DNA of 63,631 nucleotides, filler included, from Stramenopiles sp. TOSAG23-2 (GCA_900128395.1; 20 parts of 20 records of this genome joined end to end with filler, not necessarily neighbours in it), one strand, 5' to 3'; shown: positions 1-63,631, numbered from the whole stretch's first letter. Made by a program: numbers and translations. The notes: a model not told the origin generated them from the letters alone.

Positions 1-2489
1 TTTCCTGAACCACAGCTACTACATCCACGGTCAGAGCTGCTTGTGCCGTTCGTAGATATATACTGACCAGTGGAGCAATCAGACCATGGTTGACATTGGT
101 ACTGATTCCATGAAGGGTTATAGGTTCCCGTAGAGCATGCTGCGCATGTGTGATTGAATATTCCTGTCTTGTAAGAGCCTGGTGTGCAGTTCTGGGCGCA
201 TATAACGCCTTCATCAGGATTTTGGCGGGTGGTACATATTGCGTTGGTGTAGCCGTTGTCTTGACATTGATTCGAGTCATCATTGCATAGTTGAATATTG
301 TTATTTATGACCTTAACATCGTTCAGCACCGAGTTAATAATGTATATAGCAGCGTAAGTAGCTATATTACCACCTGTCAAATTTAAATTTTTTACTATCA
401 GTTTTGTGCCTACATTAACCCTGAATAAACCGTTTTCACCACCAGCGATAATATTAGGTAATGATTCATCAGCTTTCGTGATTCCATTAATCATTAAATA
501 GCCTGGTGAATAAATTTCGACTTCAGCAAGATTCAAATATCCCTCACTTGTCATACGCAACCGAATATATCGAGCCGAAGTAGAATTGCATATTTCTAAA
601 TACGGTCCATATGATGATGGCAATGTACCTGTGAAACACGTTGTCCAAGAGCTATCATCATTTGATGTTTCTATAACATGAGCACCAAACCGATCTTTAT
701 AGCCAGAATAACGATTCCAAATCTTGACAGCAGCAATTTCTGATGTAATACCCAGGTCAAATCTTATCCATGGTACCGAGGCTTGATCGGTATGACAATG
801 ATTGAAATAGTCACCATCATGGCAATTTATAGCATCATGTGAAGAATCGTAAACTGAAATCATGCTAGCACTTGCCACATCGATCTTTACACGAGAAACG
901 TCTATTTGATCATATAGATAACAATCATCAGATATATTTACGTTACCAATAAACGTAATGACAGGACATCGTGACTTGCATTGCATGCCTAGTTTTGCAT
1001 TCAAATTATCAACACATGTATGGTATAAAGAGTAATCATTGTCCACGCAATGAAAAAGTTTGGGAACAGCTTTCTCCGCAAGAAAAGACTCTTGGAAATA
1101 TGTATACTTTCCTAAATAAGTCCATCCATTTCCAGAACTGCAACCATTATGATACTTCTTACTCGCTCCAGAAAGGGCCGTTGTATAACATTGCTCTGAT
1201 AAATCACCTAGATCTCCTCCGGTTTTTGACATAAACGATGTGGATATACCACTGCCACCAACTCCATTGTTACTTCCTGAATCGAACGTAATACCTGTAA
1301 AACCTGAGGCGGATGTATCAGTACAAACATAATGTATTCCACTCCATTCCACGTAATAATCGTTTAGAAAGTACGATCCAAGTTGCCAAACGTCAGCCCA
1401 AACAGGAAAACCATAACGGGATCGATACACCGTATTAACAGAATCGCAGCCAACTTTTTTAAACTCTGCCGTCGCAACCTCTAATTTCGTAACGTCTTTT
1501 GAGCAGGTTGTCCACATTGCTGCACCATTATTTTCATAAAAAATATTATTGTCAGTTGCATCATTGAAATTTGTATTTACGATTGATATTGTTGGTGTGC
1601 CATCTGAATCATCTCTATTTGTAAATATTTCATGGCCTTGATTATTATTCGCGATATTTGATATAAATGATGTTTCACGAATAATTGTGTTTGTATTCAG
1701 ACTTAAATATAATCCACCACCACCATCAGTACTAGTTACACTTGATGTTGTGATTTGATTTTTGTTAATAACACATCGCGTTATATTTACATTTGATGGT
1801 CCTAAATTATTACTATTGGGTTTGCCATGTATAAAGAGACCTCCACCTTGATTAATAGCTTTATTATGACTAATTATTGTATCTTGTAACAATAAATCGC
1901 TATATTGCATATACATACCACCATAATAGCTACCACCATCGTTACTAGTTATATTACTACCATATATATGTCCTATACTTTTAGACATATGAATACCACC
2001 TGAATAAGAAGTAGCTTCATTATTTATAATTGAACTATTGTATATATCCATAATAATATTATAATTACCTGTTGCGTATATCCCACCACCAATTTGTGCT
2101 TTATTATTGTATAGTATAGTAAAACATAAATTCAATTCGCCACCGTTGGTATGTAATACAAGTATTGACCCACCAGCCTTAGCAGGATTAGAGCTCTCTC
2201 CACTAACATCCCCACCTTCTAATCTAATATAGCGTAAGGTTAATTTATGACTTGCGCCGTCTACTTTAAAATGTCGTTTGCCACTTGCCGCTGTTATTGT
2301 AATTAAATTATCCATATCCATATTACCACCCGTAATTTCCAACACACCTGTAAGCATAACATGGTCACTACCAGATATCGTACAGTCTGTTCCACGCGTA
2401 AAAGTACCGGTCGTATCACTTGAAGTGCAACCCCACTCCGTTGCTTGCACACCAGCAATACATAGTAATAACACAGTCATAACACCCAT
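1..2489 (-). CDS. Secreted mosaic surface protein (3'-truncated): signal peptide, Pmp/pectin-lyase-like beta-helix repeats, F-type lectin domain, Cys-rich repeats
   Basis: Absent from the ORF track because it runs off the window edge. Manual translation from ATG 2489 gives MGVMTVLLLCIAGVQATEWGCTSSDTTGTFTRG...; GG-hydrophobic repeats lie at about 1650-2180. The segment CHDGDYFNHCHTDQASVPWIRFDLGITSEIAAVKIWNRYSGYKDR...YLNLAEVEIY lies at about 510-830. The same frame ends ...NGTSSSDRGCSSCGSG at base 3. I checked the frame at the start, middle and end, not at every codon. Confidence 0.8.
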   Translation of the reverse strand, partial: MGVMTVLLLCIAGVQATEWGCTSSDTTGTFTRGTDCTISGSDHVMLTGVLEITGGNMDMDNLITITAASGKRHFKVDGASHKLTLRYIRLEGGDVSGESSNPAKAGGSILVLHTNGGELNLCFTILYNNKAQIGGGIYATGNYNIIMDIYNSSIINNEATSYSGGIHMSKSIGHIYGSNITSNDGGSYYGGMYMQYSDLLLQDTIISHNKAINQGGGLFIHGKPNSNNLGPSNVNITRCVINKNQITTSSVTSTDGGGGLYLSLNTNTIIRETSFISNIANNNQGHEIFTNRDDSDGTPTISIVNTNFNDATDNNIFYENNGAAMWTTCSKDVTKLEVATAEFKKVGCDSVNTVYRSRYGFPVWADVWQLGSYFLNDYYVEWSGIHYVCTDTSASGFTGITFDSGSNNGVGGSGISTSFMSKTGGDLGDLSEQCYTTALSGASKKYHNGCSSGNGWTYLGKYTYFQESFLAEKAVPKLFHCVDNDYSLYHTCVDNLNAKLGMQCKSRCPVITFIGNVNISDDCYLYDQIDVSRVKIDVASASMISVYDSSHDAINCHDGDYFNHCHTDQASVPWIRFDLGITSEIAAVKIWNRYSGYKDRFGAHVIETSNDDSSWTTCFTGTLPSSYGPYLEICNSTSARYIRLRMTSEGYLNLAEVEIYSPGYLMINGITKADESLPNIIAGGENGLFRVNVGTKLIVKNLNLTGGNIATYAAIYIINSVLNDVKVINNNIQLCNDDSNQCQDNGYTNAICTTRQNPDEGVICAQNCTPGSYKTGIFNHTCAACSTGTYNPSWNQYQCQPWSDCSTGQYISTNGTSSSDRGCSSCGSG

Positions 2490-3218
2490 ATCTTTTTCAT
2501 CCGAGCACTTAAAAAATACTAAAGAAAAACCTACGATATCCAACAAGCCAAAGAATGTTGCACAGGCAATATAACTCGTTAGAAACTTTTCTATTTCCTC
2601 CTATCGTTTTTAATAGACCAGGAGCTGCTCAGAACAATATACCACACAAAGTTGAAATTTCTTACGAGCCGGTTATCCTTATTTATAAGCTATTTAAATA
2701 TTCTGTCAAATATGTCTATAACAATATATAAAAAAAGTCAGATTTTGAATACAGAAGATAATTTCAACGCAGAAAGCGTTCTATATCACTTCTCTGACCC
2801 GGTGACAATACCTCCAAAAAAATACCCAACACCCGTTGAAACCTCTAATTTAATCACGTCGTTTACTACCCTTTTAGAAAAATATTCAACACCTTCAACG
2901 AAATTACCAACGCTTAAACCAACACGAGTTCGACCACAATCGACCACACCAGCCGCACTTTCCAATCAATAATTTGCTCGCACTAAATTGCCACACACCT
3001 GTCTATCTTTTTATACCGCCGTTGAACTCTCTCAACACGTCCTAGAAAAGGGTCTATACAGAGTTTATATGATCGGGACTCTCAACGCCGATACCCAACA
3101 CCATATATAATAAATATACCGCGCAAATAAAAACTAACACCAGAAAATGATTTCTACACACTGATAAATGAATCCTAAACACGTAAACAATGTCAAACTT
3201 GTTTAGAAAACCTTTCTA

Positions 3219-3318
3219 NNNNNNNNNNNNNNNNNNNNNNNNNNNNNNNNNNNNNNNNNNNNTTAATTAATTAANNNNNNNNNNNNNNNNNNNNNNNNNN
3301 NNNNNNNNNNNNNNNNNN
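3219..3318. other. Artificial contig-joining spacer (first of 19)
   Basis: 44 N + TTAATTAATTAA (stops in all six frames) + 44 N. Identical spacers start at 6535, 9842, 13148, 16453, 19757, 23057, 26355, 29651, 32947, 36241, 39533, 42820, 46100, 49378, 52655, 55930, 59205 and 62479. Confidence 0.99.
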
Positions 3319-3324
3319 AATCAT

Positions 3325-3355
<31 letters not shown>

Positions 3356-4093
3356 TATTTTGTATATGTGTGTAATACACTAGTATTTCTTTTTCTTTGA
3401 TTTATATTACTTGAAAATATACTTTTACTATTTGTTAAAGTCGTTTTTCGTATGTTGAATCTTTGCATTGATTATGTGATGTATGTGTATATTATTATCT
3501 ACATATATATAGATCTTATTATTATTATAAGATCGTATATGATGTGTAGTAGTATATGTGTGATGAGTTGTGTCAACAATGCCTGGAATGTGTGGATATC
3601 TTTCAGACGCTTGAATCTTTTGCTGTGTCAATGCTATTAATTAGCATGCACATAGAATTGAAAATGGATGGAAAATTGGGATATAGAAATAATTTATCAC
3701 TAACAAGTATAAGCTTCCTATCAAAAGGCAAAAATGATTTTATATAGATTCCCCCCACTATGCACATGCTAATACAATAGTATCGAGATAGCACTCACAT
3801 GATGGATATCCTTTGCTATGTACCTGCTAATTGACACAGCAATGGATACAAGCGTCAAAATGTCCAATCCTGTGTAATGTTAATTTAGTAAATAAATAAA
3901 TTTAAATAATTATAAAATTATTCGTTGTCTGTTAAAATTTATTTACCGTATCTAAAAAACACCAACACTTGCACACTTCAACATTTTTGTGTCCATAAAG
4001 ATATAGCAGTATACCTATTAGTTCTAGAATAGTATTAGTTTTTTTTAATTTATACACAACAACGTGTAAATATATACCCAATGTATATCACTT

Positions 4094-4741
4094 TCAAATA
4101 AATACATGGAACAACGACATGAAGCTACTTAACCATCCATCTTTTTCATCAGTAGGAGCACCCTTTACACGCAAACCACTACAACCACGTTGCACATAAC
4201 TAGCATCATCTGAACAACGTGAACCCACTTGTTTGCACCACAGCGTTCCTTTCATATCTGCGGCAGCAGATGCCCATTCTTTGTTATTGATATCTGAAAT
4301 AAATGAACCAAAGGACCTAAAACCGCCAACACCTAGGTTAAAAGTCATATCCACCATAACATTTTGTACACCACAGCATAAACTATCAAAACTTGATACC
4401 ACGCTGCGTGCTCCGGAGATAGAGGAACCAATTGTTTTAGAGAAAATAACATTCACTTGTGATTGTGTTAAACAACTTTTTCCAGAATAAATGTTGTCAA
4501 AATTTGCTCCTACGGATTCAATCATTTCTTTTGCACCACCCTGATCCAGGTTATACCCAATGCCAATTGTTTTATGCCCCGTTGTATCAACGTAGACACA
4601 TAATTTATCCCCTTCATGCTTTGCAACTAAATTCCTTAAAGATGCTGTACAGGACTGCGCATTGGAAAATGTTAAAACACAAGCAGAAATAATTGCTACA
4701 ATAAAAAATATTTTTTGTAATGTCATTTGTAAATATCTCAT
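4094..4741 (-). CDS. Secreted phage-type (T4-like, GH24) lysozyme
   Basis: HEGDKLCVYVDTTGHKTIGIGYNL carries the E-x8-D-x5-T triad of T4 lysozyme. MTFNLGVGG...KEWASAAADMKGTLWCKQVGSR matches the T4L C-lobe. Signal peptide is IFFIVAIISACVLTFSNA. The start is ATG 4741 or 4726. Confidence 0.9.
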   Translation of the reverse strand: MRYLQMTLQKIFFIVAIISACVLTFSNAQSCTASLRNLVAKHEGDKLCVYVDTTGHKTIGIGYNLDQGGAKEMIESVGANFDNIYSGKSCLTQSQVNVIFSKTIGSSISGARSVVSSFDSLCCGVQNVMVDMTFNLGVGGFRSFGSFISDINNKEWASAAADMKGTLWCKQVGSRCSDDASYVQRGCSGLRVKGAPTDEKDGWLSSFMSLFHVFI

Positions 4742-6867
4742 CTGTTCTTTTTGGTGTGTTGTAATTATTACTTCTTTTGATATCGTATGTATCAATATAA
4801 TTTAATTATTGTTATGAGGATAATTTATATATATGTTAATTAATGTTAATATAGGTTTTTGGGTTCTTCTGTGATTTTTTTATCACTTTTTTTACTACCA
4901 ATACCAAAAAATTACAGGTACCTGGTAAAATATATAAAAAGTAAAAAAAAAAAAAAAGAAGTTGTGTGCTTGTTCTTCTTTTTATTCTATATTATTATTA
5001 TACTACTACTACTACTACTTGTACATTCTAGGCAATTTTAAATGCTACTACCAGGTAATATCTTCTTCGTATTCTAATATTGTAATTCTAATAGCTAATA
5101 GCTTCTTATAGTGGCTAACCTTAAAAATCAGTATACTATTGCTGTAGGAAGCTTTCTATACACACTTTTTTTTAATTTTTTTGGCCTACTATACTGTACT
5201 GTACTCTGTCCTAGTCTGTCTATACTATAGCTCTACTTGTTCATACGCAAGGAGAAAAAAGCCAAATCCCCCATACTTTTATAGTTGCTGTGTTCATGCT
5301 AATTAAATAACACTATACAGTATGGGAAAATGTGACGAATTAAAAAAATTTTGCAACAAAAGCGAAGTTGTAAATCTATCAATAATAATAATACTATATC
5401 GATATATACCCATCACAAAAGAAAAGATTTTTGTTATATACATATATACATTCGTTCATTACCTTTACTGAATAGAAAAAGAATTCATTAATGAAAGACA
5501 AACAGCAATCGTTGTTTATTATATGTAAAAAATTATCATATTATAAAGATTGAAAAGATCATTCATAAATTTTATTTATATATATATATATATAATAATA
5601 AGACTTTTATATTATACATCATATATTATATACATCAATACGTACAACTAGACCCGAACATTTGACGAGCGTTAGATGCGCGTGATAATGACCTACCGTT
5701 ACATGCCTATTAACGAAATACACTTGCAGCCTTTTTCTCATGTAAATTGATCATATATTGGTGGATATACTTAAAATGGATGGTATATAACGTAAGGGTT
5801 GGTACAAAGGGGAATTAAAATCATCTATGATGGTAGTGAAATCTTTTTTTAAACCAGTTTTTCATGCTGATTCAGAAAATCAAGGTTACGATAATATCAC
5901 GAATCTTTATCATAGTTTTTAGGGACATTTTTTATGAGATTCGAAATCACTATTTTATTGGAATTAGACATTATATTACAGTAATTACTAGTAAGATGGA
6001 CCAGTAGTACAAATATGAATGCTACGGAAAGTAAGTGGGTATACCAGATCTTTAACAAGTTCGAATTCATGGTGTTAACATTTTTTCTAGATCACAATTG
6101 CATGATAATTTCAAAAATGTAAGATATTTGGCATAATTTTAAGAATTGGTGAAGCTACAAGAGTATTTTAACTGGAGAAAGGATTTTAAAATGAAACGGA
6201 CTTATAGCCTTTTTATCATGCTTATTGATTCAATGGAGATAAAAATAGTAGAAAATTTTAAGTACATAATATTTTTGCTTTACTTCTCTTCTAATTTTTT
6301 ATTTTTTATTCCTTCTACTATTGCCATCATTTGTATCATCTCTTCCCCTTTTAATGGCGGTAATGGTAAAAAAATTGAAAAAAAAAACAAAAATTGAAAA
6401 AAAAAAAAACTGTCTGACAAACCGTGTAAATATTTTTTCAAAACAGAGGTGTAATAATATAAAACTATTTGAGAGACCGAATTACACCGTTTATAAAGGT
6501 TTAGGGTGATTTTTTTCTCAAATCGCTTCGGCCANNNNNNNNNNNNNNNNNNNNNNNNNNNNNNNNNNNNNNNNNNNNTTAATTAATTAANNNNNNNNNN
6601 NNNNNNNNNNNNNNNNNNNNNNNNNNNNNNNNNNTACATATTTTTGTTAGAGTACTTAAAACTATAGTATGGAGATTTTTTGTTATTTTCTATAGTAATG
6701 ATAATTGTCCCTATGAAGTTTTTTTAATATATGGAAATAGCATTACGAAATTAACATGGATTGGCGCCTTTCAACATTTTACTTGTGAAAATTGTGTTTT
6801 TCTGCCATGTTTTCCCTTTTTCCTTTCCTATCATATTTATACTTAATATGATACTTTTCATATACTG

Positions 6868-7053
6868 AGTAGATTTGTAGTGTTTGATATATTTGATAGG
6901 CCAAATTAGGTATTTTTTGTACTTGAAAGTGAAAATTGTTTTTTGGAAAAAAATATGTTTTGTATTTTTTACAACTTATTTATATACGAAGGTAAGTAGA
7001 TTTGTAGTGTTTGATATATTTGATAGGCCAAATTAGGTATTTTTTGTACTTGA
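6868..7053 (+). repeat. 59-bp direct repeat (6868-6926 and 6995-7053)
   Basis: agtagatttgtagtgtttgatatatttgataggccaaattaggtattttttgtacttga occurs twice. Confidence 0.9.
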
Positions 7054-7846
7054 GAGGGCATTGAAATAAAAAAAATTATTTTTTTTAGCGTTTTTGATAG
7101 GAAGAATCTATTTTATTTATATACTGTAATAAGTAAAATAAATGGCCCCAATAATCCGCTGTAGAAAATCTCTCTGAGAAAATGAATCTTCTTTTTGAGC
7201 AACTCAGCAACTTAAGGTATAGTACATACATCTTAACTGCAAATTTAGCATAGTTACTCCAAATTAAGTTATGCTAGTTACTACTGTATTTCAGTCGCTA
7301 CGTCATTTCGGCAAGCTTGACGAGTAATAAATAAGTATTTTATATATATATAAATCTTCCTTAAAATTTACATCGTTTCCACACATCCATCCGATTAACT
7401 TTAACATTGTTATTAGATGAATGGTTTTCATATTAACCGTACTCATATATGTTTAATATTAAGGTGTCTATATTGCACCTCGGAGCACCACAAAATATTA
7501 TTAATTTTACGCATAGCAGTTGCCATACACACAATAAATTAACACTAATAACAATGGAAAATAAATAGATTGATTTTTACCACCAGTTTACATCATCATA
7601 CCTGGTATATATATATAGAATATATTGTTAGATAAAATAATAAAAAATGGGATTGGATTTATCAAAATAGAAGAGTTGACGAATATAATTTAGAAAAAAA
7701 AGCAATTTGTTTCATTTATATAAATATTAAATAAAATTTATAAACCTTCTGTCGCTGTGTGTTCTAAATATCTATATTTATAGAGCATCATTCAATATAT
7801 TATTATTATTATTAAAAAATAACAACAATTATTTACATAATCAAAC

Positions 7847-9835
7847 ATGCAAGAAAGTGAGTCAATAACTGGTACCTTACAAGATAAACTAATGTTTAAC
7901 TTAATAGGTAACCAAGTCATTTACAATATATCATGGGAAGATCCACGCATTGACCGTGCGTTGTTAAAATTGGGACCAGATGACGTAATGATGATGTTAA
8001 CATCTGCTGGCTGCAATGTATTGGATTATCTTCTAGAAGGTCCAAAAAAAATTGTTGCGGTTGATTTGAACCCACGACAAAATGCATTATTATCCATTAA
8101 ACTTGCGGCTATCAAAGAGTTAGAATATGAGGATTTCTTTACTTTATTTGCTAAAGGTGATGTAGAATTATTTAATCGAGTGTACCAATCTAAATTGAGA
8201 CAACATTTGAACGAAGATTCAAGGCAGTTCTTTGATGCTAGTGGTTCTCATTTTTTCACACAAATCATGTGGAGAGGTATGTCAGGACGTGCAGCACAAA
8301 ACTTAGTACGCATTTCTTCCCTTCTAGGATTAGGCGGTTTTATCGAAGCGTTAAAAGATTGTAGAAACATGGCAGAACAACGTGAATTATGGGGACAATA
8401 TAAAGGTCGATTGCATACATATGCAAGTGTCGTGAACTCCACCAGACGTGTATGGGCACCATTTATCGGTGTCCCAGATTCCCAATTATCATTATACGAA
8501 GGCAATATCGTTCAAAAATTAATGGATCATATCTTTGAAAATACATTTATCGCTGGTGATAATTATTTTTACTATGGTTATTTTTATGGCCAATTTACGA
8601 AAGAATGTAGTCCAAGATATTTGAAAGAGGAATATTTCAGCACATTGCAAAAATACGTTGACCGGGTAGAGGTACGCACCGGTACATTGCAACAAGTAGC
8701 AGAAACATACCCAGACAATACGTTCACACGTTATGTATTGTTAGATCATCAAGATTGGTTAAGCACCGAAGCAATTTTAGAGGAATGGGAAGTTTTTGCG
8801 AAAAAATGTAAACGTGGTGAAGCACATGTTTTATGGCGTTCCTTTGCAAATTATCAACATATTGGACCATTGAAATTTTTAGATTTCGTCGACAATGTCC
8901 AAGAAGTGGAAGCTGCATATCCAGATCGCGTTGCAATGTACAATTCATGCCATTATGCACGCATTCCAGATTTAAATGAAGGTTTCAATATTGTGAAACG
9001 TACACCATTTAAACCAAAAGCAAGTATTTGTGACGATGCAAATGTGTTATTTGCTAATTTTGTACACCCTATTTCCGGTTCCAGCCATCAAGAAAAGTTA
9101 GAATCGTTTTATCGTGGCCAAGCATCATCCTATGACGTCTTCCGTCATCGATTTTTACATGGTCGCAAATTGATGTTGGAAAACATGCCAACGCCACCAG
9201 GTGGTGTATGGGTTGATTTAGGTGGTGGCACAGCAGCGAATTTGGAGGATTTGAAAGAAAGCATGTTTTTATTTAAACAAGTAGTTGTACTTGATTTATG
9301 CCGACCATTGATTGATGTTGCACGTAAACGTGTGGAGGAAAATAATTGGAACAACGTATCCCTCGTCGTTGGTGATGCATGCGATACATCGGAAATGTCC
9401 AATTTAACAGGACAAGTTGATGTCGTAACGTTTTCGTACTCATTGACCATGATACCAGACTGGCGCGCAGCACTTGATAATGCAATGAGATTATTGAAAC
9501 CAGGTGGTTATATATGCATTGCTGATTTTACAGTAACAAATGAACATTCATGGTTTACACGTAAATTCTGGAAAACCGTCTTTGCAAATGACAATGTCCA
9601 TCCAAATGAAGAACATATACCAACATTGAAATCAATGTTCAAAGAAGTGAATTGTAAAGTTTCTGCTGGAGGATTCCCATACGTTCCAATGTGCATTAAA
9701 TCGCCATATTACTTCTTCGTTGGGCAAAAAGAAGATGATGGATCTGTAAGAATGTCTTCTGATAGTATTAGTAGCAATGGTAGTTCAAACGGAAGAAATG
9801 GATACTGCAATAAGTGCGGAGCGAGAAAGGTTTGA
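7847..9835 (+). CDS. BTA1: Betaine lipid (DGTS) synthase, BtaA (DUF3419)-BtaB methyltransferase fusion
   Basis: The N-half has BtaA motifs YNISWEDPRID, LTSAGCNVL, VDLNPRQNALL and LLDHQDW. The C-half has BtaB motifs LESFYRGQASSYDVFRHRFLHGR, WVDLGGGT and FSYSLTMIPDW. Confidence 0.9.
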   Translation: MQESESITGTLQDKLMFNLIGNQVIYNISWEDPRIDRALLKLGPDDVMMMLTSAGCNVLDYLLEGPKKIVAVDLNPRQNALLSIKLAAIKELEYEDFFTLFAKGDVELFNRVYQSKLRQHLNEDSRQFFDASGSHFFTQIMWRGMSGRAAQNLVRISSLLGLGGFIEALKDCRNMAEQRELWGQYKGRLHTYASVVNSTRRVWAPFIGVPDSQLSLYEGNIVQKLMDHIFENTFIAGDNYFYYGYFYGQFTKECSPRYLKEEYFSTLQKYVDRVEVRTGTLQQVAETYPDNTFTRYVLLDHQDWLSTEAILEEWEVFAKKCKRGEAHVLWRSFANYQHIGPLKFLDFVDNVQEVEAAYPDRVAMYNSCHYARIPDLNEGFNIVKRTPFKPKASICDDANVLFANFVHPISGSSHQEKLESFYRGQASSYDVFRHRFLHGRKLMLENMPTPPGGVWVDLGGGTAANLEDLKESMFLFKQVVVLDLCRPLIDVARKRVEENNWNNVSLVVGDACDTSEMSNLTGQVDVVTFSYSLTMIPDWRAALDNAMRLLKPGGYICIADFTVTNEHSWFTRKFWKTVFANDNVHPNEEHIPTLKSMFKEVNCKVSAGGFPYVPMCIKSPYYFFVGQKEDDGSVRMSSDSISSNGSSNGRNGYCNKCGARKV

Positions 9836-10704
9836 AACATTNNNNNNNNNNNNNNNNNNNNNNNNNNNNNNNNNNNNNNNNNNNNTTAATTAATTAANNN
9901 NNNNNNNNNNNNNNNNNNNNNNNNNNNNNNNNNNNNNNNNNTCGTGGAGCAAAGCGTATCTCGTATATTAATTTATTCTCCGCCTTCCTGCGATATCCGT
10001 TTTTCTGTATATGTAGTTTGTACGTTCGAAAAAATATAATTGTAATATTATTATATTATATTATATATATATAAATGTAATGCATACGCGTGTATATATT
10101 TATTATGATATAAACTAGGAGTTTTATGCGTAAATTATTACGTATATAATTAGGAGTAACATATATATGTGTTTTTCTCTTACTCCTATTTATATATATA
10201 TAATATTATACGAGTCTTATATATTAATAGATTTTAATTTTACGGCGCAATAATTTATTTTTTTTTTATTTTTACTCATGATAATTCCTACACTCTTCAC
10301 TCTTCAAAAGAATACAATAACCGAGGCAGTAAAATCTTTCATAGTAATGTAAAGGAACAGTTTCTTTTTAGTGAAAATAGCTCTACACACACAAATTTAT
10401 CAACTGCTAATGGGACACTATTGTTTGAATTAGAGTTAGATCACGTGCATTTTCATGGGGCTTCTTTTAATATAAAAATTCAATTATTTACTATATATAT
10501 CATATATCAGTTTTTATGACGAATTGAGACGAATTAGGGATAGATAAGTTCGAGTACAAATTATATATATTATTATTTTTTAAAAAATATATTACACGAG
10601 AAGCGTATTCCGTATCTAAATACTTAAATTTTAAACATCATCATATCTCTCCTTTTTTATTTTTCAGAAAAAGATACGCAGAAAAATACCGGCAGGCATG
10701 TAAA

Positions 10705-11589
10705 TTAATCCTCTCCCAATCTCCAATTTTTTACACCAATTTCTAATGCTAGTTTTTCGATAATATCTCCTACCATTTCTATTCTTTCTTTTTTCGTTTT
10801 TCTTACATTAGTTGTTTTGTTTTTTGTCGATGTATCTATACCTTTTATATTTTCTAAAAATAATTTACAATCGTCTGCTCGTAATCTTTTTTTTTCTACT
10901 AAGAAAAATTGCATAATAGAGAATAGTTCCTTTGCAGCTTGTGATACTTTTAATTGCTCTGTTTTCGCGGCATCAACTGCTTCTTTTCTCTCTATTTGTA
11001 ATTTCAGATTAATGCGGTTTAATTGTATTATTTTTTCCTTGCATGTCGTCAATGCAACTTCCAATCTTTCCTTCATTTTTAAATATCGATGCCTTGTCAG
11101 ATTATCATGAATTATAAGCATTCCACAAATTTTTTCGTTACCCACATTGATTGCTATTTCCAACGCTTTTTTATTGTATTTGTTTCTCACATCGCAATTT
11201 AAAGTTGGTGCTTGAAGCAAAGCTTTAATTGCTGCTTGTGATTGAAATAAACACGCAGAAATTAAAGGTGTGTTGCCTTCAAAGCATTTAACATTTACAT
11301 CTGCACCATGTTTAATTAAATATTGTATAGAAATTATATCGTTTTGTTCACATGATAAATGCAATGGACTTTTCCCATTTTGAATACTTTGTGTATTTGG
11401 ATTTGCACCCAACACCAACAAATATTTTAAAACCTCTATCGATTTATTTTCAGCAGCTACGATTACACACTCAGAAAGTATATCCATATCATTGATGCCA
11501 TTTGACGTTGATCGAAAGGCAAATACGTCATTTTTAGATGCTGCTTCTAATAAAATATTCTTCCTGTTTTCTTTTACTCGATGTAACAT
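10705..11589 (-). CDS. Ankyrin-repeat protein with C-terminal coiled coil
   Basis: Ankyrin consensus in GKSPLHLSCEQNDIISIQYLIKHGADVN and GNTPLISAC. First ATG is at 11589; the track uses TTG 11643. Confidence 0.8.
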   Translation of the reverse strand: MLHRVKENRKNILLEAASKNDVFAFRSTSNGINDMDILSECVIVAAENKSIEVLKYLLVLGANPNTQSIQNGKSPLHLSCEQNDIISIQYLIKHGADVNVKCFEGNTPLISACLFQSQAAIKALLQAPTLNCDVRNKYNKKALEIAINVGNEKICGMLIIHDNLTRHRYLKMKERLEVALTTCKEKIIQLNRINLKLQIERKEAVDAAKTEQLKVSQAAKELFSIMQFFLVEKKRLRADDCKLFLENIKGIDTSTKNKTTNVRKTKKERIEMVGDIIEKLALEIGVKNWRLGED

Positions 11590-12161
11590 GTTTTGTATTA
11601 ATTCGTTTCGTTTGTCTTTTTTATTTAACCCAACATGTTGCAAGCTTTTTTTTATCCCAGAACTCCCTTAAACAACATGGGTTTTTTCGGTAATTTGATA
11701 GATAAATTTATATACGAAAAAGTATACGAGGCAATCTGGGAATCTATATTACTGTATGTTATACTTAAAGTACTGTAATAGACGACTCATCAGCTTGCAT
11801 CTTGCACTCTTCACAATTCCAGAATTGCACAAATTCATCAATATAATTATTATCACGCACTACCAGGTATTATTAATTACTGTATACCACAGAAGACGAC
11901 TATTATATTTTCAAAAAAATAATGATAATATATATAATAATAATAATAAAAAAAACACACACACACCCCTGTGTGTGCCAGTGTAAGTGTGGTTGTTTAT
12001 ATAATTTTAATATTACAAAATTATTATTTTCTTAATTCAATATAAATAGCGCTATACAGTAGATCTATTCATAGTATTATATACAATATATATTACAAAA
12101 AAAACAACGAATGCGACGACGGTTGTGTAACTAATTAAAGAGAGTCTACACGAAAATTAAC

Positions 12162-13147
12162 ATGAATACAAAAGGAACCATATCATTACTTGTTGGACAA
12201 TGTGGAATACAAGTTGGAGATGCCATTTTTGATGAATTGGCAAGTTCATACATGTTACAAAATAATGGTAAGAACGTCACGTACAATAATTTTAATAACC
12301 AACATGATGTAAATAATAATGTTAATGCTTTTTTTGATGAGAAATATCATGCAAGAGCTATTTTAGTGGATACAGAAGCAAAAGTAGTTGCAAAGACTAT
12401 TGCGAAAAGTAAACATCGAAAATGGAAATATTCAAATAATAATAAAAAAGATATAGATAGTATTAGTGTTGTAAGACAAGGTGGTGCTGCAAACAATTGG
12501 GCGTATGGGTACATGGATCAAAGCAACATCGAAGTAGCGACTCAAACAATTGAAAAAGTTCGTAAGCAAATTGAAAAACTTGATTATTTATATGGTTTTA
12601 ATATTATATCAAGTGCAGCTGGTGGTACTGGCTCCGGTGTTGGTACCAGATTAAATGAAGAGTTAGGGGATATATATAAAACAATACCTCTTGTACATAT
12701 TGTTATTCTTCCCTTTGAAGCTGGTGAAGTTGCTGTACAAAGTTTAAATAGCATCTTTTCATTATCTCATATAATAAAAAATAATTATGGTGGAACAATC
12801 ATTGCACGCAATGATTTGGCATTTATGACATGTAAACGAAATGGAATATCATCTCCTGGGTTAAATGATTTGAATAATGTAATAGCTAGAAATGTATCAT
12901 CCATATTTGCTGCGGCTGGATCATCTTTTTATGTAGATTGTATCCCTCATTTATGGAGTCAAAATAATTTATATCCATTTGTTGAATTAAAATCAGTTCC
13001 TCAAACATCTGAAGATGCCATTGAATTTAATAACGATTCATGGGAAGCACTTGGAAAAGAATTATCACGTGAATTTTTAGATAAAGATCATAATAAAAAG
13101 ATGTATTCATCATTTCTATTTTTACATGGCCCAGATTCCAATCATTT
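12162..13147 (+). CDS. TUBD1: Delta-tubulin (3'-truncated)
   Basis: VGQCGIQVG, ARAILVDTEAKVV, NNWAYGY, AGGTGSGVG and GEVAVQSLNSIFSLSH match delta-tubulin-type motifs. Confidence 0.85.
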
Positions 13148-13741
13148 NNNNNNNNNNNNNNNNNNNNNNNNNNNNNNNNNNNNNNNNNNNNTTAATTAAT
13201 TAANNNNNNNNNNNNNNNNNNNNNNNNNNNNNNNNNNNNNNNNNNNNGTAATTTAAGTATGTCTATTGCAATAATATATACACAGCATTAAATTATAACA
13301 CCTGCTGTGTCAATTCTAAATCCAAGACATAACCAAAAAAACGTGTAAGAATCCGGATCATAATAAAACTTAAATAATAAAAATGGAAGCTGGATTAGCA
13401 CAATAGGAAGGCTGGAAGGCTGGAAGGCCCAGCAGCAGAATGTAGGTATAATAAGAAGGCCACTGCGATGGGTTGCATGGATGGAGGAAGGCCGACGAAG
13501 TATTAATATAATATGTATAATAATAATAAAAAAAAGTAAAAAAAAAAAAAGAAGAGAAAAGTGCAAAAGAAGATGATGGGAGGAGGAAGAAGAACTTATT
13601 CCTAAGCTAACTGGCTAAATATCTTCTCTGTAAATATATACAATACATGTATATACATCGCATGATATGTAAATCGATAAGCAAAAGACATACAAATCTA
13701 CAGTTACATTGATTCTATTACTGAAAAGAGAAGGAAAAGAT

Positions 13742-16452
13742 ATGAGTGATAACAACAACAAAATTACTGACTTTGTTATCAACGAGGAAGTATTTCTTAC
13801 TATTGGCATACTAGGAACAACGGAAGAATTGAAATATGCAATACTCGACAAAGATGGAGAGCGTACTTTATGTCTTAAACGTAATGGTACGTTAAAAGCT
13901 CAGATAGACGCAAACTATTCAAATGCTATTAGTTACAGCTGGCAAAAAGATGATGGTGATACCAAACAAATAAATCTAGGTACAAATGATTTACCTTTTG
14001 GTTCGTCACTAGCAACTGGTTATAATACCAGACTCAAGACTCAATGGAAAATCAGGTATGATCTCCCCAATAACAAGTGGGGATTTGCAAAGGTTAAAAT
14101 TTTCCAATTGAGCGAAAGTGATTTTTTATTTGATACCATATTAATTCTGAAAAAAGGTTGGGATGGGGACATTCAGCCTATAGCTTTTTTGGATGCAAAT
14201 ATCCCACTCTACCCGCCGCCCCATTTGCCAAATGGACCAAATTTATCAAATAATACCCAAACTTTTCATACAATAATTGCATCCAAAGCATCTTTCATTA
14301 AAACAGTAACAGATCAATTAATAATTTTATCAGATTCCAAATTAAAAACAATTATCAGCGAGTGTCCTGATAACGTATTAAGTAATATAGTTAAGTTACC
14401 ACTTTACATATACAAATGGAATCAAACAGAAGATTTAGATGCAGGTCCATTAGCAGAAGATTTATGGAAGATTGGCAATTCAATTGGCATTCCATTAGTA
14501 CAATTTGAAGATGGAGAAACAGTTACAAAAGAAAATATTAATACTCGTTTGGATAAAAATGGCAATGTCGAAGAGGGAAAACGTTTAGTTGTTAATACGA
14601 ATGCGCTGAATACGTTAAACTTACGATGTATTCAAGAATTACAAAAAAATCAAAAGAAACTTACAAAAAAACAAAATGAATATGTTTCTTATTTGTATAA
14701 GAAAATACAACAAATGGATAGTGATATGAAATTAATGGATAACAAAGTTCAAAACATAGGAAACCAAGTTAAAAACCATGCAGATGAGATTCAAAGTTTA
14801 AAGCAACAGAAGAAAGGATCTAATTTAACAATAAAAAAAACGATAGAAACGAGTATGGGGAAACAGACAACTGTATATTCAGGTGATGCGGACAAAGTAA
14901 TTGCTGCAAGACAACAAAGTGCCGAACGTAATGATAATAACAACAATAATAATTTAAAACAAGAAATTAACATAACTTTGGCAAATGATGTAGATATCAA
15001 CATGCAAGAAAAACAAAGAATTTCGGCACATGTTGAAAAAGAATATGATGTTGAAAAACAGGTTGAAGAAATGGATTTAAATAAATTATCAACCATAAGT
15101 ACTACAATTTTGAATGATCCTGGACATTGGGATTTTTTCATTGGTCATTCGAGGCGCAGTGGGCAGGCAACAACCCTTGCTGCCACTCTATACCATGAAT
15201 TGACTACGAAAGGTTATACTGTATGGTTAGATGTTAAAATGCCCAATCCGGCAACGGATGCAATGAAAGAAGGAGCTCAGAATTGTAAATTATTTCTTGC
15301 AATTATAACTGGCCCTTGTATGAATGAAGACAATCCTAATGACCCACCTGAAAAAAATGCATATTTCAATCGACGGTTTTGTCTTGAAGAATTGAAATGG
15401 GCGAAAGAATTTGGTATACCTATTCAACCTGTCGTTCGAAGAAATGATCAACAGAAAATAGGAGAATTAATGACCTTGGCACCAGATGAATTTAAATTTC
15501 TTGGTGATATAGCATTTATGAAAGTAGATCGTGATGACCCAGAAGTTTTAAATGTGAATGTTGCTAAAATTATTAAGCAATTATCGGGTGGTCCTGCTAC
15601 TAGTAAAATGCGAGAAATAATAAATAGAAGGAAAACAAAAATTGTTCCGCTTGTACAAACAAATATAAAAAACAATGCAGCGTTGGTACCAAAAGAATTG
15701 GAAGAAGAAATATTACGCGCAAAACCACAAAATAATAATAATAATAATAATAATAATCCTAGTAATGCTGAAGTAAAGTATACTGAAGCAATATTCTGTA
15801 AATTATTTCAAACGCATATCATGAATCTAGAAAATCTTAACAATATGATAGAAGCATTAAATAATATGATGCAAATAGGCGATGTTCAAAAAATTGCTAC
15901 AAAGATAGGATGCAAGAATATCAACATCAATTGTCTACCGGAACGAAGACAATTATTGAATACGTTAAGAAAGATATGCGAAGAAGGTAGACTAGCAAAC
16001 GATACTCTCACACCTGATCAGCGAAAAAAACTAGATGAATATTATAACAAATATAACAACGACAACAAAATTAACAATATTCATATTCACGGTCCAGCTG
16101 GTTCAGGTAAAACATATTTAGCATTAGATTTTATTACAAAAGAAATTAAACACAATTCAAAGACGAAAATATTGTTTGTTTGTACAAAAAATGGATTTGC
16201 AAAATTTTTAGCTAGATGGATTTTAATTCGTATTATAAATACAAAAGAAGAAGATAAAAGTGATGATGAGACAAAAGAAGATGATGCAACGAAATATAAT
16301 CCTCAATATATTTTAAATTGTATACATTTTTGTACTGAAAATACAGGATATAAAGCACATCAAGGTATATTAAAACAAGATTCCGACGATCAGCCGGTAT
16401 ATTTACATTTTGATCAAATTCAAGATACAGACCGTGTAGATGAATATAATTT
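13742..16452 (+). CDS. Unknown N-terminal domain + coiled coil + TIR domain + SF1 (Schlafen-like) helicase, 3'-truncated
   Basis: TIR at about 15120-15590 (WDFFIGHSRR...VWLDVKM...AMKEGAQNC...YFNRRFCLEELKWA). Walker A GPAGSGKT starts at 16091. From about 15641 onward it is near-identical to the 36734 gene. Confidence 0.85.
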
Positions 16453-16553
16453 NNNNNNNNNNNNNNNNNNNNNNNNNNNNNNNNNNNNNNNNNNNNTTAA
16501 TTAATTAANNNNNNNNNNNNNNNNNNNNNNNNNNNNNNNNNNNNNNNNNNNNC

Positions 16554-16748
16554 GACAATAAGGACGTTAATAATGAGGAAAATATAAGTGCAAAATTATT
16601 GATAAAAAACCAAGAAAGCACAGATAATAATAATCTAACCATGTATAATAACAATAAACCATTTCCAATGGATTTTGTATTAAATGAAAAGAATTTGAAT
16701 ATATTGAATTCAATTAAGAGCGGTATCCATTTTAAACAAGGGATTTAA
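16554..16748 (+). CDS. 3' end of an unidentified gene
   Basis: Open frame DNKDVNNEEN...IHFKQGI* running from the contig edge. Confidence 0.45.
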   Translation, partial: DNKDVNNEENISAKLLIKNQESTDNNNLTMYNNNKPFPMDFVLNEKNLNILNSIKSGIHFKQGI

Positions 16749-17276
16749 TAATATATCATAAAGTAGTCAGTGCTAAATATATTCAATATAGCTATTTTGA
16801 CAGAGTATAATATTAAACTGCACCATTTCTCATCTTAATCTCCCATCATCCTCCATCATAAGGCCTGCGCTCAGAATTCCTATAATAGGTCGGAATAACT
16901 GAATAATTATAAATATGATGGGCGGCTGTATAAATAAATGAAATAAACTAGACGTTAAAACCTCAAAATTGATGTCCGCGTATGTCGTGTATGCATGTGC
17001 TATCTCCATGTATTATATTTACGGTACAATACTAAAATATAAGACTTACCAAACAACATACGCACACATAGCAAAACACCATACCCAGGTAATAATATAA
17101 TAATAAATAATAATTGAAGCACTAATAAAAAAATATTATAATAAAATAATAATATACCAGTAATATACGAGGATATATGATATATGCATCATAGTTGATA
17201 AATAACGTTAGTAAAAGGAAATTAATAAAATAATAACAATATAACACAGAGTATATAATTTTAATAAATAATAACA

Positions 17277-17744
17277 ATGACAGATGATCAAAATGTAAAA
17301 TATATAAAAAGACCGTTGGAATGTCCATGGCCACAAGTAGATGGTGCAGAGAGAATAATTAAAGAAGAAGCATTGGAACGTGTCAATGCAGTCATGAGAT
17401 TTGGTGGGCGTAAGCGCAAAGAAAAGACGTCATCATTTCATTCAGCTGAAAATAATCGCAGAAAAACAAATATGAAATTAAATAAAAGGCATAAAGTCCA
17501 TTCAGCGACTGATGAAGGCAGCATGGAAGCGTTTAGTTTTCTTGATAGGTACGATAGAGGATATATTATGGCAAATGATTTAAGATTAGCTTGTGCGGAT
17601 CAGGGCATTAATTTAGATGAAGAGCAGGGACAACAATTATTGTGGAGAATATTAAATTCAAGTATATCAAAAATGAATGATAACCAGCCAGACGGCGCAA
17701 CATTTGTACAGTTTGAAAAGTGGTTGTGGTTACCCTTTAAGTAA
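17277..17744 (+). CDS. Small EF-hand protein
   Basis: EAFSFLDRYDRGYIMANDLRLAC is an EF-hand, followed by a degenerate second hand (DGATFVQF). Confidence 0.7.
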   Translation: MTDDQNVKYIKRPLECPWPQVDGAERIIKEEALERVNAVMRFGGRKRKEKTSSFHSAENNRRKTNMKLNKRHKVHSATDEGSMEAFSFLDRYDRGYIMANDLRLACADQGINLDEEQGQQLLWRILNSSISKMNDNQPDGATFVQFEKWLWLPFK

Positions 17745-18127
17745 TAGTACGGAGCTTGTCTCGTACTAAAATCGTACGAAAGACGAAAGTATATTTTATA
17801 ATATATATTATAATATGATGATAATATATATGCATATATATATGCATATATTTAAACTAAATTATATTTGGTAAAATATGATATCTATCATATGATAGAT
17901 TAATAGAAGATGGTTAAAATCTACGTAAGTGTTATAATTTTACACTTTTCTCGTGTTACGTACTGTAATATGCTCAATACTCAATCGCAAGAATAATATT
18001 CTATCTTACTATAGTAAAGCTGTAATGCACCTCTGCATAGATTTTAAATATAATATTTAAATAAATAATTTGTACGGAAGTATAAAATAATATATCATAT
18101 ATAAAATGTTGTGATATATAAATCTTT

Positions 18128-19756
18128 TTACTTCAATGTTCTTTTCTTTCTTCCAGTCTCTGTTTCAAATTCAAATTCTGCATTATTATAATTTTCTTGT
18201 ACATCAAATTGATCAATTTGATTAACATCTTCATCAATTTCAGTAGGTGTATCGGTGCGTTTGTTTGGTGGTAAAGAGCCCATACTCTCACTCACTGATG
18301 ATTTTGATAGCTGTTTGCCATTTCCTGATAACATCGTTGCTAAATCATCTTCCTCAAGTGATCCAAAATCAATGCTATTCTCTTCAAACTTATCTAGCTT
18401 CGATTTTTTATTGCTATTATTATTGTTATTATTAATAATTGGTGAATGTTCAAAACTTTCCTCGAAAAAATTGTCGTCAGAATAATTACCAAAACTTCCG
18501 TCGTTTTCATTGTTATTATCAATTTGCATTTCTTGAAGCATTCGTTGAAATTCATCATCCTCATTATTATTATTTGTATCTTTTTTCCCATCATTTTGCT
18601 TGCTATTGATCTCATTATCATTATTTTGATTCACAACACTATTTCCTGTTAGTTTATTACTTTCGTTTTCTATATCTGCAAGCATATCATTAAAATGTTT
18701 TATATCTTCTAACGAATCGTCGTGGAAATCATTATTAAAATCTTCACTATATGTTTCGCTAGTCAACGATTTTGTTGAAGACAGTGTATTCGTATTGCTT
18801 TTATTAATAGATTTATTTATAGGTGTATTAGTGTTATTTGCTAATGCTTCGATTTTAGCTAAATTTATCATTCCTTTCTCTTCTTCTTCTTCTTCACGTA
18901 ATTTTTCTTGACGTTTACGTTCATTTTCTTTTTTCTCTTCCTTTTCTTTACGTAATTTTTCTTGACGTTTTCGCTCTTTTTCATTACGTAATTTTTCTTG
19001 GCGTTTCCTTTCTTTCTCTTCTTCTTCTTTTTCTTTACGCGATATCTCTTTTTCCCTTATATTTTTATTCTTTTCATACTCTTCCACTTCCTTGATAGTT
19101 GGTACAGTAGGAGGTGATTTCGGTGATTTATTTTGAATGACTTCGTCATCATCCTCTTCATCATCAAAAAAATCTTCAGAATATGCTTCGCTAACAGTTG
19201 ATTTTGTTGGTGAAACCATTGCACTATTATTATTATTATTATTATAAGACGCCTCTTCTCCGTTTTTATCATCCTGTTGATTTTTAACAACTTCTTTGGA
19301 CTTTTTTAGGTCATCATCGTTTTCAAGTTCCTTTGATAATTTTTTGATACGTTTTATACTTTCCTCCGTCCTTTTACCAGTGCGATCCATTCGTTCTTTC
19401 TCTTCATTCTCTGATTTTTTGTTATTACGCTTTACCTCTGCGACTTTTCTTGCTTCAAATCCACGATATCTTCGCTGAATCTCCATTGCAGCTAACTTTT
19501 CATCTTTTGTTTTTGCAAGTTGAGGTTGATTCTTTCTTCTTTGGCGGTTTCGTTTCATATTATTAGATGTTTTACTGCTATTTTTCTTATGTTGCATAGT
19601 CTTCTTATCATCGTTTAATTTATTTTGTCTGCTGCTTTTTAATCGGTTTGCATGACGTTCTGCAGCTTGATTTTGCCTGCTATGTTTGCGCCTTTTATAG
19701 TTGTTATTAGTATTATTATTATTATTATTACTACTACTACTACTACTATTACGTGG
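18128..19756 (-). CDS. IQ-motif, charged low-complexity protein (5'-truncated)
   Basis: IQ motif AAMEIQRRYRGFEARK and KRQEKLR repeats. The frame stays open upstream of ATG 19597 to the contig edge. Confidence 0.75.
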   Translation of the reverse strand, partial: PRNSSSSSSNNNNNNTNNNYKRRKHSRQNQAAERHANRLKSSRQNKLNDDKKTMQHKKNSSKTSNNMKRNRQRRKNQPQLAKTKDEKLAAMEIQRRYRGFEARKVAEVKRNNKKSENEEKERMDRTGKRTEESIKRIKKLSKELENDDDLKKSKEVVKNQQDDKNGEEASYNNNNNNSAMVSPTKSTVSEAYSEDFFDDEEDDDEVIQNKSPKSPPTVPTIKEVEEYEKNKNIREKEISRKEKEEEEKERKRQEKLRNEKERKRQEKLRKEKEEKKENERKRQEKLREEEEEEKGMINLAKIEALANNTNTPINKSINKSNTNTLSSTKSLTSETYSEDFNNDFHDDSLEDIKHFNDMLADIENESNKLTGNSVVNQNNDNEINSKQNDGKKDTNNNNEDDEFQRMLQEMQIDNNNENDGSFGNYSDDNFFEESFEHSPIINNNNNNSNKKSKLDKFEENSIDFGSLEEDDLATMLSGNGKQLSKSSVSESMGSLPPNKRTDTPTEIDEDVNQIDQFDVQENYNNAEFEFETETGRKKRTLK

Positions 19757-20258
19757 NNNNNNNNNNNNNNNNNNNNNNNNNNNNNNNNNNNNNNNNNNNN
19801 TTAATTAATTAANNNNNNNNNNNNNNNNNNNNNNNNNNNNNNNNNNNNNNNNNNNNCAGAGGAAATTACACCCATATACAACGAGAAATTCAAAATTTAA
19901 AAAATAAAAACTTCAAAATAGGTTAAATTGACCAAGTTTAATCTATCTTAGACATGTGTGAAATTCTTACACTCATATCTCATCTAGATTTTTTTTTATT
20001 TAAAATCGTTTCTGGGCAACTTATGCCCGAGACCACCATATGGTCATATGTAATTGGACAACAAAAAAATAAAAAAAATTCCGTTTATGTTTAAAAGCTT
20101 TTACGCAGTCACTACTTACTCCACTATGATACCTTACAAGGTAACAGTAAGCAATTTATTATAGACTACGATATGAACAATACCATTTGATGCAAAATAC
20201 TTGACCTATTTAGAATGGTTGATATGATACCTTTTCTATTTTTACTTTGTTTTCTGAT

Positions 20259-20861
20259 TCAAAAATATGACGATAACTTCAAAATCTTGTTGAATGTAAA
20301 TAAGAAAGACCATTCTAAAATTAGTGAAGTATGGAACTGACAATATCCAAACACCCTCCATCTTTTTTTTTTCAAACCTAGGCCTGATGTATGGCTGCAT
20401 AGTAATATTATTCTGTTGATCATGTTGAGTAAACAAACACTGTTTTCTTTTTCCAGACAACGAACGAAATATTTTCTTTCTTTGTAACTGGCAAAGAGAG
20501 CAGCCAAGCCACTCTTTATATCAATAAGTGAGATTTGGAATGCCATCGACGACGCTTTTATCTCATTTTCAACCAATTTCATAATCAACCTAGATTTTAA
20601 ATCTATGCTGTAAGTAACAGGCTCATGCCATGAGACAGCCCCATTTCCTCCACACATAGGATCGGAGTAATAAAACGCGCTGTTACCTAGCCCTGATTGA
20701 ATTTTCACCCATGAAATGCACTTACTTTGACAAATGGGTGCATGCCACGAAGTCATACCGTCACCGCCTAACGAGGGATCGCTAAAATAATACAGTCTTC
20801 CAGAGCTATAAATCTTCACCCATGATGACATTGGTTGGACAGCTGGCACATCATTCTGCAT
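20259..20861 (-). CDS. Protein with two divergent WW-like domains
   Basis: WVKIYSSGRLYYF...TSWHAP and WVKIQSG...FYYS...VSWHEP. Confidence 0.55.
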   Translation of the reverse strand: MQNDVPAVQPMSSWVKIYSSGRLYYFSDPSLGGDGMTSWHAPICQSKCISWVKIQSGLGNSAFYYSDPMCGGNGAVSWHEPVTYSIDLKSRLIMKLVENEIKASSMAFQISLIDIKSGLAALFASYKERKYFVRCLEKENSVCLLNMINRIILLCSHTSGLGLKKKRWRVFGYCQFHTSLILEWSFLFTFNKILKLSSYF

Positions 20862-21135
20862 AGGGTTTTGATAGAGATACTTTATAAATAATGAGTTTAA
20901 AGTTATGTGTGTTGATACAAGTTGTACGATAATTCTGGTCCCATAACGTCAACCAGTCAACATCCATTATGAATAGTGTTATTTTTTTCATATTTTGACA
21001 CTTTTTCTGCCATTATTTTAAATAGGATCTTATACTTGCAAGTCTTAATAGGATTATTTGTAAAAATCCAACGTTTTTGCTGGTTTGCGGCTTTTTCTGT
21101 TTAATAATATATAATAAATCGACTGCCCGGTAAAT

Positions 21136-21316
21136 TTTTTAATGATGGCGATGCGCTAGCATCAACATAGCATTAAAATCACAAAAATAGAGTTAATAAT
21201 TAATTTACTGTTTCCATTATTCTAATTACAGTATATTATTTGATAATTATAAAAATTCCTGAAATGTTATCTATTGTTTTAAGGCGGCTCAACGCTCACA
21301 TCGCCATCATTAAAAA
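21136..21316. repeat. 18-bp perfect inverted repeat flanking 145 bp (MITE-like)
   Basis: tttttaatgatggcgatg (21136-21153) and catcgccatcattaaaaa (21299-21316). Confidence 0.6.
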
Positions 21317-21354
21317 CTCTGCCTAAGGACTGGTAGCAACGTGTCACGTTTTAC

Positions 21355-22350
21355 ACTAAAAAAAACTTAAGTTCAATATTAGTATACTATAATTTAACAA
21401 TTTGATAGGAAGAGGTCTTAAAATCAACAAAAAATAGTGAATTCTATCCACGATCTGGTACTTAGCGGTACAGTATGACGTCATTACCTATCTATAAATA
21501 GCAATACCGAGTTATATCGGGTGAATTGAAATCTGGGAACAAGATGGTACATGAGTTTTACCGTCATTTGAAATGACATTACGATGAGACAGGACTAACT
21601 ATATCTTCTAGAATGATTAATAGTCAACGTAATTGGCACTGTGAAGACCCCCAAGTGATAATTAGCACTAATTAGAACTGTGGATTCTTTGAAAAGATAT
21701 TAAAAGATACATTAACCGATATTAAGATAGAAGATAATATAGATATATATTATTATATATGTGTATACATATATAGTACACAGAGAGAGATCAGAGACAT
21801 GAGAAGAGAGAGAACGAGAGAGAGAACGAACATAAAATAAAAGACATCTATTAAGAACATTATTCGAACGAGATACATACGATTTATCTTATATATATAT
21901 CATTTATAAACAACCGTTTATAAATCCAGAATCAAGTGCTATAATATAGTGATACAATAGCCACAGTTTACTAAAAAATGTACCAAATTGTCTACTTTTT
22001 TAATTCGAAGTTTTATACTATCCCGATAATTGTTACTGTGCCGGCCAGTCACCCATTTTCGGTACATATTTGTTAGTATACTTAAACACTATTACCAATC
22101 AAATACACAAATTAATTCAAAACTCACACACTCGAAATTTAAATTTATTGAAAACCTGAAAACCGATTAATTTGTGTGTTTGATAGGTAATATAGTGTTT
22201 AAGTATACTAACAAATCTGTACCGAAAAGCAGTGACTGGCCGGCACAGTAACAATTATATCGGGATTTTGGTACATTTTTTACATTTTTTGTCGATTTCC
22301 CATCAAGTTGTTAAATTATATTATACTAATATTGTACTTAAGTTTTTAGT
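21355..22350. mobile_element. Foldback/MITE-like element with long imperfect inverted arms; left arm interrupted by an insertion of about 520 bp
   Basis: 21355-21410 pairs with 22298-22350. 21973-21987 pairs with about 22267-22282. About 22020-22117 pairs with about 22167-22266 (e.g. gttactgtgccggccagtcac / gtgactggccggcacagtaac). Confidence 0.7.
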
Positions 22351-22569
22351 AATAAAAATCGGAGGGGGTGTATTTCTCGATTTACATCTGATGGGCTGAG
22401 TGTATATGTGTCTTTTTTTTAAGTGAAGTAGCCATTATATATTTAAGTTATATTTTTACCTTCTTGATAGGTCATTTATACTTATTACTATACAATTTGA
22501 CATCCATTAACTTTTTCCTCATCTACTCCAACACCATTTTAAAAAATAGAATCCACATAGCATTAAACA

Positions 22570-22595
22570 AATCGATCCTTGTACAAGGATCGATT
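22570..22595. repeat. 26-bp perfect palindrome
   Basis: aatcgatccttgtacaaggatcgatt is its own reverse complement. Confidence 0.9.
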
Positions 22596-23156
22596 ATTGG
22601 GATATCCTATATTGACGTATAGTAATTAGTAGTCTAAATAATACATATTATTATGATTGAGGTATATCAATGCTATTTCAATGCTATTTGAAAATGTATA
22701 TAATCAAGATTTACATTAATACAACGAATCATATATCATATTTTAATTGTTTTTAATTTTTTAGAATTTATATTTCAAATCGTAATAATTTTTCGTTTCG
22801 AAAAATCAGTAATATTGTCTTTTTCTTTCCCCAGCTGATTACTTATATAGAAATATGTTTTGGAATGTTTTAATGTTTGAATTTTATACGCCACCTTCTT
22901 TATAAAGCTAAAAGTATCATATTCAATATACAAGATATATAATGCAAATACTATGGTGCTATTTGTATGCTAATTGCATTTGTCAAAGTGAGTACACGTT
23001 GAATAAATATATATATATATTAAACAAAATAATAATTCAACGGTGTTTTTATGTATNNNNNNNNNNNNNNNNNNNNNNNNNNNNNNNNNNNNNNNNNNNN
23101 TTAATTAATTAANNNNNNNNNNNNNNNNNNNNNNNNNNNNNNNNNNNNNNNNNNNN

Positions 23157-23351
23157 ACATGGAGGCGTGTGCAAATGGAGTTTAATAATCGTGTAGACCA
23201 TTTAATTGCGTTGCTCGGTCAAAATAGATCTCTTGGATTGTTTTCATTTCCAAACATTGTTAATGCAGCCACTGTGCAACAAGAGAGTGAAGACCCTGAA
23301 TATGAACATATTATAAATGGATATATTAATGGTCTATCTTCTAAGTTGTAA
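23157..23351 (+). CDS. 3' end of an unidentified gene
   Basis: Open frame from the contig edge ending ...YINGLSSKL*. Confidence 0.45.
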   Translation, partial: TWRRVQMEFNNRVDHLIALLGQNRSLGLFSFPNIVNAATVQQESEDPEYEHIINGYINGLSSKL

Positions 23352-24175
23352 AAAAATATGATAAAAATATATAAAATAAATACTCTGGTTTAATGTGTAC
23401 TATAGTAAGAGTATATGTACAAACATACCATATTTTACCATACCAGGCATTAATTATCGAAAATATCCCTTTTTTTTATTTTTTACATGTGCACACCAAC
23501 AGCACATGTGTACAAAATTAAAAAAAGTATATTTAGTTTGTTTTTATCGGTAAAAACCATCGTTACAGGTAGTCGTCAGGTAGTGTATTTAATCTTATAC
23601 AGTAGCACAGTATAATACAGTACTATAATGCAACGTACTCCCTGCCCTTGAAACTTGTAAGCTGGTAAGCTGGTAAGCCAGGTATTAATAAGCCACACGA
23701 CGACGTTCTAGATATTATTTACGAGTTGCTTACCAAAAGCGTTAAAAAAATAAAAATATTTATATACCATATATATATTTATTAAATATGTAAAAAAAAT
23801 TGTGAAAAAAAATACGCGTAAAAGCAAAATTTTGTTTTTTGTTTTTTATTTTTTTATAATCTGCTGCTTTATTTTTAATTATTTTTTACGAAACACTATA
23901 AAAAAAAAACCTCTCGGATTTTTTACACGAATTAGTATGATATCTCTCTCTCTTTTTCATGACCAAATTTAAAAAATATATACGCGGAAGCCGTACTATT
24001 TTTTCTACACGAACGTTCGTGCTCGTATAATACCGAAAAAGAGTTAAAAATATAATATATATATATATATATATAATATAATATAATAATCTTTTTTTTA
24101 TTATTAAATGTATTTTAAAAAATATCTTTTTTTAAAAAAAATACGAAATACTTCGTACGGCTGCGTAATATTTTA

Positions 24176-24530
24176 TTTTTTTTTTACACAATAAACCTGC
24201 TTTTACCTCTTCCTCCCCGACCTCTACCTCTTCCACGGCCACCACCACGGCCACTGCCACGGCCACGACCACCAGATGATGACGATGATGACCCACCGTT
24301 AAAAAATGAAGTATTATTATTTCTTCTTCCACCACGACCGCCGCCATTATTTTTTTTTTACACAATAAACCTGCTTTTACCTCTTCCTCCCCGACCTCTA
24401 CCTCTGCCTCTTCCACGGCCACCACCACGGCCACGGCCACGGCCACGACCACCAGATGATGACGATGATGACCCACCGTTAAAAAATGAAGTATTATTAT
24501 TTCTTCTTCCACCACGACCGCCGCCATTAT
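24176..24530. repeat. Tandem near-duplicate (about 175 bp) of the DED1 3' end
   Basis: About 24176-24350 repeats about 24351-24530, differing by a 6-nt indel and a substitution. Could be an allele or assembly artefact, or a real duplication. Confidence 0.8.
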
Positions 24531-26298
24531 TGTTAGATCTAGAACTACTGCCACGTCCACCACGTTTTTTTGATCTACCACCACCACCATTGTAATTATT
24601 ATTATTGTTGTTGTTACGATAATCATCAAAACCTTTGCGTTTTTTATCACCACCTTTATTGCCACCACTATTAACACTTGCTAAAAATTGGGGCATTTCT
24701 TGATTATGTTGTTTCAAAAATTTATATAGTTGTTTCGCGATATTCATATTACTAGCCCTTCCTTGATCCATGACAAAAAATGAAGTTGCAGTACCTAAAT
24801 TTCCAGCTCTTCCAGTTCTCCCAATACGATGCGTATAATCTTCAATGTTTCCAGGCAAATCATAATTTATAACGTGCTTCACACCAGCAACATCGAGTCC
24901 TCTAGCGGCAACATCAGTAGCAACTAATACACGTGCTTTTCCCATTTTGAAATCATTCAAAGCGCGTTCACGCTCGGCTTGTGTCCGATCTCCATGTATC
25001 GCAGTTGCCGATACATTGTTATCCCGTAAAAAATGGAAAAGCCATCCAGCCGTTTTCTTTTTTGCAACAAAAACAATAGCCATACCATCAATGTCGTTTA
25101 AAGCATCTAGTAATGGATCTGTTTTGTCCCTAGCCTTTGTTAAAATAACTTTTTGTGTAATATTTTCAGTACTTGAACCAACTCTACCCACACCAATCCA
25201 CATATAATTTGACATGAAATCAGCAGCTAATTTCTGCATTTCATTTGGAAATGTAGCACTGAACATCAAAGTTTGCCTACCATCGGTTGGTTGAGGCATA
25301 TCGCTATGTTGCACAACCCGGCGTATTTGCGGTTCGAAACCCATATCCAACATTCTATCTGCTTCATCAAGGCATAAATAAGAGCATTGTGCCATTGATA
25401 TAATGCCACGTTCCATGATATCGATTAATCTACCAGGCGTTGCGACTAATAAATCACACCCATTTGCCAATTCTTTCAATTGAACTCGTAACGGCGAGCC
25501 ACCATATACACATACAGTTTGAAATGTTGATCCATTTGAAAATTTCATCGATTCGCCATGAATCTGTATAGCCAATTCACGTGTTGGTGCCATGACTAGT
25601 GCAATTGGTAAAGCACTTTTATTCTCCTTTCCAAACTTATCAGCAATTGGTCGAACTGCTAATTTTCTAGTAAACAATGGCAATAAAAATGCAGCTGTTT
25701 TACCAGAACCAGTTTGTGCACATACCATTAAATCAGATGCTTCATTCCTATCATTAAAACCAATCGCTGCAGGAATAGAATGTTTTTGCACCGGTGTTGG
25801 TTTCACATATCCACATAATTTAATATTTCTTGCTAAGTATGGTGGCATATGACTATGTAATAATTTATCATTAACAAACGATTCCAATACTGGATATTCA
25901 TTCGAACCTCCCCCAGAGCGTTTTACGGGGATGTCATCGTATTTGTCAAAGTTAATGCCCTCTGTTCCGCTAATAGTACCAAAAATGGCCTTTTCATGGT
26001 TTGATATTGGATCATTTATCTTAATTGTTTTCACTTTTTGAACTTTTTGATTATATCTCTTTTTCAAAGTTGTTGCAACGCAGTTAAAATAAAAATCTGC
26101 TTCGTCTGCTAATTTTGCATCACGCTGTTTTTGTTGATACATTGTACGAGATGCTTTTTTACCACCTTTTCTACTACGTTGTTGTGTTGTACTTGACGTA
26201 TCTGTAAATGCAGATGCGCCAACTGCAGAGTTGTTGTTGTTGTTATTAAACCTGACATTGTTGTTGTTTTTATAATTATTATTATTATTATATCTTCT
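24358..26298 (-). CDS. DED1: DEAD-box RNA helicase of the DED1/DDX3 family (5' end lost at a chimeric junction)
   Basis: GINFDKYDDIPV, PTPVQK, AQTGSGKT, PTREL, DEAD, SAT and HRIGRTGR motifs, plus an RGG tail. The frame is open upstream of ATG 26142 to about 26298. Confidence 0.92.
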   Translation of the reverse strand, partial: RRYNNNNNYKNNNNVRFNNNNNNSAVGASAFTDTSSTTQQRSRKGGKKASRTMYQQKQRDAKLADEADFYFNCVATTLKKRYNQKVQKVKTIKINDPISNHEKAIFGTISGTEGINFDKYDDIPVKRSGGGSNEYPVLESFVNDKLLHSHMPPYLARNIKLCGYVKPTPVQKHSIPAAIGFNDRNEASDLMVCAQTGSGKTAAFLLPLFTRKLAVRPIADKFGKENKSALPIALVMAPTRELAIQIHGESMKFSNGSTFQTVCVYGGSPLRVQLKELANGCDLLVATPGRLIDIMERGIISMAQCSYLCLDEADRMLDMGFEPQIRRVVQHSDMPQPTDGRQTLMFSATFPNEMQKLAADFMSNYMWIGVGRVGSSTENITQKVILTKARDKTDPLLDALNDIDGMAIVFVAKKKTAGWLFHFLRDNNVSATAIHGDRTQAERERALNDFKMGKARVLVATDVAARGLDVAGVKHVINYDLPGNIEDYTHRIGRTGRAGNLGTATSFFVMDQGRASNMNIAKQLYKFLKQHNQEMPQFLASVNSGGNKGGDKKRKGFDDYRNNNNNNNYNGGGGRSKKRGGRGSSSRSNNNGGGRGGRRNNNTSFFNGGSSSSSSGGRGRGRGRGGGRGRGRGRGRGGRGKSRFIV

Positions 26299-26454
26299 AG
26301 ATGTTGCTGGTGTGAAGCACGTTATAAATTATGATTTGCCTGGAAACATCCCATNNNNNNNNNNNNNNNNNNNNNNNNNNNNNNNNNNNNNNNNNNNNTT
26401 AATTAATTAANNNNNNNNNNNNNNNNNNNNNNNNNNNNNNNNNNNNNNNNNNNN

Positions 26455-27224
26455 CAACATATGTAGCTGCATCAGAACATTTTGAAATCGCGTTTAAAAT
26501 TGCAGCACCTCAAGCAGCATATTGGAGCTTTGGACCACAATATTTAATGGGTAGCATGTTTATCTTTAAAATGATGGGTAGCACATTAATCGCAAGTGGG
26601 CAACATAGTATGTTTCTAGGATTGATGTTTTTCATTAGTATATTGACAATATCATTAATGATTGGCGCAGTTCTTGCAGCATATGCAACGGATATTTACA
26701 CGGCATATGACTTTGGTTCCTCCGCATGTATATATGCAACAAAACAAGAATGTGCCATTTCATACGCTTCTATATTTGCTGGAAAAGATAGTTTACAAAG
26801 TGTCTTTGATGCATTTGGTTGGGTTGTTGGATTTAATTTAATATTTGTTTTACTACGTGGTTCGTTAATGATTTGCCATGACTTTGATTTCTTAGCAAAA
26901 GCAGCTATTAGTAGTTTTTTCGTAGTATATTTACCTGCAATATTTCTTGCAAGGTTTTACATTCAAACAAGTGTAAGTTATTACATTGCAATGTATATAC
27001 CACATTTTGCATTAATTATTGTTTTTGGATGGAGAATGTATCGGCATGTACAATGTTTAAGAAATGGTAGCGACGGTCCATGGACAATTCATACTCGCAA
27101 AATGTCATCATTTAGTCGTGGAAGTGATGGTTTAGATCGATTACCAACGGATAGCGAACGTTTGGATACGCCATTGTTGGATAAAAATGCGAATATAAAT
27201 AATGATGATAATCTTCTTCAATAA
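26455..27224 (+). CDS. Multi-pass membrane transporter, probably MATE/DinF-like (5'-truncated)
   Basis: About six hydrophobic helices. LLRGSLMICHDFDFLAK resembles the MATE C-half motif. The frame is open from the contig edge. Confidence 0.55.
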
Positions 27225-27909
27225 TGAAGGACGACAATATGTGATATATACTAATATACTCATGTGGTTAGATGGTTATACATATATGAATTTAACCGAG
27301 AAACCAACATTTCTTGTCGTCAATCACACTTCTTTTCGGTGCTGATCTGTAATTTAGAGTAAAACAAAAAGTATAATTATTAGTATTCTAATTCAATAAG
27401 ATAGGACCATATCCAGTGTATCCAGTATAAACATCAGTATACTCTCTGTATAAGTAGGCGGGCATCCATTATATTAATGCTATTTAGATGTTAATTCTAA
27501 TTGGTTTCAGATAGCAGGTACACAGCACACAGCATTGATTTTGCCATCTCTCAAACTTTTTTGTTTTTCCTTTCACAACTATATAGCACTATAGACTATA
27601 ATAGACCTTTAGACTATGGAATTAAAATGCACCCGAACGTGTATCGTACACTACCAAGCCTGCACGCCTATCAATTTACACTAATAAATCCCATTTTTTT
27701 TGAATGAAAAAATACTTTTCTTTAAAAAATATTGAATGAAGACACTCGAATTATTCGAATAGAAAGACCTCTGTGTGTGGACCGACCTCGGTGAGATATA
27801 TAGATACATATATCATACTGTAGATACATATATATATATATATATACACTAGGAGAGCGATAGTAATCGTACGCATACAAGAAAAACAAAAGAAGAAGAA
27901 GAAGCAAAC

Positions 27910-29298
27910 ATGAAGGTTGCCGTAAAAACACTTACTGGTAATAAATTTGAAATTGAAGCTGAATTATCCACTACAATTGGTGAATGTAAAAAAATTGTAG
28001 AAGCTGATAAAGGATTTCCAGCTGCAGGGATGAAATTAATCTGTGATGGTAAAGTATTAAAAGATGACGTGACGTTGGAAGCTGCCGGTATTAAACCTGG
28101 TTCATTTTTAGTATGTTTTGTTAGTAAAAAAGCAAAAAAGAAGAAGCCAGCACCAGCACCAACACCACAAGTAACTATGACAGGTGACGGAAGCGGAAGC
28201 ACTAATACAACAACTACATCTTCGTCTAATACTAATACTACTGCACCGCCAGCAACTACCAATACGACTGCACCGCCACCAACCACGACAGAAAATGCAG
28301 AAGCTACTACTACCAATGCAGAACCAACCAGTACTTCTTCCGACGCAACTGCTACGACGCAAAATACAACCGGTGCAACAACAACACCACAACAACCTGC
28401 TGTAGATGCTGGTGTTGTACAACAAGTTATGGAAATCACAAACACGGATGAAGCCACTGCAACTGCTGCTGTTCGTGCTGCTTTTGGTGATGTAAGCCGT
28501 GCAGTTGCATATGTCTTTGATCCATCATCCATGCCACAGATGCCACCACCACAACAAGCGCAACAAGCTCAACAAGGCGGTACAACTGCAACAACGGGTG
28601 GTGATGGAGGTGGTACAAATGCTGCATTGGATCAATTACGTAACGACCCACGATTCGATCAATTGCGTACCATGGTACAACAAAATCCTGCATCTTTACC
28701 AGCAGTATTACGTGGCATTGAAACGACGAATCCACAATTATTTGCTATTATTAATCAAGATCCACCAGCATTTGTTCGTATGTTAAATGAACCGATCCAA
28801 CCACGCGCAGGTGCAACAACTACTGCTAATACACAACCAACGCAAGGACAAGCGCAACCAACGCAAGGAGGATTACCAGGCATGGCCGGGTTAGCTGGTG
28901 CATTAGGAGGCAATACACCTAATCCAGCGCAATTAGTGCAAATGTTAAATGCAATGCCTCCACAAGCTCGTGCGCAAATGGCACAACAATTAGGTATGAC
29001 ACCAGAACAATTACAACAATTTCAACAAATGATGGCACAAATGCCTCCTGGACAATTGCAACAAATGATGCAACAAATGGGCGGCATGGGTGGCGGTGGT
29101 GGTGGTGGCGGCGGTGGCCAAGGTGGATTGCCACCAGGTGCCGTTCGTGTGAATTTATCACCTGATGATCAAGCTGCTATACAACGATTAGAAGCAATGG
29201 GACTGGGTTCAAGAAATGAAATCATACAAGTTTATCTTGCATGCGATAGGAACGAAAATCAAGCAGCTAATATTTTAATGGATCAAGCATTTCAATAA
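27910..29298 (+). CDS. RAD23: UV excision repair / ubiquitin receptor RAD23
   Basis: UBL (MKVAVKTLTGNKFEIE...KLICDGKVLKDD), UBA1, XPC-binding region (LRNDPRFDQLRTMVQQNP) and UBA2 (AIQRLEAMG...YLACDRNENQAANIL). Confidence 0.95.
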   Translation: MKVAVKTLTGNKFEIEAELSTTIGECKKIVEADKGFPAAGMKLICDGKVLKDDVTLEAAGIKPGSFLVCFVSKKAKKKKPAPAPTPQVTMTGDGSGSTNTTTTSSSNTNTTAPPATTNTTAPPPTTTENAEATTTNAEPTSTSSDATATTQNTTGATTTPQQPAVDAGVVQQVMEITNTDEATATAAVRAAFGDVSRAVAYVFDPSSMPQMPPPQQAQQAQQGGTTATTGGDGGGTNAALDQLRNDPRFDQLRTMVQQNPASLPAVLRGIETTNPQLFAIINQDPPAFVRMLNEPIQPRAGATTTANTQPTQGQAQPTQGGLPGMAGLAGALGGNTPNPAQLVQMLNAMPPQARAQMAQQLGMTPEQLQQFQQMMAQMPPGQLQQMMQQMGGMGGGGGGGGGGQGGLPPGAVRVNLSPDDQAAIQRLEAMGLGSRNEIIQVYLACDRNENQAANILMDQAFQ

Positions 29299-29880
29299 AG
29301 GGTATATATGTATATAATACGTACATATTGTTTTAGATCAATGCAGCAGAGAGAAGTAATATATATATATATATATATATGTATATGTTTATATTGAGAT
29401 ATATATAATTTACGAACATTTAGCTTGCCAGAGCTTGTGCAAACTATACATTTTGATGAAATAATTGATGAGATGGTCGTAGGAAACAGTTTGTGTAGTG
29501 GGGCGTGTGTCTTGTGTGTTTGCAAAAAGAAATATATCCTTTTCTCTTTGAGGATATGTGTGTGTGTTTGTATTACAATATTATACTGTGTGGATTCTAG
29601 ATGTATTTATATATAAATATAGATATATATAATAAGCGCATAGTGAGTAANNNNNNNNNNNNNNNNNNNNNNNNNNNNNNNNNNNNNNNNNNNNTTAATT
29701 AATTAANNNNNNNNNNNNNNNNNNNNNNNNNNNNNNNNNNNNNNNNNNNNTAATTATCACGAAAGGTATATTCTAAGTATATCACTGCGTTCTGTAACTC
29801 TTTTTTCTAGAACGATCGAAGACTATCTTTTAGCTGACACAATACAAGGTTTACGGTCTTGACTAGTACAGTTGTTCAGT

Positions 29881-32658
29881 ATGAGTTTATTTACAAAAAG
29901 AAAGAGTTATTTCATACTGCTGTGTGTTTTAGAGTTGGTATCGAGTTTGTCTATACGTAGTTCAAGAAAATTCATACCGGCTGCCTCAATAAAACAGGGA
30001 GAGGAAGAGTGTAATGAAGAAGAAAAGGTGTGGCAAGGAACTGTTGTGAAAGACGCTTTTTGTTTGAGTCCTGTAAAGGCTGCTGCTGAATGCTACAAAC
30101 TTGGATCTGAGAATAAAGAAGAAATTAAAGCTGACGATGTAACATATTTTGGGAAGAAAAGGGGACTTGTACGCTGGCTCCTCTCTGGGAGCTTACACAA
30201 ACGATTTGCAAGAGATGCTGATTCACGAATTTTTAACAATAACAATTTGCCTTTTGGGTGTTTTTTTTTAAAGGGGGACTTGCGTTTTAATGAAGCAAAT
30301 ATAGGTACAAACAACGAGAACAAACTTTGTTCCGGTGATATAACTTGTATATGCAAGTCTGGGTGTTTTAAATGTCCCAGAAATTCTGTTTTTTCGAACA
30401 AGAAATGTATTGCTTGTCCATGGTATGAACCATCAACAATGGTAGGTGGAAAAGACCATGGAAAATGTATACCTTGTCCTGAGGGATACGGATTTGAAGA
30501 TAAAAAAAAATGGGGGAGATGGGATGATGGGAAACATTGCGCGCGTTGCCCAAAAAACACCTACAGTGAAGGGTCCAAAAAGTCGGATAAGGAATTCGTA
30601 CGTTGCAAACCGTGTTCCGGCGGCTTTACTTCAGAGCCGGGATCGACAACATGCCAAAACCCTGAAGTAACAGAATCAACCGCGAAGTTTACAAAGCTGT
30701 TCGAAACCACCCAAAGCCAAATGAAACAAATAGTAGAGTCGTTTGCAGCATCAAAAAATTATGAAAATAGTATCAATTCTGGGCAAGTAAATAGACTTCA
30801 ACGTTTGATAGCAACTGATGAAGTCCGTAGAGATTACGATAACATGCGTAAAAATAATGCTGCTGTATATCAGAAACATGGTGTACAAGCTTGTAAACAC
30901 GAACGTGAAGACCACGAAACGAAACGCCATGTTCACATCATGACTGCTATTCCATTGCACGAAGAAATAGGCGATAAAACGTGTTTAAGCACCAACCGAG
31001 ATGAATTAATAAGTGCCTTTTGCAATTTTAGAAAAGATTTTAATGTTACTTCGTCAAAACATAATCTAGGCGACGCAAAGGCTTTCTGGCCAAATATTTG
31101 CTGTGCTGCTACTGGTGATAGCTGCAACTCTACAAAGATTGAACGGGAACTCATAGTGCCATTTGCGCTTGCTCAGGGTGGTAAAGTTACAAAAGCAGCT
31201 TTATATGGTGAGTTGTTAGATGTGTTGAGGGCGAACGGAAAGGATCATCACAAACAAGGGGGGTATCTTCTGAAGGGAATGTTGAAAGTGTTAAGTGCTG
31301 TTAACAATGTTAGTAACGATGTTAGTAAAAAACGCATTGACGAGCTAAAACGCAAGTTAAGCCGTCTGTTTCACCGAATTCATTTGTGTGGCCCAAGAGT
31401 GTTTGACTCGCCAACAGATGGCGGGAAGATGTGCGAATTATTTTATCCGTATGTTACCTTAATGATGACATTTCATGAAGAGTTCAAGTCTTTGTACGAC
31501 GATGAAGATGCAAAAGTTCTAGTTCCTAAACCATCTTTTTTGGAAGTCATGGAATTTCGTAAAAATTCTACAGGATTAAGAACGAGAGGTAAGAATGGTA
31601 ACTGTTCACTGGAACTAAAATTTTCCAGCGCTGAAGAATTGGCCGAAAAGAAAGATGAATTCTGCCCGTTGTTTAATCCTATCTTTTTGGGCGACACGGA
31701 CCATGATTTCCACGACCTCATGAATATTGTCATGTTTCGAGTAGGCAAAGACATTGGTCGCACGGACCAATTTGTGGAAGCACTATCAGACAAGGCGCGC
31801 TTCGCAGTAGGAGACAAATGTTCTCGCATGTTGAATCCTGAACATATTTCACTTCAAAATGTTGAGGTGGGGGGTCGAAAAGAATGGGTTTTGTTAGCAA
31901 AATTACATTCACCACCAAATGGATATTTGTTGAATGAAGCAAAAAAGTGTATATCCAGAAAAAAAAATCCAAATTATCTGCCCCATGTTGTTGTTAATTT
32001 TGGTATTTATGAAGATAAAAACGATTGTTGTGAAGGTAAAAGTGTAGCATCCTGCCAAAGCTGCAATTCAGAAAATGCAACAACGCCACTAGACCACCAT
32101 TGGACAAAAGAACAATTGTTCTATGAGATGACGGTGACTGGCAATACATTTAAATTAGCATTAGATGGGAATCCAATATTAGTAGGGACAAAACATACCT
32201 ATTTGCGAAAACCAAATTCGGTGCAACCTAAAGATAGTAATGTAGGCGAAAAATTAAAGGAAGCTATTAGAAATGTTACTGCAAGTAAAAATAATAATAG
32301 AAGGAGACGGTTATTAGGGTGGAATGCCCATTGGAAAGAATTTACCACCTACGTGGAAACAACGCAAGGAACATGTAACAGCGAATTATTAACAGATGTA
32401 GAAGTTGATGATAGTGGCAGCTTTCGTTTCAAATGCTCAGAAGCGAAGGCACTGTGCACATGCATTCAACATGTTGGTGGAAGTGGTGAAGAGCAACATT
32501 TTGAGGCTGGAAATGTGGGATTAAATGTGTTTCGTCAAGATGGTACAGTTGGTTATGAGATATTAGAAGATGGTGAAGCATTTGCTTATGGTGATGTGAA
32601 TGAAGGTAGGGTAGACAGGAGGAGGAGGTTGTTGCAATCACATGGCGGAGGAAGCTGA
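29881..32658 (+). CDS. Secreted Cys-rich protein with CxxC (GCC2/ephrin-like) repeats, coiled coil and RRRLL motifs
   Basis: Signal peptide YFILLCVLELVSS. Repeats CFKCP, CIPCPEG and CKPCSGG. Also SFLE and two RRRRLL motifs. Confidence 0.8.
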   Translation: MSLFTKRKSYFILLCVLELVSSLSIRSSRKFIPAASIKQGEEECNEEEKVWQGTVVKDAFCLSPVKAAAECYKLGSENKEEIKADDVTYFGKKRGLVRWLLSGSLHKRFARDADSRIFNNNNLPFGCFFLKGDLRFNEANIGTNNENKLCSGDITCICKSGCFKCPRNSVFSNKKCIACPWYEPSTMVGGKDHGKCIPCPEGYGFEDKKKWGRWDDGKHCARCPKNTYSEGSKKSDKEFVRCKPCSGGFTSEPGSTTCQNPEVTESTAKFTKLFETTQSQMKQIVESFAASKNYENSINSGQVNRLQRLIATDEVRRDYDNMRKNNAAVYQKHGVQACKHEREDHETKRHVHIMTAIPLHEEIGDKTCLSTNRDELISAFCNFRKDFNVTSSKHNLGDAKAFWPNICCAATGDSCNSTKIERELIVPFALAQGGKVTKAALYGELLDVLRANGKDHHKQGGYLLKGMLKVLSAVNNVSNDVSKKRIDELKRKLSRLFHRIHLCGPRVFDSPTDGGKMCELFYPYVTLMMTFHEEFKSLYDDEDAKVLVPKPSFLEVMEFRKNSTGLRTRGKNGNCSLELKFSSAEELAEKKDEFCPLFNPIFLGDTDHDFHDLMNIVMFRVGKDIGRTDQFVEALSDKARFAVGDKCSRMLNPEHISLQNVEVGGRKEWVLLAKLHSPPNGYLLNEAKKCISRKKNPNYLPHVVVNFGIYEDKNDCCEGKSVASCQSCNSENATTPLDHHWTKEQLFYEMTVTGNTFKLALDGNPILVGTKHTYLRKPNSVQPKDSNVGEKLKEAIRNVTASKNNNRRRRLLGWNAHWKEFTTYVETTQGTCNSELLTDVEVDDSGSFRFKCSEAKALCTCIQHVGGSGEEQHFEAGNVGLNVFRQDGTVGYEILEDGEAFAYGDVNEGRVDRRRRLLQSHGGGS

Positions 32659-33047
32659 AAATTGAGCAGGTGGTTTATATTATACGAAATATCAATGCAT
32701 ATTTACGACTTTATATATATTATTATAACTTAGATTTTAACCAAAATATATATATATAAAGAAAAGAGACAATACGAAATTATATTTTTATAATATTACA
32801 CTACTCGGTCATATCATAATCTTTTTGATTTTTACTTTGTACATGTCATATCATATCATTACTTTACATAGATTTAATGTGACATCAATTATTAATATTA
32901 TGCCTTTTCAAGTATTCTACTAGGATTACCAACAACAGTTACACAANNNNNNNNNNNNNNNNNNNNNNNNNNNNNNNNNNNNNNNNNNNNTTAATTAATT
33001 AANNNNNNNNNNNNNNNNNNNNNNNNNNNNNNNNNNNNNNNNNNNNA

Positions 33048-34114
33048 AAAGAATTTATTTATCAATACAATATACCATGTATAACATTAATACAACAAGA
33101 AACACAAGATATCATTCATAATAATAATAATAATAATGATAATAATGAAAAACAACAACAACAACAATATAAAGAAATTACTATTAAATTAAATGGTATC
33201 CATGAAAGTTATGGACAAACGGCAGAAAAAACGGGATATACATTATGGCAAGCAGCAATTAAATTGGCTAATAATATGGTCAAATTAAATAATAATGGTG
33301 GTTTATTTAATTATTTCACATCATCGTCAATAATAACAAATAATAATAAGAATAATAATAATACACAAAGTATAATAATCAATAATAACATGGCGAACAA
33401 GAATACAAATAGAAATGCAATAAAAATATTAGAACTTGGTGCTGGTTTAGGTTTATGTGGTATATTAGCATCAAAATTAATGATATTAACGGAGAATAAT
33501 AATGCAAACATACATCATATACCAACGATTAATGTTGTCATAACAGATGGGGATACAAAAGTATTAAATGGTATACAAGATAATATTTTATTAAATACAA
33601 TAAATAATACGACAACAACAACATCATCGTTTAAGAACAACAATATGATTGCAATGAAATTACGTTGGGGTCTTGAATATATTGATGATTTTATAAAACA
33701 TATACCAAATGATTTTATACATAAATGTAAAACAAATGGAAGAAGAACAATACAATCTCATGATAAATATTTTAATATTATAATGGGTAGTGATATTATA
33801 TATGATGAAAACATTATACCATCTTTATTTGATACGGGTAAGTATATATAATATATATGATTCATATGTATTCCATGTATAACTAACAACACTAATATAA
33901 CATTTTATATTGACATATAGTATATTCATTATTAATCAATAATGATAATAATACAACAACTTCACCAAGTATATTTATATTGAGTTATGAACGTAGAAAT
34001 GTTCCAATGGATTTAGTCTTTCAAATTGCATTTGAAAAAGGTTTTGAATTAATACCAAAACATGATGAATTGATTCAGATTGATCATTTATATATATTTC
34101 AAATTAAAAAGTAA
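33048..34114 (+). CDS. Methyltransferase-16 (METTL21-like) lysine methyltransferase, two exons (<33048-33837, 33921-34114)
   Basis: TGYTLWQAA, ILELGAGLGLCGI, TDGD, LRWG and GSDIIYD motifs. Splicing restores LFDTVYSLL...ILSYERRN...IKK*. Confidence 0.85.
33838..33920 (+). other. 83-nt spliceosomal intron
   Basis: GTAAGT donor, ACTAAC branch point at 33882-33887 and TAG acceptor. Removal yields an in-frame, family-typical C-terminus. Confidence 0.85.
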
Positions 34115-35316
34115 TCGAATTTTGGGGTATGTGTGTGTGTATGTTGGAATCAAAAATGTTTTTTTTTTGTTGGTCAGATCATCTCTTCCGTCTCTTCATT
34201 TCTCGTGTTGATTTAATTATATATTATATGTATGTATTCATGAGATAATGATACATATAATTGACTTTAAATATGACTTAGTGACTTAGTGTCGTATTAG
34301 AGATTTAGAGAGAAGATTTTACACTTTATACTTTACACAAAAACAATTATAAATAATTTATAATATGGAGAGAGAGTTACATATTATAACATTTTTTATT
34401 AATTAATATTTTTTACGATGTCTCTCATAGGTTTTCAAAGTCGGTGCATTTCAAAAACGATGTGTTCCCCCAGTGCAGAGTCCAGACTCGAGAGAGACAA
34501 GATTAGCTTTTAAACCCGATCATCACTTCTACTCTTCAATGAAATTGAATAACTGACCAATATTTTGCACGTTGCATCCATCAATGTCTATTTAAAACCA
34601 TTATTATTTGCAAAGCCCAACACGTAGATTCCATTGTTATGCTTTTTTACTTTGATCATTTTGACTGTTGTGTTATATCATATGAAGATGATCGATATCT
34701 ACATCAGATATATTACCAATCAAATATATATATATAACCTTGATTACAACGAAATAGCTATACGTAAAATGTCGTTAAATCTATTATAACAATAGGTTTA
34801 ATGTTGTGTATATAAGACTAATATGATATACTGTATATTTCATGATAAAATCATTTATTTTCCAATCGTTGTTTATTAACATGTCCTATATATGTTTATG
34901 TTTATATGATGTACAGAGCGAGAAGAGATTTATATCTTAAAAAATAAGAATAAAAATATATTTTATCTTTTTCATTTTAACAATCTATGTCCAAATTGAC
35001 ACTTCAATATATTTTTAAATTGTTTAAGCGAACATGTTTGTTGCATGTAATATATATCGTACCTGAGAAGGGTCTTCGTTCTATATATTGAAATATCCTA
35101 CGAATATATGATACATTGATTGAGATAATAATGCGATTAATTGCGATATAGATTATATGTTATGGTGTCAGAGGTGTATTTTAATATAAATGAAAGCATG
35201 TTTTTAAAACTATTATACATTTTTTAGTGTTTTTGTTTTATTTCAACTTTATAAAATTAATTCAAATTTAATTATCATATACATTTTATATATATGCATA
35301 TATAAAAATTATTTAT

Positions 35317-36240
35317 TTATGATACAACGCAACATCCACCACCACTGTTTGCTTCTCTTTCTTCACAAAAGGCGTGAATTAACTCGAACAAACTAATTTC
35401 ACCGTCTCCACTTTCATCCAACGTCTCCAAAACTTTGATCTGGTGTTCCATTTTTGCAGTCAATTTACCTCCATTCTGCTTTAGCATGTCTTGCTTTATT
35501 TGTCGAATATTGAAAGTCATACTAAGGCTACTTCGAGGCGTCGATTTACCGCGTTCTTTCTGTTCTCTCTTTAATGCTTTTCCACAACATCCACCACCAC
35601 TGTTTGCTTTTCTTTCTTCACAAATGGGGTGAAATAACTCTTGCAAACTAATTTCACCGTCTCCACTTTCATCCAACGTCTCCAAAACTTTGATCTGGTG
35701 TTCCATTTTTGCAGTCAATTTACCTCCATTCTGCTTTAGCATGTCTTGCTTTATTTGTCGAATATTGAAAGTCATACTAAGGCTACTTCGAGGCGTCGAT
35801 TTACCGCGTTCTTTCTCTTCTTGTTTTTCTTTGCGTTCTCTTTCCTCGCGTTCTTTCTCTTCTCTCTTTAATGCTTTTCCACCTTTTGAACGTATAAGTT
35901 TAATGATCTTTTGTTTAATTGGACTTTTATTATATTTATATGCAAAGTCCAGGGGAGTGGATCCCGTGGACTTGTTCTTCTTATTAATGCCATCAAGAGA
36001 CATATTAGTTAGTAACAAATCAATCAACTCAGTATCCTTTTTGTTATTACGTGCTGCTAAATGTAATGCATTCTGTCCACTACTATTTGCAATATTAGGA
36101 TCAGCTTCACATTGTTCAATCAAATATTGAACTATTTGGAAATGTTCTTCGTATGCAGCTGCCATTAAAGGTGTACATCCATCATCACCATAACTATCTT
36201 TACCGACTTGATTCACGTATTCTTTCAATCTACTATTACC
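35317..36240 (-). CDS. Ankyrin-repeat + duplicated EF-hand protein ending in a CaaX box (5'-truncated)
   Basis: Ankyrins GCTPLMAAA, GQNALHLAA and GSTPLDFA. DESGDGEISL occurs twice. The C-terminus is GGGCCVVS. Confidence 0.8.
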   Translation of the reverse strand, partial: GNSRLKEYVNQVGKDSYGDDGCTPLMAAAYEEHFQIVQYLIEQCEADPNIANSSGQNALHLAARNNKKDTELIDLLLTNMSLDGINKKNKSTGSTPLDFAYKYNKSPIKQKIIKLIRSKGGKALKREEKEREERERKEKQEEKERGKSTPRSSLSMTFNIRQIKQDMLKQNGGKLTAKMEHQIKVLETLDESGDGEISLQELFHPICEERKANSGGGCCGKALKREQKERGKSTPRSSLSMTFNIRQIKQDMLKQNGGKLTAKMEHQIKVLETLDESGDGEISLFELIHAFCEEREANSGGGCCVVS

Positions 36241-36733
36241 NNNNNNNNNNNNNNNNNNNNNNNNNNNNNNNNNNNNNNNNNNNNTTAATTAATTAANNNN
36301 NNNNNNNNNNNNNNNNNNNNNNNNNNNNNNNNNNNNNNNNTCCAGTTCCAACTCCTTATTCCATATACCCATGCTGTGTCCATTAACCACGTCTTGTTCA
36401 TCCTACTACAATGTTTTAAAAATATTAATACGTTCCTTCGATGTTCCCTCCTTAAATGTTTCCTTGTTTAACAACATTTCCATCGTTTCACCATCATTCA
36501 GGGCAGGGGTCCTTGCCTTTCACGGCACTTGGCTATTATATAATAATAATAAATATATTATATTAATAATTATACTACTAGTACTATTAATATACCAGAG
36601 TAATTCTTTCAACAACAAACAACAAAGTAACACTTACATCCAACGATCTCTAATAATTACATTAACTATTGTAACAAAAACAACTACCCCCTTTGCTCAT
36701 CATAACTTATTTATTATTGTCTCATAAATAACT

Positions 36734-39532
36734 ATGGCATCTTTGACAATGAATACTAGTGTTATTTTGAATGACCCTGGACACTGGGATTACTTCGTAT
36801 CGCATGCACAAAAAGATGGTGCTGTATTAGCTGAAGGGATATGGTCACATATGATATATGTAGAGAAAAAAACCTGTTGGTTAGATGTAAAAATGGATGA
36901 ACGTGATGAGGCAGCGATGAAAGAAGGGGTACAAAATTCCAAATTCTTTTTAACAATCGTTAGCGAAACGTATTTTGAAAGACCTTTTTGTATTAAAGAA
37001 TTAGAATGGGCCATGGAATATAAAAAATCGATGGTAGTAGTAATAGATGTGAAATTAAAAAATGATATTGGACGATTATTGAACAAATGCCCAGAGCATT
37101 TACGTAATATTGGTAATATCAATTTTATTGATTTAAATCGAGGCGATCGCGAATACTGGGAAGTCGGTATGAAGAAAATCATAAAAGCGAAACCACGAAT
37201 ATTAAAAAAGCAAATTGTCCCACTTGTACAAACAAATATAAAAAACAATGCAGCGTCAGTACCAAAAAAAGTGGAAGAAGAAATATTACGCGCAAAACCA
37301 CAAAATAATAATAATGACAATCCTAGTAATACTGAAGTAAAGTATACTGGAGCAATATTCTGTAACTTATTTCAAACGTATATCAAGATGAGTTCAGAAA
37401 ATCTTAATAATATGATAGAAAATTTTAGTATGATGCAAATTGGTGATCTTCAGAAAATTGCCACAAAGATAGGATGCAAGAATATCAACATCAATTGTCT
37501 ACCGGAACAAACGCAATTATTGAATACATTGAGAGAGATATGCGAAGAAGGTAGACTCGCACAGGATACGCTTACGCAAGATCAGCGAAGAAAGCTAGTT
37601 AAATATCACGAAGATAAAAAAAACAACACTAATAAAACCACCAATAATATTCATATTCACGGTCCAGCTGGATCTGGTAAAACATATTTGGCATTAGATT
37701 TTATTATTAAAGAAATTAAACAAAATTCAAAGACAAAAATCTTGTTTGTATGCACAAAAAATGGCTTTGCAAAATTTCTAGCAAGATGGATTTTAATTCG
37801 TATTATAAATACAAAAGAAGAAGATAAAAGTGATGAAGAAGATAGTGAAGAAGAAGAAGATAGTGAAGAAGATAGTGAAGAAGAAGAAGATAGTGAAGAA
37901 GATAGTGAAGAAGAAGATAGTGAAGAAGAAGAAGATAGTGAAGATGATGTAGCAAAATATGACCCACAATTGATTTTAAATTGTATACATTTTTGTACTG
38001 AAAATATAGGATATAAACCACACCAATGTATATTAAAACAAGATGCGGACGATCAGCCAGTATATTTACATTTTGAGAAGATTCAAAATGCAAACCGTGT
38101 TGATGAATATAATCTGATAGTCGTAGATGAGGCACATCATATTATACATGAAAAGAATAGAGAATGGAAACAAATACATCGTCAACATTTTTATACAGCA
38201 AAAAGACGGATTATACTTACCGATCCATCCCAAGATCCGTCAACTATAAAAGACATAGAAAGTAGAATAAAAGAAGCAGCTGCTGAAGAAGAAGAAGAAG
38301 ATGGTGATGATGATCAAAGAATGGGAAATATTTACAACATAGAATTAAATGATGTAGTACGATCAACGCAACGAATTACTTTAGCATCGCATTTATTTAA
38401 ACATATGGAACAAACACCAACATGCAAAACCAAACAATTTGGTGAAGCGGTGAAAATGTTTATGGTGGATGTTCAAAACGATCAGATTCTAAATGCATAT
38501 GTTCGTACAACAATAGAGGCAATAAAGTATGCACAAAATAGAAAGTCGCATGACGAAGGGTTTTGGGATTTAAATCATCGTATTTCTATTATCATTCCTG
38601 GTGATAGCGCAAAGTTTGACCAACACGAGTTCAAAAATCTTTTACAAAACGAATTGAATACAAAAAAACGTCTAAAATTTGAATTATTCAGTGCTGAAGA
38701 AATGTTTGGAAAATTTCCACAGTTGGAATATAAATCCGTACAAATGGTAGTAGATACCATTGCAAATCAAGATGGGTTAGAATATGATATTGCTATCGTG
38801 GTTGGTTTTGGTGTAAAAATTAGTGAATTGCGTACGCAACATAATAAAAATAAAACAACATTGTATCGTGCTATGACACGTGCAAAAGAGTTTTTAGTAA
38901 TTGTAAATGAACCTGTTCAAAATGGTTATTTTCATAGTACTATTACTGATACAATATTTAAAGATGATGAAAATTTGAAGAAGGAGGATGAGGGGCGTGA
39001 ACTTGTTGTGCCAATAAGAGATGGTAATGATTACAAAAGGTCGGAAGATGATGGGAATAATAATAATAATAATAATAATAATCACACCAGGAAGAAGATG
39101 CTGAAGAAGAACCACGAGGAAAATGATAAGCAAAACAGTAGTAACGACAAAAAAAAGACAAATAATAATAATAATAATGTTAATATTGTCACAGAAAAAA
39201 AACAAATAAAAATATTAACTGCAGTATTCGATACATCAGATATTTCTGAATCAACAAAAGAATATTTGGGTGTAACAAAGTACCAGGTGAAAACTTCGCA
39301 AAAGAAAGAAAGTGTAAGAAAGGAGAAGTTGATAAACAATAGTCCTGCATATATTAAATGGAAAAAAGAATTTGATGGGAAGACGAAAGTGGATTTGTCT
39401 GGAAAGAATCTTACCAATGTGGATGCATTAGCTATTGGTGAATTGTTAAAAACAAATAAGGCATTAATGCACTTGAACCTAGAAAATAATAATATTACTG
39501 ATGTACAAAGTATTGGTGAAGGATTAAAAACA
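36734..39532 (+). CDS. TIR - SF1 (Schlafen/UvrD-like) helicase - LRR protein (3'-truncated)
   Basis: TIR at aa ~17-150 with FCIKELEWA (E89). Helicase motifs: GPAGSGKT (aa 310), LIVVDEAHH (D465), VRSTQRI, DGLEYD and LYRAMTRAK (aa 710). RNI-type LRRs VDLSGKNLTNVDALAIGELL and LMHLNLENNNITDVQSIGEGL. Confidence 0.88.
37831..37947 (+). repeat. Coding tandem repeat (GAA)n-GAT-AGT encoding an acidic EEDS tract
   Basis: About eight gaagaagatagt-type units. Absent from the paralogue at about 16260. Confidence 0.9.
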
Positions 39533-40071
39533 NNNNNNNNNNNNNNNNNNNNNNNNNNNNNNNNNNNNNNNNNNNNTTAATTAATTAANNNNNNNNNNNN
39601 NNNNNNNNNNNNNNNNNNNNNNNNNNNNNNNNTATCAATTAGAAGATGAAGAAGTGAAAGGTGAAGAATTACAAACACCAAGTCGAAGGAAGAATGATGG
39701 TACTCCGTAGTACGAAATAAAAGAATATGAGTTAACCACGCTCTATTTTACAGATGTGTGAGATTATGTTTTAAAAATATACATTGTGTGTACAATTTGA
39801 TATATATCATATATGAGATACATTTTTTAATAATTATATGATACATTTTTTTATGCATAGATAATTAATATCTTTTGTATTTATATGATACGAGTCGTAT
39901 ATATTTATGATAAAAAATGAATATTATTTTAAAAAATTAAAAAACTCATATTCCAAATTTTTCCCTCTTTCTTTTGTTTACATATATATAAAAAAATCTC
40001 TTCACTCTTCTCCTCTCTATTATAACACGCAACATGTACGAGTATATTTTATTTTAGTACGTATATAGATC

Positions 40072-40160
40072 TCTTTTTAGTTTCTCGTCAATTACAAATG
40101 ATAAAAATTTTTACAAATTTTTTTTTATCATGTAATATCATTTTCAAGAGAGAAAAAGAA
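40072..40160 (-). promoter_or_regulatory. Type-II SECIS element in the MsrA 3' UTR
   Basis: Minus strand: helix I tttctc/gagaaa; core ATGA-T (40141-40137) opposite T-GA-C (40090-40087); helix II attaca-tgat / atca-(tt)-tgtaat; A-rich bulge 11 nt after ATGA; mini-stem aaaaattt-GTAA-aaattttt. Confidence 0.75.
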
Positions 40161-40487
40161 AGTCTTCTTTTCTTATATTTATAATCTACTATTAATAATT
40201 ATTCTTTTCAAAGAATTTTTGATGGTATTCTTCAGCCCTATAAACATCACCAACCCTAGCCCTATATAAACCAACTTTAATCCCTTGATCATTTTCAATT
40301 TCTCGAAATTTTGTTTGTATAATAAGTCTTCTTTTCTTATATTTATAATCTACTATTAATAATTATTCTTTTCAAAGAATTTTTGATGGTATTCTTCAGC
40401 CCTATAAACATCACCAACCCTAGCCCTATATAAACCAACTTTAATCCCTTGATCATTTTCAATTTCTCGAAATTTTGTTTGTATAAT
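40160..40487. repeat. Exact 164-bp tandem duplication of the MsrA 3' end (a second, 110-bp duplication lies at 40810-41029)
   Basis: 40160-40323 equals 40324-40487, and 40810-40919 equals 40920-41029. Probably assembly artefacts. Confidence 0.85.
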
Positions 40488-40859
40488 ATTTTCCTGATCA
40501 GAATTATGCCACCATACACCGCTCATATATTGTCTACTAGTACTACATTGGGTTAAAGATGTTTTACTAAGGAATACATTAAACAAATCTTCAAATGCAA
40601 TGACATCCGGATCAAACAAAACGGTAACACCTTCGGTATAATCAAGGATAGCTTGATATGTTGGCCATTCTTTTTGACCACCAACATACACGCATACTGC
40701 ATCTAATACACCAGGAATTTGTCGAAACGTTCGTTCCGGGCCCCAAAATCACCCTAGCGCAAAGGTTACACAGTTTGGTGAAGTTATCGTTGCTTTATCA
40801 ATTTTTGGACATATTATTGCTGCATTTTCCATTGTCGCAGTGACTAATTTTTTTAACAT
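40356..40859 (-). CDS. msrA: Selenocysteine-containing peptide methionine sulfoxide reductase A
   Basis: Reading through the TGA at 40751-40749 gives MLKKLVTATMENAA...CVTFALG-U-FWGPERTFRQIPGV...YVGG...PTY...YTEGV...RAEEYHQKF. The TGA sits exactly at the catalytic Cys of the GCFWG motif. Start is ATG 40859 or 40832. Confidence 0.9.
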
Positions 40860-41482
40860 TTTTTTCCTTATATATTCTTCTTCCTTTCTTATCTACTATA
40901 TATTTAATTATATTAACTACATATTATTGCTGCATTTTCCATTGTCGCAGTGACTAATTTTTTTAACATTTTTTTCCTTATATATTCTTCTTCCTTTCTT
41001 ATCTACTATATATTTAATTATATTAACTATACCAAGTAGCACATTATATGTTTTTTGAAATTATACAGTACAATTGTATATTTATTCTATTATACACAAA
41101 ACACACGCGAGCTCAACAACAACAACAACAATGAATTGCACAATTATTGTGCAATTCTCATCTAATATATGAACATAGCATTACGCTGATATTTAAGGGA
41201 TTTGGAGAGAGTGAGAAAGCGAGAGAGTTCATTATAATAAAAGGAGGTTTAGGTTAAGGTGTGGCAGTATAATACATAATATTTTTGATATAATAAAATT
41301 AAAATGATGTTGATGGTTGATGGGTAAAACTCTTCTTCACATACAGGTATCTTTTTTATCTTATTTACGAATAATAAGCTGTATCTTTCAATATACTATC
41401 GATATATATTGTATAAAAGAAGCAAACAACGGTTTTATACTGTACATATCAATCGCTATTTATATCCACATATTTTATAAAA

Positions 41483-42436
41483 ATGAGAAAAACAAGATTG
41501 TTACATAATTTATCGAAATTGGGATTTGGAAAAAACGATGCAGGCCTTGCATCGAAAGCAATGAAATATATTGTTAATGTAAATACCGGGGAGATTATTG
41601 AGGATATTGATAATTATGAAAATAATAATAATGAAAATAAATTTATCAAATTGACTTCGTCACCTGGTACATTTTCAATTACACCAGCATCTAAAATTAG
41701 CTCAATTGCTGTTGCTTCATCAGATAAAGTACATGGAAATATTATTGATTGGGGATGTGGTGGTGGATTATTATCAATTTTAGCAGCTGCAAAAGAATTA
41801 AATAATAAAATAATTGGTCTTGATTATGATGAGGAAAATATTAAGCAATCAATAGAAAACGCAAGGTTAAATAATAATAATAATAATGTACAGTTTATTA
41901 AAAGCGATAGTTTTTCTCCTTTTGATCCAAAAGAAAATGAATATATTAATAGTTTAAAAGGTACTATTGATTGCATTATTGCAAACCCTCCTGCATCATC
42001 TAATGATGATGGTTTCAGCTATCGTAGAAGAATTATGAAAGAATCCATACCATTTTTGAAAAATGGTAGCACATTATTATTACAAGCGTTATCGTATTAT
42101 GGTGAAAATAGATTTATTGAAGGGGCAAGGGAAGCATCATCATCATTATCATTTTATGATGACGAAACTTTTACTGAAATTGAAGGCGAATATGTATATA
42201 ATGGTGTTATTGCTTCATCTCCTTGGGTAAATTTACAAGGCGGTTATGATTTAAAACAACAATTAGAACAATATGTTGATGAAGAAAGTAAATTAAATGG
42301 AAAATCTTATGTTTGCGGTCCAGACAATTTAACAGCTACCGAAATATACGATCAATGGATCTCAACTAATATAATACCACAATGTAAATGGCAAGTACAT
42401 GAGTTAGTATGGAACAAAAAGAAGATGGATTATTAA
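41483..42436 (+). CDS. Class I SAM-dependent methyltransferase (MTS/HemK-like fold)
   Basis: IIDWGCGGG, IGLDYD, FIKSDSF and IIANPP motifs. Confidence 0.8.
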   Translation: MRKTRLLHNLSKLGFGKNDAGLASKAMKYIVNVNTGEIIEDIDNYENNNNENKFIKLTSSPGTFSITPASKISSIAVASSDKVHGNIIDWGCGGGLLSILAAAKELNNKIIGLDYDEENIKQSIENARLNNNNNNVQFIKSDSFSPFDPKENEYINSLKGTIDCIIANPPASSNDDGFSYRRRIMKESIPFLKNGSTLLLQALSYYGENRFIEGAREASSSLSFYDDETFTEIEGEYVYNGVIASSPWVNLQGGYDLKQQLEQYVDEESKLNGKSYVCGPDNLTATEIYDQWISTNIIPQCKWQVHELVWNKKKMDY

Positions 42437-42919
42437 AGTGTTTGATATAAAGCGGTGTTATATTTTATTTCATTTAGTTAAAATTCTTTTTAAAAAAAAT
42501 CCTCATCTTCCGTATACCACCTGGTGTGGTATTAATAGCGTGTGGCTTATTCTTCTCTAACTCGTGTATCTTGTTTCGATATATAACGACAGGATCATCA
42601 CTATAATAATCTTATTTTTTGATGTTTGAAATTTGAATGAACATTAAGCGATTTAATAAAATACTAAAATAAACTTATATATATATATATCATAAATAAC
42701 AAAGAAATAACATTACAAAGTACTGTGTAAAATATTGTAAACAACAATGGAAATAATAAATAACAATGCAAAGGTCGAACAAGTGGAAATCATATCAAAT
42801 GATAATCAGAACAATAATANNNNNNNNNNNNNNNNNNNNNNNNNNNNNNNNNNNNNNNNNNNNTTAATTAATTAANNNNNNNNNNNNNNNNNNNNNNNNN
42901 NNNNNNNNNNNNNNNNNNN

Positions 42920-45513
42920 TGATTTTTCTTTTCTTTTATTGTCAAGTAAATCATTTCGGACATGACTTTGCCATCATGTTCGTTCGTATACTTGAATTCA
43001 GCTTTGCCTGTTTTTGCAATAGAGTGCCATATTTCGTTTGCTTGAGCTATGGTCTTTTGCAGCAACGATGTTGGTGTACGATTGGCGTCTGTAGTTTTAA
43101 TAAATGGTGAATACAATTCCATACGGCCTCGGAGCGTGTTCTCAACAAGATCACAAGTTCTACGGTATTCCTGACCTTTGGTATATATGGTCACAGTTTG
43201 CTTTTTCAAATGCTTCTTTACGGCATCGTTCCGAAAAGAAAGATTACCGTTTTTAGACATAGGTGCAGCTTCTAGTAATCTATCAATTGGCGTATCCACT
43301 AAAACAGTATCCCCAGCATCAATATTTTGCATGTCTATGCCAATGAAGAACTGGTTTCCAAAGCGATAATTCGGCCTATGCAAGAATGGAAACTGGTGAC
43401 ATTGCAGCGCATAGGATTTCGATCCATCAAAACCAGATAAGATTTGTTCTTTGCTGATATACCAACGATTTTCAGTTGTGTTATATTCAACACGTGAATT
43501 TGTTAAAGCATATGCATTGAAAATAATTGGCAGGCATTCAAGAAGGTATGGATATTTCTCTAGTTGGTCTATAGTTTCTAATTCAAAATCCAAGTCTCCA
43601 GCTTGTCTATCTATCTGGTCATTTGTTGATTTTTTTCTCTGATAGGTTTCAAAATTTTTAAATTCGAGTTTTTTGACATGGTATCCATTTCTTGTTTTAA
43701 TAAAATATAAACCTGCAGCGAGCATCGGTAAATGTATCTCTAATTTTTTGCGCCTTTCATAATCTTTTTCTGAAATCACGAAGGCGTTTACAATAGCACA
43801 AGGTCTGCACGAAAACCAATACAATATCAGTACAGGCAATATCAATTGCATAAAGTAAGATTGTACATTACCAGTCAATTGAAATAAAACTGGGAACAAA
43901 ATCTTTTCAATAACAGGTCTCGCAGTAGCTCCTGATAATTTTGGGGCCTTGGTAAGACGGATATCTGTTGTTTCAGGATCACTAGTCTTTTTTTGATTAT
44001 CTACTTTACCGTACATATGATCGGTCGCATAAGCAGCAAGTAAATATTTCAGCCAAATTTCTGCGTCTTCATGATTTAATAAGAAGACAATGAAATCTTT
44101 GAAACTTCTACAAGAAAAGTTCATCGATTTTCGCATCGAAAAAAGTGGTCTTAACGAATCCAAGACATAATGCTTGTTGCTGAATTTTTTTTGTTTCGAA
44201 AATCCATTATTTAGTTGCTGCAAAAAAATTGACTCTTGACGAATTTTTTGATTCTTGTTGTTAATTTGATGATCAAATAGGACATCTGTTCGTTTTCTTA
44301 TTTTATTTTCGAGCCAATCGACAGTCTTTTTTGTAAAGGTTTCGCGGATAATGGTTTCGTTTTTGTAAACGCAACGGCGCTGCTCTTGCGGTTCATGTAC
44401 GCGATATAATTTTTTCAATGTGCTGACAATCGTTGTCAAATATCCAATAATTCCATTCGTATGCTTTATGTCGTATACATACGCAACCATTTGTAAGGCA
44501 CGTCGTAAATTTTCGCTTCTATTGTATAAAAAGCTAGTTGAATGGTTCCTTGGGATACCGAACGTACAACCTTTGTTTACGTGCTGTTGTATGTCATTTT
44601 TGAATCTGGTGATTTCAGCTTCGCTATATTTTGGCCTATGTTTCATAAATTCAGTATGAACGGCGTCTAAAATGTCGGATTCCAGTGTCTGTTTCTTGAT
44701 TCGCGTTTGAAAGTGTTCTTGCAAGCTTTTGAAATACGTGATACTACCAATGTCAAATTTTGGTTGCGAATATTTTTTGAGTTTGATTCGCTTTAATATT
44801 TCCAGAAAGTCTTCCAATGTCCATACATTGATCACAGACGAACGCTTTATTTCTTCAACGTAGCGACGATCTTTCAGATGCTTTTTGATACAACTTAAAA
44901 CAATCGACCGTATAGTCTCTTCTGCTTTAATACGAGTGCTACGGATGATATCTTTCGTCACAGCATCTGCAAAGCAATCAGAGATGTAGAGTTGGTTTTT
45001 GTTTCCATCAAAAAAAACTACTCCTTTTAATTTTCCCTTGTGCTCATAGTAAACTTTAAGCGCATTACTCTCGTACACGTCTTCTAGGCTTGGTTTACTA
45101 AAATTACGAAAATTGGTCAACAGTAAGATCGATGGCTTGTGATCAAATTCCGTAGTCATTTTTTTGGCACCAAAGATACAATATTTATTATTATTATTGT
45201 TATTATTATTGCCTTTTTTGATGTAGTAGTAGTAATAATAATACTGAGGACGGTCTTTTTTTTTGGTATTATTTTCTGTGCTAAGGTTATTATTATTATC
45301 AGAAGAAGAAACGATGTCGTTTGGTATAACTTTTTCGTACACTTCTGTGATAGGCTTTTTGATCACAGTATCTATGCGATATGCGTAGTCTTTTGTTTTA
45401 CGGCTTTTCTTTTTTGGAGGCTGCAGCGATAAGTCTTCAGCGGGTTTTCCAAATACTGCTGTGAACGCATGAGAGAACGCGTTTCCTATGAGTCGTATTA
45501 GTGTAACAGGCAT
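42920..45513 (-). CDS. Large protein of unknown function, possibly a divergent tyrosine recombinase (3'-truncated)
   Basis: Open frame of more than 860 codons. Weak YR-like motifs FSCRPCAI, NTLR and H-x9-Y near the end. Confidence 0.55.
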
Positions 45514-46320
45514 GATTTATCTGTCCTTTGATTCAATTTTTTTTAGTTAATATTTTTTAACAATTTCTGGGATTTAACCCTATTTCTAACTCGTACGATG
45601 TTGATTTTTTTTATTTATTTCGCTTTCAACATCGATGGTCACGATGCAAATAGCATTGAATCAAATAAATTTGTTTAAAAAACATAATTTAAATTCTTCA
45701 ATTATTGTTAAAAACCTTGATGACGCGGTGTCGTTGTATTAGTAGATACAACATATTTGCATATCTAAATCAATTTTGTGGAATTTTAAGGATGTTAAGA
45801 ATACATCACGATCGCTCGAATGTCGTTGTATCTACAGATACAACCGTGTTTCCGAAAACCAAATACCTGCTATTGCATCGTAAATTTGGTTTTTATTTGG
45901 TTTTTTTTCCAAACCAATTGGTTTACATGGACACAGCATTGGGACCCTTCAAGATGAGGTTCGCGAGAGTTTCGTTATTAGCACATTAACATATGTGCAT
46001 ATACTACTAGAGCTAGTAAATTATTAATTTATTATATTAAAGGCAATGGGATTTAATTTATAATATTTTTAATCCATCGAATATTTGTGATATATCAAAN
46101 NNNNNNNNNNNNNNNNNNNNNNNNNNNNNNNNNNNNNNNNNNNTTAATTAATTAANNNNNNNNNNNNNNNNNNNNNNNNNNNNNNNNNNNNNNNNNNNNC
46201 CTGTTGCCTGTTGTAGCCTGTATATACAAACATATAGGGAAATATAGCTAGTAGTATACAAAAAACAAAATAGATAATATACTGGTTTAAAAAAATTAAC
46301 ATGTAATGTGTCGCAAACAT

Positions 46321-49300
46321 TTACAGAAGATCCACGCTACGTACGCTTGGTGTTTCCGATAATTTATGCCTGCGACGAGAAGTACTATTTTTCCCTTGCG
46401 ACCAATTAATTCTACCATCACGGCGTTCTTTTGCTGCACCCCATACCGTATTTCTACTTTGCTTCTGATGTTTGCACTTTAGTAAATGGCTGGATAAATC
46501 TTGTTTCTTCGTAGAACATTTACAAAAAGGGCATTGTGCCATTTTGACAGCGCTACCAGTGGTTGAAGGTCTTTCATTGTTACTATCGTTATACTTTTTA
46601 CGTTCACCTGTACTTTTATTTCTGCTTCCAGCCCTATCACTTGGCGATAAGTACATGCTATCTCTGGTATCTATGCCACCACCAACATTGCTATCTTCAT
46701 CCCCATCTCCATTTCTAGTACGGCGAATACGCGGCGGTTGAGGAACCGAATATGATGACGTTCCTGAAGATCGATTTTGCCTGTACGGAGTTCCTTTTGT
46801 CCTCTTTGCAACAGCATCATATTGATAACGTTTTTCTCCAAAAATTCTTTGACAAACACGTTCATGGACTTCTAAGCGACTTTCGGCAAATGTGCGACCA
46901 CAATGTGTGCAAGGGTACAAAGTTACTTCACCAGGACTGCTATTTGATTTAGATTCTTCGCTTTCATTATCTGAAGATCTATTTATCTCATGTATGGGGG
47001 TTCTATAACCAGGCGTTGTTGATGGACGGATAGTATTTTTGGATGGAGTTACAATGTGATCTGGTCCCCATTTAATGGTATTATTTTCAGTTTTTGACTC
47101 AAACCGACCATCTGTTCCAATTGTTGATGTAGAATGATGATTTTGCTGATTCTCGCTATTATTTGTACGATTGTTGATATCTTTTTGACGGCTGGGGCTA
47201 GCATTAATATAAGTAGAAAGGCATTCACATCCTTGTAAATGCGCGATGAAAAATTTTCTTTCAACATGATCTCCACAATATGGACAATGTAAGTTGCGTA
47301 CAGTGCTTGGACTAGCTGATAATAATACCATTGCTGCTTGTTTAATGGCAAACATTCTCCCTGTCAATACCGCAGACGGCGAAATTTTAGACCTTGGATC
47401 ATCAAACAAGATGTTAGCATTATCATTTGTTTTATTCGAAGCAAAACTATTATCAGTACTATTATGATCACGTGTAGAGCTGAAGTGCAATTTTCGTGAT
47501 GGATCTGTAGTAAGCGGTGTCTCCTGGTCGCTTCTTCTACCAGGGGTTCGATGATTGGAGTTATCACTTTTTGAAACATATTTCTCCTTGTTAAGATTTC
47601 TATTTTTTTCATTCTTTGCTGATATTTCGTGTACTTTAAACAAATCTTCCTTTCCACTAACTTTTTGCGATGGAATGGTTTGCTCCAGTTCCGGGAAATC
47701 TTTAAGATTAACAATTATACCATTTTCTGGTCTAAACCATTGCGTCTTTCGCGTTTTACGATGGTAGAAATAGAGTTTACCAGCCTCAGAACGTGCAACT
47801 TTCCATTCTTGGTCACGTTTTGAGCCACCATTTTTCGTTACATTGGAATGTTTATTCGATGATGCTGGTTGTTTGATAGCGGAGATAATTTTAGGATTTT
47901 CTCCTCGGTCCAAGTAGGATGATTCATTGTTGCCATGATCTTCTTCTTCAGCTTTTTTCACGTCATTTATAATATTCATGACATTATCATCCTCCTTTTC
48001 TTCCTCTTTGGAATTGCCGTGTTTTGTGCCTCGTTTACTCTTGTTTCGATGGTCAGTGCTTTCATTATCTTCATTCTCACTGTCTTCATCATTCGAAAGT
48101 TCCGAGTCTTTCATATCGGAACGCCACATAGGCTTTGAAGTTTGCAATTCACTATTATCCTCCTCTTCGCAATCATCATTATATTCTACTTTCCTTTCAT
48201 CAACTGTAGTTTTCCCTCCTTCGTGCTCCCCGTCATTGGTATTATTATGTGTGGAAGAGTTCTCTGACGATATATCACTTGCCACATATTCATGCATGGC
48301 ATCTCTGATTCTAGTCCTGCGGCGACGTACCGGTTTATTTTCCTTTCCTTCACTTGCTTCTAACTCTAATTTCAATTTTTGACGATTGTGAGATGATGGA
48401 ATTGGACTTCTCTCCCCCACTATTGATGTTGACGGTGTTGAAATGGTATTTTTAGTACGTTGTGTTTTTTTCCGTTTTTGTAATGATCCAAGCATTTGTT
48501 TCATTTTGCTTTTATCATTTACAGGCATGTTGGAATAAGTATTGCTAGTAGGCGTATCAGTTAAGGCATCAATTTTAGGAAATAAAATTTTCGATCCAGG
48601 TGTCGGTCCATTTGCATCCATTTTCATATTCTTGGAAGACTACCATGTTGCTTGTTTTCGGAAATAATATTAATATCAGTTTGGGAATGATCTTTAACTT
48701 TACCTTCGTCATCCCCCCACACTACTCCTTCATCCATAATGCCTTTAGTATCATCAACTAAGCTATTGTTAGCGTCATCCCTTTCTCTCAGAATATCGAC
48801 ACTGGCTTTGACTGGAAGAGGCGAGACAGCCACTTTAAAGGGATGACGGTCATCTTTTGTCAACACGATATCATTGTCACGTTCGCTACTGCCAGAACCA
48901 ATCTCAACTTCACTATCCTTGTCTACTTCTTCGGTATAAATCATACTTGGGCTGTCATCGTTTCCTAATAGATTCAAAGCACTATTTTCCCTACTGCGTC
49001 TTCTTATCAACGAATCACTTAAATCTTGTAGTAATTCAGCATCGTCTGCTAGAGATCGTCGTTTTGGTGAACGCGTTCTGGGTGGAGTTGAATATCTACC
49101 AGCGTCAAAATGTGGGGTCGTTGGTTTTTTTGTACCTTTTTCAAATGACTCGTGTGCATATCGTTGCACCGGCGTTTGTACACGCTGTTGGACATTTGTG
49201 TTCTTACTAATATCCTCAAACAATTCTACTTCAATGTTCCTCGACTTTGCATCTTCTTCCCGCTTTTTCACTTCACGTCGTCTTAAAAGCCTTAAATTCT

Positions 49301-49343
49301 TTTTCCACGGCGCAGGTTCAGGCAGCTCAGGTGATTCTGCCAT
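46321..49343 (-). CDS. WW-domain + C2HC zinc-finger protein, probably one gene split by a frameshift or intron near 48625
   Basis: WW domain WKVARSEAGKLYFYHRKTRKTQWFRP. Zinc fingers CPYCG..HLQGC, CTHCGRTFAESRLEVHERVC and CPFC..HLLKC. ORFs 48624-49343 and 46321-48627 overlap by ATGA. Confidence 0.7.
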
Positions 49344-49477
49344 ATTTGTTTTTTTGACTATGTACTCGATACTAATANNNNNNNNNNNNNNNNNNNNNNN
49401 NNNNNNNNNNNNNNNNNNNNNTTAATTAATTAANNNNNNNNNNNNNNNNNNNNNNNNNNNNNNNNNNNNNNNNNNNN

Positions 49478-52007
49478 AATTTGCACATTGGCTTGGATCA
49501 ATAGTAAGGACATCATGGCCATGGGTTTATTATGGGGGCAGATGACAGAAGAGGAAAAGAAGCCTTATGTAGATGAAGCGAGTGCTTTGAGAGAAGAATA
49601 TAACATTCGCAAGTTAGAATTTGAAAATGGTCCGTTGGCAGAGTTTAGAGAGAATGTGAGGAAGAAGAAGGAAAAAGAACTTGCTGCTGAAGATGAAATT
49701 AAGCGTGCCAAAGAAGAATCACGTGTTGCTGCAATTGTGGAAGAGAGTAGTAGATGTGATAAACATGGTCTGCGAAGTTCAGCCCTCGCTGGACTACCAA
49801 CATGGGCAAAAAAATACGCGTCTAAATGCCTTGCATTTGTTGAGTATGAAAAGCGTAAATTGCCATCTATGTTGATGAACCAAGCTATCTATGCACCGAC
49901 GTCAATTGAAGAAGCAGAAGCTGAAGCAAAAGGTATTGCGGATCAACGGGAGAAAAATCTTGTTATATCGATGGACAAAGTTCGCCATGCATTGCGTCAG
50001 CAATGGTCATCAGAAGGCGTGTCAGCAAAGTTACCTGATTCTATTGATGGAATCGTCCCTGATGCCATTCTTGAAAATAATATTATGGAATGCAGTGCCG
50101 CGCCTGTTTATGTTTTAGATAATGACGCCGTAAGTGGTATGCTTTGGAACGACTATGGGTCAATTGCTGCTAAAACATTTGATATGCTTAAAAAAATATA
50201 TTCATATACATTGGATAAAGCGAATGAATTAATCTCCATTCACAATGACGCATTAATGGAACTTGATGAACCTGATTACATAAGCGATTTTAGTTGCGAC
50301 AGCAGCGATTCAGATGATAGCAATAGTAGTGAGGATTCTGATGAAGAAGAAGAGGAGGAGGAGGAGGAGCGAAAGAAGAAAAAGATTAAGGATCCAAATG
50401 CACCAAAAAGGCCATTGTCTTCGTATTTTTTATTTTTAAATGACAACCGTGTTAAATATAAAGAAAAATTCCCAGAATGTTCAAACTGCGAGCTGATCAA
50501 AGCACTTGGCGAGGCATGGAGCTCGCTGAATCCGGATGAAAAAGTCAAATACGATGAAAAAGCTAAAGTATTGAGACAAGAATATGTGGTCAAAAAGGAA
50601 AAATATGATATAGAAAAGGCAGAGGAAGATAGGAAAAAAATGGAAATTGAACGTGAAGAGCAAAAAAAACAAATGGAACTGGCAAAGATAGCAGAAGCAG
50701 AATTACAAAGGAAAGCAGAGGAAAAAAGGAAACTATTAGAAAAGCTTCTCCCGGCTCGTGTTTTTAAAATCTTGAAACGGATTGAAGAATTGGTTCAAAC
50801 AGTAGCATGGACGTTAAAAGATGCCAGGCGTGCTTTGACATGTTTAAGAGACGAAATACGTACCTTATCATTAATCGATAAAAAATTTTCATGGGAACAT
50901 TTATCTTTATGTGACTTAATTACCATGTATTTACACACGGAAACATTTTTCACATTGCATTCCTACCGCAGAACAAGATCAAGATGTATGCATATACCAA
51001 TGGCTGATGTACCAGGAACGAAGGATGGCAATTTGTCAAATCTTCCAGTTCCGTACGAACCGTATTTTGAAACAACAGTAGAATATGACGAGCATTACAT
51101 CCACAAAGAGCTACTGTATTGGTATGACCAAGGTAACAACTTGCAAATGCCTGCTGACTTATATGGTTGTGTACGCTTACCAAGTATTGAATGTTGCTTC
51201 CGAAACGTTGATTGCTCTGGTGAAGTAAGTGAGGAGAATAAAATGTCTATGTATAACAAAATAAAAAGGAAAAATCTGATCAAATATTTCGAGGAGAAAC
51301 GCGTTGACAAGCCGTGGCCGAAAGACTGTGAAGACACATTTCCGGATATTTTATCAAAAAGTATGTACCAGCATGTTTATGGTAGTCCACTTTTTGATGA
51401 ATTGTTGAAAGATGTTGGAGATGATCAAAATAGCGTACCAAGAACTATAAGAGATTTAAGGTCTTTATCACTTGGGAATAAATATAAACCATTGTTTAAG
51501 ACGGAAAAAGTCTTGGCTTCGTTGCAACCGGTTGTTGAACCAACGGAAGAAAATTGGATACAATGTGAAAATCCTGACTGTTTAAAATGGAGGCGGGTTC
51601 CAACCACTGTGGACGTTAATAAAGTTAAATCTCCATGGGTATGTAAAGATAATATTTGGAACCCTGATGTTGCTAATTGCTCAATTCCAGAAGAGTCCTA
51701 TGATAAAAGCACAGTATATGCATATGAAGTGGAGGACATTGCAGGTGCTATTGGTGAATATGTTGATGGCTTTTGCCAATTAGATAGTGTGTGGCATGTG
51801 TGTAAAATTGTTGATATTAGGGAAGTCGACTTGGAAAAACAATATCTTTTGCATTATAGTGGATGGCAAAGCAAATACGATGAATGGGTAAAAGGTAATT
51901 CAAAATTTATCAAACCACTATCTACTCACACGACAAAGGAACAGGCAGCAAGGTGGATAAGAAAAAAAAAAAGAAAGTTGTGGAAGAAGAAGAAGATTGA
52001 AGAATAA
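49478..52007 (+). CDS. ATXR3/SDG2-like histone methyltransferase C-terminal region with HMG boxes, zf-CW and Tudor-knot (5'-truncated; SET domain not in window)
   Basis: SDG2-like segments AEAEAKG...NLVISMDKVRHAL, DLITMYLHTETFF, GCVRLP, KPWP and YGSPLFD. HMG box KDPNAPKRPLSSYFLF. CW finger WIQCENPDCLKWR. Tudor-knot YLLHYSGWQSKYDEWV. Confidence 0.78.
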
Positions 52008-52754
52008 TGAAAAGAAACTTTAATGTCGCATGTCTATTAATACCCACTGTGATATAATATATATCGTTATATTGTGTGTAAAATTTATTTGTAATTTTTA
52101 TATTTATTATTTTTATAAAATGTAGTATATTCTAGCTGGCTAGGTAATGACGAGAAAGGAGAAAGGTACTAAATTTTTGAGTGCCTAATTTGACTGTTTC
52201 CTTAAAACATACTACAGCTAATACTATTTTTTTGTTCCGACATCCAAATTCCAAAAATGACATCACTGATTTTAGTAAAATTTTAATAGAAAAATATCCC
52301 AATGAAAAACCAATGATATTACTATTTAAATGACGAAAACGACAAATAACTTGAAAGATTAAATTATTTAATCTGATAATGTCGGTGGTCAGCAGTGGAC
52401 CAGCGGAGTGGAGCCGTGCAGCATACACTGTAAGCTGGTAAGCAGTGGTCATCTGGACACTTAATCTTCCTTCCCCACATCAAGAGGACCCCACATACAT
52501 AGTGCTATAATGAAATTATCCCCTACATTAGTTGTTACGTCACAAGAGTCCTCATTTTAAGGATTATTAACATAAAGTGGTTTAAATTGTTTCTAGTATA
52601 AATAATAATACTGTTAAAGTATTAAACTTGACCTATCTATATGACTAGTGGAGGNNNNNNNNNNNNNNNNNNNNNNNNNNNNNNNNNNNNNNNNNNNNTT
52701 AATTAATTAANNNNNNNNNNNNNNNNNNNNNNNNNNNNNNNNNNNNNNNNNNNN

Positions 52755-55700
52755 TGTTAATGGATTTATGGACCATAGTTTCACATCGGCAATGTCATCA
52801 TTTATTATATTAATGGTGAGCCCTTTTGATATTCCAGAATATTTGCCATCTTGTGTAACGGTCGTAAAATCTAAGGAACATCCCGCAGCGATGTCTTTTC
52901 CTTCATCAATATAATTTCCACCAACTCGTACCGTGATTTGTCTTATATCATCGTCATCGGGAGCAAATGTTATTGTTAATGGTGTTACTGTACAATTTAA
53001 AGTGGAATTTTTTGACTGCACTGAAATATCTACCGTCACATCATTTGTTCGTATAATTCCTTTCGAAAGACTTATGCTGTATGTATGTGCATTGCCTTCA
53101 ATCACATTTTGGATTTGTCCATCTGTAACACCTAAAATATCGCCCTTTTCGCCAGCATATTCTACCGTCACATCAAAATCTTCATGAGTTGTGCTAGCAG
53201 CATATTTAAAATCATCACTAGTTGTAAACAATGTTACAGAAACAGCTTGTGTGCTGCCAAGGCCAGCTATAGCACTAAATTCAAAATATAATTCCAGTTC
53301 TTTCCATTCTTCTGTATTAATGGTTATCATTTCCGGGTTTACTGAGACGTAATCTCCCTTGTCTTTTTCAATCTGAACTTCGATCGTCACATCTGCCACA
53401 GGCTGAGAGGTTAAACCTGTGATTTTAATACTTTTTGAATTGCCATTTTCAACTAAATTTAAATCACTTTCCACTTTTTCCCATGTAATACCAACTTGGT
53501 CATTGTCATCAAAGTCTATTACTGCTTGAATATCACTTGTACTTGTAATTGCATTCATTTTATTCTGGAACACTGTGTCTGAAGTAGTTATAGTATGGAC
53601 AACGGTAAAACGTGCTAAATCATGATCAATATCATCGTTTGCGGCTGTAATGGTTACTTGTCGGTATGCATCCCAATTGCTAGGTGTAAATGTTAATGGG
53701 TTTGGTTGCATCGTTATAATAGGAACTGGAGATGGATGGGCTAAGCGTTTTGATATTGTGCAATCCGTAGCATCTCCAGTTATAATGCTACTACTTGCTG
53801 CTCTATCAACTAATGTAATAGCATTGTCTGAAATTCCAGAAATTTTAAAAAAGCCATTATTATCAGAGCTTACACTACAATCAGCAATTTCCACAACATC
53901 TCCAACGCTGTAAAACGATGAAATTCTATCCTGTTGCACTTCTTCGGTATAGTATACACCGGATTCATCAGCTCTGGTGATAATAATTTCGTTCTTTGAA
54001 ACAGCAGCGTTATCTAAGGTGTTCGTAATACTAATAACAACATCATGTGTAGGTTCAGTTTCTAATTTAATATCATATGTGATAGACCCACTTTCCTGAA
54101 CATAAAATGCTAAAAATTTGACGGGATACGATTGATCGTACCATAAGTTTACATCTGCATTATCATCGTTTTTAACATTTATCGTGATGGTTACATCTGG
54201 TATATCAGCACTGTAAATGGAATCTGTTGTTGATTTAATTGTATGTGTTATTCTACATGTTGCTATTGTTTTATCACTACCTTCATCGATATTGTTATCA
54301 ATTGTTGTTATGTTTATGTCTATAGGTTCAGTATCGCCCGTAGCAAATGTATGCGATGTATGCGATGTATTACACGCTGCATTGTTAGAAGATATTCCTA
54401 CTATAACATCTGCATTTCTAGTAACACCAGGATCTAAATTTAACTGGTAAGTTGTGCCCCCTCCTTCAGGAACTTCCGTTACAGGAACTGTAACTATTAT
54501 TGCACCTTGATCTTCGCTTCCATAGCAATATGTTCTTGGTGGCGTGTTTTGATTGCCAGCGGTAAGCACAACGTCCATGCATGTACTTTTAGCACCAGCA
54601 ACTGTATATGAACAATCGATTTTACTGTACACTGCTCTAGATATTTTACAACCAGTAGCAACAGTACCAGTTACAATATTTGCATTTGTTTTTTCCTCAA
54701 CTAAAGTAATAATATCATCATTTGTTGAAATGGTTGAAATTTTAAAATCGCCATTGTTCTGCAGACTTCCAGAATCGCTACAATCAGAAATATTTATTAT
54801 ATCATTCACTGTTAACGATGAACTATCGCTTAATGTGTACACGCCAGCACTTGTTATACTATCAATTGTTATAGCATCATTGGCAATCGCAGTAGTAGAA
54901 GAATACATATTTAAATCAGTACAACTTGTCCCACCGCATTCACTTGCACCTTCTGCTGCAATAATAATACTTAAATCATTTAAATTACCAAAAGTTCCAA
55001 CTTCATCTGCTTCGATGTATAAACGACCAGATTGGGAACCTGCTAATGGTGGAATTTGTGGCACGGATGTAATGTTTGGAGTTGTGTATGAAAACTTGCC
55101 AGTGGTAGTCGCGTATTTTGAAGACACGCCATTTATTGCTATTTTTACAGGAATGTCCTTTCCGACACCAACTGGGGATATAGCTTCAAAACTTGCGGAA
55201 TCAATAAAATTGATTTCAGACCATATATATTGATTTGATGTTACAACAAAATTTGACGTTTCAATTGTACATCCGGTTTTATCTGCACCTGTTACTATTG
55301 CTGCATATGTATCTTTATTTACTAAGGTGATGTCATTTCCAGATATACTAAAAATTCGGAAAACTCCATTGTTTTTTAAACTATCTTTATGAGAACAACT
55401 TGCAATGATAACAATATCATTCTCTGAATATTGATCAATACCAGTGCCATCAGGAGCACCATCACTTGTTGTATAAACTCCCGCGGTTGATATGGTAGAT
55501 ATTGTTACAACGCCAATTGGAACTTCATCCGATGTTGCTATGGTGCAACTAGATGCATCAGCATCCGTTGTAATTGGTTTTTCTGTAAATCTATCTACTA
55601 ACGTGATAGCATTTCCTGTAATATCGGAAATTTTAAAGTAGCCTTTGTTGTTTGTAGCAGTGCAACCATCAATAACAACGGCATCGTTCACGTTAAAACT

Positions 55701-55929
55701 AGCAATTGTGCCAGTACCACTTGCAGTAGTATAGACACCATTTGTATTGACTCCAGTGATTGTTATGATACCAGCTGCAACAGCAGTGGTTGGAATTTCA
55801 ATGTTTTTACTAGTAAATGAAATTAATTCACCGCCTTTAGTGATGCCTGTATACGATGTTAAACTTTCAATCTCAGGAGTCTTTGCACAACAAATGTATT
55901 GGCTAATTATACCCATGCACGTAGAGAGA
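52755..55929 (-). CDS. Fragment of a giant extracellular Thr/Asp-rich protein with IPT/TIG-like and Calx-beta/Ig-like repeats
   Basis: Open across the whole contig. SPVGVGKDIPVKIAING...FSYTTP is TIG-like. Repeated V.EG...Y...L...P..DV and IxDND units, and recurring NNGxFKI units. Confidence 0.75.
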
Positions 55930-56066
55930 NNNNNNNNNNNNNNNNNNNNNNNNNNNNNNNNNNNNNNNNNNNNTTAATTAATTAANNNNNNNNNNNNNNN
56001 NNNNNNNNNNNNNNNNNNNNNNNNNNNNNAAAGATTTAGAAGATGAGATGATTTTTTTTCGTTCGT

Positions 56067-56999
56067 TTAATATGTGGGATATTTTCACCTATACCATGTT
56101 CTTACAGCTGGATTATTGATTTGACCCCTGATAAAAATCAACAAGCAAAACGAATTGGTTTCACAACAGCATTTATTTTAGGAGGTCTGTTCTTTGGATC
56201 TATTGTCGCGGGTGTTGTAGGTGAATTTTTTGGCATAACAATTGCTATGATTATTCCGAGTGCAGCAGCTTTTATTAATTTATTTATTATAGCCATGTTC
56301 GTTCCAACGCCAGAAGGTGATTTGGCAAAGAAAGAAAAAGTACAAAAACCAAACCCAGGACCAGTGCTTAAAACACCAACATTTAAATCATTAGCATTGG
56401 TTAATGTTGGCATCGGTTCTATGTTGGGCCATTATACTGCAGTTGGAATGAATATGATGGTACGAAAGCATGGTTTGACACCAGCAGGACTTTCAGGTTT
56501 TAATGTTAGCACTATGTTTGTTATGATATTAGCAAATGCCAAATTCTTTCCCTGGGCATATCGTGTACTTGGTGCTGACAAAATGATACCAATGTTTATT
56601 ATGATTGCTGCTACAGGATTTACATGTGCATTCTTTGCAGAATTTAACCTTTGGGTTTTCTTTGCAGTTAGCCTACCTTCATTTCTATTTGGTGTCACAG
56701 TGATGCCATCGACACAAACCGTTGCAGCTGTGTTAACAAAAAAAATTGCTCCAGATGCAGTAGGAACTGTTCAAGGATTATCACGTATGACAGTGGAAAT
56801 TGGTAAATGTATTGGGCCAATTATTTCAATGACATTATATGGTAATGGTGATGGAAACTTTGTAGCTTATTTATGGGTAGGCATATTGTTATACATTGGC
56901 GCCATCATTTATTTTGCTTGTGGAAAAGATAAAACGCCAGAAGCATTTGATGAACCAATGAAAAAAGATGAACAAGATAAAAAAGAGGTAGGAATTTAA
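56067..56999 (+). CDS. MFS transporter, DHA1/TetA-like (5'-truncated)
   Basis: Upstream extension SWIIDLTPDKNQQAKRIGF, about eight TM helices, and GTVQGLSRMTVEIGKCIGP. Confidence 0.8.
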   Translation, partial: LICGIFSPIPCSYSWIIDLTPDKNQQAKRIGFTTAFILGGLFFGSIVAGVVGEFFGITIAMIIPSAAAFINLFIIAMFVPTPEGDLAKKEKVQKPNPGPVLKTPTFKSLALVNVGIGSMLGHYTAVGMNMMVRKHGLTPAGLSGFNVSTMFVMILANAKFFPWAYRVLGADKMIPMFIMIAATGFTCAFFAEFNLWVFFAVSLPSFLFGVTVMPSTQTVAAVLTKKIAPDAVGTVQGLSRMTVEIGKCIGPIISMTLYGNGDGNFVAYLWVGILLYIGAIIYFACGKDKTPEAFDEPMKKDEQDKKEVGI

Positions 57000-57526
57000 A
57001 AAGAGAATACTTTTGAAAACAAAATAAATTCGTCGTATCATACAAATAGTTATTATCTTAAAATAAATCTAGACTTATAAAAAGAGATAAGAAAAAAAAT
57101 TATGAAAATATATATATACTTTTTTAAATGTAATGAAATTGATGAGAAAAATATGTATGCGACCCACAAGAGAAAGCATGTAAAACACACACACATTTTT
57201 GATTTTATGATATTAGAAGAATATACGTGAAGTATGTTGAATTGTTAAAAAATGTACGCGAAGCGCATATTAAGTACTTCGTATTAAATAGAGCTGGAGA
57301 GAGCATACCAGCCAGGTATAAATATATAAAAAAAACGCAAAACTTTGTTTTAAAAAAAAAGGGGGGGAATTTTAAAAATTAAAAAATGTTCTCATTTGTG
57401 CAAATATGACAAATATTTTAATGTATTTTAAAACGCACGCGCCACAAATTTTTATTTCTTGTGTAGTAATGATCGTAAGAGATAATTTTTTTTACACACA
57501 CACACACAAGAACACACACGCACACG

Positions 57527-58700
57527 CTATTGTCTCTTCCATCTCAAAACGAAATACAAAATACTTGCTAAAAAGATATATCGAAATATTAACAACGCGT
57601 AAAAATCGTAAAGTATTGTTTGTCCTGTGTAATTACAAACCGCATCATTGGTTGAACTTGATATCTCACCAGCTGGTGTACAACCTAATTGTAAAAGCCA
57701 TGTTTCACCAGAAACTTCTGCGCACACTAACGCAGCTGTATCTGTCAATGCTACTTTTGGGTTAAAATAAAAACATTGTCCATTCATTTGCCCTATCAAT
57801 AAACTTTCCAAAGCAAAACCATATGGACTCACGTATCTGATCCATGAAAACAATGCCAATCCATCTTTCACAGTTTGATTATTTATCAATGCACCTGAAA
57901 ACATTAAAAAAAAAAGTAACACCAATACAGAAACAAAATTACCAGTTCGACTATCTTTAGTCATTGCACCTATAATTGTACATAACGTCGAGCTTACAGT
58001 GCCTGATAAATACAATGAAAATGTATATATTGGTAACGAACGAAAAAAAATCATCTCATCTTCTAAATCTTTCATCGACTGAAAATTGCTCTTTTTCAAA
58101 GCAGCTTCTTGATCTGCTGCACATGCCCCCAAACGCTCAAATGGTAAAGTAGAAGTGCTGCAATCATTTCCCGCTAAAACTGTTTGTGTGGTGACATTAT
58201 AAAAATCAGCTTCTGTCCAAACACGTCCATAATCAATTAAAGTATAGGATACATAAGAAAACAAGATACATGGTATTAATCGATACATGACATCATCAAA
58301 CACCGTTTTTGTAATCATGTATGATAATGTACCATGATAACCAGATGCACGATGCCGCAAAAACTGGGTGAGTCTTTCATTTTGAAACAAAGATACTGCT
58401 GATGTTCCCATCAAGCAAAAAAATGTCATCATAGTAAACAAGCTAAATAATCGATTCAATGCACACCTTGTAACACCTGTTTGAAGCGGTGGTTCATTGG
58501 ACACCGAGTTTGGGATGCAATCACATCCTACTCGATGGCATTTAATACAACTATCGCTATCGTCAACTTTAATATGATTTTTCCGACATTCATCTGCATT
58601 GACTTGGCCACAGTTTGTTGCATTGCATTGAATTTGTTTATTGCTGTTTTGTTAATATTATTGCAGTAGTAAGTAGGAATATTATGGAAACGTTTTGCAT
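57527..58700 (-). pseudogene. ABCG (ADP1-like) transporter remnant: frameshifted signal peptide, Cys-rich segment and TMD, no nucleotide-binding domain
   Basis: ABC2-membrane motifs LFQNERLTQFLRHRASGYH, LMFSGALIN and WIRYVSPYGFALESL. An in-frame upstream Cys-rich stretch (CNATNCGQ...CHRVGCDC) is present. MQNVSIIFLLTTAIIL lies in another frame at 58700. No Walker A. Confidence 0.55.
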
Positions 58701-59324
58701 ATTAAATTTTTTCATCGTGATAGTAAAATAAAATGATATCTGTTCCACACTTTTGAAATATTATAATAATGAATGAATGAATCAATTAATTAATTTGTCC
58801 TTTATCAATGTAGTATAATATCAATGTGAATGTTCTTATATATATGTATAGTACCCGTGTTTTTTTAACTGATGTGTGCATCTATGCCTAAAGTAAAAGG
58901 CATTTTGGTTTTCAATCTGAAGAAGAAAAAAAAGTTCTTAGAACAAAAACCTTAAATACATCGCATTTTTTCACAAAAACCAAAAACCCGAGTCTCTCTG
59001 CAAAAACTATTACCAAAGACAAAATGGTAACATTCGTATAATTTGCAAACCCTATCAAGTATTGTAGTCTTTTTGTGATAATTAACCTTAAGTCTTGGAG
59101 ATAGGGACCAAATTTGGTCCTTATCTCCACCTTTCCATTAACCCTACACAGCATTGACCGCCCAAAATATATTACGTTTTGCCATTCGTAAATTATTAAA
59201 ACTGNNNNNNNNNNNNNNNNNNNNNNNNNNNNNNNNNNNNNNNNNNNNTTAATTAATTAANNNNNNNNNNNNNNNNNNNNNNNNNNNNNNNNNNNNNNNN
59301 NNNNATATATATATACAGTGAATC

Positions 59325-61044
59325 GTGTCATATATGTATGGGGATACATCAAGGCCACACGAAGTTATTGCTGGCCATGCTTTAGTTAATTTACTAAAAA
59401 ATATTATTCATGGACGTGAGTATAACACGTCAGGCCAAGCACCTACAGCCCCTAATCCTCCAAAAAGAAAATCGGGTAGACCAAAAGGGTCTACTAACAA
59501 AAGAAAGCACATGTATGTGAATGACATGGCCCAACAACCAAATAATAAACGTATTTTGACTCAATATCCTCCTCCTTTTACATCAAATACTGGAAATGTT
59601 AAAGTTATTCAAAATAAGAACAATAATACTAGACCAGTGGCTGAGATAGAAAGATCACCGCTGCAGAAGAAAATCATGAATGTAATCAATCGAGGGGGTT
59701 TTAATTGTTCTGGCGCTATTCATGTTGGAATTGCGAGAATAATTCATATGGATATGTTGAATCGAACAGTATCTCAAAACAATATGTTAATGCAAACTAT
59801 ACGACAAAATCAATTAAATATTTTAAAGCAGCAGCAGATGATCAGTCACTTTAATAATAATCGTCATAATCCAAGTGCTTTAGCAGCAGCGTTAGCAGGT
59901 CAACAGGCATTAAGAAATCAAATTCCTGGCCAAATGCCTGGACAAATGCCTGGACAAACGCCTGGACAAATGTCTGGCATCATGCTTGGCCAATTGCAAA
60001 ATCAGATCCTTAATCAAGTACCACTTAATCAACAAATTGCACTTAGGCAACAAATGATGCTGGCTCAACAAAATCAACTGGCGGCATATGGAAATCCTGA
60101 TAGTAATTTGCAACCTTCCGCAAGCATGTTAAATGACAGTGACAATAAAAAGAAGAAGAAGAATGGTGCAAATCTCCGGCAAGAAATGCAAATGCCATTA
60201 CAAGCAAATGGTAACTTTTTGAATACTGATCAACTAATGCAAATGCGACAAAATCTGGCATTATCTATGAACCCACAACAACAACTTTATTTGCAAGCCC
60301 AGCAACAGCTGCAACAACAACTCGAAGCCCAACGTCAACAACAACAGCAACAGTCATCTATAAATCAACCACAGCAAAATATCCTCAATCAAAATCTGAA
60401 CGGAAATGTAAATATGTTGCTTCAGCATATGCAACAGCAAAATGGAAGTGCAAATAATAGTTTGTTAAATGCACCGTCGCAAAAAATACAACTGAATCAA
60501 CAGCAAGAAACGACATTAGGAGCACAGTTTACAAAACCAGCAGAGCAGCAACCACAAGCTCAAACCACATTACAACAGCTGGAGCAACCGCAACAACACA
60601 TTGGTATCCCTGTAACCACATTAACAACAGCTTCGAGAACAAAATCAACAACGATTTATACCGCAGAAGGATCTTGGAAGTACCACGTTGGTACAAATAC
60701 AACAGAAACAAATGACACGTACTAAAAACATGACGAATGGCAACAAAAAAAATGGTGTTGCCACTGAAAGTGCACCACAACCAGATACTGTAAACGGTGA
60801 AAAAATAGTGCCAATATTTAACGAAAGTGATGTACCTAGGTTAAATCAATTTAATGCGTTAGGACCAGGTATGTTTTCCCTCAATTCAAATAGACCGGTC
60901 TCAACAACAATACCAATAAAGAAGGAACCAGTCGTAACGCAACGTAAAATAATCCGCGGATACACCGAGCATGATGATTCTGATTCTGAAGCAACAACAC
61001 AGGAAATTTCTGGTGAGTCGAATGGAGTGGAAGAACATGTGTAA
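59325..61044 (+). CDS. Gln/Asn-rich AT-hook protein (5'-truncated; probable 1-nt frameshift at about 60625)
   Basis: AT-hook KRKSGRPKGSTNK and poly-Q. The alternative frame QQLREQNQQ... continues into ORF 60688-61044. Confidence 0.65.
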
Positions 61045-61065
61045 AACTACGCTTCGTAAAATATT

Positions 61066-62286
61066 TTACAAATCAGCACTATTTCGGTTTATGATCTCAT
61101 TATCAAAATCCTCTCCTTCCCATATATAATCACTCATTATGAAAGGCTCTTTCTGATTCAACACAAACGACACTGTCAATGTTAAGTTTACATTGTCTAA
61201 GTTTACTGTACCATGATACCAGCCTTCAGGAAAACAAAACACATCACCATCGTTTTGTATGTGTATATATGGTTCTAAATTTAAATCAATTAATTCTTCG
61301 TAATGCTGTAACATATCAATTGGATGTAATCCTTCAATACATTTGGAATCCATTCGAGGGCATTTATGGGGGATATATTTTGGCAAATTTTTATTATTTA
61401 ATAATCCCATCCCAGTTTTATTGTATAGCATCCATAAACGTTTCCCTCCCATACTATATGCGCAAGCAGAGCCGTGTTTATGTATAAATGACCCTGTATA
61501 TATTTTACCAAGATATACAAACAATGTTGTTTGTTCATTATTTACATCAATATTTTTTAATAATGTATATTCGTTTTCATAAGTATCATTGTTTTTGCGC
61601 ATTTCACGGGCCAAATGATTATCACATTCTTCCATATCATCAAATGTTTGGCTTTCCAAATATCTGGGACTATTTTTATACAAATTATGTTTTTTTAGTT
61701 CATTATACAATAATGTACTAAAGTGGCCATATTTTTTTGGTGGATTATCGTAATTATTTACAGCAGCATGTGGTGAAATGGTTGTTAAATATGGTATTCT
61801 TTTCTCTAATGATGATTCTGGATTATTATCAATAATATTATTATCTCCTATTTGGTCATTGTTTTCATTATCGATGGCGTTTTTTTTAAGAAAATCTATT
61901 ACCGAGAGACATCCACCATTTATACCAAGGCTGTCACCGGTTGGACTACCATCGCTTTTAAGTTGATATGCGGCATTAAAGGTCTTATATTTTTGTAAAA
62001 ATGTATTAATAGTATTTATATTTTTTTTCAAAAAAGTAAAATTTTTCACCGCAAATGGTGTTGCCTGTGGATTATTAAAACTATTATTTTTCCAATAACC
62101 TTTGAAAATATTTTTTTTTACATATGGAAAGGCCTTTAATTTATATTGCGATTTATGTTCTATTAAATCGACCAAGTAATTAAAAAAATCATTTTGATTA
62201 TTTTCAATATTGTAAGAATTATTAATTTTTAAAGAACCTATTGATAATACCAATGAGCATATAACGACAACAATGAATATTTTCAT
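61066..62286 (-). CDS. Signal-peptide JmjC/cupin protein (JMJD8-like)
   Basis: GSFIHKHG...GGKRLWMLY and QNDGDVFCFPEGWYHGTVNL give an HxH...H metal site. Hydrophobic N-terminus. Confidence 0.75.
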   Translation of the reverse strand: MKIFIVVVICSLVLSIGSLKINNSYNIENNQNDFFNYLVDLIEHKSQYKLKAFPYVKKNIFKGYWKNNSFNNPQATPFAVKNFTFLKKNINTINTFLQKYKTFNAAYQLKSDGSPTGDSLGINGGCLSVIDFLKKNAIDNENNDQIGDNNIIDNNPESSLEKRIPYLTTISPHAAVNNYDNPPKKYGHFSTLLYNELKKHNLYKNSPRYLESQTFDDMEECDNHLAREMRKNNDTYENEYTLLKNIDVNNEQTTLFVYLGKIYTGSFIHKHGSACAYSMGGKRLWMLYNKTGMGLLNNKNLPKYIPHKCPRMDSKCIEGLHPIDMLQHYEELIDLNLEPYIHIQNDGDVFCFPEGWYHGTVNLDNVNLTLTVSFVLNQKEPFIMSDYIWEGEDFDNEIINRNSADL

Positions 62287-62665
62287 TTTCTTGATTATTA
62301 AATATTGAAGATATTCTAAAATATTAAAATTCTACAAGTTCCAAAGAACACGTTTTAAATACAGTTGCAAAGAAGTATATTTAATTTAAAGACATGGCAT
62401 GTAAAAGAGCACGTACACATGCGTTTGCCTGTAATGTATATAAAATCACATGTATACAATACTTTTATTTTTGAGATTNNNNNNNNNNNNNNNNNNNNNN
62501 NNNNNNNNNNNNNNNNNNNNNNTTAATTAATTAANNNNNNNNNNNNNNNNNNNNNNNNNNNNNNNNNNNNNNNNNNNNCAAATGCACATTTTAAAGCAAA
62601 ACGATTATTATAAGCGCAAGTTTTAATAATCGCGGTTTGTATATCTTTTTGTAAATTGTATATTT

Positions 62666-63631
62666 CTACAGCTCCACCCGATCAGTTTCGTTGGGATTTT
62701 TCCAAGTGGTTTCACAGGTTTTTTCATTGTAATAATACAATTTGCCATCTTCCGTGCCTCCAGTGTGAATTGCTTCCCATCCATCAGGTAATTCTTCGGT
62801 AGTAACGGCACCAGCAAAGAAATTGTTATCTGGTTTCCAATTTTCAGGTACCCAATCTGGTAATTCCCAGCTGGTGCTTACATTATCATCATGATAATAA
62901 AATTTCTGCTGATGCGCATCCTCTGTGTAACCAACATGCCATCCGGGAAGTAAGCCTTGCTCGTCCTCTTCGTCGACATCATTGTCGTCGTATTGAGCAT
63001 CCTTATCCCATCCTTCTGGTATCCAATCAGGTTTCTCCCAACTAGTTGAAACATTATCGTCGTGCCAGTAATATGTACGCCCAGTCTCTGTTTTACCATC
63101 ATGCCAACCATCAGGTAATTCGCCTTCCTGGATTTTTATTTTCGACTCCGGTGCTTTCGCAGCTGCTTGTAATGGATTCACAACATGATTCATCACGGAT
63201 TTACTTATTAATCGTTTTATCGACGATTTTCGTTTAGGAGGCATCCATGATGTCTCGCCAGTTTTTTTATTAACAAAATATGTTTTTTTGGCATCCATTC
63301 GGGCAGCGCGCCATTGACCAAATACTTCGGCAACTTCCTCTTTGCGCTTACGATACCTGTAACAAGCATATATTCCAGATACAATCACAAGAAAACCAAA
63401 CACTATGCCAAGAATTAGCCATAAAAGGTTTTCTTTGGTGATACCTTTAAGCGTATTAAATTCCGGGGGTGGCTCAGAAAATCGATCTAACGTTGTATAC
63501 GTAATTGATGATGCTTGCACATGATCATCATTTGCTAATGCATTTAAACGTTTCAGTGGGCATTTATCTGCCTCGATTTCCTTATCTAAAGTAATCATCT
63601 GTACAATTACCTCATCCTCTGTGTTATTACC
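62666..63631 (-). CDS. C-terminus of a single-pass membrane protein with cytoplasmic WW domains
   Basis: TM segment LLWLILGIVFGFLVIVSGIYAC followed by RYRKRK. Four WW domains, e.g. LPDGWHDGKTETGRTYYWHDDNVSTSWEKP. Confidence 0.82.
   Translation of the reverse strand, partial: GNNTEDEVIVQMITLDKEIEADKCPLKRLNALANDDHVQASSITYTTLDRFSEPPPEFNTLKGITKENLLWLILGIVFGFLVIVSGIYACYRYRKRKEEVAEVFGQWRAARMDAKKTYFVNKKTGETSWMPPKRKSSIKRLISKSVMNHVVNPLQAAAKAPESKIKIQEGELPDGWHDGKTETGRTYYWHDDNVSTSWEKPDWIPEGWDKDAQYDDNDVDEEDEQGLLPGWHVGYTEDAHQQKFYYHDDNVSTSWELPDWVPENWKPDNNFFAGAVTTEELPDGWEAIHTGGTEDGKLYYYNEKTCETTWKNPNETDRVEL

Follow-up and report, generated by a model that had tools for sequence, protein, structure and literature searches.

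Effectors of the TIR, CHAT protease and kinase types are classic immune and cell-death enzymes. In plant TIR-NB-ARC-LRR receptors and SARM1-type NADases the TIR domain carries a conserved Glu, and the plant receptors also possess a central NTPase and C-terminal LRRs. Fungal NLRs are described as combinatorial assemblies of effector, NTPase and repeat domains (Dyrka et al. 2014, PMC4986451), in which highly similar NTPase domains occur with different N-terminal domains and the repeats are internally conserved but variable at exposed positions (PMC4986451). A second group of related systems is defined by the self-cleaving ICA (Peptidase S74) chaperone. MYRF is reported to use a dyad of S587 and K592, five residues apart, and to cleave only as a trimer (PMC8326128, PMC3742443), while S74 domains are described as common in polinton-like-virus fibres of protists (PMC12220804) and are mentioned in algal viruses (PMC12906663). 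The gene described here, from Stramenopiles sp. TOSAG23-2 (GCA_900128395.1), joins parts of both groups.

The window, i.e. the whole stretch of 63,631 nucleotides analysed, consists of 20 separate contigs of ~3.2 kb each, joined by N-linkers. The assembly (9,146 contigs, 32.8 Mb) is that of an AT-rich eukaryote with long uninterrupted frames; it contains 55-base overlaps and duplicated edges, so that 100% identity of flanks and helicase parts may partly reflect collapsed repeats. Runs containing the stretch are mostly marine metagenomes, and 9-11% of its words were present in six RNA runs. The gene under study lies on contig C5579 (window 13248-16452), which truncates its frame at 16452, just before Walker B, and a paralogue lies on contig C5586 (window 36341-39532). 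Their features are as follows.

13742-16452, plus strand: TIR-helicase gene, an intronless open frame of 903 amino acids from the ATG at 13742
13787-14158, plus strand: N-terminal all-beta domain (residues ~16-139), a generic Ig-like beta-sandwich assigned to no family
14261-14329, plus strand: short beta-stalk directly before the cleavage site, from the head alignment and the trimer-model interface
14330-14647, plus strand: Peptidase S74 / ICA self-cleaving chaperone domain (Pfam PF13884)
14330-14332 and 14345-14347, plus strand: Ser197 and Lys202, the putative ICA dyad
14597-14812, plus strand: coiled coil running on from the ICA domain (model helix 286-357)
14813-15112, plus strand: low-complexity spacer with an in-frame poly-Asn tract at 14936-14953
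15113-15592, plus strand: TIR domain, subtype B, with an insertion at 15320-15358 and the putative catalytic Glu550 at 15389-15391
15611-15641, plus strand: TIR/shared-linker recombination junction, from the identity step and bridging contigs
15641-16060, plus strand: linker common to all TIR-helicase members
16061-16452, plus strand: N-terminal part of an SF1-type helicase, Walker A at 16091-16114
36734-39532, plus strand: paralogue with a subtype A TIR, the linker from 37214, a full SF1 helicase and the start of the LRRs; no ICA head

On balance, we take the 13742 gene to be a recombinant that belongs to a modular family of marine-protist proteins, cytosolic and resembling immune receptors. 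The same qualified confidence applies to the family layout, in which a beta-sandwich head, ICA trimeriser and coiled coil precede a TIR, CHAT protease or kinase, followed by an SF1 helicase or sometimes NACHT and by LRR, WD40 or ankyrin repeats. No membrane helix was found in the 13742 protein, whose highest 19-residue hydropathy is 1.21 (1.12-1.51 in four long relatives).

A first-pass annotation of the window had drawn attention to the two TIR-helicase genes, and the motifs it quoted are all in place: NDPGHWD at 15113, WLDVKM at 15224 and AMKEG at 15260 in the TIR, then IVPLVQT at 15641 (37214 in the paralogue), Walker A at 16091-16114 and RVDEYN at 16433-16450. The catalytic Glu is retained, as it had stated, being the second Glu of FCLEELKWA (15389-15391), and the Glu motif is found in 20/20 aligned TIRs. 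The insertion MNEDNPNDPPEKN (15320-15358), which had been taken as peculiar to this copy, instead marks a TIR subtype and occurs in 7/20 aligned TIRs. The TIR-B domain matches Pfam TIR_2 with 29.4 bits when isolated (cut-off 28) and 25.3 in the whole protein; it thus carries the profile match and catalytic Glu of TIR NADases, and NADase activity is putative.

The two TIRs of the window are only distantly alike, as claimed, with 40% amino-acid identity over 152 aligned codons, a saturated pS of 0.72 and a pN of 0.39. After the junction the genes are highly similar, again as claimed, with 83% amino-acid identity, dS 0.38 and dN 0.09 over 266 codons. The change is abrupt rather than gradual: third-codon-position identity is 59/146 before and 217/272 after the best split at 15611, whose strength was equalled in 0/200 shuffles, and the step adjoins an indel-rich stretch ending at 15641. 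TIR effectors are often under weaker constraint, and a fast TIR and a slow helicase with a single common history could on that ground differ in protein identity. However, synonymous divergence steps at the same point, pN of the TIR within a subtype (0.03-0.07) is similar to that of the helicase, and the TIR and helicase trees conflict. Simple rate variation retains next to no probability, and we consider it excluded because synonymous sites go from saturated to dS 0.38 at the junction.

More direct evidence comes from L115 and L116, which are intact frames of 1,466 and 1,513 codons in another public assembly, each with the order head-ICA-coil-TIR-helicase-LRR. Across the 13742 gene, L115 and L116, the 126-residue N-terminal part of the helicase has 100% protein identity and a pS of 0-0.04, and it is preceded by TIR-B, TIR-C and TIR-A, respectively; these TIRs are 36-51% identical, with a pS of 0.66-0.73. 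The linker of the 13742 gene has 72-87% amino-acid identity to five relatives (pS 0.18-0.22). A swap bounded on both sides is visible in contigs C2642 and C2568. Their flanks show 99% identity in the first 521 bases and 100% in the final 464, and enclose TIRs of types A and C, which are 52% identical. Both contigs extend the same upstream contig via a 55-base overlap and therefore form a bubble in the assembly graph; they are either alleles or paralogues of very recent origin, and the assembler may have contributed to the perfect match of the flanks. Kinase-TIR-LRR genes exchange these TIR types as well: two of them have flanks that are 85% and 81% alike and yet carry TIR-A and TIR-B. Swapping is wider than that of TIRs on the helicase, since a CHAT protease or a kinase occupies the same slot.

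Phylogenies agree with this pattern. The TIR tree covers 19 of the 27 contigs with matches to the paralogue's TIR plus one outside protein, one identical copy and seven weak distant matches having been omitted, and it contains three main groups: A (with the paralogue), B (with the 13742 gene, marked by the insertion) and C. Each mixes helicase-linked TIRs with kinase-TIR-LRR, TIR-TPR, TIR-kinase, TIR-ankyrin or TIR-TIR-NACHT architectures. In AU tests, for which two long branches were dropped, L116 was added and groups were defined by architecture after the first tree had been seen, a single clade of the seven helicase-linked TIRs was rejected (p-AU 9e-71), as was a clade of the two window TIRs (p-AU 1e-8). 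The helicases of the five includable TIR-linked rows form one supported group, so the check for incongruence between TIR and helicase trees that had been proposed comes out positive: the helicase-linked TIRs are not a clade and their helicases group together.

Synonymous saturation, the AU tests, the two-sided swap and junction-spanning contigs all support the initial suggestion that TIR modules were recombined onto a common helicase. These comparisons show that modules have been exchanged between copies, and the TIR swap is very probably real. Alternatively, old paralogues could have kept their own TIRs while gene conversion homogenised linker and helicase, with nothing swapped in. This is rather improbable, even though the helicase N-terminal parts are identical in members whose C-terminal helicase halves are only 80-89% alike, as patchy conversion would give, and although the TIR-B domains of the 13742 gene and C1263 share one junction at a pS of 0.25. 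Against it, the upstream flank of C2642 and C2568 is also identical, so that the TIR is the replaced patch; moreover, the nearest relatives of each TIR type are helicase-less genes, and the 88% DNA identity to C1421 and C1587 ends at the junction. Conversion is itself still recombination and probably acts alongside swapping.

The junction was also checked against contigs of four runs, X1, X2 and two metagenome runs, and is bridged in 2/4; a lack of read support across about 15600-15660 had been named as a refutation. X1 record 6 (15209-15683, 475 bases) crosses 15641 with 0 differences and X2 record 14 (15048-15719, 672 bases) with 8. X2 is the more independent bridge because the window could itself derive from the best-matching run. 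Pieces from the two metagenome runs lie on either side of 15641, and none of the listed records spans it, a gap that carries no weight against the junction. For the 5' join between head and TIR-B (15100-15140), no single listed record of the four runs is a bridge. In X1 depth is 6 over the head piece (14232-15142) and 36 over the TIR-B piece; another record, with a depth of 6.6, departs at 15138 and returns at 15632 via other sequence; in X2 the TIR is preceded by a different upstream sequence, as in C2642 and C2568. These alternative paths imply that several head-TIR combinations exist. The head of this contig may therefore belong to another TIR, but its head-TIR combination is probably real rather than the assembler's choice.

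It is very unlikely that the mosaic as a whole is an artefact of assembly or single-cell amplification that joined paralogues via shared repeats. The fragmented assembly with its 55-base overlaps, duplicated edges and one frameshifted copy would make such an error conceivable, as would the head-to-TIR join unbridged by any one record. However, the TIR-linker junction lies inside single records of two runs, every junction is in frame and at a domain boundary, intact full-length TIR-A and TIR-C frames exist in another assembly, and the ICA-TIR join recurs in a metagenome protein. The intact L115 and L116 frames and the bridging contigs thus bear out the earlier view that the TIR-helicase fusion is not an assembly artefact.

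Several observations on individual copies were made in passing. The paralogue (36734-39532) is 97.5% identical to L002 (C5495) over 2,795 bases, with the first ~590 codons identical and divergence thereafter; the two may be allelic, stem from a recent duplication or reflect an assembly edge present twice. On C1263, L045 (2932-8789) is an ICA-TIR-B-helicase-LRR copy spread over three frames with internal duplications, of which 630 bases are 100% identical to window 15823-16452; it is either a pseudogene or a misassembly. The ends of L052, L017 and L018 (C4959, C7011 and C4468) overlap by 55 bases and together give an ICA-coil-kinase-helicase-LRR copy with an internal stop between coil and kinase. 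Upstream of the 13742 gene, 13248-13362 is the end of a short dispersed repeat with 36 genome matches. These often form inverted pairs with a spacing of 70-190 bases, as MITE terminal repeats do, and the region has very high depth in all four runs.

The exchange probably followed a two-step route. A rare in-frame fusion at the domain boundary would first connect the linker with a TIR type new to it, and homologous exchange among members would then move TIR cassettes between loci, with the conserved first TIR motif and the linker serving as homology arms. The nearest helicase-less relatives of TIR-B are 82-88% identical to the 13742 gene, the match stopping at or before the junction. Since C1263 has the same TIR-B-linker join (pS 0.25), this fusion probably occurred once and was then moved by homologous exchange. 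Between the paralogue and L116 divergence is equal in TIR (pS 0.29) and helicase (pS 0.30), and because these values match, TIR-A is likely to be the ancestral partner and B and C later ones. From sequence comparison, then, TIR-A looks ancestral on this helicase and the 13742 gene looks like a recipient of TIR-B.

As far as the sequences can tell, heads move between genes too. C1421 shares the leader and start codon of the 13742 gene (84% over 107 bases) and lacks the head, passing from the first poly-Asn tract directly to the spacer before TIR-B, and C1862 carries a head joined, with the frame kept, to a copy of the beginning of a different gene (93% over 114 bases). Crossovers that move heads may plausibly occur at in-frame AAT tracts, of which the TIR-linker junction has none.

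The suggestion that two members among 20 contigs point to an expanded family was correct as to the existence of a family and overstated as to its size, the helicase N-terminal part being found on 15 of the 9,146 contigs (17 matches). The head has 16 matches in the genome and the paralogue's TIR 33, on 27 contigs; these counts are lower bounds and include alleles or duplicates. The paralogue is without the 457-residue head of the 13742 gene, so the head is optional for TIR-helicase-LRR proteins. Such heads are followed by TIR, CHAT or kinase, then by helicase or NACHT-like domains, then by LRR or WD40; C649, for instance, is an ICA-headed relative with a NACHT-like domain and WD40. The CHAT domains are sub-threshold Pfam matches in which His-Gly and Ala-Cys motifs are visible. 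The cell thus seems to diversify its sensors by combining parts in different ways.

A long gene of the opposite strand often adjoins a family member in head-to-head orientation (L115 2-2572, L116 2-2704 and L054 1-2259, minus strand), and ubiquitin-like stretches were seen by eye in that of L054. A second, separate S74 group (L055, L056, L057, L059 and L065) consists of genes for long fibre-like proteins in which the domain lies close to the C-terminus.

Beyond this genome, a profile search of 1.84 billion representatives gave 27 matches with shallow alignments. P0004, a metagenome protein fragment, joins ICA, coil and the start of a TIR; P0009, from a distant species, has ICA, another middle domain and a helicase; and P0011 is an ICA-NACHT protein. 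The layout is therefore older than the species and not a product of single-cell amplification. In P0009 the effector slot (residues ~450-620) holds an unnamed domain with an 'FSPGS' motif, which also follows TIR-B in C1587 (L090). No relative of head or helicase was detected among viral contigs (0/26 and 0/587 candidate stretches), PADLOC returned a weak Walker A match only, and neither the ICA profile nor the TIR had a real match among PDB sequences.

The first-pass annotation overlooked the 457-residue head, which contains a Peptidase S74 domain above the Pfam cut-off: residues 197-245 match PF13884 with 33.2 bits (cut-off 22, E 6e-8; 35.2 bits in a second scan) and the region also matches, at E 2e-6, a PHROG of phage tail fibres. 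In an alignment of heads (11 of the 16 matches being given), Ser197 and Lys202 are conserved without exception (11/11), and a Ser-Lys dyad five residues apart is present in 15/15 heads of a second alignment. Coiled-coil residues 311-350 are modelled with pLDDT 85-93 and make heptad contacts in a trimer model. Three copies of residues 169-340 scored 0.91 in that model, against 0.07 for the best control, on a scale calibrated on dimers whose mark was reached by 21/30 solved pairs and 0/23 single chains; partner pLDDT was 88 and runs agreed in at least 97% of contacts. This pass may reflect likeness to, or memory of, solved ICA trimers. Model residues 2-41, which cover the stalk, lie within the interface, and by analogy with MYRF the stalk would form a triple beta-helix (PMC8326128). 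Taken with the conserved dyad, the model makes it likely that the head self-cleaves and forms a trimer, and the N-terminal domain is predicted to be freed by this cleavage.

That domain is less well defined. AlphaFold2 gave a mean pLDDT of 65 (core 70-84) in the best of five models, with structural matches only to generic Ig-like beta-sandwiches (best Z 4.7); a single-sequence model of residues 1-363 reached pLDDT 43, at which a fold search is meaningless. It has no Pfam match in the 13742 protein, and none of 11 head-only queries exceeded the curated cut-off. Comparison of the head types by hhalign revealed no detectable homology among them (probability <1%). The ESM Atlas returned for the head only S74 clusters, under 0.9, and none for the head of P0009; a word-index search with residues 1-330 found 0 matches among 2,354 candidates of 496-1,581 amino acids.

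A MYRF-like pathway, in which the N-terminal trimer, once set free, would be a nuclear factor and cleavage would be under the control of the TIR-helicase-LRR part, is conceivable and rather unlikely. The order of beta-rich domain, stalk, ICA and coiled coil is that of MYRF, a basic patch separates head and ICA in several relatives, and there is no membrane helix, so that control would have to come from the cytosolic tail. However, no NDT80, p53-like or other transcription-factor fold is found among the listed structure rows for this model of moderate confidence, the head types lack detectable homology, the 13742 copy has no clear basic patch, and headless members exist. The likeness to MYRF and Dictyostelium MrfA extends, as described for these proteins, to an ICA domain inside the chain whose Ser and Lys are spaced by five residues, a following coiled coil (PMC8326128, PMC3742443) and an upstream beta-rich domain that would be released by cleavage. 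In contrast to them, the 13742 protein has no membrane anchor, and the C-terminal part is an effector-helicase-LRR chain. The S74 chaperones of phage tailspikes and polinton-like viruses belong to the same domain family and share the dyad (PMC12220804), but in fibres as described there S74 is C-terminal and discarded, whereas in the full-length relatives of the 13742 protein it is followed by more than 1,100 residues. Viral fibres are a plausible source of the ICA domain.

The working model that we favour is one of a tethered effector. ICA and coiled coil would assemble three chains and cut before Ser197, freeing the head, which could be a second signal or mere folding cargo, and leaving three TIRs tethered on the coil. 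LRR and helicase would sense a ligand, probably foreign nucleic acid or protein, whose binding would rearrange the TIRs into an active NADase and switch on NAD+ cleavage. A role in defence is marginally favoured and is our best guess because of the effector-NTPase-repeat layout, the immune-type effectors and the variable exposed LRR positions. This layout is seen in the full-length L115, L116 and L117, C5579 itself ending inside the helicase. Among 38 distinct LRR units from the fetched loci, the five exposed positions have a pN of 0.47 and a pS of 0.24, against a pN of 0.05 and a pS of 0.06 in the framework, which is near-uniform even at synonymous sites; units were picked by framework match, which lowers the framework pN by construction. 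Positions 4, 6 and 8 admit 11-12 residue types each.

Compared with plant TIR-NB-ARC-LRR and SARM1-type proteins, the family shares the conserved TIR Glu, a central NTPase and, in full-length relatives, LRRs; it differs from the plant receptors in having no NB-ARC, and the trimeric coil may supply oligomerisation in advance. Schlafen SF1 helicases (SLFN5, SLFN11) also place an effector before the helicase. Similarity of the helicase to SLFN5 in the PDB is weak (E 0.08), T4 Dda scores better (E 9e-4), and Pfam SLFN-g3 in P0009 reaches 21.4 bits, below the cut-off of 24. The Schlafen (AlbA_2) nuclease has no Pfam match in the 13742 protein or the full-length relatives scanned, and LRRs follow the helicase here, unlike in Schlafens.

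The parallel with fungal NLRs that had been drawn holds for the shuffling, in that a near-identical NTPase occurs with different effectors, and fails for the motor, which is not of the STAND type. The paralogue scored 16.9 bits for NB-ARC (cut-off 23.5) and E 0.18 for NACHT, and the SF1 motif set of both helicase halves is invariant in 8 aligned members; because its motor is an SF1 helicase, the family is not an NLR. Both systems, on the published description, combine domains, pair near-identical NTPases with varied N-termini and have repeats with a conserved framework (PMC4986451). In fungal NLRs the motor is NACHT or NB-ARC, whereas here it is an SF1 helicase in most members; the repeats here are LRRs, of which that study reports none in fungal NLRs (PMC4986451); and a self-cleaving ICA head precedes the effector, unlike in fungal NLRs.

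Elsewhere in the window, 42922-45516 (minus strand) is an 865-residue frame without an obvious eukaryotic look, possibly a mobile element. The 4094-4795 frame (minus strand) encodes a secreted protein that, by eye, is presumably a phage-type lysozyme, and 7847-9835 (plus strand) resembles a betaine-lipid synthase in which BtaA and a methyltransferase are fused.

That effectors are shuffled onto a common NTPase is already described for fungal NLRs (PMC4986451). For such shuffling on an SF1 helicase, behind a soluble self-cleaving trimeriser, no precedent was found in the open-access literature, supplements (which could hold domain tables) aside, nor was any S74-TIR-helicase or TIR-helicase-LRR protein of protists. 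More speculatively, and with less than even likelihood, these genes could represent a class of protist innate-immune receptors outside the STAND lineage, with a virus-derived trimeriser, sensing by helicase and hypervariable LRRs, interchangeable TIR, caspase-like and kinase cassettes, and a cleavage-released N-terminal trimer as a second, possibly nuclear signal, the cassettes being alternative alleles at one locus in a wild population. Little is known of how free-living heterotrophic protists sense viruses or other invaders. After MYRF, this is the second case of a eukaryote using the phage ICA domain, here in a soluble protein. The locus also shows NLR-like shuffling caught in the act, with breakpoints located to a few codons and a non-STAND motor. 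It suggests that the effector-switch-sensor design and its diversification by recombination arose again from other parts.
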